The notes beneath the pieces are model-generated. The model did no database searches and was not told the origin of the DNA. It saw only the letters and a program-made list of their open reading frames with translations. A stretch of DNA of 64,000 nt from Ministeria vibrans ATCC 50519 (lineage: Eukaryota > Protista > Filasterea), in NCBI GenBank assembly GCA_943704425.1, contig CALSCP010000863.1, positions 1 to 64,000 on the forward strand, written 5' to 3'. Of the stretch, positions 1 through 64,000 are shown one piece after another. Numbering within the stretch: the first letter of the stretch is position 1; each line of letters starts with the position of its first letter. Both the position numbers and the translations under genes were made by a program.

Positions 1-27
1 GAGAGCGAGAGAGAGACAGAGAGAGAC

Positions 28-72
<45 letters not shown>

Positions 73-121
73 TAGACCAGACCAAGAAAATGCTCTGCGT
101 GTTGAACTTTTTTAATATTAC

Positions 122-3100
122 CTCTTCGTCCAATTGACAGCGCGCCAGGACAGCCGCACGCCGCCATAGCCCATTAGCTTGCAAATACTTACAAGCGTCG
201 CTTTGCTTGCCGATGACACATAGCAGTTCGACGCCATGATCGAGATTGCCGTTGGCAATGAGACTTGTCGCCGCCAGTTTTACGGTGCTCATGAACGAGT
301 CGGTGCCGTTGGTGAAGCTCAGCAGACAAGCGCGCAACAGGTCAGTGTAGTAGTGTGCATGGTCCGTTGGGGGTGTTTCCATGAGCAGCATGGCGGCGCG
401 CGCTTCTCGTCCCGCGAGCGTGTGGTTCTGCACCAGCTGTTGTACAAAGCCATGATCAAAGTGGTCGTCGGCGCCTTGCACCTGATGGTGGTTGACACGA
501 TGATGTTGGTGATGAGGTGCGTGAACGTGCGCAATGTCACCCCGCTGGTTGTGAACGCGGTCAGTCTGGCGCTCGCGTAGAGTTTCCTGGACGTCCAGGC
601 GTCTCAGGCGTGATTCGAGTACTTGTGCATTGGGACGAAGCAACTGTAGAAAGCCCGGAAGCGATGGGGTTGAAGAATGGGTCGTCTCGTTGCCGTCGCT
701 ATCGGCTGCAGCTTCCACTGGACAATCCGTGTCCTTCTTTACGTGCTGTGCAAGTCGTTCCTGGACCAGCAGCCAAAAGTTGGCTTCACGCTCGTCACCA
801 AAATAGCGCGCTGTAAGCAGACAGCGACTAACTGTGTCCGGCGCACAATCGAGGCTGTTGGCAAGGTGCTCGGGCAGCGCCTGAAAGGCGGCCGCGACGC
901 GTTGGGCCACAGCACGAGACTCGGCCGACGGATCCTTGTGGCTGCCGTTGCCACCGGTCTGTGTCGCGTCGCTCAAGCTGATAAGGTCATCAGTGACAGT
1001 GCTCATGGTGGAGGTAGAGGGTGAGGGTGAGGGTGGAAACATGATCACGTCGCTGTCCATGGCGACGGAGGTGGCTGTTGTGGGGATGGCAGACGCAGTA
1101 TCGGTCACAATAGCAGCGGCAAGCTGCTTTGTCGTGGAGACGGACGAGGGAAGCCAAGGATGGTGGCGCATGAGGGTCTTGAGGTGGAAGGCGACGGGAG
1201 GGCTCATCAGATAGGGGCTGCTGAGGGGCTCGCTCAGTTGGTAGGCCGAAAAGGGCGAGGTACAGCGCTTGAGAGAGCGGTCAAAGATGGAGAGAGCGCC
1301 CGATTCAGTGATGATGATGGGACGCTCGGCGGAGAGCCAGCCGGCAGACGAGATTGGCTCGATGATGCGTGAGAAGTTGTTGCGCGGTATCTGTGGAGCC
1401 GACGACGATGATTTGGAGGTTGAGTTGGACAAGGAGGATGCAGGCACGTCATCGCCGGCAGTGTTGAGCAGACTGGAGAGTAGGGTAGAGGGAGTGGGAG
1501 TGCGCACGACGCGAAGTTGACTGACCGGCTGAGCCGTGGCCGCGTCCCACAACTCGACGCCCGAGTTGAAGTGGAGCAAAAAGGTGGAGTTGCCGCGACC
1601 GGGAGCAAAGCGAATGCGACGTACACAGCCATGGCCAGTGTTTTTAGTGGTGCTCGAGCGCGCCTTGAGATCCCACAAGTGTACAAGGCCGTTGACGTCG
1701 CCCGTGATGAGCGTGTCGTCCTTCCAGCCCATGGCAGTAATCATGCCCATGCCAGGCTCTGGGTTGATCCCCTGACTGCCCGCGTGCACGCCACTGCCCT
1801 CGACGGAGAAGTGAAAGAGCGAACCGTCCATAATGGTGAAGACAAAGTGCTCGCGCGAGTAGACGAGTGGTGCAGGCGCCAAGGCACCGTCGCCTGAAGG
1901 GTCCAAGTGCAGTGGCGCATCCGATTGGGCAACTGCGGCGGCTGCGGCTGCCGAACCCACAGCGCCATCGACTGTCGACGCACCAGCTGTACCGCCGCTG
2001 CTGTTGGTGGTGCCCACCTTGTGCTGGTGGCGCTTGAGTTTGTTGGGGTGCACAGGCGACCATTCGAGGGCGGTGGTCTGAGTGAACAGAGGCATGTTGC
2101 GGATGGGCATGGCTTCGCGTACGTCCCACAGCTCCAGGGGCATCACATCAAATGCAATAATAGCGTACTGACTGAGTCCCGACACACGCACAGTGCGAAT
2201 CCGTCCGACGTCATTGGCGGTGGGGCGGAAGGGACGCGAGAGTCCAGTTTCGAGTGACACAATCGACACGTAGTTAGTGACTGTCGGCGACGCACGGTGG
2301 CCAGCGGAGCCGCCCGACGAGGATGACGAACCACCACTGCCACCACTTGCACCACCACTGCCACCGCCACCACCACCGCTCGCGGTGCTGTTTCCGCCTC
2401 CACTCGTTCCGCCACCCAGAGCGCCGCTAAGAGAACCCTTGATGTTCGGCACAACACCGACGGCACCACTCGAGGAAGAGTCGGCGCCTGAGCTACCGCC
2501 CTTTGCAGCGGCAGCGGCAGCAGCAATGGCCGACTGAGACATGTTCTCGTAGCCATACACAATGATAGTCTCGAGATCGATCCATTGGATGCCAAGAACG
2601 GCACACGGGAGCACACCAATGTTGCGTATGGTCTCCATGGTGCCAAGGTGCAGCAGCGAGACGGAGCCGTCCTCGGACCCAACGGCAAGCAACGGCTGGT
2701 ATGCGGCCCAGTTGCGCGTGTCGAGGCCAGGTCCGATCGAGACGCACGAGTGCGACGAGAGAGGTCGTTCGGTGTAGGTTGAGAGGACGAGTCGAGGGGA
2801 GGGGACAAAGGGAGGCGTACAGTACTTCCAGAGGAAGGTCCGCCCGTCGGACGCGACCCCGACGACAGCGCAGGCACTTGTGTGGCTCTCGTCGCCCACA
2901 CCATAGTATTGGGGATCCAGGGCGAGTGCAGTGAGACGCACACCGCGGCCAAGACGAAGCGCGTCGGAGTAACAGCTGAGCTGGAAGGCCACGAGAGCGT
3001 CAGCGTTGTTGCTGGTGCTCTGGCGCACACAAACGGCACCACTCTCGTGCAAACAAATGAGCATCTGGGGTGCGGCCGGGCCCGTGCGCGTGACACAAAG

Positions 3101-4422
3101 AGAGCGAAAGGGCGACTGGCCACGTTCGAGGTGGACTGAGTGAATGGCACAGGCGGCGTGTGGCTCGAGGTCCACTACGACAATCTCGGTGGGATAGAGC
3201 AGAAAGAGAATGGATGGCTCGTTGGGAGAATACTCGACTTGAAGGCACGCTGACGATGCAATGGATTTGGCGGTGATGGCCGGGACAACGTGTGCCACCG
3301 AGATGAAGCCCTGCGACATTTCTGACGAGGTGGTGGTGACGATGGCACTGCCGGAGGCAGCGGCGTGTGCCACAGCGGACGTACTGGAGGTCCCGCCAGA
3401 TGCAAGGCTGTTGGGACCGTTGCTGCTTGCACTGCTGTTGCGCGTGAATGAGGCTGTCGAGGCGGCACGAGTGGTCCGCTTGAGAACAGCGTTAAAGAGG
3501 CCCGACGACGTTGATGTAGAGGTGGCCGCCGAGGTTGAAACGTCAGGAGTGGACGAGGGTGAGTGAGCGACGGATGTAGTGGATGGAACAGTGGTAGATG
3601 TGGGAGCGAGGGTGCTGTCGGCGACGAGGTGCCAGCGGGTGCGACGCGTCGGAGCATGCGAGTGTGACAGGTCGTCGATATGGATGATGGAATTGGTCGT
3701 GGTGTGAACCACTGCTTTGGAGGGTGAGAAGGGGTCGAGGGCAAAGCGCACAGCGCCCGCACCCATATTGCAACGCCAGAGAGCACGGCCCGCGTCCACA
3801 TCCCAAAAGTAGAGGGTGCCCAGACCCGAGGAGGTGGCGTGCAGAGAGACGAGGCAGTTTGCGCGCGTCCGGTGCCAGTGCAGGTCTAGCACGGCGCCAC
3901 TGGGGTCGTTTGAAGGACGCAATTCGCGCTTAATGCGGCCCGACTCGACACGCCACACCACAATGGTGCCGATGGTGTCGCCTGAAGCAAGGCGGAGCTT
4001 GTACGGCGACGATTCGGGCGAATGATGTTGACGGTCGGGCGCCCACTCCAGCGCCGTCACCAGCCCCACATGGTGCACCAAGGTCTGCACAGAGGCAAGC
4101 AGAGACGAACGTGCGTCGAACACATCGATTTTAGCGTGTGAGGCGGCCGCTGTGAGGCCGTGGTGGCCCACATCCACTGCCCCGTAGTTCTGTGGAACGA
4201 AAAAAAAACGGAAAGGGTAAAGGAGAGAGAACGAGAGAGAGTAAGAACCGAAAACAGAAAGGGTGTTGCGTGCAGAGGACATGGCTGCTCTTTGCATGGG
4301 TGCTCGTGAGCGGGGAGGAGAGTGTGGGAGAGAAAGGAGAAAGAAAGAAGAGTTTTTTCTTAAAAACGAGTCACCTGGACATGAAGCCCGCCCGTCAACG
4401 AGCGAGCTGATATGACGCTCAT
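122..4422 (-). CDS. WDR11: WD repeat-containing protein 11 (partial; exon 1 4422-4375, exon 2 4189-122, continues past the left edge)
   Basis: The spliced N-terminus MSVISARSLTGGLHVQ|NYGAVDVGHHGL...VTALEWAPDRQHHSPESSPYKLRLASGDTIGTIVVW...FALDPF resembles WDR11 (SARTLTGALNAHNKAAVDWGWQGL; SPYCLRLASADVNGKIIVW; FSFDPF). There is a GT donor at 121-120. The frame has no stop before position 1, which explains its absence from the ORF track. Confidence 0.9.
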
Positions 4423-4659
4423 ACCACAAGCGTTACAATTAAAAAAGAAAAGAAAAAAGAAGAAGAAGAAAAAAAAAAAAGAAAGGAGTTTCGTTGATTG
4501 TTGATCACTCGATCGATTAATTTTTTATCGTCGCTCACACACGCTGTCGCTTGCTCTCTCGCAGCCGTCGTCGTCTTTCTTACATCTTTTATATCTTTCC
4601 TTGGCACATTTTTCGCGTTCTTGAAAGGAGAAAAAAACGGGACGGGGCACTTTTAAAGA

Positions 4660-7417
4660 ATGGGAGTGGACACGGACGAGAAGACGCCTCTGGTGGTAGG
4701 AAACAAGGGAGTGGGGCACGCCACAACACACTCACTGTGGCCTGCGGGCTCTCTGGTATGTGTGTAGCGCAACGAGTCGCAGCTGACGACGACGAGCACG
4801 GTGTACGTGCGGTATGCCAGTCGCTGGTACATGCTCTTTCTGCTGTGCCTTCTCAACGTAAGCCCACACGCACCCCAGCGGCCGCCTCCGCCGCGCGCCG
4901 GTGTCCCTGGCGTGCCCGTCGAACCCAAGCCATGGACTGGTCGACGCGTGTCTCTGCTGCGCCTTGCTGACACTCGTTGCGACTCCCTTCACCTTCCAGG
5001 TTGCCAATGCATCCGTTTGGGTTACGTACGCACCGATTGCGACCGTCTCGGAAATATACTACGACGAAGACATCACAGCGATCAACTGGCTCAGTGAATG
5101 CTTCATGGCCATTTCAATTCCGTTTGGATTCATTGCCTCTTGGGCGCTGGACGCCAAAGGCCTTCGCTTTGCGGTGAGTCATTGAGTGATTTAGACGGAG
5201 GGCCCACAACCCGCACTGATGTACGTGGTGTATTATAGGTGATGTTTGGTGCGTGGGTGAATGCTGTAGGCGCGTGGGTTCGCTACTTGAGTGTTTTTGA
5301 AGAGGATCGTCACAAACAGTTTGGTATGCAGACTGTTCGAGTAGATTGTTGATGTTTCTCGTATGACTAATTTTGTCTCGACAGCGATTGTGTTTGTGGG
5401 ACAGTCTATGTGTGCATTGGCACAGTCGTTTATTTTGAGTGCACCCACCAAGATGGCTGCCACGTGGTTTGGCGAGAAGGAGCGAGGCACAGCGAACATG
5501 ATCGCATCAATCTGTAAGTGTTTGTGTCTGCACACGCGCACACATGAGAGTGCGTCATGTGTGTGCATGTGTGTGCATGTGTGTGTGTGTGTGTGTGTGT
5601 GTGTTGAATACGTGTCGTGTGTTTTCTGTGTGTATGTAGCCAACCCGCTGGGCATTGCCGTGGCGGGAATTGTGGTTCCCATTGTAGTGAAGAGTCCGAC
5701 GGGAGACGAGATTCCAACACTGGTGAGATTACTTTAAATGTCATTGGGAGAACACAGAGAAAGGGAAACAAGAACACTAAAATAATGTGTTCTTTTTTTG
5801 TAGCTGTGGATTTTGGCAATTCCCAGTACAGTTGCACTTGTGCTGGCGCTGTTTACTCTCAAGTCAAAGGTGCGAAGTTGTGCATAATACGAAATATGCA
5901 AATGTATCAACGCTCAATGTCGCATGCATGTCTCTCTTTGGGGTATCTCGTTCTGTGCGTCTCTCGCTTTATCTCTTTCTGTGGTATATATACATATATA
6001 TATATATGTATATATGTGTGTGTGTGTGTGTTTACCGCTGTATGTGTCTCTGACTTTTTCTCTATCACTTTGTTTCTTTCTCCCTCCATTCTTTCTCCCT
6101 CCATTCTCTCACTATCACTTTGTTTCTTTCTCCCTCCATTCTCGCTGAATTGCTTTGTTTTTTTCTTCCTCCATTCTCTCACTATCACTTTGTTTCTTTC
6201 TCCTCTCCAGCCTCCGTCTCCGCCCAGTGGCTCTGCTGAGGAGGAGTCCCATGAGTTTTTTCTCGGTTTGCGCACCATCTACAAAATCAAGCCCTATGTT
6301 CAACTGTGGTTTGTCTTTGGTATCGGTGTGGGTATTTTCAATGCGTACGTGTCAAATAACAAACGAACCGGTTCCTTTGTTGTTACTGATGTCATCATTT
6401 GTTATAGTGTGACGACTCTTATGGAGCAGATCATTCAGCCACACGGATACAATCCCGTAAGAAAGATCCACATTGCTAATCCATTTACAGCTTATTGACA
6501 TTCGTTGACGCTCTTATTGGCATTAATTGTTGACGCGCTTTTTCATATTGCCCATGGATCGACTTGCTCAATTGGACTCTCGCGAACTCAATCACTCCAT
6601 CATTGACTCACGCATTCTCACTCGATCATTGTCTCAAAATCATCATTTGTGTATATAGACACAAGCGGGGTTCTTGCAGGCCCTGCTAATTATTGCGGGT
6701 CTGGGCGGTGCAGCAATCACCGGGCCTATTGTGGATCGTACAAAGGCCTATCTGACTGTCCTAAAGACTGGTGCGACCCCCTCCTCTCTCTTTCCATTCC
6801 TTCTTATGTCTGTCTCTCTCGACCATGTAGCTTTTGTGCTGGCTGTGCTGAGTTTCGTGTTTCTCACCGTCATTTCGCTCTACGAGTACACCAAACTGCA
6901 CTTTATCCTGCTCAGTCTGGCCAGTGCGCTGGTTGGAATGCTTTGTTTCAGGTAAAGGCCAAAAAGAAAAAAAAAAAAAAAAAAAAAAAAACACTCACAC
7001 AACTATGTTGCACCTTGGCGTCACTAACCGTCTTGGTACAGTATTCTTCCTGTGTGCCTTGAGCTGGGGGTTGAGACGAGCTATCCGGTGGCAGAGGGCA
7101 CGAGCGCAGGGATGTTGTGGGTAGGTGGGCAGATGTGGGGTATCATCTTTGTGAGTGCGATGGGAGCCATGACGGACAAGACGACCGGTAGCATGGCCAA
7201 TGCCACCTACTTCATGTGTGGCGTTGCTGGCTTTGCTCTGATCCTCTGCCTCACGCTCTTCACGCCATACAAGCGACTCATGGCCGAACGTCTCATGGAC
7301 GAAACGCAACCTATTTTGGTGACCATCCCCGAAGACGACCTTCGGAGTGATACCAACAACAACGACGACCTGTCCAGCCGACCCATCGTGTCGCCTTCCA
7401 TCCAGTCCGACATGTAG
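4660..7417 (+). CDS. MFS transporter, SLC49 (FLVCR/MFSD7/DIRC2) family, multi-exon
   Basis: Spliced exons give YASRWYMLFLLCLLN|VANASVWVTYAPI...INWLS...[45 protein letters not shown]...PPSPPS...CLELGVETSYPVAEGTSAG, which are SLC49 signatures. All introns are GT-AG; TAG stop at 7415-7417. Confidence 0.9.
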
Positions 7418-7487
7418 TGTAGAACAGACAATTATATCGAAATTCCCAAGTCTTTATTCATAGTACACCACCTTGTTTACACTTCCT

Positions 7488-7979
7488 TCACTCCACATCC
7501 ATATCCATTCGCGCTCTTTTCCGCTTTCCCTCTCCCTCCCCCACCTCTTCATCCTCCTCCTTCCCACCGCCAGTACCCCCTTCGTTTGCCTGTTCCCCAC
7601 TTCCAAAACCACCGCTCGTCCCTCCCGTCTCACTGCTCGTCCCCCCCTTTTTCTTCTCCGTTGGATCCATTTCACGAATGTCTTCGCCCAGAGCCGCACG
7701 TCGAGATGCCTCCAAGCGATACAACACAACCCGCCGCTCCTCCTTTCTTTGCTCCACATGCTAAACACAGAAAAAAATACATAAAGACACCACCACCACA
7801 TAGAGGCCACGCACACATATATATTATTATTATATTTATATTTATATACCCGTTGGAGCTCGAGCAGCTCAATAATGTCATCGCGTAGTCCATCAAACTC
7901 ATTGCAGACTGCCTCAGTTGGAAGAAGTTGAACCAGACAGCCCAACGAGTCCAGCAGCTGATCAACACCCCGAGTCTAC

Positions 7980-8077
<98 letters not shown>

Positions 8078-9449
8078 AAAAAAAGAGAGTATGAGGAGAG
8101 AGAGAATGCGAGAGCGGGTTGTAGTGGTGTACCAGTCGTGGTGCCAACACATACGAGACCAGTCGATCACTGCGCGCAGACACTCCACAAATGCGCTCCT
8201 TCGCCTGAGTTTTCTACCATCATCAAAACGTAATGCAGTTAATGTGTGTGTGTCGATCTATCGATTGAAAAAACACAAGGGCATACCGACTTTTTCTTTC
8301 CCGCGTCATCTCCATCAGCGACGACCTTCCTGGGGCGCCCGCACTTGCGTGGTGCATGTACTGTGCCCGTACGCAAACTCTGCGCTTGCATCTGTAACAA
8401 GCGAGTGTGAGAAGATGGAGAGAGAGCAAAGAGAAAATGATAGAGAGCGAGCGCAAAGTGAGAGAGAGATCAAAGTGAGAGAGAGCGAGAAAATGTTCGA
8501 AACCACTATAAATGCGAAATGGTCGCAAACACGATAAAACATCAATTATACAACAAGCGACTGACTGACCTTTGCCTGGTCGCGATCCTTTCGCCTCGCT
8601 TCGATTTTCTTGAGTTTGTCGGTGAGATCTGCTTCGACAGCGAGTTCTTCTTGGCTGCGCTCCAGCAGCGCCTCCAGTTGAGTCTTGCGCGCCTGTTCAT
8701 GGGCTACGTCGTATTTGCGCGACGCTGGATTTCCCTTCTGCAGATAAAAAAAAGTGTGAGTGTTGCATAATGAACATACACTATATCATATTTCCTATTA
8801 CATTGCGCTTCTTTGTATCATCCTCGTCGTCGGATGCGCCTCGAGCAACAACAAGTGTCTCGGCAACGGCGTAATAGCGCTCCTTGAGCTCTTCAATGCA
8901 ACGGGGGGACACCCCCCACTCGTCGGCAATGACAGCATAACGATCGGCAATAGGAATGAAGCGCAAGTCGTACTGTCGCGCCAGTGACACAAGTAGGTCT
9001 GTTTCGCGTTGCGTCCATTGCTCGCTCGTCAAGTGCGCTCTGTACTCATCGTCGGTGTAGCTGACGGTTTCCACAGACTACACAAACAGTTCAAAATATA
9101 GAACACAGCATATACAAACAAACAAGGAGAGAGAGAGACAGAGAGGGAGAGACAGAGAAAAAGAAACAAAGTGAAAGAACAAAGTGAGAGAGAAAGAGCA
9201 AAGTAGGAACAACAAAAAAATAAAGAAAAAAAACAAAGTAGAAAGAGCAAAGTAGAAACCACCAAGTTACTAAAGTCATAAAGACGTAATAAAGTGAAGA
9301 CACAAAGTAAAAACGATACAGCGAGCTGGGGTACCTTGTTAAACTTGGCAAAGGGATAGACGGGCGGGTCGTCTTGTTCGCTTCGCTTGCGCCAATGACT
9401 ACAAAAAAACCAAAAATCAAATCTCATCCAGCTTGGCGAGCAGGAACGT

Positions 9450-9544
<95 letters not shown>

Positions 9545-10086
9545 TATACATACACATACACACGTGATGATGGGTTCGAGCAAGACGAGATGCGTACCAG
9601 AGTTTCAGTCCGTCGGTACGAGCAGGATTCTCAAAAGGCTGCCATGTCCAAGGCACCGCACGACGGTTGCCCAGCCGAGCCTTTGTCTGCTTATACCTAA
9701 ACACGCACACATACACCAGCACCACCACACACAGTCGTCAGTACGTCAAACAGCCTGCCTTGACGCCGCGCGTACCCTCCTTCGGCGGCCGTGGACGAAG
9801 GGATCACGGGCGGAAGACCAAAGCTGCCCAAGTTGAACACCTCGCGACTCATTCCTTTGGGGCGCACAGCGACCGATTTCGAGGCGGGTTTCTGCACAAC
9901 ACGAATAAACACAATGAGACGGCTACTATGATCAGGCGTGGATGTCGCATTGAGAAACGCATTGAAACAGAGCAAAATCGAACGAAACAGAGAAATAGAC
10001 TCACAACCTCCTGGCGTTGTTGCTCTTCTGTATGTACTTGGGTGTATGCGGCGCGTGCCTGGGCACGCATGTCGCTNNNNNNNNNN

Positions 10087-10124
<38 letters not shown>

Positions 10125-10330
10125 TACAAAAGTGTAGGGTTAATAGGAAAGGATGGCAAGAGAAGGAGTATGGACGGGCATGGAGAGAGGGGACGGCGGG
10201 GTGTGCGTACCAGGCCACCCTCAAGCAGTTCCTTTGCTTTGGCTTCGGCAACGCCCCCAGCCGAGGCAATGGCTGCCTCTTCAGCGCTAGGCAGCCCCAT
10301 GATGTCACGCAGATCCGTTGATCCCGCCAT
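7488..10330 (-). CDS. DMAP1: DNA methyltransferase 1-associated protein 1 / SWC4 (NuA4/SWR1 subunit, SANT domain), multi-exon
   Basis: Motifs DLRDIMGL, RPKGMSREVFNL, WTWQPFENPARTDGLKL-HW, YPFAKFNK, YTDDEYRAHLTSEQWTQRETDLLVSLARQYDLRFIPIADRY, IEELKERYY and PTEAVCNEFDGLRDDIIELLEL. Confidence 0.93.
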
Positions 10331-10468
10331 GCTTGGTGTAAACAAAAAAAAAAAATGTGTGTGTAATGTTGTTGTTTTATTCTCTGATCTCGCGGAAGGA
10401 AACTTATCCTCGGTGTATCCTCGCGAGCCATCGAGACAGTGACGCCACTTTACACTTCAGTAAATAGT

Positions 10469-10503
10469 GAGTACTGACTAATGAGTACTCCATACGGAGT
10501 ACT
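10469..10503. promoter_or_regulatory. Three GAGTACT motifs at 14-bp spacing in the DMAP1/HSF-A divergent promoter
   Basis: GAGTACT occurs at 10469, 10483 and 10497. The palindromic AGTACT core also occurs in other upstream regions (49058, 62925). Function is inferred only. Confidence 0.35.
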
Positions 10504-10689
10504 GAGTGACACTTGGGGCGCTGACAGAGCTCATGGCTCAATCAAAATTGTGTGACATATGTGAAACTCACTCCCACATATACCCCGAAAAAAAGTAATC
10601 AGTTCGTTACTCATTTTGTTCTGTGCTCGCCTTTCGCCTCCGCTCGACACCTCCGTCTAAACCCGACCAACGCACACGGCGCCAGCACC

Positions 10690-12775
10690 ATGTCACAGTC
10701 GGTAGGAGTTGTTTGGACCTTTTTTCTAACAACATTCACGCACGCACTCGAATCGCCCCTTACACTGCTTTAACTTGACAGAGTGGTACCGCACGAAACT
10801 CCATGGAGTCGTCCGACTCACGCGGGGATAATGCACCTGGAAGTGATACCAAACAAAGGGCAATGGAATTGCTTGGTCATCTTCCCTACAACGCCGACGA
10901 GGTTCACCCTGATATGCACGGATTATGGCAGTTGATCAATGACAGGGTATGTTGCCGGCAAAAATGCGCGCATCGGACGCTCTGAACGTGAGAAAAGCTC
11001 ACCGTGAGAACTAAACTGTTCGGTTTTAACACCTCTACAGCAATCGCATCAATGGCTCTTCTGGAGTGCCGATGGCCTCGCCTTTCTTGTAAAGTACTCC
11101 AAGGAGTTTGAACGGTCCCGTTTGCGCTTCTACTTTCGCGTAAGAAACGAGACAGCGTGCAAAGAGTGTGTTTCGGAATGCAGCTTGGTAACACCTCGTT
11201 CCGTCGCTGTTCATTTTCGCAGAAGGCAACCGTTCGAAGCTTTGTCCGCAAGCTTGAAGCGTTCCAATTCAAAAGGTATGCATGATCCTTGGCTTCTGAC
11301 CTCCAAGAACACCCTGTGGAAGGCAGAACCATTGGGGGTGTCGACCTTTTTTTTTCTTTTTCGTTTCGTTTCTCGCTTTGCTTTCTCAGCTCTGACCTTC
11401 CATTTCTTGCCATAGAGTCGAATTCAGCGCGGGCGAGCAGCCGGAAGGCGATTGGGTGAAGCTGATGGTACGCCGGCGCAGTTCTTTCCAGCGCATTGCG
11501 CTCGTCTCAACCAGCGTCCTTTTTTTTTTGTGTGTTTGTGTGTCTCTTTTTGTAGCATCCCAACTTCCAGCGCGAGCAGCCATCTCTGCTGCGCGACATA
11601 CAAGTGTCCGAAGTAACCCATTCTCCCGTGTGGCGAGTCACCTCAGCGCAAGAGTAAGTCGTTGCGTCTTTATTTGTCTTTTTTTTTTTTTTTTTTCTCC
11701 CCGCTCCCCCAACGTGTCATCCCACCCTCCTCGGCCGTTATTTCAACCTTCTTTATGCACCACCACCTCGTTGGCTTTCAATCCATCGTCACTCCGTCAC
11801 CATCTATGCGTCCTCACGTTATTTGCACATTGTTCAATGTGACGTCAGTATCACTATTCGGCCTTTTATTATTCATTTATTATAAATTTCCTTTTTCACT
11901 CCCGTCGTCGTAGCATGGAACGGGCATTATCCGATAAAGCAAATCGAGTGGCGAAACGCACACACGCTGCCTCTCTGCAGCAGCGCACTCCACCCGCAGC
12001 ACACAAGCGAAGCAACTCACAGCAACAGCCACAGCAGCATCAAAACGTTCCTTATCAGCATGATTCTCAATTGACTTTGGTCAATATGGACGATGGCCTG
12101 CCATGGAAACGGCAACGAACTGTTATCATGTCGATGGGCCCATTTGATACCGAGTCGTCGTGTACATCGCTTGCCTCGCCTGTCGTGAGTACGGCGACGC
12201 CGGCCGGTGTGAGCTCGAATGCCTTTGGCACCGCTTGCGGAGTGCCTCTATCACGCGATCCCAGTCTGCCCGCCGCCACCACCTCCGCCACTTCCTTATC
12301 CTCCTCTCGTCCCTCGTACCTGCCCCCGCCATCATCTTCTACTCCACTCAGGTCCACGCGACTCCAGCCAAGAAGCAGTACCTCCAGCACAGGTCATATG
12401 GCATCAACAGCATCGCTCTCCCCGCACGAGCCCCAACAGACCTACTCTTCTCTTGCCTCTGGTCGCACCATCAACAGCGCCGAGACGTCACAGTCGTCGC
12501 TCTACTCGCTCCTTGAATCTTCTTCCGCCTCCTCCCTCTACTCTATTCCACCCTCCTGCACTGCTGCAGTCCAGCCTGCCTGCTCGACAACCGCCATCAC
12601 CGAGGGCGCTGGTGGCGGCAACACCTACTTGTCCCCCTCCCATTTCTCGTGTGCTCCTTGCCCTTACCCTAGCCAACAAGACATCCTCTTTTTTGCGCCG
12701 TGTCCCGCCCAGCAGCCCTTCTCATCTCACTTCACGCCCACTCCGTGGACACCGCAACAGCAGGCTCGCCACTGA
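10690..12775 (+). CDS. Divergent HSF-type DNA-binding-domain protein (HSF-A), 7 exons, S/P/T/Q-rich C-terminus
   Basis: Spliced: ...DMHGLWQLINDR|QSHQWLFWSADGLAFLVKYSKEFERSRLRFYFR|KATVRSFVRKLEAFQFKR|VEFSAGEQPEGDWVKLM|HPNFQREQPSLLRDIQ...; the last exon is ORF 11915-12775. This matches the HSF DBD pattern (LW.L..D...I.WS.DG..F; SFVRQLN.YGF; HP.F.R....LL..I). Confidence 0.85.
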
Positions 12776-13342
12776 GCGAGACCAAACATTTAACTGAAGA
12801 ATACACCACACACAATTCCACCATCCCTCTGACACTACCTACAGCCGCTCAGATCTCGGTCTGGTCGCAGCATCAAAAAATTGACGAATGAGAAGATGGA
12901 GAGGGGAAAGGGGAGAGGGGAGAGAGGAGAGGGGAGACAGAGAGAGAATGAGACGCTCGAGACAATTGAGACACAACAAACAAATTTCTGGCCTCTTTAA
13001 ATTCTTGCAGTTGTCTTCATTCCTCTTCTCTTCACGACAGACTGAATCTCTCTTGTCGTCTCAGAGTCTTGACACTATAAATTATGAAAAGCATTCGTAT
13101 TTGTTCCGTCGGATCCCCGTTGGATCTAACCACCGAAATAGCAATTACGCAAGTAAAATAATACGATTATACGTAACACAAATCAAAATTGTTCTTTGCG
13201 TTGGAGAATAATTGAAAACGGAAAGCCCCTTCTTACAAGACTTCGGAGCCACCCGCCTAGGTGGTAGTTTTTTTTGAGTTGTGTTTGGGTCGAGTGACAG
13301 TTTGATCCTATCCTGACTTCCCTCGGCGCCTTTCACCACCTT

Positions 13343-15751
13343 ATGGCATCAGATATGAGTGTCGCAGCACCCACCTATCGCGCAGCAGACATGAATTTGC
13401 CATTGTCGACCGTGGAGGCATCCAGTCACACCGTCTCTGACTTGCTCGGTGACTTTTCATACAATCAGTCGCAGATTCATGCGGACATTCGCGCCCTGTG
13501 GCAGATCCTACGCGACGAGGTACGCTGTGCTGTGCTGTGCTGCATGTGGCCTCATTTTGTGCCGCGCCCCGTTTGCTCTCTTATCGTGTCTCAATTTTTC
13601 CCGTTGTTATCATCGCTCATATCCCCAACAAAAAAAAAAAAAAAAAGTCGCTTGTTTTCTCGGAAGTTGTGCCGTTCCTGACGCTTAGTTTGCCTCTTCC
13701 TGTAGCAATCGGCGCCTTGGATCCATTGGTGCAACGAAGGTCGATCCTTCTGTCTTGTGGATGACAGCGAGTTTGTCAAAGGGCGACTGCGCTTTTTCTT
13801 CAAGGTTGATTCCACGCCTCTCGGTCGCTTTTCCCCTCTCAACATTCTTCCACTTCACCTGTAGAAAGTCACCTTTCGCTCTTTCTTGCGAAAGTTTGTC
13901 AATCTTGGCTTTACCGAGTAAGATGCATTCTGGTTTGGGCCAACCCCCGCCCCGCCGCATGCCCCTCCCTGCACGCACTGAAATCCTCTCACTCTCACGC
14001 GCACCCCGCCTGGTTCACTTGTGTCAACCCGTTGGGCCCCATGGCTAGCCATAATCTTCCCGTTCCGCTCGTGTTTTTGTTTTGGAACTCAAATCCCGTG
14101 GACCCAAATACAAAATGCATTCCGTCACGCGCCAACACACCCTGAACCGCGTCTCCCATTGGCCCAACTCCCATCTACCTGAGCCGTGCATTTTGTTCTT
14201 TTATCGTTGTGGGCGACAAGACGTCTCTGCTTCGCACGCCGTCAGCGAAGGAGACGAGTCAGTTTCATTCTTTTTTTTTTTTTCAACCGCTCGCCTCAAC
14301 CGCGAGCGAGCCCGCTCTGGGGTCTGATTTGTTTCTTTGTTGCATCGTCTACTGCCATTGCTTGATATCAATGATGTGCTCCTTTCTGTGGAAATGCGTC
14401 CAGCATCATTGGGCACGAGCGGGAAACGGGCAAATTTATCTCACTCGGTTTGTTTATTTTTTGCGTTTTTCGTAGAAGTCTAATTCTCCCGACGCCAACA
14501 GATCCACGCGTTTGGTCTGTTCTCACGGTAAGCCAAGACCATGCAATAGTATGTGTGACTCCACTAGGCGTTCTCTCCGGCGGAATGGGTCGCCTCAGAG
14601 TAGTGGGAGTTGAACAAGTTGTGCTCAGATACAAAATTGCCATTGCGCTTTCTTTACAAGGCGCTCTTTACGAGCCTTCATTCCCTGTAATGAATGTGTT
14701 GCACATTGTCGACGCCCAGCTCGGGAGTTGGTCGTTTTTGTGCGCAAGAGCGAATTATTTCTTATGTTTGGTTTTGTGACGAATCACCAAACCAGTCGTG
14801 TTTCTGAACTGTCTGTCTACCCTACACCGTCTGTTGCTTGTTTTTGTCATTGGTTCACGTTTTGGTGTGTTGCGCGAAGAGAGTGACGGAGTGGGGAGTG
14901 ACTGAGAAAAAAAAATACAAATTCGCTTCGCTTTGCTTTGTACTTCTTGTGCGCGTGTCGTTGGACGCCGCGAAGAGAATACACGCGAAGAAGTACATCA
15001 CTACCTCCCACGCTCTCTTATCGGCTCTTGTGTTGTTTGTTTTCTGTAGCACGAGTGGTTTTGTCGTGACTCTCCCGAGTTGCTCTCACACATCTCTCCC
15101 ATTGGCGAAACGACGCTCTTACGCAAACGTAAACTTCTCATGAGGTGAGTCACAACGGGTTGTAGCGTTTCCTTTTTTTTCTTCTTTTGTTTCTCTTTCT
15201 CACTCCTCTCTCTTTGTCTCCTCTCTCTCTCCCTTTCTCTTTCTCTCTCTCTCCCTCTTTGTTCTTTCAATGGCTCTAGCAGCAACAGCCAAGATGAAGG
15301 GTATGGGCACGAGAAGCACGAGGGCAGCCACAGCAGCAACGACGACGACGAGCACACGCAAATGCATCAGTATCAACCACAACAACAACAACAACAGGTT
15401 TTCGCTGGCGCCGAGTATCGCTCCGTCCCCACGATGTATCGTGAGCCTGTCGCGCACACTGCTCACCACCCCTTCTCCGTCTACCCATCGCAACACACAC
15501 AGTCACAGCCACCACGGCCATCACGCCCCGGCCAAGTGCAGCACACTGCGTCAACCATTGCCCCTTCCACATCAACCGTGAGCATGGCACCAGCATCGAC
15601 TGTCGCCAGCGCCTACTCTCTCCCTCCTCCTCCCCCTGCAATGCTGGACTGGTTCCGATCCGCCCCTGCCCTTCCTTTCGACATCTCTCCTCTGCTCAAC
15701 GAGCACTGGCGTCTCATTCAGCTTCGCCAGGCGCGGCAATCCGGGCAATGA
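13343..15751 (+). CDS. Divergent HSF-type DNA-binding-domain protein (HSF-B), 6 exons, Q/H/P-rich C-terminus
   Basis: Spliced: ...DIRALWQILRDE|QSAPWIHWCNEGRSFCLVDDSEFVKGRLRFFFK|KVTFRSFLRKFVNLGFTE|SLILPTPTDPRVWSVLT|HEWFCRDSPELLSHI...; the last exon ends with ORF 15362-15751. Intron positions and phases match HSF-A. Confidence 0.83.
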
Positions 15752-15920
15752 GGAAACCAAACCAAAAGCTGTACAATAAAATATATTATTTTTCTCATTC
15801 ATTCAACAAACACAAAAGTGTTCCGCGTCAGACTGAAAAATATATTCAATGATAATTTTATAGACATTAATTATTTTCATAGGACATAGTTCACTCTTCT
15901 CCGTTGAATTGTTTATTGTT

Positions 15921-21649
<5,729 letters not shown>

Positions 21650-21691
21650 ACAAATTATAATGAATACAATATGCAAGCAAATAACTATTAA

Positions 21692-21774
21692 GTAGACACT
21701 TTGTCCATTGTAGGCGACTAAACCCAACGCGTAGGTAGACACTTTGTCAATAGGCGACTAAACCTAACGTGTAG
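21692..21774. repeat. Two-copy imperfect tandem repeat (~43/40 bp)
   Basis: gtagacactttgtccattgtaggcgactaaacccaacgcgtag is followed by gtagacactttgtcaataggcgactaaacctaacgtgtag. Confidence 0.85.
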
Positions 21775-21903
21775 CGGGGGTTTTAATATTGTGCTGTCCA
21801 TAGTCTTGTTTCACACACATACACACACACACACACACAAGTTTTGACATTGAGTTCAGCTCTCGATTGAGTCCATTCTTTCATCTTTTATTATTATTGT
21901 TCT

Positions 21904-23388
21904 ATGGAGATGCGCACCACGCTGGCACTTGTTGCTCTGGGCATCATTGCAGCGTGTACATGGGGCGTGGACGCGCGCACGGTGTCGTACGACTCGCGAT
22001 CGATGCTTTTCGATGGCCAACGACAGCTTCTTCTGTCGGGCAGCCTGCACTACGAGCGCATTGATCCAAGTACGCTGATGTGCTGCTGAGTGAGTGTCGA
22101 GCTGCTCGTGCTCTCCCCCGCCCCTTGTCGTGGCCGCTTCTCTTTTGCGGTTTTCTTTCTCGAGATTCAACTCACTCTCGATTGATTTTTGCATGATTAT
22201 TGACAGATGACTACGATCGCGTCCTATCGTACGCCGTGGCCCTTGGCCTGAACACGATTGAGACGTATGTCTTCTGGGACGTGCACATGCCCTCGCAGGA
22301 GAACGCTACCTTCTCAGGATTCACTCTGGGCGGCGGGGGAGGCTGGGCCGACCTGAGCGACTTTGTGCGTCGCGTTGCAGCGCACAAACTGAATCTTGTG
22401 GTGCGCATTGGGCCGTACGTCTGCGCAGAGGTACCCACCCACCATTTTGCACCACCCACAACACCACGCGTGTGTGTGAATGAGCCTCGCGTAGCATTAC
22501 TATGGCGGAATTCCGCTGTGGATGCGCCACAGCGGCGCCCAGTGCTACCGCTGCGCCGATCCCGTGTTCGAGCGCGAAATGGAACGCTTCGTGACGCTCG
22601 TCGTCAACGAGATTCGTCCCCAGCTTGCCTCCAACGGAGGCCCTGTCATCATGCTTCAGATTGAGGTACGAGCGCAGGAAAGACACACCCAAAACAAAAA
22701 CAAACACTGTCAAATCTTAGAACGAATTCAATGGCGATCAAAAATACCTTACTTGGGCAGTACACATGGCGCGCAATCTGACAACGGACGTTCCTTGGAA
22801 CCTTTGTCATGACGTATAACCAGAAAAAGCTCATGAAGAATAACTTATAATTTGTGCGTTCAGGTGAAGCTCTGTGGTGCAATCAACAATGGCCAACAAC
22901 TCGCCCTGTGCACAATCAACGGGTACCGACTTTACACTGCCTCAACTCGTCACACTCAATTATCGTATTTTAATACTATGCAGTTTCTGGGAGGAGCGAC
23001 GCGACTTCCAGAACCAGCCTTCGCCAGGATGGATTGAGAAGCAGCGCTCACTCAACCCCGAACAGCCCCTCTACTGGACCGAAGACCAAGGCTGGTTCGA
23101 CCAATGGTACGCTTAGTCTACTCACTTAAGTGAGACGTGTACTATTTAACTCCCACACACACACACACACACAAACGCACCTCATTTAGGGGTCTTGCGA
23201 TGCGCGTGCGCGATCCCACCGACACTATTTTCGGCGTCGCTCGTTGGATTTCGCGCGGTGGCAGTGCTCACAACTTCTACATGCTCTCCGGTGGCTCCAA
23301 CTTTGGTCGGTCAGCCGGTGGTGAGGTCATCACAGCCTACGCTCCCGTACACTCTAAGCACACTAAGGACGTTCACACACACACACAC

Positions 23389-23446
<58 letters not shown>

Positions 23447-23551
23447 CGTTCTTTCACTTTCTCTCTTTCTCTCTCTCTCTCTCTCAATTTTTTTCTGTTC
23501 AGGACACTGTGATTGACTATCTGCTTCTCCCACACCAACCCAACTTTGACT
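21904..23551 (+). CDS. Secreted/lysosomal GH35 beta-galactosidase, 5' part (cut by an N gap)
   Basis: Signal peptide, then VSYDSRSMLFDGQRQLLLSGSLHYER, GLNTIETYVFWDVH, VRIGPYVCAE|HYYGGIPLW, ASNGGPVIMLQIE|NEF (acid/base Glu), YWTEDQGWFDQW (nucleophile) and NFYMLSGGSNFGR. Confidence 0.92.
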
Positions 23552-23638
23552 NNNNNNNNACCAAGCGACAGAGAATAAGACGTGATAGAAAATAAATTCA
23601 ACAAAGATAGAAAACAAAGAAATAGAAAGAGAAGACGT

Positions 23639-24172
23639 TTAAGAGGTCATCTTAGCCTGCGTCGTGGCCAAGCGGCAAGGCTAGTTGTGCCTCACCGTGT
23701 TCATGCGCTCTTGAAGTTCGCTGGGAGACACAGCCGCCGCGCACTCTACCAAACACACACCATGTCATTCACAGGACGCCGCCACAACACGCCTCGTGCC
23801 CTCTCTCTCTCTCTCTCTCTTACCCATATCGCTCGACTCGTCGTAGGCAAACGGCGTTTTGGGCTCCTCAATCTGTGCGACAAAACCCTCATTGAAAACC
23901 CGTCTTTGTCCTTCAGACGTTCCTCAAACCTTCATTGTGCCGTATTCCTTGCCGGCCATTGCCTCATGTTCAAGGATATTCATCTCGTCCCAAGCCACCT
24001 CGCCATTCATCGTCTTTGCGGCGCACCTGGCACGACAAGAACACGACACGTTCGCGATGCGTCCGTCAACCCCACACCCAACAACGTACGGCGAAATTTC
24101 TTCCTTGTTCTTCAATATGCCCTTTGTTGGCACAGTACTCAATGGCGGGGGTGCGTAGCTAGCTTCGTTCAT
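23639..24172 (-). CDS. Protein phosphatase 1 inhibitor-2 (PPP1R2/Glc8)-like, short form
   Basis: KGILKN (SILK motif), VAWDEMNILE and YGTMK|IEEPKTPF (conserved phospho-Thr PxTP). The predicted last exon AKMTS* ends at 23639; 3' splicing is less certain. Confidence 0.8.
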
Positions 24173-24313
24173 TTTCTTCTCAAATTTTTATGATTAATTT
24201 TAAAATATACTACTTATTGTTCTTTTTTCGATCAAAATTGGAGTTCACTCCACTGCACTGATCAGTGATCACTCATTCGCCCATTCTTATCTTTGCAAGG
24301 TCCCTTCTTTAGC

Positions 24314-25886
24314 ATGTCACGAAAGCGATCACGCGTGGCGGGAGATGAAAATGTCGTTGTCGACGCTGCAATCGCCAAAGGCGGCGCCAGTGCCGTACGT
24401 CCAAACACTGTCCAAACTTTCTCTCTCAATCGCTTACCCCCACGCCCCCACCGGCTCCTTTCTGCCTTTGTTGTAGCTGCACCTCTCCTCACTCGATCGT
24501 CTTTTGTCCCCTGCGACCCGTGAGCTGGCCGAGTTTGCCTTCACCTCGTTGGATGAGAATGGCGATGGAACTCTGACCGTCGACGACTTCCTGCTTCGCG
24601 CTCGCATCACACAGGAGGCGGGAGCAGGCGATGCGAGTGCCACGGAACAGGTGCTCTGGTTGCGTATCGTGGCGCTGTTCGACTCGTACGATCACGACCA
24701 GCAGATTTCACCGGGCGAGTTTCTCGCAGGACTCCTTATCATCGCTCTCTCGCGCCCTCTACCGCCAGCCACCCTCATTGCCTGCCAGGATTTCTCCAGT
24801 GTCCTTGCACTCCTCTCGCACGAAGTTAACTTGGCGGCGTTTGAGACGATCGTCTCGCTGCTTGTCGAGGCGCGCTTGCCCCTCACAGACGACAAAATCG
24901 CCGAGTTTCAACGTGTCCGCAACACCGAGGGCCGTGCCACACCAGCCACTCTTTGTCGCTCCCTCTTTCTCGTAAGCATGCCACGCACCTGTGTTGTCCT
25001 CGCCAACTGTTTGCCTTTCTCTCTCCCAGTGGCTCTCCGCGCGCGAGACCAAGACCATCGAGCGAACCTATCGTACTCTGGACGCGAGTATGTCTGTCGC
25101 GTTGTGTGTTGTAAAGTTGCTGACTTGACATTTACATGGTTACGTAGATGGCGACGGTGTTGTGACATGCGTTGACTTTCAACAGAATCAGCAAATCTTT
25201 TGGCAGAAGATGGTGTCCTTTTTTGACAACTTTGACCAGAATCAGGTACACCTGCGTCTCTGTCATACGCTCGTCTGATTACCTCACGTTTGCACAGGTG
25301 ATTACCCTGGATGAGTTTGAGCAAGGACTGCTGTCACTGGTGCTGGCGGGCGGGCCGCCTGCGCTGGACCGGGTGCCGGCGACGCTCTGCGATCTGTGTG
25401 GGCTGTGTATGCAGCATGTGCAGGAGCGCGTCACTGCCGAGGCCGACTTGGTTCTCATTGAGTCGGGCCAGCTTGCTGCAATGGACCTCGACATGATTCT
25501 CATCGGTCTGCAAATGCTTGACCCGTCCACTAACGCGTACATTCACAGTGCGTATGCCGCACTCGACGCTAACGGCGACAATGTGCTCTCCCGCGAGGAC
25601 TTCACCTCCTTCTCCGGTGGTCGTCTTTTCCAAAAGATGATTGCCATCTTTGACTCGGGTGCTGGCGCAACACCCGACGGGTAAGATGCTCTCTTTCACT
25701 CTCTCTCTCTCTCTCTATCACTTTGTTTCCTTCTCCCTCCATTCTCTCTCTCTCTATCACTTTGTTTCTATATAATTATATATATATAATTATATATATC
25801 AGTTGTATCTTTCTCTTCTCTACACTTTGTATTTTTCTCACAATATGTCTGCACTTTGCCTTGTCTTATTTTCATTCATTCACCCC

Positions 25887-25985
<99 letters not shown>

Positions 25986-26176
25986 TCTGCATTAGACGCA
26001 TTACGTATGACGAGTTTCGAGCGGGCTTTGTCGGCCTGGCACTGCGCGACGATGCCGAGTCTGTCGGAGAACACCGCACTGTGGGTGGGTCACTTGCGCT
26101 CATTCGCACTCGAATCAACACCATTGTCATGAAGCAAATCGAGGAGCTTCTGCGCGAGGCCGGAAAATTGTCATGA
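24314..26176 (+). CDS. EF-hand calcium-binding protein with three internal repeats (six EF-hand-like loops)
   Basis: Loop pairs DENGDGTLTVDDF / DSYDHDQQISPGEF, DANGDGVVTCVDF / DNFDQNQVITLDEF and DANGDNVLSREDF / DSGAGATPDGRITYDEF. Basic N-terminus MSRKRSR; GT-AG introns. Confidence 0.8.
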
Positions 26177-26358
26177 GTAAAGAAAGCACATCATATATAT
26201 GCGAACGCGGAAAGCATTCACCTCATCACCTGCTACACCACTCGACGCGCAACAAGGACTTTGTTGAGTTCAAGAAATACGCCGCCGCCGTGGGCAATAT
26301 GCAATTGATCATTGACTTGAACGTCTAACTAAAAAATTTAAAATAATTTACCATCATA

Positions 26359-27206
26359 ATGACTGATCGTAGCCGTAGACTAGATGATGACGACGACTGG
26401 CGACGACGGGTGCTCGAACGTACCCAAGAAAGAGACGTCATGGTCAAGCTGATTCACGTCGAAGGACTCGCCAACACTCACGAGACCCTTGTACGCCTTT
26501 TGATGTCCCCTCGCTTCGTTTCTTTCGCTTCTTGCCCCTCTCTTCTTCCCCGACCCTGCCCACTCCTCCCGTGTTCTCCTCACGCTGAAGTTGTTTTGTG
26601 GCGATTCTTTCCTCGTTCTTGTGCCACAGATCAAAGAGGTTGTCGTCAACGTACTCGGCACGAAACCCTACGCCGATGTGTACAGCGACGCCATCAACGC
26701 CGCCTCTCGTCTTCGCGAGCTTGGCATTGCCGAAAGGTACGTGTAGGCTCAGCAGCGACACCTCGAGTTGGCCTTCCCTGGCTCTCTACGCATGCGTTGC
26801 AATTGCAATGCGATCGTCCCTCACCCATCCCCACTCACTCTCGTAGTGTGAATGTCCACTTTAAGGTTCCCGACGTGGGCACAAGCGGAAAATACCCGGA
26901 AGTAGAGGTATGTGCATTGGCTATCTGTGGGACGGGGGCGTCGCAACTCACGCTTGCGCCTCGTAGGTGCGACTGGTCGTGCAAGAGGCAAAACGGTTTC
27001 AGGGGAGCACTGGCGGCGACGTTGGACGCAACGAAATGGGTGCCAAGGCTCAACTGCGAGTCTTCAATGTGCTAGGACGTGGCGAAGCGTTTGAATTCAA
27101 ATCGCGCAAGACGACCCGTGCCACTTCAGCTTTTGATGCACAATTCAGGTACACAACCCTAATGTTTCTTCTGATGATCCCATCACACACACACACACAC
27201 ACACAC

Positions 27207-27238
<32 letters not shown>

Positions 27239-27642
27239 ACACACACACACACACACACACATACACACACACACTCACCTACAAAGACACACACGTACAC
27301 AAGCACACACTCTCTGTCACTTTGTTTTTTCTCCCTCTTTTTTCTCCCTCCTTTCTCTGTTTCTTATATGTTTTATTTTTTCCTCTTTTTTTCCCCTGTA
27401 GTATTCCTGTGGATGCGCACCCAGGCAAGCGCATGGCTGTATCAGTGGAGCAGACGACAGAGAACCTGCAGCGCTGCTCGCAGCACGACCGCACCGCACG
27501 CACTGCTGCGCTGCGCTACACCTTCCCCGCCGCACATAGAGGCGTTCACAGTGTCAGTCTGGCAGCCGCCTGGCGGGAAATCACAAATATCCCGACCACA
27601 GCTGCGTTTCGCATCCGCCACGAAGCCGGCCATTCACTCAAG
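26359..27642 (+). CDS. SAMM50: Sorting and assembly machinery component 50 (Omp85 family), 5' half only: POTRA domain and the start of the barrel
   Basis: RDVMVKLIHVEGLANTHETL|IKEVV...ASRLRELGIAESVNVHF...VQEAKRFQGSTGGDVGRNE...FNVLGRGE...AWREITNIPTTAAFRIRHEAGHSLK parallels SAMM50 (VQHVHFDGLGRT; LLRLGIF; NLLGRAE; WREL...ASFAVRKESGHSLK). The C-terminal barrel is absent from the window. Confidence 0.88.
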
Positions 27643-27692
27643 GTATTTTTTCTACTTCACATCACATTATCTTTTCTTTCGTCCCTCTGATA

Positions 27693-27776
<84 letters not shown>

Positions 27777-27832
27777 CGTTCTTTCACTTTCTCTCTTTCT
27801 CTCTCTCTCTCTCTCAATTTTTTTCTGTTCAG

Positions 27833-29668
27833 GACACTGTGATTGACTATCTGCTTCTCCCACACCAACCCAACTTTGACTTCTTTCGGCGTTTCTTCCA
27901 TGTGCTTCAGCAGGTTGCGCCCGCTCTGCTTGCCTCCAAGTCCATCCCTTCTCCCTCCCCTCTGCCCAACAAGCCCGTCTCCAACGAGGGTACTGTGGTG
28001 CTCAGTGCCTCGTCTCCCTCTCGCTTTGTCTTTGAATCCCCATCGATGCTGCTCCGCGACTCTCACTCTGGCTGCTGCGTTGCTCTGCCTGCCAGTGACA
28101 CCGCTCAGTCTCCTGTGCGCTGTCTCCCCTGCGACGCGTCCTCGCCCGCCCAGCAGTGGCGCTACAATGACACGTCGCAACACGTCGAGACTGTTCACAC
28201 CTTCTTTTCATGTCTCAAACCAGACTCCCCTAAGCACGCGCAGTGCCGTCGCTGTCTCGACGTCTCCACCGACGCCCTCATTGTGTTTGACTGCAAGTCT
28301 CCTTCAGACCCGATGCTAGAAAACCAGCGCTTTCATGTCGACGCGTCCACAATCTGCTCAATCAAGTACACCAATCAGTGTCTCGCCACGGCACCCCCTA
28401 CGCCCACAAACCTTACCGAAGCCGTTGAGTACAACGGTCAGGTGGCATTTCTCGTCAATTACGACGTGCACATGTCCATTGTGGCCTCTTACCGCAACAC
28501 CGAGTACCCCATGCGATACCATTCGCTGCTCATCGTCGACGTAGCGACGGGCGTAGTGCTGTTTAACACCAGTGACATGAGCACCTCAGCTGCACGCGAG
28601 CACACTAGTACCGCTGCTCGCGCGTCCCCCGACGCATGGGAGCACTTTGAAGAGGATATTGTCGCGTGCGGATCAAAGTCGGTTGTGTCGGAGAATGGCC
28701 CTCAGGAGCAACTGACCCTCACCGACAATCTGTCCGACTACCTCATGTACTCGACGAACGTAACGGACGCCGAACTTGGCTCTGCTCCGCATGTAACTGT
28801 GCCTGGTGCATACACTGGTCAGATGCTCTATGTATTTATCGACGGTGCGTTTGTGGGCAACCTCTCGACGATGAGTGCCGTGCACTATGGCGCACAGGGA
28901 GTCGCATGGCGACACTCAAGCAGCGCGTCCGCCGCGACGCACACGCTGGGTGTGTACGTCGCCGCCATGGGCGTGAAGAACACAGGGGTTGCACCGACTC
29001 AGGGCAAAGGCATTAGCGGACAGGTGTTGCTCAATGGTAAGAACATTGCCGAGGACCGCGCCTGGCGCATGGCGTGGTTCAACCGGGGCGAAACACAGAA
29101 GATTTACACGAGTGCCGGCACGACCACCGTTGCCTGGCAACCGGCCTCGGCCGTTCCTCGTGCGCGCCCCCTTACCTGGTATCGTGCTCGTCTTGACCGT
29201 CCCGTTCACAAGGACACCCCAGACCTTGCCTATGCTCTCTCCATCACCCGCATGTTCAAGGGTACCGCATATGTCAATGGCTTCAACATTGGTCGCTACT
29301 TCCAGACCCCGTGTAAGACCTCATACACGCAATTCATGAGCTATCCTCACTCTGCTTTGGGGGGTGTTTTTTTTTCTCTCTCGCTTTGTTTTTTTCTCCT
29401 CTCTCTCTATCACTTTCTCTCTCTCTATCACTTTGTTTCTCTCTCTATCACTTACTTTCTTTCTCTATCACTTTCTCTTTCTATCACTTTGTTTTCTCTC
29501 TCTCACTTTGTTTTCTCTCTCTCACTTTGTTTCTCTCTCTCACTTTGTTTCTCTCTCTCACTTTGTTTCTCTCTCTCACTTTGTTTCTCTCTCTCACTTT
29601 GTTTCTCTGTCTCACTTTGTTTCTCTCTCTCACTTTGTTTCTCTCTCTCACTTTGTTTCTCTCTCTCA

Positions 29669-29706
<38 letters not shown>

Positions 29707-29806
29707 TTCTCTCTCTNNNNNNNNNNNNNNNNNNNNNNNNNNNNNNNNNNNNNNNNNNNNNNNNNNNNNNNNNNNNNNNNNNNNNNNNNNNNNNNNNNNN
29801 NNNNNN

Positions 29807-29899
<93 letters not shown>

Positions 29900-30313
29900 G
29901 CAACGTGTTCGGGCGGACCCAACGGCTGTGCCATGACCAAACCAGGTCTGCAGGGCCCCGTGTGCAAGCTGTTTTGGCGCAAGGACTCGTGTGGTGTTCC
30001 CGTGCAGCATCTCTACCATATTCCGTCATCAATGAGTACGACGTCACACTCAAGTTGTATAGTCACTAATTTGTTATTATTTCAAGTCTCTACTCCTTTC
30101 TTTTTTTCTTTTCCCTATCTCACTTGTTTCTTTTTTCTCATAACTCTCACCTTGCTGTTTTTCTTTTCTCCTTTTTTTTTCTTTTGGGTTTCTCTTCTCT
30201 CTACAGTCTATGATAAGGACAATCTGGTAGTTTTATTTGAAGAGTCGGGGGAACAAGTGGTGGCCTCTGGTGTGACCCTGGTCGCACTCACAGCACATCC
30301 CACTCTCGATTAA
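27833..30313 (+). CDS. GH35 beta-galactosidase, 3' part (ricin-B-like insert plus galactose-binding beta domains)
   Basis: Begins with the same exon (DTVIDYLLLPHQPNF) that is cut at 23551. Later motifs: EQLTLTDNLSDYLMYST, PLTWYRA, MFKGTAYVNGFNIGRYF, CGVPVQHLYHIP and NLVVLFEESG. Confidence 0.88.
29521..29665 (+). repeat. Intronic 18-bp minisatellite (CTCACTTTGTTTCTCTCT, ~8 copies)
   Basis: Read directly from the sequence; related units occur in introns near 6061-6200, 9150-9195, 25715-25770 and 47185-47300. Confidence 0.9.
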
Positions 30314-30478
30314 CCCTTGTTTTGTACCGAAATATACTGAAACCTCAAACTTTTTTTTTCACTTTACCACTCATTCACATTCAAAAAGGTTCAACTCTCG
30401 TCCTATTTCTCTATTCCTCCCACTTTATTATTTCTCCCCCCTCCTCTCTCTCACTCTATCACTATCACTTTGTTTCTT

Positions 30479-30574
<96 letters not shown>

Positions 30575-30653
30575 CTCTCTCAAACTCTCTCTCTCTCAAA
30601 CTCTCTCTCTCTCAAACTCTCTCCTCTCCTCTCCTCTCCTCTCCTCTCCCCCT

Positions 30654-33600
30654 CTATACATCAACGCGCTCCACAGTGACATGCATGCCCAGTGGATCCA
30701 CTTGAACATCGTGGAAGACGAGCCCCGCAAACACATCGTCACTCAGCTGTGCACGCAGCAATGCCTCCACTGATGCCCGTGCATCTCTCTCCCGCGTCAC
30801 TATCGTCAAGAAACCCCCTCCACCCGCCCCTGCAAGCGAATATCCATACGCCATCGGCGACACAAGCTCAAAAATCTGTCGACAGTGCTCCGGTTCGCTC
30901 CCAGGAGCAATCTCCTTCTTCTGCTCCCAATATTTGGTCAGGCACCTTCAGAAAAACAACATTAGCTATTTTCCCGCACTGCGACAGGTCAAGTACCTTC
31001 CAACCGATTCAAGATCAAAATCCTGAAAAGCCTTCACACTCTTCTCCGCATTCTCAACCAGTCCATCAAAAATGCTCACGAGCTCAGGAATTCGCGCGTA
31101 CTACACAAAACGGATGTAAAAAGAGAAAGAATCCCCCACCCCCAGTCCAATGTCATCGCTCTCTCTTTTCTTCGTATGCACTACTTACCCAGTTGCGAAT
31201 GACTCCTTGAAGAAGATTGCGAGCGAGACGAGTCTTTCCCGTGTACACAAGCACCATGTGGCGTGAGAGTGTGTCGAGTTGCTCGGCGGACAGCGGCAGT
31301 GGCTCCGAGACAACATGGAGTGGTAGAGCGGCGGGCGAGCGCGCAACCTTGACGCCGCCTTGGATGCCGCCCACTTGATCCTGCCAGCCGCCGCCGGTCG
31401 TAAGCAGCTGCTCGAGATGCAGCACGGCATGCACTACGTCCGAGTCACTGTAGCCGGTGCCTGTCGCGCGCCACAATGCCGCTAGAATCGCACCTGCAAG
31501 GATGCTGGAAGTACCCAGGCCACTGCCCTGCGGCAGACTCGACATGGTGTGCAGTTCATAGCCGTGCGACGCAAGCTGTTCATTAAGTGGCGGTGCGTTC
31601 GACGCCAGAGACACAATTTTAGTGCACACAAAGGCGGCCTTAAGCAGCGCCCCCGGTATGCTCGGCTGGTCATAAGATGCCAGATCGTCGAGCGTGTCAC
31701 AGTGGATACGCGACACCTCCTGCGCGTGTTCACCGAGCAACACCAATACGAGATGTGGTTCGACAATACATCGGGCACGCGCCATAATTGGGTAGGCACC
31801 GTCAACGCGAAAGGCAACGTTGACCACCGCACCGCCATGCTCGTACGTGATAGGCGGCGTGTCGGTCCAGCCACCCGCCAGATCCATGCGTGCCGACGCA
31901 CGCGCCACTGCCCACTCGCCATCCGCAAGCAATGCAGTCGCGCGCGGGACTGTCTTGACAAACTGGTGTGCACTCATGACTGCCTGCCGAATAATAATCT
32001 GCGATGCGCGCTCGTAATGGCGCGCCGCGCGCACAAGAAGTTCGGGCGTGGCAAGCCAACGCGCGCGCTCGAGCGCTAGCATCTCAATACCGCGACTTAT
32101 TTCGCCCTGTTCCAGCATGCTAAAGGGTGCGCGCCATCGCTGATGGCCCGCAGGCCCACTGCGCAAACCCCCACGACCCGCCGCAAAAGCACCCAGCATC
32201 TCCGCAATGGCAGCGAACGAGCGGGCAGTCACGCCCGTGTCACCCCCACCCCCGTCGACACTCGGCACCGCCGCACGGTCCAGTGCGGTCAGCACACTGT
32301 GATTGCGCTCGCGCGCGCACCACTCAAAGTAAGGCAGCATGCACACTGTGTGGGTGGCGTGGCGCAGTGTCAGCACACATAGTTCGTTACCGATCATGGC
32401 AAAGAGACGCTTGCGCATGGCCAAGTGTGCTCGGACGTCTCCAAGTCGCTCGGCGGTTGCCAGACTGATGCGAGGCTGACGACGCCAGCGACGCAAAAAG
32501 GGACAGAAAGCGGAGGAGAAGGAGGAGGAGAGAGAGGAAGAAGACAGAGTGCCGGTGAGAGGGTTGGTGGAAGCGGAGGAACTGGCCGCCTGTAGCCACA
32601 AGGCCGTGTCAAGGTCCATGTCTTCGACGGGAAACAAGCGCGCGTGGTAGAATGAACGCACTGTTTTTTCTTGTTGTACGTCGCCCCACAGGTCATTTTC
32701 CGTGATTCCGGTGCGTGCAAAGAGGGACGCCCACGACTGGCCGCATACGGTGGCCTTGGGGTGCGTGTGATCCAGGTGAACATTGTCGCGTGTGCTGGCC
32801 ACGAGCAGAATGCGCGTGGTGGTGGTGGTCTTGGTGCTGCCAAAGCCTGTGGCAGTAAAGCTACCGTGCGAGCGGTTGTCGTTATTGTCGCTATTGATGG
32901 CGGTGGTAGAGTTGATGGTGTGTGTGGCGTCGACCAATGTGGTGGTCCAAAGGACAATATTGTCGTGGACCCTGTTGGTTTCGCCGCTGTGAGTGACGTG
33001 AGGCTCGAGGATTGGCACAAGCTGTGCGGAGGAGAACCCCACGGGGGTTGCAGGAGGCTCGTAGATGGCGGATGAAGAAGGGACTGTAAAGGAAGAGGCG
33101 GCAAGGACGGCAGAGGGTGCGCAGTCGGAGGGCGAAAAGAGATCGAGAAGCAGGGAATTGCGGCCAATGGACCAGCGACCACGCAGAACTGAATGAGCGA
33201 CAAATGAGCCCGCTCCAATGTGCACAAGTAACGGGTTGTCAAGAACCGAGTGCAAGACGGTGTGAGAAGGGTCGGGGGCGAGTGCATCGCAGTGTGGCTG
33301 GAGTTGGAGCGAACGCAGAGAGGCGTTTTGCGGCTCGCCGCGCGTGAGCTGTGCAACGCCACTGAGCAAGGGAGCGGGCGCTTTGATGCTGTGAAGGGTG
33401 GCACCGTGCAGTAAGACGGCACGGAGCACACCAGGTGTGCTGTGAAGCAGATTCCAGGCAGCCTCCGTGAAGAGCTCATGACGCTGACCCGGTGTGTTGC
33501 GTTTCGGAAGGGCCGCCTCAAAGCGCTCCTTGGTCATGCCCTCGGTGACGCACAGGAGCAACTCGAGAAACAGCGACATGCTCATAGGCTCGATTCCTGC

Positions 33601-34472
33601 ATCGATACCTAGGTAGGTGCAGGCATCGAGGGGGGAGGTGACGTGAAAGCGCAAGAGGCGGTCGGCAAGTTCCTTGCTGAGAAACACAATGGCCGACACA
33701 CTTGTGGCATACTCGTCACCGGTGGTCACGCGCAGGGACTCGAGCAGTTCAGACGACGGCTCGGAAAAGATTTCAACAACATTGCCGGCTGCCGAGGTGC
33801 GGTAGGCGCCAGCAATGTGCGCCTGAGACCATGGCATGGGAACGGCAAAGGCGACCGCTGCGGGAGATTCACGCACAACCGTGTCCCAGTCCACGCGAAA
33901 CGTCGACTCTCTGGGCATGTGAACGGAAACGTCGGTCGAGGCAACCCAGACGCCGCACGAGGGCGAGCCTGGGTACAGATAGGTGGAAATGAGGTGCAAC
34001 AGATTGTCGAGCGCGGTCAACGGCAGTGAACTTTGCGCGACCACTGGCAACGCTGCGAGCGCCGAGCCACACGGATCCCACTGCGAGAGGCCCGAATGAA
34101 CAATTAGAAAGCGTGACGAGGCTAGCAGCTCGGGATTGACCACGGAATAGCCGTGTTGTGCGCTCAAATGTTCCACCGCAACCAACAGCGCATTGACGGT
34201 CGCGCCACCTAAACAAACCCCAAAAGGCACAACAAAATAATAATAAAAATGAACAGCGGTGTGAACAGGTTGTATGCTGTGCACGTTGTTGTGTCAGCCA
34301 GGGTGATACCGGAACCGATGCCGCGCTGGGGATCGCCCGCGGCGAGAAAGATTGTATTGTTGTCAAAACAACGCGCATTGCTTCCACGGTGTCGCTCGAG
34401 TTCGTCGCGCAGCGCCTGCGCGTAATGGTGCAGTCGACTTGTAACCACGACGACTGTCAGTGGAGAAGTCAT
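30654..34472 (-). CDS. FCSK: L-fucose kinase (GHMP kinase with an N-terminal pyrophosphorylase-like region)
   Basis: DPQRGIGS|GGATVNALLVAVEHLSA, PLDACTYLGID, GGLRSGPA, LLVRAARHYERA, ARMDLAGGWTDTPP, LPQGSGLGTSSILAG, EQLLTTGGGWQDQVGG, VYTGKTRLARNLLQ and LAGAGGGGF. Confidence 0.95.
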
Positions 34473-34563
34473 ATTTTAAATAAATAGAGAATCGAGAAAT
34501 GTTTCAGTTCAGCGAGATCCAAAATCTAAAAAATCAGCTTACGTCGTACACTTTTGTTTATAT

Positions 34564-37032
34564 ATGGAAGCGCGTGTGGTCAGTGACGATGAGGTGGGCG
34601 TGACCACGGCAACGTTTCGTCGCGGCACCATCCTGATGGCTGTGGCGAGCATGCGATCGTCGGGGTTCGCAGCGGGAGACATGGTCGTGCTGCAGCGCTG
34701 TTCGGGGCGCCAGCGCAGTCGCGTGCGGCAGTGGGCTGCTGCAGAGGTGTGGCCATGGCCCAGAGTCGAGCAGGGATGCGTGGCCATGGGCGGCGTGATG
34801 CGTTTCAATGCTGGTGCTGGTCTTGGGGACTCCGTCGCCATCCGCCCTGCGTCTCCTCCTGAGGTACCGCACATCCGTCCCTTGAAACTAGCTGTGTTCT
34901 TGCGTTGGACCCTTCCTGCTGGCATTCACCCCCCTCTTCTTCTTCTCTTCTTATGCAGTGGGCGTTTCACATTGTCGTGCGCTTTCTGCAGCCCATTGAC
35001 GCCTCCTCCTCCTCCTCCTCCTCCTCCTCCTCCGCACCATCGACTGCCGCCGCCTCCGCGCCAGGCTTGCTTGACAGTCTGCGCCAACAGTTGATGGGCC
35101 GAGCTTTCTTAGCTGGAAACCGCTTTCGTGTGCCCTATCGCGGCGATCTGCACCAATTTGAGATTGTGTCTGTGCGCAGCGAAAACGAAGACCACGCGAA
35201 TGACAAGCGCAGCACCACTAGCACCACCACCAGCCTTAAGCAGCTTTTTCGATGCCACGCGGCACGAACCACCATCTCAATTGAGAGCACAGTGAAGCGT
35301 GTGTCGTCGGCAGTCACCTCAAGCAGCACCAGCAGCATTCCCATTGGCGGCATGCGTCATCAACTGGCGACTGTCCTCGAAGTGGTTCACCTGCCCATTC
35401 GCGAGCCAGAGCTCTTTGAGCAACTGGGAGTAGCGCCGTCAAGAGGCGTCCTCCTGTACGGACCGCCGGGCACGGGCAAGACGATGCTGGTTCGCCATGT
35501 CGCAGAGACGTGTGGCTGTGCGACTGTGTGCATCAATGGGCCTGACATTGTTGGGAAGTACTATGGCGAGAGTGAGGCTCGGCTACGCGCTGTGTTTCAG
35601 GAGGCGCGTGCGTCGGCACCGAGCATTGTGTTCATTGACGAGATTGACGCGTTGTGTCCGTCGCGCGACGAAGCGACGCAGGAGAGTGAAAAGCGTTTGG
35701 TGGGCACACTTCTGACCCTGATTGATGAGCTCAATGAGGCGCCGTTACGAGCACACGTGGTCGTGATGGGGGCGACCAACCGCGTGGACTCGCTCGATGC
35801 GGCTTTGCGTCGACCAGGGCGGTTTGACGTGGAAGTGGAGTGTGGCGTGCCCAATGTGGCAGAGCGACAGTTGATTCTTGAGGCTCTTTTGGCCACTGTG
35901 CCGCATTCGATTGATGCCAGTGCCATTGCCAAGTGTGCCAGGGACAGCCATGGGTTTGTCGGTGCCGACTTGTCCGCAGTCGTGAAGGAGGCGGGGTTGT
36001 TGGCACTACATCGCACGCGCACGCTAGACGGTAGCGGTGGTCGTGTGCTTGAGCTGACCACGGCGGATTTTTTGAGTGCGTTTCCTCGTGTACGCCCGAG
36101 TGCGATGCGAGAAGTCGTTGTGGACATCCCACGGGTGCGCTGGGAGGACATTGGCGGGCAAACGGCCGTCAAGGCGCGGCTGCGTGAGGCCGTCGAGTGG
36201 CCCCTGCGCCACCCTGAGGCCTTTGCACGCATGGGGATACGCCCGCCGCGTGGCTTGCTGCTGTACGGCCCGCCTGGCTGCAGCAAGACGTTGACAGCCA
36301 AGGCGCTCGCAACCGAGTCGGGCCTCAACTTTATTGCTGTCAAAGGACCCGAGCTATTCTCCAAGTGGGTCGGTGAGAGTGAACGTGCTGTACGTGAGCT
36401 GTTCCGGCGTGCGCGACTTGCGGCACCTTCTATCATCTTTTTTGATGAGATTGACGCGATGGCGGGGCAGCGCAGCGGAGGGACAGGTGGTGGTGGTGTA
36501 GGTGACCGAGTGCTGTCGCAGCTGCTGCTAGAGCTAGACGGGATTGAGCCGCTCAAGCAAGTGATTGTGCTCGCGGCAACGAACCGACCGGATCTTGTGG
36601 ATACGGCACTGTTGCGTCCCGGTCGCATTGACCGCGTGATGTATGTGGGACCGCCCGACGAAGGTGCGCGTGCCGACATCTTCCGCATTGCCATGCGCCC
36701 CATGCCCGTCGCCGACGATGTACGCGTTGAGCGACTTGCGGCCGCCACCGATGGCTACAGCGGTGCCGAAATCACCGCGGTGTGTCGTGAGGCGGCGCTG
36801 CTTGCCATGGACGCCGACCGTGATGCCCGTCTCGTCGAACGGGAGCATTTTGTGCGTGCCATGCTCAACATCACGTAAGCTAATTCTATCCTCTCTTTCT
36901 GTGTGTGTACACGTATGTCCGCATGTATGTTTGCTGACCAAGGGTTTTCGTTCTTGTAGTGCGGGCATATCTGCATCCTCTATTGAATTCTATGACAAGT
37001 TCACCAAGACGTGCAATTTGAATGTTGTATAA
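34564..37032 (+). CDS. AFG2: AAA+ ATPase AFG2/SPATA5/Drg1 (60S ribosome maturation)
   Basis: Two AAA modules: GPPGTGKT / IVFIDEID / RRPGRFD and GPPGCSKT / IIFFDEID / LRPGRID. The second Walker A GPPGCSKT and the RPSAMREV linker are typical of AFG2. Three exons. Confidence 0.92.
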
Positions 37033-37132
37033 AACTTTACTGTTTGTTATAATTTTTATTGTGTATGTTGTCTGTATACAATGGTAAGAGTAAGGATATG
37101 ACTATGGTGCTGGTCGGGCCTTGTTGCTGCTG

Positions 37133-37619
37133 TTAGTGAGGCTTCATTTTGTCCTTGGACGAGAGGTAAACAATGCGGCCGCACGCGAGCAACGCCGTGA
37201 TGCCCACGGAGAAGAGGGAGGCGGCGTTCCACTCGCCAAGCGCATTGACGAAGGGGATGAAGGTCGCAATGTAGACGGCGTCGCCAAAGAGAAAGGTCTC
37301 GGTCATGAGAGTGCACGCGTGGATGTCTAGAGGGGGAGGGGGGGAGGGGGAAGAGGGGGGAGACGGGTCAGGGACGACACTGGCTCTGTCTGCCGCTTCC
37401 ACACGAACCCTGTTGCTTGAGAGAGCGCAGCAGCTGAAAGGCGCTCATGACAACCATGACACCGAACCACTGGGCGACGTAGAGCGTCAGCTCGTTGATG
37501 AGGTAGTGGTTTTCAGGGCGCAAAAAGGGACGCACACCAAAGTCAGGATTGACAATGTACATGAGGCCGCTTCCGGCGGTCAGCAGGAACTCAAACAGAG
37601 CAAATGCAGCAAACACCAT
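37133..37619 (-). CDS. Small multi-pass membrane protein of unknown function (2 exons)
   Basis: MVFAAFALFEFLLTAGSGLMYIVNP...WFGVMVVMSAFQLLRSLKQQ|DIHACTLMTETFLFGDAVYIA...LLACGRIVYL; about 4 hydrophobic segments and a phase-compatible GT-AG intron. Confidence 0.7.
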
Positions 37620-37825
37620 CGATGACAAATAAAAAGGACGATAAAAAAGAGTGCTGACGCCTGATCAGTACAGACTACAGAGTGTTTGACTCAAGACTGA
37701 TTCAAGTTTCTTATAACTAACTCATGATCACCTGATTCACCTCATTATTAAGTCATTAATCATTATTGATTATTCTTCTTTTTTAAGTATATCACCCCTG
37801 TATATCCCTAGAGTACACGTTCCGT

Positions 37826-40356
37826 ATGACGGACGTACTGAGGGTAACGCTGCGCGCAGGAAACGCAGCTGAAGACAATGAGGTACAATACAAATATCTA
37901 CATTTTCCAACACCAGCGTGCCATCTGCTCCCCTTCATCCCCCCCCCCNNNNNNNNNNCCCCCCCCCTCCCTCTCTCAATGACGCGTGCGACGTGTCCCC
38001 TCCGTCACTGTCTTTTTTGACCTGAACATTGTTTTTGTGATTGACATTAAACTTTCCGTTTGAAAGAACCGCGCTTTTCGGGGGAGCGATTCTACAGCCT
38101 TGCCGCGCGCTTTGTCGCCCACCACCATACACCACCATCAGAGACTGTTGCTTGGCGACAAGGTAGAGTGCGCTGGTGAGTCGGAGTCGCGCAGGAATCG
38201 ACCCAAGACGTTTGCGAAAAACGACGCTGTCTCTGAACAAGCGCCGTCAGCGCGCCTCAAGGAAGTTGCCGCCATGCAAGAGCGTGTGCAGCGTCTGCAG
38301 GAGGCGTACAGCACGCGAAAGCAACGGTTGCTTCGGGAACAGCGCGACGTGCACTTGCAACGGATTCGTTCGCTCACCACTCCACCTTCAACCGCCAAGC
38401 AAGCAGCGCCGCCCACGCCTCGCGCCGTCACTGTCGCACCGACACCGCCATCAACCACTCCTGCTGCTGTGTCTGACGCTGCGGCGGATGCGGCACATGC
38501 CTCTGTGACGAAGGCGCGCTTGACAGGTCGTGTGACAGCTCCCAAGACACAACCTCGACCCTACACACTTGCACCCGCTTCGCAACATCGTGTCCGCAAG
38601 CCCCAGCCCCTTGCAATGGTACAATCACTGCCAGCGAAGGTTCCGCAGCCTCGAGCGAGCGAGCCACCGTCAAAACCAAAGGAAACGCAAAAGGACGACC
38701 AAGAACGACCCTTCACACGCGTCACAGACCTTCTTGGTGACCCCTACGACTACGGCGGTGTGAACTGCCTTCTGCGCAATGCACGAGCTGCGCTCTTTGC
38801 CGCAGACCGTGCCGCTAGCGAGACCACGGCGCTTGATCGAGCGCGCGTCGCCGCCCGTCGTATGGATGCCCATGCCAATGCTCATGCCACTTCAACCCCC
38901 GCCCCGTCGTCCTTGGACGGAAACGACGATGTTCAAGCACGCGCCGCTTTGCTTGTCGACGATGCCATTGGCCGTATCGCCGTCGACGACCAACTTCCTC
39001 GCCGACCCCTTGCCCCATCACCTGCTCCCTCTCTCTCCCATTCCGCGGCCCACCATCACCACCGTCGTCACCGCCACCATCACCAGCACCCTCACCGCCC
39101 TCCTCCCCCTCCTCTCGAACCTCAACAGCCTCCCTTTGACGACATCTACCTCAGACACATTTATGGTCGAGCCCACTCCACCTCTCGTGCTCACTCTATC
39201 AACACTCTTCCTCCTCCCCATCATCATCGTCCGGTTGCCCGTCCCGCCCACACCAACGTTCCTCCTCCTTCTTCCCATCATCGCTCTGTTGCCCGTTCCG
39301 TTCACTCCAACACTCCTTCTCATCGCTCCGGCTCCTCTCCACCACCCCGTCACTCTGCTCAAGAACACGTGTCAGATCCATTCTCGAGTGACGACGAACA
39401 AGACCCAGTCGACGTGCGGTCGCCCTCGCGTACGACTGTGAGCCAGGGCTGCAACACCTCCATCATGCATACAGCTGTACCGGTCTTGTCTGTTTCCATT
39501 CAGACCAGTCCCTGTCCTTCCCCTACTCCAACTCTCACCCCAAGTCCATCTCCACCTCCGTCTGTTTCTCATCCTCAGGTGGCCCCTCCTTCTTCTTCGT
39601 CACCTCCACCGCCGCCACTCTCGACCTTTCTTCATGTGCAAGACACCACTGCCACTGACGAACCACACACGGCCGTCGCACACGTCACTTTTCACCAGCG
39701 TCCACCCAGCGACTCGCCATCTCCTACCCCTTCCTCAACACTATCTCCGTCTGCTCGCACTCGCACCGCCGCCGCCGCCTATGCACGGGCACTCGCAGAT
39801 CGTGCTCTTGCGACGTCCCCTCCACCGCGTCAGCCCAACCAACGTCACGTCGCCACAAGTGTGTCGCCACCACCGACATCCCCGTCCTCCCGGGCCTACC
39901 TTCACCAGCTCGTCCGCGAACAGCTCGCCGAATCCCTTCTTGCCTCAGTCGTCGAGCAGGCACGTCGTGACAAGGCACATGCCGAAGAACGCGCTCAGGC
40001 GGCTACGCAGGAGGCGCGGGAAGCGCGCACTGCTGTTGTAGAGGAAGCCACCGTGCGCGCCCTCGAACGCATCCAAGAAGCCGAGCGAAGCGCCGCCGCT
40101 ACTGCAACTGCTGCGTCGCAATCGCAATCGCATTCGCAATCGCCGAGTCACTGTTGCTCTCATCACCCTTGCATTCACATCTGCCATGCCCACTCCACAC
40201 CTCCTCCTCCCACCACAACCACCACCGATGTGCGTCCCTGTGCCACGCAAACGGACCCTTCCTCGCCTGTGCGCGTCGCCGTCGCCGCCGCCTCCACTTC
40301 GCCTATTCTCTTTGACGAACCTTCTCCTTCTCCTTCTCCTCCTCTTCCTTCTTCTT

Positions 40357-40387
<31 letters not shown>

Positions 40388-40967
40388 GCATCCACTTGAA
40401 ATGGCGCCACTTGCACCTGCAATGGGCATCTCGCTTGAAGATGATCTCTTACCACCCGTGATCCCACCGCCCGACGACCCGTACGAGTCTACTGACGACG
40501 AACAAGTCCTTCCCCCGTGGACAAGCGAAGACTTACGTGTCCCAGCACCCCATCGTCGCGTCGCCTCCAATACATGCAATGGTGTTGCAATCGACGAGCC
40601 ATCTCTATTGCTTGCGGACGACGAAGGCGACGACGACGATGATGACGATCACCGTGGCAACCCTCCTTCACACCGCCGAGTGACACCGCCATACGTGTCG
40701 GGCTACCTTAGCGGCGACAGCTCCTCGTCCGTGCCAAGCAGCGTCGATTGGACACTCTCCGTTGGCGAGGCAGTCTGGGACGAGCTGAGTGACGGCGAAA
40801 TGGACGTCCGAAACGGACACGATGATGAACGCAAAGCCAAAGCGGCACATAACGAGCCGGTACCAATTGAGACGGACAATGACAATGATGACGATGACCT
40901 TTTGAGTGATGGGGAGTTGCCCCCTTGGTCTCGCATTGATTCCTCTTTTGGTGAAGTGTACAATTGA
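37826..40967 (+). CDS. Long P/S/T/H-rich coiled-coil protein, possibly TALPID3/KIAA0586-like
   Basis: A short first exon is followed by an open exon of about 955 aa. DDIYLRHIYGR and the C-terminal S[VD]GE repeats (LSVGE, LSDGE x2, SFGE) are reminiscent of TALPID3. The gene is solid; the family call is weak. Confidence 0.6.
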
Positions 40968-41223
40968 AAATATTATAGTAATAATTATACAAATGATACT
41001 ATTATTGGAGAATCGAGAGCTGTGTAACTCAATGTCAAAGCAAGATATCACAAATAATAATAATTAATTTATTATTAATTATTTTGGTGATAAATTGATT
41101 AGATCTTTTGATTCACCTCACATTCATGAGTTAGTATATGGCTTAATGCCTAATGGCGGAATAATTGTATTATTCGTTTGTCAATAAACTATTAAAAGAA
41201 GAAGAAGACAGTAAATTTTGACA

Positions 41224-41373
41224 TTGAGTACAACTCTCAAATCTCTATCAAATTACTCGTCGTAATTGATTTAATAATAGTAATAATAATAATAAATTGA
41301 GTACAACTCTCAAATCTCTATCAAATTACTCGTCGTAATTGATTTAATAATAGTAATAATAATAATAAAATTA

Positions 41374-41431
<58 letters not shown>
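41224..41431. repeat. 73-bp perfect tandem duplication (41224-41369) followed by a (TTA)n microsatellite
   Basis: ttgagtacaactctcaaatctctatcaaattactcgtcgtaattgatttaataatagtaataataataataaa starts at both 41224 and 41297. Confidence 0.92.
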
Positions 41432-41432
<1 letters not shown>

Positions 41433-41475
41433 TTGTTCTGAATAACAATTATAACATTTTTATTTCCAATTTATT

Positions 41476-41982
41476 ATGTCCGTCACCGGTACCGCTTTCC
41501 TCTTGGTCCTTGTGTCCAACTCTGTCCTATTGGGCGCACCATCTTGGTTTTTTCTGATCCAGTCGCCCAAACTGTTTCGCTTTCTTGGTCGCGACAAGTT
41601 CGTCCCTCCCATGATGACCATGACGCGTCTTCTGTTCCGATGGACACTCCCCATTGCAGCAAGCATCATGGCAAGCGCAACGTATGTTCTGCTGCGCACT
41701 CCTTCGACGAGCACGCTGGTGTTTGCCTGGTACTTGCCGCAATGCGCCGCGCTCGCGTGTCTTGCCGTCTTTGCGAACTCTCTCATCGTCGTCCCACGCG
41801 CGCTGAATGCAGGCGCGCGATCCTTCAAAGCAAACGACTCGACCAACAAGCTTAAAGACTTCATTATTGACGGCGCGTCGGAGAGTGGAACCAAGTTTTG
41901 GCATCAGACTGTTGTGCTGTTTGTTGTGCTCGGCCTTGCTGGAAGTGCCGGTGTGTTTGTCTCGCTCGCAATGGTGCACTGA
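41476..41982 (+). CDS. Four-TM membrane protein, TMEM205/DUF4149-like, single exon
   Basis: 168-aa ORF with four hydrophobic segments. WFFLIQSPKLFRFLGRDKF, NSLIVVPRA and KFWHQTVVL resemble the DUF4149 pattern. Confidence 0.65.
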   Translation: MSVTGTAFLLVLVSNSVLLGAPSWFFLIQSPKLFRFLGRDKFVPPMMTMTRLLFRWTLPIAASIMASATYVLLRTPSTSTLVFAWYLPQCAALACLAVFANSLIVVPRALNAGARSFKANDSTNKLKDFIIDGASESGTKFWHQTVVLFVVLGLAGSAGVFVSLAMVH

Positions 41983-42123
41983 GGAAACCCTTGCCCTTGA
42001 ACCTCCAGCGGATGTTTGTTGTTGACTTGTTGTTGTTGTTGTTGTTGTTGTTGTATGATTTTTGTTTTAAAAATGAAATTTTTTAATCATTCATTATATT
42101 TTTTGGTACGCTTTGATTTTTTC

Positions 42124-45100
42124 ATGGACATTGACATTCGTCAACTGGAGGCGTTGGCGGGAGAATGGGGTGGACAGCAAGTTGAATTAGAGGCGAGGCA
42201 AGTGCAGGTTGCCTTGGCAACCCTCCAAAAGCGCATTCAGATTGCTTCGGTGTTGTCGCACGACGGCGAACTCCTTGGCGAACTCGGCGGCTCTTCCGAG
42301 GCGGTCGGTTCGTCCCAATGGACAATGGAAATGACGACGGAGCGTGCATTGGGAACGGTCGCAACGAACATGTTGAACGAGAAACTTGCACGTTCGAGTG
42401 GCGCTCAAGCGAGCACAACTCAGCTCGCAACCGAGTGTCTCTCGCGTACCACATCACAGCTGGAAGCCATTTTGTCTCGTTGTCATCGCGGCGAACTGCA
42501 AAACGTCAATGGAAGGAAAACAGCCGTTGCGGAAATTCGCACGCTTGTCAATCACCTTCAACGCTCATTTGAATCTCTCGGCTTGACCCCTCCCAAGCTC
42601 TTCTGTGAGGCTGAACATGCTGGTGTCTACCGAACGTTCATCGACGAGCGTTACGTCAAATTTGCCCGTACGGTCGAGCAAGCGTGTCTGAGTCTGCTCC
42701 AGTCTATGGTGTCGATGGGCGACGCCTGCAGTAGTGAAAGTGCCGCCCCGGATGCAGTCGATATTTTGTTCGCATTGCTGCATGCGTATGGTCGACCGAA
42801 AGTGTGGCCTCGCGCTTACGCACAAGGGCTCTTTACACAGAGCAAAGTGATACAGCGAGATACCTCCCTAGAGGATAATCTTGGGCGTCTGGTTGACATG
42901 TATTCGCACAACTCAATATGTGCACTGAATATAGCCGAGGTCAATCTTACTAGCGACTTACCTCGCCGAATTGCACTCGTGGCGTTGCTTGCTGAGACCA
43001 TTACTCAGCGCGACGATCTATTTCAACGCCAGTGTGCACACCCCATCTCCGTAAACCGTCTTGTCGATGCCCTTCACACAGGCTATGTTTCGCTCACCGC
43101 AACACTGCGCCATCTTCTCGAGCAAGTTGCGCCTTTTGTGGGCGCGCGCCACGCTCAGTTGGAACCATGCAAGTCCATACTCGAGGAACTGCGTCCGCGA
43201 CTCGACTTGTCGTCGCAGATGTCGGCAGTGACTTCTACAGCTCCACCCGCGCAAGTAGTGAAGCTCGTGGACACGGACATGGACGAGCTCTGCCGTCTGG
43301 CCGTCGAGCGAATACGTCAGGCATTTGACAGTTGCGTCGATGAGTTGCGCGTGAGTAATCGCGCCAAGTGGACGCGTGTGATTCTGCAGACAACGTCGAC
43401 ACGATTACGTCCGCATCACGCGAGCTTGTGGTGCGCCACAGACACTTTATCTTCGACTCTCTCATACCTTCAACGCGTCACGCTGACCCTGTCGGCCATG
43501 GGTTCCACACGTCTCATGGACCGTTGGACTGCGGCGATTGTGCAAAACGCACTCTTCGACGACTTTGTCTCGCGCACGCTGCACCTCTGTGATTGTGCCT
43601 GGGACACCCCTCATCCTCAGCCAATGCGCTTCCTGAGCCTTGCCTCTGCCTGTGCCCTTTTCTCCCATGTTCTCTTTTCCTACCTCAACAATACTCACAA
43701 GACGCAGCTCGAGCACGCACAGCAACGCTGTTGCGACTGTGCCTCCACTCACTTTGTGGCGCGCGCCGCCGTGACCTGGCTCGACCGTGTCGGCGATCAC
43801 TATAACGACATGCGTGCTATGCAAGGCGAGCCGCGCGCATCGCCTGCATTTTGCTACGCCTTTGTTGATCTCTGGTCGTTTATTTGCGATGCGCGCTTGC
43901 TTCTTACGTCTACAAGTCATGAGGCCGGTCGACACTTGCGTAGTCTTATTGTGGGCACGGCAGCGCATTGCTTGGGCATGCTGGCCGAGCGTCTCGCGCG
44001 TGTATCGCCCTCGTGGTCGCGCCGTCCCCAGTACACTCAAGATGGCAAGCTCATTCTCATTCTGGCTCATCTTGTGCACTCGGTGGTCGGCGTTCACCCG
44101 TTTCAGTTGGTTCCCACCCTTGAGAGTCAATTGACTCACTGGGCCTATCGCTGTGCTCCTCTAGCAACCTTCCTCAACGAGCCCAGCACCGACGAACACG
44201 TGCCGTCACTGCGCATGCATGAGCCACCAATGCTCCTGCAGGTGGACGCCTGGCACTGGTCTTTGGCCCAGTGGTTCTTTTCCAGCGACCGAACTTGTGG
44301 CTGTATCGACACACTTGTCTCTGTGCTCTTTCTTCAGCGCGGCCGTCTGCTGCGCCTGGTCTACGAGCGAACGTGGCGCACTAGCGAACAGGATCAGCTA
44401 GCAGTGAGTCGTCTGCTACACTCACAAATACACGACGTGCATGGGCGCATGCAGAGTGTCCTCTTGGCCAGCACTCTCGAGAATTGCAAGGACGCAGACG
44501 TGCCTGTCACCAGCTGGTTCTATCGAGCAGCAGGTTCCAATTTGCCTCTCTGGTGTGTCTATGTGCTCTGGTGCGTGCGTCATTTTATTGGTACTCGTGG
44601 GTGGAGCCGAGGAAGCTGTGCCGAGACACTGCTTGCCCAGGTCATACCGACGCTCAACCTTCCGCTCCTCGCTACCTTTCTTCCGCTCCGTCGCCTTGTC
44701 GAGACACTCGCCTGCTGTGTGTGTTCCGACGAGCAATCTGCCAATGTCCTGGTATCTCTACTACTGAGCACGGAGAATACACTAGGGCAGCTGTTTGCCA
44801 AGGCACAGCAGTCGACGACGCATGTCACGTCGTCCGAGGCGCACTTGATGACTCTCGACCGTGCCACGGCGCTCCGCCTTGTGCCAGCGTGCAGCGAGTA
44901 TGTCGCCAGCGAGCTCACTGCAACGCCCTTCCTTGCTGCCCTTCCATTCAGTCCTCGTCCGACACACAAATGCTTTAGTCCTGGTCCTGTACTCGCAGCG
45001 GTTTGCAAGTCTCTCTCTGCAATCGGCACAGCACTCACACATGTCAAAGTGAACTGGCGTCCGCTCGCGAACGACGTTGCCACCACCCCCGCGGTCATGC

Positions 45101-45423
45101 TGGGCGTTCTGCAGGACGTACGCCCCGAACTCTCTCCGTCACTCGCCGCCCGCTTGTATCCTCCACTGACCGAGGAGGAGCGTTTGCAGGCAGCACAAGT
45201 TCAACGGCTGATTGACGCGCAAGACCAAGAGACGACGTCAAAGCATTGCCATGCGAAGGAGAAGCAGTCAGTTGTCGTTGGAGAGTGTACGGATGATGTT
45301 TCTCCACACTCGGGTGCGGGACTGGGTGAGACACTTGAAGATGTTGATGTGTGTGGCGATCGCGAGCGCAACGGAGGAATTGGTGCGGAGTTACTCAGTG
45401 AAAGTGAAGATGATTTGGATTAA
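42124..45423 (+). CDS. KIAA0825-like (DUF4495) large helical protein, single exon
   Basis: ATG at 42124 opens an ORF of about 1100 aa. HYNDMRAMQGEPRASPAF and LGMLAERLARVSPSWSRRPQYTQD resemble conserved KIAA0825 segments. Confidence 0.65.
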   Translation: MDIDIRQLEALAGEWGGQQVELEARQVQVALATLQKRIQIASVLSHDGELLGELGGSSEAVGSSQWTMEMTTERALGTVATNMLNEKLARSSGAQASTTQLATECLSRTTSQLEAILSRCHRGELQNVNGRKTAVAEIRTLVNHLQRSFESLGLTPPKLFCEAEHAGVYRTFIDERYVKFARTVEQACLSLLQSMVSMGDACSSESAAPDAVDILFALLHAYGRPKVWPRAYAQGLFTQSKVIQRDTSLEDNLGRLVDMYSHNSICALNIAEVNLTSDLPRRIALVALLAETITQRDDLFQRQCAHPISVNRLVDALHTGYVSLTATLRHLLEQVAPFVGARHAQLEPCKSILEELRPRLDLSSQMSAVTSTAPPAQVVKLVDTDMDELCRLAVERIRQAFDSCVDELRVSNRAKWTRVILQTTSTRLRPHHASLWCATDTLSSTLSYLQRVTLTLSAMGSTRLMDRWTAAIVQNALFDDFVSRTLHLCDCAWDTPHPQPMRFLSLASACALFSHVLFSYLNNTHKTQLEHAQQRCCDCASTHFVARAAVTWLDRVGDHYNDMRAMQGEPRASPAFCYAFVDLWSFICDARLLLTSTSHEAGRHLRSLIVGTAAHCLGMLAERLARVSPSWSRRPQYTQDGKLILILAHLVHSVVGVHPFQLVPTLESQLTHWAYRCAPLATFLNEPSTDEHVPSLRMHEPPMLLQVDAWHWSLAQWFFSSDRTCGCIDTLVSVLFLQRGRLLRLVYERTWRTSEQDQLAVSRLLHSQIHDVHGRMQSVLLASTLENCKDADVPVTSWFYRAAGSNLPLWCVYVLWCVRHFIGTRGWSRGSCAETLLAQVIPTLNLPLLATFLPLRRLVETLACCVCSDEQSANVLVSLLLSTENTLGQLFAKAQQSTTHVTSSEAHLMTLDRATALRLVPACSEYVASELTATPFLAALPFSPRPTHKCFSPGPVLAAVCKSLSAIGTALTHVKVNWRPLANDVATTPAVMLGVLQDVRPELSPSLAARLYPPLTEEERLQAAQVQRLIDAQDQETTSKHCHAKEKQSVVVGECTDDVSPHSGAGLGETLEDVDVCGDRERNGGIGAELLSESEDDLD

Positions 45424-45629
45424 AATGAAAATAATTATTATTTTATTTGTATTATTAATAATTAATTATCGGTCTACAGACTCTACACTCCCTTTTGTCA
45501 ATTGTCACTTGAAAGTTTTTATCTTGGTCGTCTCTCGGCTGATCGCAAACTGATTTGACGCCCTGACATGGTAAGATTACCTTTTGTTGATGGTTAATTA
45601 ATATGATTTTTGTCATTATATTTTATAGA

Positions 45630-46496
45630 ATGCCCCCCAAGTTTGGATCGTCTGCACCCAAGTGCCCTCGTTGTGATAAGTCAGTCTATGCAAACGAAGA
45701 GAGGGTCAGCACTCAAAAATGAGAAGATCAAAGCGGAGAGTAAATAGTGAGTTTAGAAAGCGGCCAATTCGTCCTTCCACGTTCGCTGCTTCCTTTGCGT
45801 CGTGTGCAAGACGGGCTTGTCGTCCACTACAGTTGCCGAACACGACGGCGAAATCTATTGTAAAGTCTGTCATGCGAAGGATTTCGGACCCAAAGGTGTC
45901 AAAACATTGTTACGAGAGAGATAGAGAAAGAGAAAGAGAGAGAGAGAGAAAGAGAGAGAGATTGAGGAGTGTGTGTGTGTATGGCAATATGTGTATATGA
46001 CAATGTGCGTGTGTGCGTGTGCGTGTGTGTGTGAGAGAGAGAGAGTGTGTGCTTCGTATGTTGAGTGTGTGACTGACACTCTTTGCTCTTCTCAGGCTTT
46101 GGTTACAGCTCCACCGGGTCGTTTATGCACACTGGTACAAAGGGGAATGTGGGTGCAAGTGCAGGGACAGCGCCAGAGTCGGACGAACCGCGCAGTGAAA
46201 TCGTGGAGAGTGCGAATGTCAAGCCGGAGAAGGCAAAGGCGCGCCCGCAGTTTGGAGGCGCACCGTCCTGTCCGCGCTGTGCCAAGTCGGTGTACGCGGC
46301 CGAGCAGGTTCTTGGGCCGAGCGGCTCGTCGTGGCACAAGATGTGCTTTGCATGCAACGAGTGCGGGAAACTACTGAGTTCGGTGACGGCTGCGGATCGT
46401 GATGGCCAAGTTTACTGCAAGACGTGCCACGCTAAAAAGTTCGGTCCCAAGGGCTATGGCTTTGCGAGTGGTGCAGCCATTTTCCACACAGAATAA
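45630..46496 (+). CDS. Cysteine- and glycine-rich two-LIM-domain protein (CRP/CSRP/MLP family)
   Basis: [14 protein letters not shown]|[21 protein letters not shown]...[15 protein letters not shown]|FGY and [14 protein letters not shown]...[15 protein letters not shown]...[17 protein letters not shown]. Confidence 0.93.
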
Positions 46497-46536
46497 GAGA
46501 AATAAAGAAAGGGAGATGATTGTATTTGTTTTTTGT

Positions 46537-48906
<2,370 letters not shown>

Positions 48907-49341
48907 TGTAATAAGAAAATGTTGTGACTTGCGTTGTTGACTAATGACTTGTGTTGATTTTGAGAATTGTGATTAGAATTCTGTTGAATAATATCGGCTT
49001 GTCGAGTGCAGGCAATTAGGCAAAACAGTAAATTAGCAGTTAGTGTCTTAATGACTCAGTACTCAGTTGTGTCTAATACTTAATTGCTACGATTTGAGTT
49101 TTGATTCGAATACTGCGCACACACACTTTTTCTTCTACAAAATCGAAATCAAAAAAAATAAGATGATGCTCAAATTTGCCTGAAACCGCAATAGAATCGA
49201 ATTAGTAGATTCAGTTCGAGCGCCAGTCAACGTCCGTAGAGTTATTTTGCATTTTTACTATTACATGCTGTTCTCTCGCCACTTGGGACAAGAGGAGACA
49301 AAAGAAAGGGAGAAGAAAAAAACGGCAAACAAAAACGATTC

Positions 49342-51007
49342 TCACTCAGTCTGTGAAATGGGAACCCAGAACATACGCTTGAGAGGATAGGTAGTGGAGC
49401 GCATGCGAACACTCTCGCGCGACCACACGAGTTCAGCCCAGTCCATGTCTAAACAAAAACAAAAAGTGTGAGTGAAGTAAAGTTTCCCCCTCATACACAC
49501 ACACATACACACATATATATGTACCAGTATGCTCAATGGTAACGTGTTGGGGTGCCAGAGGCAATGAAGTGGCAGCGAGGGCGCGACGAGGCGCGTTCTT
49601 GAGGGCATCGTCAACGCGGGCAAAGCGGTACTTGTCAAAGTCAAGGGAGCCGTCAACGAGAAGGGCGACCATCTCGGGAGGGGTGTGGGGCACAGTGGAG
49701 GAAGGGGTGGTGGGAATGGGGATGGGCGAGGCAGACGACGAGACGGTCGATGACGATGAGTTGCGCTGTTGTTGTTGTTGCTGTTGATGGTGGTGAGACT
49801 GTTGTGCTTCAGCGAGAGAGTGGAGGACGGTCGCGGATGACTCGAGATGGGCTGTGCCACTTCCGGGAATGCGCGAGAGTTCATAACGGGCCGAGGCGGA
49901 TTCAAGGAAAAGGACTTCGTGTTTGAGGCGGAAGGAAGTGTAGGCGGCGACGGAGGTGCCACGGTCGGCAACAAGGTTGAGAGTGTATTTGAGACAGGGC
50001 TCATTGCTGAAGCCGAACGAGACGCTCACGTTGGGGAGGAGTTCGCATTCGGAAGTTGCTGAGGGAGAGACAAGGAAGGGCGATGGGGATGCATTGTGAC
50101 TGCTACTACTGGTGGTGGTGGTGAGAGGGGCAAGAGCAGCGGAGTCTTTGAGAGAAGCAGGAAGCGACAGGGCCGACGAAGAGGTGGGAGGACGCGACGT
50201 GCGATGGTTGCGACGCGACGAAGTTGAGCCATTCGATGCGCCAGTGCCATTCGTAGGCTGGGTGCCATTGGATACAGCTGTTGTTACTGCACCGTTTGCA
50301 CTTGCCGCGGTGCTTTTATTCTTGCGCTGTTGCAGCACGTCGGGTGTGAGCCAGCACACCGACTCAATGGTGACACTGTACGCGTCGTGGCCCTGCAGCC
50401 ACTCGCGTGATTGTAAGTTGTGACGGTTTGACGCGTGGTATGCATCGCATTGCCCGCCCACCTTGACCTGAAGTGACAGGTCCGCTTCGGGAGGCACCTG
50501 TGTGGGCTGCACAAAGCCCATGTGGACTGCAACGGCAACTAAATCGCTGTCGTCCGTGTACATGTCGGTGCCCCACAGCTGTCCGGTATTCAACTTTTCG
50601 TTCGAAATGGTAATGTACCGTGCGGGCACCTGTACCTCGAACACCTCGCCTTCGTGGCCACTCAGCACGGGAAGCAGCTCGCCCGGTGAGTAGGTGAACA
50701 TCTCAAGTGGCTCCACCACCAGCGGAGGAATGCTATGGGCGGTCACACCAGCGGTACTGCCACTCTCTTCCATCACCTGGCCCTTGACAGGGGCATCGTT
50801 TGCCACTCCATTTTCTAACACACAAAGAGAGAAAAAGAGTTGAGTCTCACTGCGACAACCGTGCCTGTGCGCCCTCCTCCCACTCCCCGTACCGAGTTTC
50901 GCTCGCTTTGGCGCGGGCGCTAAAGGCTCAGGCGCACCTTCGTGGACACCGTTGGTCTTTTCCGAGACCATATCGCCATTGGCAGAGCGTTTCGCTCCAA
51001 CAGACGT
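49342..51007 (-). CDS. Histone deacetylase complex subunit, Rxt3/HDC1-like (LCCL-like fold); 5' exon(s) unresolved
   Basis: VQVPARYI...QLWGTDMYTDDSDLVAVAVHMG, YHASNRHNLQSREW, FSNEPCLKYTLNLVADRG, FRLKHEVLFLES...RYEL and DMDWAELVWS. An acceptor AG at 51009-51008 implies upstream exon(s), possibly near 51897-51959. Confidence 0.85.
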
Positions 51008-52334
51008 CTACAGAGTAAGAGAGAGAGAGAGAGAGAGAATGAGAGTGACAAGTGCAATTTGTCAAAACAAGAGATTTTTTTTGTGTGTATTCTCCACACG
51101 AACATTTCCAGGCAATACACAACTCTTCCAACACTATCCTGCACATACTACCGCCACAGGCCATCGTATGGTGGCAAAGCAAACCCCCACAGATGCCTGT
51201 GGGAGGAGCACAGCGCATTCGGAGCAAGAAAGGCACCCATTTACTAAGAGAAGAAATAAAGCGACAGTTGTACTTTCGTTGTACTTTCGTTGTACTNNNN
51301 NNNNGCGCATTCGGAGCAAGAAAGGCAAAAAAAAAAAAAAAGCGACCCGGAAAGAAAAACAGACTCATTCGCGATTCAGCAAAGGCCCAGAGCTCACCAC
51401 ACCCGACTGAATGCCAGTCGTGCAGTGGCGTGAACTGTACAGGTTGAGCTGAGAATAGTTTGACTTTCGTTCCATTTTTTTTTAAAAAAATTTTTTTTGA
51501 GTGCCGGCCAAAAAGCGAAATGAGCGATAGAGTGAGGGGAGGAGTGGCAGAGTGGGGTGGAGTGGTAGAGGGCTGGGTGGAGAACAGGCAGCGGGCAAGA
51601 GCAGGGGCAAGGGAGGCGCAGGGGGGGCAGAGGGTGCTGTCAAAGGCGCATGTGTGGGGCGACGGCACTGCGTCCGCTGACAGACCCACACGGAGACTCT
51701 GCAGCGCCATGGCAACGGTGTCGACGGGGCAAGGGGCTCGCGTGGCATGTGCCCAGCCCCGCCGTGCGCCACGTAGCCACCGGGAAAGGGCGTAACGTCT
51801 CGAACTGACTCAGAGCAAGGCGGAGCCGTCGTCACCCATGATATGACCCCAGCCACCNNNNNNNNNNTTTTTTTTTTTTTTTTTTTTTTTTTTTACCAGT
51901 AAGTTATTGGGCATTCCTAGACGATCTCCTTGCACAGCAACAACGGCAATGGAGGACATGCAAGACGAAGAGGCAGAGCGCGCGGAGGTGAAGGGGAAAA
52001 TAAGGGAGTGGGGAGCAACGGATGAGTTTGATGACAAAAAACTGAATAGGTTTGACTTTTGACGTTTCAGTTTTGGTTATAATGGCAACTAATTCAACTC
52101 GATCAAAGTTGGAAAAATAAAAAAATAAAAAGTTGAAATTCGTGAGATGAAAGCAATTGCCTACTGCCTACTGGTTAGAATTGTGAATTGTCATTTGATT
52201 TGTTGCCATTCAACATGGGTGGTGAGATCGAGCTTGAAATTGAATCTATGACGCTATTTCGTATCAAACGATTGTTTTTTTTTAAATCTGTCACAGACCA
52301 ATAAAGTACACATTCCGCGTCAGGAGGGATTGGT

Positions 52335-53456
52335 TCACTCTGCATCGTCGGCAGCACCAGGAGCTATGAGAATGGAAAAGGGAAATGAAAAAAAAAGTGA
52401 AAAGAATAATTACCTCCACCGCCTTTGGGAGCAGCTCTTAAGAGCATTTCGACGTCGTCTGCGCGCCCTTTGGAAGTGCGCTGGGTGCGACGTCGCCCAA
52501 TGGCCACCATCATGTGGAGCCCGCCGGTGAGGATCAGGAAAATGCCCGCGACAATGCTCGACACGCTCCCACAGAAGAAACAGAAGATGGACAGACTGAA
52601 GACACAAGGGAGGGAGGGATATCGGTGTGAGTCCATTTGGGTGCAATTGGCAGTGCTTACCCATAGTAAATACCCATTTTCCACCAGTAGGTGAGTTTGG
52701 AGAGCTTCTCGCCAAACCAAATGCAACACTCGGCCCACTGGAAGAGCAATGGAAGTTCCCCGATAAGAATGAGACTCCCACAAGCACTACACACAGACCA
52801 TTTTCAAAACAAGGCAAACTCTTTCTTTCTTATTTGTGTCCTTACACCATGTAGATGGCAACAATCCAGCAAATGGCAGTGAGAGAGATCACCGTGACAA
52901 TACCACCAATGACAAGTGCTACACAAAACGAACACAATGAGTATGTGTCGTGTCATAAGAGACACATCAAGTCTCTCTCTCTCTCTCTCTCTCTTATATA
53001 TATGCAAGCCTCAGGGCTCGTACCAAGGGCGGTGATAATGGCAGCAAGGCGTGCGACCAGCTTGAGTCCACAGTCGTGCCAGGAGAACTTGCCCGTGTCG
53101 CCATCGCCATCGCTCTCGTGCTGCTCTGTGGCGGGCACCGCGGTAGCCCCAAGCGCACCCATCTGCTTGGCAGCCTCGTGCTGCACTGCACTGGTCGTGG
53201 CGGCCCCCACCGCCGCGTACACCGTGTCGAAGATGTTTTTCTCAAACGTCAATTTGGGCGATGGATACGACGCAGACATGCTGTTGCCGCTGCCGCTGGC
53301 GTCGCCGGTCGGGGCGCTCGGGCCTGCTTCGCTTGCGGAGCGAGTCAGACGATCGGGAGTTTGAGGAGCGGGCGCAGAGCTGTTTGGTTGTTTCTTGGCT
53401 GAACTTGTCTTGCCACCGAGTCCCGAGGTCGTAATGTCTGGTAATAGAGTCGACAT
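52335..53456 (-). CDS. Flower / TVP18 family membrane protein (CACFD1-like), 5 exons
   Basis: Spliced: LKLVARLAAIITAL|ALVIGGIVTVISLTAICWIVAIYMV|ACGSLILIGELPLLFQWAECCIWFGEKLSKLTYWWKMGIYYG|LSIF...FLILTGGLHMMVAIGRR, which parallels Flower (RLSGVLGA; LLLCEAPFCCQFIE; SWQKAVFYCG; ATGVLYGLSALGKK). Confidence 0.82.
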
Positions 53457-53580
53457 AGTGGGACGGGGGAGGGAGAGAGGACGACTGCTAAGGAGGAGGA
53501 AATGAGCAGCAAAGAAAGAAAAAAAGAATAAGAGATAGAAACTGAGAAAATAAATAGAGAATCAAGAGCTGTAGTCAATG

Positions 53581-53787
53581 TCAACACAAGACAATATACA
53601 AAACAAAGAGCAGCACAATTCTTCCGCCGTAGACTTCAAGAGACAAGAATGTTCCGAAAGAAGCCCATAGACCAACTGATACACCAGAAAAAAGAATATT
53701 TATTACTGACTTATTCATGATACAGTCGCCAGGATCAACAGAGGTAGTCGCAAAGGCATAAGAATATTTCGAATTTTTATCACTCAC
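53581..53787 (-). pseudogene. Possible isolated fragment resembling TM1 of a formate/nitrite transporter (FNT)
   Basis: KSVINILFSGVSVGLWASFGTFLSLEVYGG resembles the FNT first-helix pattern (GxxAGxxxxFGxxLSLxVxGG). The rest of such a gene is not visible. Confidence 0.25.
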
Positions 53788-53975
53788 AAAACGAAAAGCG
53801 ACAACACAAACAGCTTAAAACCACTTTGTAAGCGCTACAGAAGCATCAATATTAATTATTAACAATGATAATTGTTTTGTTGCAGTGAGGCCACGTACAT
53901 ACATGTGCATGAAAGAGATCAAGTGGGTGGTTGTATTGATAGAGAGGAAGGGAGGAGTTAACACTCGGGAGAAGG

Positions 53976-55790
53976 TTAAAGGTAGTATGGAATAGCGAAG
54001 GGTTGTCCGCTGTCGTCGACAGGCCACAGGCCTTGGTCGTGCATCTTGCGGCGTGCGTCCTCAAGAGCCTCGTGTGTCTTCACGATCATCCAGCGAGGAG
54101 TCTTTTTACGCATTTCCCGAGCGTGCTGCCCGATACAGGAAGCATTGCTCTTTTTGCCACATTTGCACTCGCGACGAGACTTGCCACACGTGCACGTGAA
54201 GCCGTAGGAGACAGCTAAATCGTACGGAGAAATCTCGTCACGGTTGGCATCAAGGAAGGCAGCCATGCGGAGAAGGATGCTAGCATGCATACGGTCCTTC
54301 ACGCACTTGCCAGAGGCCGTCACGATACTGCCCATGCCGCACGCTTCTGGCTGAGTAGGCGCGCAAACCATTGTGTCACATTTCTTGTCGCCCCAAAAGC
54401 GTCCCTTGGTCAGACCAAAGGCGGTACGGACACGACATAAGGGCACCTGGTCGTCGACCGCGTTTTGAAACGCTTCCTTCTGCTCAGGCGACATGCGCTC
54501 GAGCAGGTCTTTCGCAAAAGCAACATACTTCTCGGCCACTTCGACCAAATTTTTTTTTGATTCCCCCGCAGATGAGCGCGTGTTTTGCTTTTCTCGCTTA
54601 TCGCTGTTGGGACTCGGAGTAGTAGTAGTTGACGCAGGAAGAGACATTGTGGATAGGTGTGCGGGCTGTTGAGCGGCAGCCGCAGTAGTTGACGACGAAG
54701 CACACGGAGCGGGAGACATCGTCATCTGGTGGGGGGGGTTAGATGTAGACGCCGTCAACGTCTTGGCTGTATTGGCCTCGTTGGCGCGCTGTCGCGCGCC
54801 TTTAGCAGCAGTGCTCCTATCAGCACCACTGAAACTTGTCGTCACACTCTTGCGCGTAGAAGATGATTCGCGCGCAGACGTGGACGACGGAGCGCGTGCC
54901 GTACAGAAATCCATTAATTGATAGATTTCAGTCGGCCCGCAGGAAAAAGCCGCTGGACCAGCTTGAGATTTCAAGCTGGAAGCGACGTGGTCACATTGAT
55001 CCCCGATATGAAGACTATCAATCGGGGAGGGAATGGGACTCGACGATGTTGCGGGACACACCGAGGGTGGCGGTGATTCCCTAAACGCGTCGTCAGACTT
55101 GACGCTACGTCCTGAAGACGAATGGCCAAGGCTGCTGGGTGGCAAGACTGCACACCTCTTGGCTGTATTGGCCTTATTCGCGCGCGAAAGCGCGCCTTGA
55201 GCTATATCAGCAGTTTCAGCACTACTGAAACTTGTCGTCACACTCTTGCGCGTAGAAGATGATTCGCGCGCAGACGTGGACGACGGAGCGCGTGCCGTAC
55301 AGAAATCCATTAATTGATAGATTTCAGTCGGCCCGCAGGAAAACGCCGCTGGACCAGTTTGAGATTTCAAACTGGAAGCGACGTGGGCACATTGATCATC
55401 CCCTGTATGAACCGAGGAGAGAATGCGGAGCGAAAATGTTGCGGGAGATACCGATCCACATGGAGGCGGTAATTCCCTCAACGCGTCGTTATTGGACGCA
55501 TAATGGGCGAAGCTAATCGGTGTATCAGCACCGATAACGTCATCGACCATCCCCTGAGAAAAGGGATTAAAAGAATGAGAAGCCGCTACACCTTCAGAAT
55601 GTAGCGACCCAACATCAAAAGCGCATTCTATGCGCATTCGTTTCGCACACTGTGCTACAGTGTCGTCGAGCTCGCAACTCGATCGTTTCCTTCGCGATTC
55701 TTCCGTAGAACAGAAGAATGCAATACTCTCACGCACGTCAAGCGTGTGAGAAATGACATCATCCAACACCTGATTTGGAATGAACAACTC
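53976..55790 (-). CDS. Uncharacterised protein with a 132-aa internal duplication and a Cys-rich C-terminal domain; 5' exons likely at ~55880-56270
   Basis: A 600-aa open exon follows an AG acceptor at 55792-55791. The segment VASSLKSQ.GPAAFSCGPTEIYQLMDFCTARAPSSTSARESSSTRKSVTTSFS occurs twice. The C-terminus contains FTCTCGKSRRECKCGKKSNASC. Confidence 0.65.
   Translation of the reverse strand, partial: ELFIPNQVLDDVISHTLDVRESIAFFCSTEESRRKRSSCELDDTVAQCAKRMRIECAFDVGSLHSEGVAASHSFNPFSQGMVDDVIGADTPISFAHYASNNDALRELPPPCGSVSPATFSLRILSSVHTGDDQCAHVASSLKSQTGPAAFSCGPTEIYQLMDFCTARAPSSTSARESSSTRKSVTTSFSSAETADIAQGALSRANKANTAKRCAVLPPSSLGHSSSGRSVKSDDAFRESPPPSVCPATSSSPIPSPIDSLHIGDQCDHVASSLKSQAGPAAFSCGPTEIYQLMDFCTARAPSSTSARESSSTRKSVTTSFSGADRSTAAKGARQRANEANTAKTLTASTSNPPHQMTMSPAPCASSSTTAAAAQQPAHLSTMSLPASTTTTPSPNSDKREKQNTRSSAGESKKNLVEVAEKYVAFAKDLLERMSPEQKEAFQNAVDDQVPLCRVRTAFGLTKGRFWGDKKCDTMVCAPTQPEACGMGSIVTASGKCVKDRMHASILLRMAAFLDANRDEISPYDLAVSYGFTCTCGKSRRECKCGKKSNASCIGQHAREMRKKTPRWMIVKTHEALEDARRKMHDQGLWPVDDSGQPFAIPYYL
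54761..55490. repeat. Two-copy 396-bp-period tandem duplication inside a coding exon
   Basis: Near-identical blocks: the same small + strand ORF start (MIRAQTWTTERVPY) recurs at 54863 and 55259. Confidence 0.92.
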
Positions 55791-56661
55791 CTACGTAAGT
55801 TTCGTTTTGGTTTGGTTTGGTTTGGTTTGGTTTGGTTTGGTTTGTTTGGGGTTTTTTTTTTTNNNNNNNNNNTTTTTTTAATACCTCCCGAGCAGAAGGA
55901 GTCGAGTGCCCCCAATGATGCTGAATATGTCTCGTATCTCCCAACCCGCCGTACCAACCACCGCTACGATTTCGCTCACTGGAGAGAAAAAAGAAAAAGG
56001 TCAGAAGAGAAAAAAAACCCCCCGAATGTGTCTTACGGATCGTAGGAAGGCGGTTGCGGACGGGACGGGGCATCGGAGACAACATCATGGGAAGGCGCAC
56101 CATTATCAAGGGTGTGTGAAGGGGGCTGGGAAGGGGGGGTGGGTGCAATCGCTGTTTATAGGGTGTGTTGTGGGCTGTTCTCGGTCTCTCGCTGTTTCTC
56201 GGTCGCCCCAATGGGCGGGGCGGGGGCGGCTGCAAAGAACCAAAGACGAGTGCAAGAAGAGAGAACAACTATGATTAATGAAAAATCAAATTATTCAAAA
56301 TATAAAATTTTTCTTATCTGTTGATCGTCGAAAAAGTGGAGTTGATTTTTTGTGTTTTTTTTTTCTATAACACCCAATATGAATAAATTGGCCTGCGGGC
56401 GTCGGTGGCGGGCCGCCCGTGCCGCGTTTATTACAGGACAAGGCCGATCAGCCGAGTGGGTGAGAAGAGACGGCGAAGAGACGCGCGCAAAAAACGAGAA
56501 GGATCGACAATACAATTTGCATTTGCTTTTCCCTCTCAATTTCTCCCCACTCTTGCTGTTCTTCCTTCGGTTACACCACTTTGGTGGCTTTGCACACATA
56601 TCTGACAGCTTACAAAGATGAGGCGTTGTGTCTGTTTATAATTTGTACAATTTACTAAATT

Positions 56662-59598
56662 TTACGCATCATCTTCATCCGCATCATCTTCATCCGCATC
56701 GTCGTCGTCGTCGTTGTCGTTGTCGTCCGTCTCATTCGCCGAGTCGTAGACAAAATCAGCGTCGACAATGTTGCGGTTGATGCCACGGGTGGTGCGCGAC
56801 GAGGTGCGACTCGATTTGGGAGCAGTTGGACTCACAGTCCACGTCGCCGAAGTGTCCTTGCTGCTGGATGACGCACGCCGTGGCTTGGCAGGCGCAGTCG
56901 TCGTAGTAGTTGTCATCGTTGTGGTCGTCGTCTTCGGTGGTGGTTGTGATGACGGTGGTGGTGGTAGCTGCTTGGAGGAGGGATCTGCTCCCGCAGAGCT
57001 CTTGCTGCCGCTGCTGCTCTTCCGTCTCGCCGTCGGACTGTTCGTCGTCGTTGTGGACGTGAGGTCGTGCAGGATGCGTCCAAAGAGCTGTTGGTCGTCG
57101 ACACTGTCAAGGTTGACCATCTCACTGGCAAGGTAGGCAGAGGGGCGACGACGCGCACGACCACTGTGGCGCGACGGAGGCAGGGCAAAGAGCGACGGCG
57201 ACACTGACCGCTGTCGTTCACTCCCATCGCCATTCTCACCCTTTCCGCCCTGCTGCTTCACACCACTCATTCGCACACGCTTCTTCGCTGCTGCCGGCGC
57301 CTTACCCTTGCGATCCCGTCCCATCCGATACTCTCGCATCTCCGGGTCGTCCCCCTCCGTCTCCATCTCCCTATCCGCCTCACTCCGCTTCCTCTTCCCC
57401 CCGCGCCCTTCCTCTTCCTCCCTCTCCTCTTCCCCTTCTGCTCCGTCTCCCTTGGGCCCCACCAACGCCTTCTTCTTCTTCATCGTTGTCGTCGTGGTCG
57501 TCGCACTAGCACCCCCGCCCTTCGTCTTCTCCTCGTCGTCTGCCATAATCGGTAAGTACAGCACGGAGCGAGTCGCCGGGTCCTTGGCGCGTTCCTCCAT
57601 GCGTTTCCGTCGCTCCTCCAGCGACAGCGGCAGCAACAGGTCTCCATCGAGAATGTCCTCATCGCGAAACTCCTCCACAGGCAACGCTGCCACCGTATCC
57701 AGTGCTCGCTCGGTGCGCTCGGGATTCAGTCGCTGCTCTCGCTCAAACTTACTCTTGATTTGTCGTCGAGTGCGCGTCGGAAACAAATTGCGAATGAGTC
57801 CAAAATCAAGCCCACACTGTCTCAGTGCCAGATAGAACCGCTCCGTCTCCTCAATGCTCCATCGTGCACTTGGCTTGTGCTTGATGAAACTTCCGTATGT
57901 CGTCCGACTCTCCCTCTCCGTCACAGTACGTCCCATAAATTCGGCAGTGGGCTCCACTCGTCGCTCGGGCGGCGGTGCCTTGGCCTTGAGCGACGTCTGA
58001 TCCAGCGTGTACTTCCCGTCGATCATGGTCAGTCGCAGTGTCGCCTGTCCATCCCCTCCGTCGCCCGCACTACCACCATCGCCATTGCGACCCACACCCG
58101 TCCCTGCGCCGCCACCTGAGCCTCCCACTCCATCTTCCTTGCCCCCTCCACCACCTCCCCCATCACCACCCTCCCCCTGCCACTTCTGCTTCAACTTTTG
58201 CTTCTGTGTTGCCATCAGCGCATCCACCAAGGGCGTTCCAAGCAACTGCCGTGTCACCCGCTGCTGCATTTCACGCGTGAGATCCGCCTCCATCCGTTGC
58301 TGACTCCTCCGAAACTGCTTGCGTCCTGCCTCCTCCAGCATACTATCGTCGCCCAGGTAGTCCTCGTCCGCCTCGCCATCGTCATCCCCTCCTCCCAAAA
58401 AGAACGCCACCCCCCTATCCTTGTCCCCGCTCCCCTCGCCATCCTCGCCATCATCACCGTCGTCGACTGTGCGTCCCTTGTTTCGTCGCTTCACAAGCTC
58501 CGCCTCGTCTTCGCGGTGTCTTCGTTGTTTCTCCAACGTCTTGCGCACTCGTCGCCGCGTCACCTCCTTCAATCCTTCCCCTGTGCGTCGCCCTCGTCGT
58601 CGCCCTCGCTCAAGCGTCGATTTCATCTGTGAGCCGCGCGGGTTGAGACGTACCAGCTCGGCCATGGTCACCGACTCGAGATCTGTGTCCGCAGGCAAAA
58701 GTCGGTGGTTGATGCGCCGAGGTACGCGCACCACCGGTGCCGGGACCAGCATGGATGTGGTAGTCAAGCTCAACGCCGATGAAGAAGAAAGAGGAGCAGC
58801 AGCAGTAGTAGTAGTAGTAGCAGTAGTAGAAGTAGTAGTAGCAGCAGCAACAACAACAGCGGAAGTAGAGGAAGAGGCAGCAATGGGTGCCGTGGGCGTC
58901 TCAGACTCGATGCGTTCAGCGAGCTTCTCAATTGCTGTCGACAGGTCTGTCGTTGCAGTCGACGGAGGCACGGGCAAGTGCGTGGTCTTGGTTGTAGTAG
59001 ACGCGACACCTGCTGAGATGGCAGTGATGTTGGCGGGCGCAATGAGACCGGCCGCGTCCGTTTTGGACAGTGGCTGCGGACGGTTGATCTGCTCTAACAA
59101 CGACAAGTCGGGACTCAAGCTGCTCTGCGTTACAGTAGTAGTCGTAGGAGGAGGCGGAGAAGAAGAAGAAGAAGAAGAAGACAGCGGCAGTGCACTTCCC
59201 GTCGCTCTGCTCGTTGGCGCGCTTGTCTTTGCCGGTGTGGGGGCAGTGGTGACGCGAATGCTCGGTCGCACCACTCTGTAATCATCGTCGCTCTCTTCCT
59301 CATCGTCCTCTTCCTCGTCGTCGTCGTCGTCATCGTCGTCGTCGTCATCATCATCATCATCATCGTCGTCGTCGTCGTCGTCTCCACCGTCGTCATCCTC
59401 GTCGCCATCCCCCTCCTCCTCGTCGTCGTCGTCGTTGCTCCCAACGGCGTCAACATCCCGCATGACAGGCGGTCGTCGCACCACTTTCCGCTCGACGGCG
59501 CGCGGTCCAGGCACTGGTTTCGGAACAGAGGCCGCTGTCGGGGTGGGTGCGGCCACCACGACCGCACGGCGACCGACGGGTTTCGGAGCGGCGCTCAT
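56662..59598 (-). CDS. BDP1: RNA polymerase III transcription factor TFIIIB subunit B'' (BDP1), single exon
   Basis: TMAELVRLNPRG motif and the BDP1-type SANT domain TTYGSFIKHKPSARWSIEETERFYLALRQCGLDFGLIRNLFPTRTRRQIKSKFEREQRLNPERTERAL. Confidence 0.9.
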   Translation of the reverse strand: MSAAPKPVGRRAVVVAAPTPTAASVPKPVPGPRAVERKVVRRPPVMRDVDAVGSNDDDDEEEGDGDEDDDGGDDDDDDDDDDDDDDDDDDDDDDEEEDDEEESDDDYRVVRPSIRVTTAPTPAKTSAPTSRATGSALPLSSSSSSSSPPPPTTTTVTQSSLSPDLSLLEQINRPQPLSKTDAAGLIAPANITAISAGVASTTTKTTHLPVPPSTATTDLSTAIEKLAERIESETPTAPIAASSSTSAVVVAAATTTSTTATTTTTAAAPLSSSSALSLTTTSMLVPAPVVRVPRRINHRLLPADTDLESVTMAELVRLNPRGSQMKSTLERGRRRGRRTGEGLKEVTRRRVRKTLEKQRRHREDEAELVKRRNKGRTVDDGDDGEDGEGSGDKDRGVAFFLGGGDDDGEADEDYLGDDSMLEEAGRKQFRRSQQRMEADLTREMQQRVTRQLLGTPLVDALMATQKQKLKQKWQGEGGDGGGGGGGKEDGVGGSGGGAGTGVGRNGDGGSAGDGGDGQATLRLTMIDGKYTLDQTSLKAKAPPPERRVEPTAEFMGRTVTERESRTTYGSFIKHKPSARWSIEETERFYLALRQCGLDFGLIRNLFPTRTRRQIKSKFEREQRLNPERTERALDTVAALPVEEFRDEDILDGDLLLPLSLEERRKRMEERAKDPATRSVLYLPIMADDEEKTKGGGASATTTTTTMKKKKALVGPKGDGAEGEEEREEEEGRGGKRKRSEADREMETEGDDPEMREYRMGRDRKGKAPAAAKKRVRMSGVKQQGGKGENGDGSERQRSVSPSLFALPPSRHSGRARRRPSAYLASEMVNLDSVDDQQLFGRILHDLTSTTTTNSPTARRKSSSGSKSSAGADPSSKQLPPPPSSQPPPKTTTTTMTTTTTTAPAKPRRASSSSKDTSATWTVSPTAPKSSRTSSRTTRGINRNIVDADFVYDSANETDDNDNDDDDDADEDDADEDDA

Positions 59599-59726
59599 TT
59601 ATACGAAAAAGTTTGCGCTTTTGAACGGTCGCTCAATCAGCAACGGTCGACTGACGAATTGGCGATCAAAATGAGTAAATCCAATATTTATTTATTGGAT
59701 CGTGCTTTTTGTCACTGTCACATTGG

Positions 59727-60434
59727 ATGCCGCCTCCTGTGCCCCGCTACGGGCGACCGTTGGGAAAGCCGTACGTCATTCCAAGAATTGAATAAGACTT
59801 TTTATGAACATTTTGAGCGTCGCTGTAGCGACAACAAGGCGAATGCACGGTGCCAAAAGTGCCATCAGAAGGGCCATTGGACGTATGAGTGTCGTGCTGG
59901 AGAGCAGCCCTACTTATATCGTCAGTCTCGATCGGTAAAGAAGCGACCAGAGTTCGTCTTTCACTCTCTCTCACTCTCTCACTCTCTCTCACTTTCTCTC
60001 TCTCGTTTCCCGTTGCCCCTACCTTGATGTTCCTTTGACGGCCTGCATCATGGCATTCTCACCCCTTGCCGTGCATTGCGTCGCTTTCGTTTTCACAGGA
60101 GCTTCTCCGCAAGACAGGACAGCGTGCCGTCGTCTCACACACCGCTCCTCCACCCGACGTCGATCCGCGCGTGGCCGCTCCCACCACCGCCCTGCTCGGG
60201 TCGAAATCCAAAAGGAAACGTCGCGACTCGTCGTCGTCGTCGTCGTCGTCCGGCTCTTCCTCCAGCTCCGCCTCCTCCTCGTCCAGCCGCAGCAATGCGT
60301 CGTCGTCGTCGTCGTCATCATCAGCATCATCATCATCATCGGCGTCGTCCTCATCGGCCGCCTCTTCTTCTTCTTCCTCCTCCTCCTCCTCGTCGTCATC
60401 GTCGCGCAAACCAAAGCGCAAGCGAACGCGCTGA
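59727..60434 (+). CDS. ZCCHC10: Zinc-knuckle protein with a poly-Ser tail (ZCCHC10-like), 3 exons
   Basis: MPPPVPRYGRPLGKP|DNKANARCQKCHQKGHWTYEC...YLYRQSRS|ELLRK...SKRKRRDSSSSSS...RKPKRKRTR*. Confidence 0.8.
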
Positions 60435-60549
60435 TGGTCACTTGTACAATTTGCTTTCTTTTTTGGTTTCACAGTTTTCTTTTTCATTCTCATACACATT
60501 CACACACCAAGGCGTCCTCCAAGGTCTGCCATTTGCTCCGCCGCAGCGA

Positions 60550-61565
60550 CTACTCGAGCGGCACGGCGTTCTTCTGCGCCTTGAGCCAGGCCCGATAGTC
60601 TCGCAAGTTCATCACTTTGTCACCATAGTAGTCATCTGTTTGCCGGTCGCCGCTGCGCCGCTTCTCAAAGATGCGTCGAGTAAAATCTTCTTGGCGCTAA
60701 ATGGGCAAATGTCAGAAGAACAAGACTAGGGGGGGGNNNNNNNNNNNNNNNNNNNNNNNNNNNNNNNNNNNNNNNNNNNNNNNNNNNNNNNNNNNNNNNN
60801 NNNNNNNNNNNNNNNNNNNNNNNNNNNNNNNNNNNNNNNNNNNNNNNNNNNNNNNNNNNNNNNNNNNNNNNNNNNNNNNNNNNNNNNNNNNNNNNNNNNN
60901 NNNNNNNNNNNNNNNNNNNNNNNNNNNNNNNNNNNNNNNNNNNNNNNNNNNNNNNNNNNNNNNNNNNNNNNNNNNNNNNNNNNNNNNNNNNNNNNNNNNN
61001 NNNNNNNNNNNNNNNNNNNNNNNNNNNNNNNNNNNNNNNNNNNNNNNNNNNNNNNNNNNNNNNNNNNNNNNNNNNNNNNNNNNNNNNNNNNNNNNNNNNN
61101 NNNNNNNNNGAGTGACATAATGAGACAAATCGACTGAGTGAGTTTTTCGTGCAGTCTCTCAGTGTGAGTGTCGTACAAGAGTATTGGAACCTGTTCCTGG
61201 GGGATGAAGGGGTCGAAGAGCTGTGGAAAGAGGGTGGCTACGGTAAAGGCGGAGCCGGACGAGGCGCAGAAGGCGACGGGAACACCCGCGACACGCTGAC
61301 GAAGCACCAGCTACAAAGCAACGAGGGCATTGGCGGGGTCTGCGCACGCAACGCCCGGCCAGGCAAGCCGGCCTACCTTCTTGTGCAGCGCCCGGTACTC
61401 GGCAAAGGGCATTCGATCGGCTGGATACGGTGTGTTTTGCGCTGGCGTCGGTTCGACGGGCGGCGCACTTGGCACTGCTGCTGAGGCGCTGCTCGACGCC
61501 ATTGCCGATCGCGCGACACCGAGCCACAGCGTGCGAGGGGCAACTCTCGTTGTCGCGCGCAGCAT
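60550..61565 (-). CDS. PAM17: Mitochondrial presequence translocase-associated motor subunit PAM17-like (middle part lost in an N gap)
   Basis: Arg/Ala/Ser-rich presequence MLRATTRVAPRTLWLGVARS, then MPFAEYRALHKK|LVLRQRV plus a TM segment. The last exon RQEDFTRRIFEKR...DDYYGDKVMNLRDYRAWLKAQ matches the Pam17 signature DYYGEKIGSL..Y..WL. Confidence 0.8.
60737..61109. other. Assembly gap (N run); smaller gaps at ~10077, 23552, 29717-29806, 37949, 51297, 51858 and 55863
   Basis: Runs of N in the sequence. Confidence 0.99.
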
Positions 61566-61670
61566 TTAAATATGGAAATATTATTGTAATAATAATTATT
61601 GTCTAAAATCTAAATTTATTCAATTTATGTTCAATATTAATTTTGTCTGTTGTTCTTCATTTCAGCTTCG

Positions 61671-62794
61671 TTACAAATTGCTGTAGCTACTAGCGCCACC
61701 GCCACAGCAGCGAAACACAAAGAGAGCGCCCTCCTTGATGAGGCTGGGCAGATCCTTCCAGAACTCAATGTTGGGAAGTGCGTCGACGCCGCGCTTGTCC
61801 TCCTTGCGCACCTTGTAGATGGAGCCGAAGAGGAGATAGGTAGAGAGGCAGCAAAAGGCAAAGATGAGCATGATGGAACCCGGCGAGATGGTGGGTGTGA
61901 TGATGGACGGCGTGGGCGTGGGAGCCACGGTGCACGCATAGCCCGTCAGGAACGTCAGGTAGTACTGCCCCGAATTGGGCAGCTCTGTCGCTTCCATCGG
62001 CGGCCTCGTATCGCCGTTGCCCGGATCACAGATCAGCTGCACGTGTGTCTCGCGCGTGCCGTCTCCATAGTACAATAACTAACGACAATACGTTACATAT
62101 AAAAGAAGAAAAGAAAAAAAATTAGAAACTCTCTGTGTCTCTCGTCCTCACCTCAATGGCTTCTTTCCCTCCAATAAAGCTCGAGCTCCACGTCGCTGGG
62201 AACTGACCGATCATGAACTGTTGTGCACCATCTATGCTGATCTGACAGGCGGCAGCGCCGTCGGGGCAGCCTGTGCCCGACGAGACGCCATCGCAGAAGT
62301 TGTAGATGGCATTGTAGTCACCAAAGGTCCCCGAGTCTGCACAGACGAGAGAGAGTGAGTGAGTGAGTGAGTGAGTGAGAAGGAGAGGGCAAAAGCCACA
62401 GGCGATCAGTTCAATGGCCACAGTGCCGTGCCCCTGCACTGTGGCGACGCCCAGCGCGGCTGCATTGCGCTCCGTTGCGCCCACAGAGAGGAAAGAAGGA
62501 ATGCCATTTTTTCTCTCAATCTCTCTCTCTCTCTTTCGTCTTCACACAAATGAAAAAAAAAGAAAAGAAATCGAAAGGCACAGGAAGACATCAACTTACA
62601 AAATGTGCCATCGGTTCTTGTGAGTGGAGTGAGGTCGAACGTGTGGCCCGACGATGGATCTACAGAGTGTAAAGGGATGAGATGAATATTTTTTCTCTCT
62701 CGCTCAAATCACCTGTCCAGTCGCACTGTGCGACTGCAACAATCCCACTCACGTGACTTAACAAGCCAATGGCGACGAGGGTTCTAGTGAGCAT
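61671..62794 (-). CDS. Cation-dependent mannose-6-phosphate receptor / ATG27-family type I membrane protein
   Basis: Signal peptide; FDLTPL; YNFCDGVSSGTGCPDGAAACQ; YYGDGTRETHVQLICDP; YYLTFLTGYAC; TM segment ISPGSIMLIFAFCCLSTYLLFGSIY; GVDALPNIEFWKDLPSLIKEGALF; C-terminal YSNL (YxxPhi). Confidence 0.88.
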
Positions 62795-63070
62795 TTTATC
62801 AAGAATGAATGAAGTGAAGTGATATTAATTATGAATTTACAATCATTCATCATTGTGAATGAAATCCCACAAACTCTTAGCTATCCAGCTTCTTAGCCCT
62901 TAGGAGATCGGGATAAGTAGTATTAGTACTCTTACTAGTTCATGGCACAAGCATTGCATTACTCTTCGTTGTATCATAATTATGTTCAATTTTTCATCTT
63001 TTTCTAAAAAGTAAAACTTCATTAAAGCTTATCATTAATTATTTCTAAACTTCTTCTAATTTGAGTTATA

Positions 63071-63841
63071 ATGTTGAGGGGAAAGGTTGCGCTTGTGACA
63101 GGTGCCGCGAGCGGTCTTGGAATGGCGTTTTGTTACGCGCTGGCTCAAGAAGGCGCCACCGTACGTCAACAAACATCACAACAACAACATCCTTTGGGCT
63201 TCTCACTCCCCGCCGAACCCTTGCAGCTGGCCATGGTTGATATCAACAGGGACCTTGCTCAAAAGACTCGCGAGAGCCTGCAGGAGACCTTCAAGGGCAT
63301 GCGCGCTGAAGTGATTCCGACCAACGTCGCAGATCGCAGCCAACTCAAACGTACTTCCGCACTTCCCTTCCTCTCTCGCCCCGCGCCTCTCGTCTGCTCA
63401 CCGCGCCCCTCCGTGTGTGTTGCGTAGAGGCTTTTGACCAGGCCCACGCCCAGTTTGGGCGCCTCGACATCGTTCTGAACAACGCAGGAATCGCCGACGA
63501 GAAGAGCTGGGAGCGAATGGTCGCCATCAATCTGACGGCCGTCATCGACGGAACCTACTTGGCCTTTGACGCATTCCGCCGCCACGGCAACGGCGGCGTC
63601 GTGGTCAACACCGCGTCCATGGGTGGACTCATCGCCATGCCCTTTGCCCCCGTCTACGCCGCCACCAAGCACGGTGTGGTGGGCTTCTCGCGCTCCTTCA
63701 AGCCGCTGGCCAAGGCAGAGAATATCCGCGTCAACGCACTCTGCCCCTCGTTTGCAGACACTCCCCTGGTGGCACACGGCATGAAGGAAGACACGATATT
63801 CAAGTAAGCAAAGCTGCCGTACCACCACCAAACCAACGGCC

Positions 63842-63877
<36 letters not shown>

Positions 63878-64000
63878 GCAGAGCGGTTGTGCGTGGCGAA
63901 ATGGGCCAAGAACTGCTGTCACCGGCTCTTGTCGCCGAGGGGATGCTACAACTTGTCACAAACACCGATCATGTACTCATGCAAGAGAGAAACAACGCCT
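63071..64000 (+). CDS. Short-chain dehydrogenase/reductase, 15-hydroxyprostaglandin dehydrogenase-like (partial, runs off the right edge)
   Basis: GKVALVTGAASGLG, FGRLDIVLNNAGIADEKSWE, VNTASMGG, PVYAATKHGVVGFSRS (YxxxK) and IRVNALCPSFADTPL. Confidence 0.9.

Follow-up and report, generated by a model that had tools for sequence, protein, structure and literature searches.

Two tandem genes of Ministeria vibrans likely to encode diverged HSF-type proteins lacking a trimerisation coiled coil

Two adjacent genes, A (10803-12775) and B (13343-15751), are predicted to follow one another in head-to-tail order on the + strand of the window analysed here, a stretch of 64,000 nucleotides from the genome of Ministeria vibrans, a unicellular organism related to animals. 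The best explanation, which we hold as a whole to be very probable, is that they are ancient tandem duplicates whose products would act as sequence-specific transcription regulators, each composed of a strongly diverged DNA-binding domain at the N-terminus, of the HSF winged-helix type and some 105 residues long, and a disordered tail of low complexity. An HR-A/B-like coiled coil is absent from both. The pair is a lineage-specific offshoot of a well-known family, real yet fairly ordinary.

Six exons were predicted for each gene, with matching intron positions and identical intron phases (0,0,2,0,2); exons 1-5 make up the DNA-binding domain, and exon 6 encodes a Ser/Pro/Thr/Gln-rich tail:

A exon 1, 10803..10946, + strand: start codon, LLG..YN motif and helix 1; codon log-odds +10.5
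A exon 2, 11041..11139, + strand: beta1-beta2 and helix 2 of the HSF-type domain; Pfam, PDB and HSF-profile matches
A exon 3, 11223..11275, + strand: recognition helix 3 (SFVRK...); phase 2 at its end
A exon 4, 11416..11467, + strand: wing/beta-hairpin segment with the conserved Trp
A exon 5, 11556..11653, + strand: C-terminal end of the domain (H-P-x-F-x-R ... L-L-x-x-I)
A exon 6, 11914..12775, + strand: 287-codon Ser/Pro/Thr/Ala-rich tail and stop codon
B exon 1, 13343..13519, + strand: start codon, LLG..YN motif and helix 1; codon log-odds +20.0
B exon 2, 13706..13804, + strand: beta1-beta2 and helix 2; Pfam and HSF-profile matches
B exon 3, 13865..13917, + strand: recognition helix 3 (SFLRK...); phase 2 at its end
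B exon 4, 14476..14527, + strand: wing segment; TAG acceptor
B exon 5, 15050..15144, + strand: C-terminal end of the domain and a basic RKRK patch
B exon 6, 15280..15751, + strand: tail, mostly disordered, with two short predicted helices last, then stop codon

Exon lengths are 144/99/53/52/98/862 nt in A and 177/99/53/52/95/472 nt in B, for coding sequences of 1308 nt (435 aa) and 948 nt (315 aa), respectively. All ten introns are bounded by GT..AG, and their acceptors are pyrimidine-rich. In 11 of the 12 exons the model frame is favoured by codon-usage log-odds, for which six long ORFs of the window served as the training set; the totals are +64.6 for A, versus about -100 for the other frames, and +43.7 for B, versus -66 and -93. 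The original prediction had described tandem paralogues with common intron positions and phases that escape the ORF track, which agrees with these models and with the list of ORFs of at least 150 aa, where A exon 6 is the sole exon of either gene to appear; it had also spread the domain over five exons, to which a sixth, carrying the tail, is added here. An alternative start of A, with a mini-exon (10690-10701) joined to 10782, would lengthen the protein by 11 aa. Exon 4 of B most likely begins at the TAG acceptor (14476), which gives it 52 nt as in A; the site is a NAGNAG, and its second in-frame AG (14477-14478), 3 nt on, would start the exon at 14479. The possibility that A and B form one gene was rejected, since A has its own stop codon and the ATG of B is preceded by an in-frame stop 48 nt upstream.

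Evidence for the domain was gathered exon by exon. No single exon attains the gathering score of the Pfam family HSF_DNA-bind (PF00447; 22 bits), exon 2 scoring 14.9 bits in A (profile positions 15-45) and 15.2 bits in B (positions 16-45), or about 0.5 bit per position versus about 1.3 for an exon of a Ministeria canonical HSF; PF00447 is, however, the only Pfam family matched by exon 2 of either gene. Among the other exons, seven of eight were scanned one by one without any Pfam match, B exon 3 being too short. When a profile of both exons 2 was run against the PDB (177,635 sequences), HSF2 and HSF4 came out on top (E 0.005) and 10 of the 12 matches were HSF-type domains, while the exon-5 profile had a sole match, residues 89-103 of Drosophila HSF, which is the C-terminal end of the domain. 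The exon-1 and exon-3 (helix-3) profiles retrieved no HSF from the PDB, the best match of the latter being SPT5; BLASTP of the 17-residue helix-3 exon against a canonical HSF gave no match, and a protein atlas search with exon 2 returned nothing usable.

On the other hand, a crude HSF profile of our own, built without A or B, was scored on 2112 fragments of the window and ranked B exon 2 first, A exon 2 second, A exon 5 third, B exon 3 fifth, A exon 3 seventh and B exon 5 sixteenth. The matches are colinear, with exons 2, 3 and 5 at profile positions 12-45, 46-62 (32-62 for A exon 3) and 75-92. Scores for exons 2, 3 and 5 were 13.9, 5.4 (32-62) and 9.1 bits (75-92) in A, summing to 28.4 bits, and 14.6, 6.8 (46-61) and 2.3 bits (75-90) in B, summing to 23.7 bits. 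A mixed multi-exon profile was dropped, because MAFFT misaligned the exon fragments when they were combined with a canonical backbone. The assignment to the HSF type, already proposed in the original prediction, is favoured because independent searches with different exons converge on HSF, in colinear order and with the correct spacing. The layout is that of canonical HSF1, HSF2 and HSF4 (PF00447; PDB 5D8K, 7DCI, 6J6V, 1HKS), with colinear motifs: helix 1 has L-W, the strands W..G..F and helix 2 L..YF, helix 3 opens with SF[VL]R, and the Trp and a terminal H-x-x-F-x-R...LL..I come after it.

Helix 3 reads SFVRKLEAFQF in A and SFLRKFVNLGF in B, exactly as had been quoted. Its SF[VL]R start is invariant between the two genes and aligns with SFVR of HSF1/2/4. 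To our knowledge, the consensus SFVRQLNxYGF is nearly invariant among opisthokonts. Both A and B depart from it with a Lys where the consensus has Gln, and the Asn gives way to Glu in A and to Val in B; unlike canonical HSFs, they also have non-basic residues at the positions equivalent, in our own alignment, to the auxiliary C-terminal contact Arg117 of HSF1; like canonical HSFs, they keep the guanine-reading arginine of helix 3. The canonical Ministeria HSF copy C373 also departs from the consensus, with a His at the helix-3 Asn position. The roles of Arg71, Asn74 and Arg117 have been described for HSF1, in which the helix-3 arginine is the one residue that contacts the bases of GAA directly (PMC8379338). 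Helix 3 of A and B would enter the major groove, and the proteins would most likely recognise GAA/TTC-like half-sites, because the arginine would still read guanine. The Glu/Val difference at the Asn74 position may give the two proteins different flanking-base preferences. Without HR-A/B a canonical trimer should be impossible, and the proteins would probably occupy short sites, either singly, as dimers of low stability or together with partners. They would act beside the two canonical coiled-coil HSFs of the genome, not in their place.

The claim that the pair probably binds non-HSE sites is therefore not supported: the GAA-contacting arginine is retained (PMC8379338), and oomycetes have HSFs that lack the coil yet bind GAA/TTC, the assayed HSFs of a species with such proteins having bound TTC/GAA (PMC11267843). 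It is conceivable, if rather unlikely, that A and B form a small subfamily of HSF-derived regulators, private to this protist lineage, that has left the trimer-on-HSE mode entirely and binds new sites, either as monomers or as a heterodimer of A and B which the N-terminal LLG..YN motif common to both would hold together; under that reading the Glu/Val at the Asn74 position would set their differing specificities. HSE-like TTCnnGAAnnTTC elements were not found near A and B, nor does the window show any enrichment of this pattern.

A and B are 35-47% identical over exons 1-3 and 5, but only about 12% over exon 4. No residual similarity between them was found at the DNA level, and their exons 2 have no 5-residue word in common. 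The motifs that were confirmed in both are the helix-3 segments, RLRF[YF]F[RK], which had been noted before, and LLG..YN. The last had been reported as a private upstream motif; it is indeed present in both genes, but its position is corrected to just ahead of helix 1, which the end of exon 1 encodes. A rival reading is that one or both loci, B more likely, are decaying, unexpressed duplicates. Codon log-odds near zero in B exons 2 and 4, one non-consensus B donor (GTTGAT), two B introns longer than 500 nt, allelic indels in the A tail, one of them frameshifting, and the failure to find relatives that could show conservation all point that way. These indels were seen in a metagenome allele of A exon 6 (L001), which lacks 156 nt in one place and, with a shift of the frame, 2 nt in another, so either the A tail is weakly constrained or the L001 assembly is noisy. 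Decay is nevertheless decidedly unlikely, because neutral decay over this divergence would have broken frames, while both genes have kept all six exons open, every GT..AG site intact, the same phases and the core structural residues of the domain.

The heptad repeats that follow the domain in canonical HSFs had been reported as missing, and the tails bear this out. In a heptad scan, the best 28-residue a/d hydrophobic fraction was 0.38 in the A tail and 0.12 in the B tail, versus 0.75 and 0.62 in the two Ministeria canonical HSFs. AlphaFold2 gave the A tail a mean pLDDT of 42 and no secondary structure; in the B tail it predicted two helices, residues 119-127 and 136-154 of the tail, and none that is long, block means of pLDDT being about 80-87 over tail residues 131-150 and low elsewhere. 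Neither exon 6 matches any Pfam family. The tails are probably effector or activation regions. It could be argued that A and B are ordinary trimeric HSFs with an oligomerisation region in missed exons, as the models are ab initio and the two long B introns could conceal exons. This is very unlikely: in both genes exon 5 is joined in frame to an exon that ends at a stop codon, neither tail model contains a long helix, the long B introns are unique sequence without repeats or coding signal, and a scan of every + strand frame of 10600-16000 found polar stretches rich in heptads and free of proline nowhere but in B exon 1.

The genome search yielded the two canonical HSFs, both with HR-A/B-like heptads, and no A/B-type copy beyond A and B themselves. 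Intron positions in A and B differ from those of the split canonical HSF gene of the genome. Among 1.84 billion proteins no close relative was found by single-exon searches, which have low power, so that the proposal of an old, lineage-specific subfamily goes further than the searches allow. The exon-2 profile gave three significant matches in that set: P0002 and P0003, internal-repeat proteins that were counted as noise, and P0004 (1153 aa), which has five PF00447 domains and was matched through summed weak matches. A word search with the A tail exon found only P0001, the same-species metagenome fragment (L001), and one with a canonical HSF domain nothing usable; word searches are blind to relatives at the A/B distance, as the exons 2 illustrate. 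A first metagenome scan for relatives gave nothing, and L004, from a second scan, was rejected as chance, its match lying antisense to a 934-aa ORF on a high-GC bacterial contig. That the HSF likeness is fortuitous, or that the domain belongs to another winged-helix family, is most improbable in spite of the sub-threshold Pfam scores, the SPT5 match and the empty atlas search, since separate exons converge on HSF, colinear and with the right spacing, exon 2 matches no other family, and its profile pulled an unrelated five-domain HSF protein from 1.84 billion sequences.

Coil loss and a variable helix 3 both have precedents in the HSF-type superfamily (PMC11267843; P0004). Like A and B, the domains of P0004 are diverged and lack the canonical RQLN in helix 3; unlike them, they are five in tandem and without the LLG..YN and RLRF motifs, there being one domain per gene in A and B. 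Of 17 HSFs expressed in Phytophthora infestans, 10 have no coiled coil; binding specificities were measured for 10 of the 17, and these bound TTC/GAA (PMC11267843). As in Ministeria, coil-less paralogues that are lineage-specific coexist there with coiled-coil HSFs, but these belong to another eukaryotic supergroup and have no detectable specific relationship with A and B. Vertebrate HSF5, HSFY and HSFX are likewise divergent members of the family, tissue-restricted and not tied to the heat-shock response. They probably keep the RQLN helix. Up to E 10, the exon-2 profile drew no match to 8ZYS, the PDB entry of the HSF5 domain. HSF5 has been found to prefer shorter HSEs (PMC12366260).

If the models are right, HSF-type genes number four in the genome, a canonical pair with coiled coils and the pair A and B, which lack the coil and have an altered recognition helix, and A and B become a data point on the diversification of the HSF family near the animal stem. 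By itself the A/B pair is a case of routine lineage-specific divergence in a large, well-studied family, and similar coil-less and helix-variant HSFs have already been described in stramenopiles. The two domains would offer a compact pair in which to ask what helix-3 residues determine the preference for flanking bases and, if the private-subfamily reading were true, they would be a natural example of rewired HSF specificity. The promoter region of A contains a triple GAGTACT array, unique, which may be considered a candidate target or control site.

Genes A and B are a genuine tandem pair of HSF-type regulator genes that have diverged and lack a coil. They are arranged head to tail on the + strand within positions 10690-15751 of the window, a stretch of eukaryotic nuclear DNA whose spliceosomal introns are short.

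Predicted exons of genes A and B (window positions)
10803-10946, 11041-11139, 11223-11275, 11416-11467, 11556-11653, 11914-12775, + strand: gene A, six predicted exons, 1308 nt, 435 codons
10690-10701, + strand: optional mini-exon of gene A, spliced to 10782, adding 11 residues
13343-13519, 13706-13804, 13865-13917, 14476-14527, 15050-15144, 15280-15751, + strand: gene B, six predicted exons, 948 nt, 315 codons

The exon lengths are 144/99/53/52/98/862 nt in A and 177/99/53/52/95/472 nt in B, exons 1 to 5 corresponding to the DNA-binding domain and exon 6 to the tail. All 10 introns start with GT, end with AG and carry a pyrimidine tract before the AG, and the intron phases (0,0,2,0,2) are identical in both genes. 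With six long ORFs of the window as the training set, codon-usage log-odds favoured the model frame in 11 of the 12 exons, with totals of +64.6 versus about -100 for A, and of +43.7 versus -66 and -93 for B, and were near zero in the introns. The two genes of the original prediction are confirmed, with small corrections of exon boundaries; a list of ORFs of at least 150 aa includes only exon 6 of A from the pair. For exon 4 of B the TAG acceptor at 14476 is preferred, because it renders an exon of 52 nt as in A and aligns a conserved Trp without gaps. This acceptor is part of a tandem NAGNAG (14472-14480); splicing at the other AG, located 3 nt further downstream, would keep the frame too, and the alternative products would differ by one residue plus one substitution.

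The predicted proteins were searched exon by exon, without a joined spliced sequence. In Pfam, exon 2 of each gene matched HSF_DNA-bind (PF00447) and no other family, at the same place in the profile (positions 15-45 and 16-45 for A and B, respectively), with 14.9 bits for A and 15.2 bits for B against a cut-off of 22 bits; by comparison, a canonical HSF encoded in this genome reaches 57 bits with a single exon of 46 residues. When exon 2 of A and B was made into a two-row profile and run against 177,635 PDB sequences, HSF2 and HSF4 domains took positions 1-6 (E 0.005-0.007), and HSF-type domains made up 10 of the 12 matches. With E up to 10, the exon-5 profile had a single PDB match, to Drosophila HSF at residues 89-103, the correct end of the domain; the profile of the helix-3 exon (exon 3) retrieved no HSFs from the PDB by itself. 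A crude HSF profile excluding A and B combined the single-exon canonical domain of the genome with all five PF00447 domains of P0004, a protein of 1153 residues, and every stop-to-stop fragment in the six frames of the window (2112 fragments) was scored with it. Exon 2 of B and exon 2 of A ranked 1 and 2, followed by exon 5 of A (3), exon 3 of B (5), exon 3 of A (7) and exon 5 of B (16); no P-value is attached to these ranks, because the exons had first been chosen by eye for their HSF likeness. The six exons match the profile colinearly (12-45, 46-62, 75-92), plain addition over exons yields 28.4 bits in A and 23.7 bits in B, and no comparable colinear behaviour was seen elsewhere in the 64 kb. 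Judged from the sequences, A and B very probably carry an HSF-type domain.

Helix 3 of human HSF1, HSF2 and HSF4 reads ASFVRQLNMYGF in all three. Compared with it, A and B have the substitutions originally described: S-F-[VL]-R is retained, Lys replaces Gln in both, and Asn has become Glu in A and Val in B. The base specificity of HSFs comes mainly from the invariant Arg (Arg71 in HSF1), which forms bidentate hydrogen bonds with the guanine of GAA; additional, water-mediated contacts to flanking bases are made by Asn74 and the C-terminal Arg117 (PMC8379338). In our alignment the position equivalent to Arg117 is non-basic in both genes, so that the predicted proteins keep the main reading residue and lose the auxiliary ones, which argues for a GAA/TTC-like core with a changed flank preference rather than a wholly new site. 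The non-HSE binding proposed in the original prediction is therefore an unsupported, less probable reading: the Arg is kept, 10 of the 17 expressed HSFs of Phytophthora infestans are without a coiled coil and the HSFs of that species that were assayed for binding bound TTC (PMC11267843), and helix 3 is variable across the domains of P0004, so that wide variation exists in some HSF-type proteins.

No trimerisation coil (HR-A/B) follows either domain, as had been proposed. The heptad score (fraction of L/I/V/M at a/d positions in 28-residue proline-free windows) is 0.75 and 0.62 for the canonical HSFs of the genome, 0.38 for the A tail and 0.12 for the B tail, and no hidden heptad-rich polar segment was found in any + strand frame of 10600-16000 except exon 1 of B itself. 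AlphaFold2 without alignment gave the A tail a mean pLDDT of 42 and no secondary structure, and the B tail as disordered save two short C-terminal helices (tail residues 119-127 and 136-154; block-mean pLDDT up to about 80-87), far below HR-A/B length. These amphipathic, confidently predicted helices at the end of gene B (15634-15748) are without counterpart in A and could form a short motif that serves interaction or activation. Neither tail matched a Pfam family.

No DNA similarity was found between A and B, and their protein identity is 35-47% in exons 1, 2, 3 and 5 and only ca. 12% in exon 4, from which the duplication is taken to be old. At this divergence both copies retain six open exons, all splice sites, phases and core residues, so that it is improbable that one or both loci, mainly B, are pseudogenes, even though the codon signal of B is weak in its exons 2 and 4, one of its donors is GTTGAT and two of its introns exceed 500 nt. 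Decay might also be read in the A tail of L001, a conspecific scaffold from an ENA metagenome. Positions 1-930 of this scaffold match 11821-12900 (last intron, exon 6 and 3' UTR of A) almost exactly: it differs by two substitutions, a 156-nt in-frame deletion (12074-12229), a 2-nt deletion that shifts the frame over the last ~18 codons, altering the last residues, and the loss of 10 nt from the 3' UTR. These differences are either allelic variation or assembly noise.

In the assembly (29.7 Mb, 2860 contigs) the profiles of exons 1, 2, 3 and 5 matched the window pair only, so the proposed genome-wide search rendered no further copies. Two canonical HSF genes are present. One, on contig C373 (L002:380-1735), has its domain in a single exon followed by a heptad-rich segment; in its helix 3 the consensus Leu-Asn is Cys-His and Gly is His, so that the Asn74 position is variable even in a canonical factor of this organism. 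The other, on contig C348 (L003:2100-2830), has introns at positions not shared with A or B; its domain is followed by a coiled-coil-like segment, directly after which the sequence is broken by a short N run. Among 1.84 billion representative proteins, the exon-2 profile (HMMER, E up to 0.001) had three matches. Two were noise from internal-repeat proteins and the third was P0004, significant only via summed weak matches; the HSF-type domains of this public-library protein are in tandem, with very different recognition helices. Two metagenome scans rendered nothing real. The lineage-specific origin originally proposed is consistent with these data but weakly tested, since by the PDB calibration a single-domain relative is detectable only at about 36 bits, within reach of fairly close relatives only, and word search is unworkable at this divergence.

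Gene A is separated by 260 nt from a minus-strand ORF (start 10431), and this interval contains three GAGTACT cores (10469-10503, + strand) at an exact 14-nt spacing, with conservation confined to the core. Genome-wide, the paired pattern is matched only 4 times (8 times for the reversed control), two of these matches being at this array, so that the triple is unique; it may be a cis-regulatory array. Upstream of gene A there is a poly(A) run of ~40 nt (10087-10126); right after the stop codon of the gene comes a purine-rich tract that resembles GGGGAGA (12880-12940).
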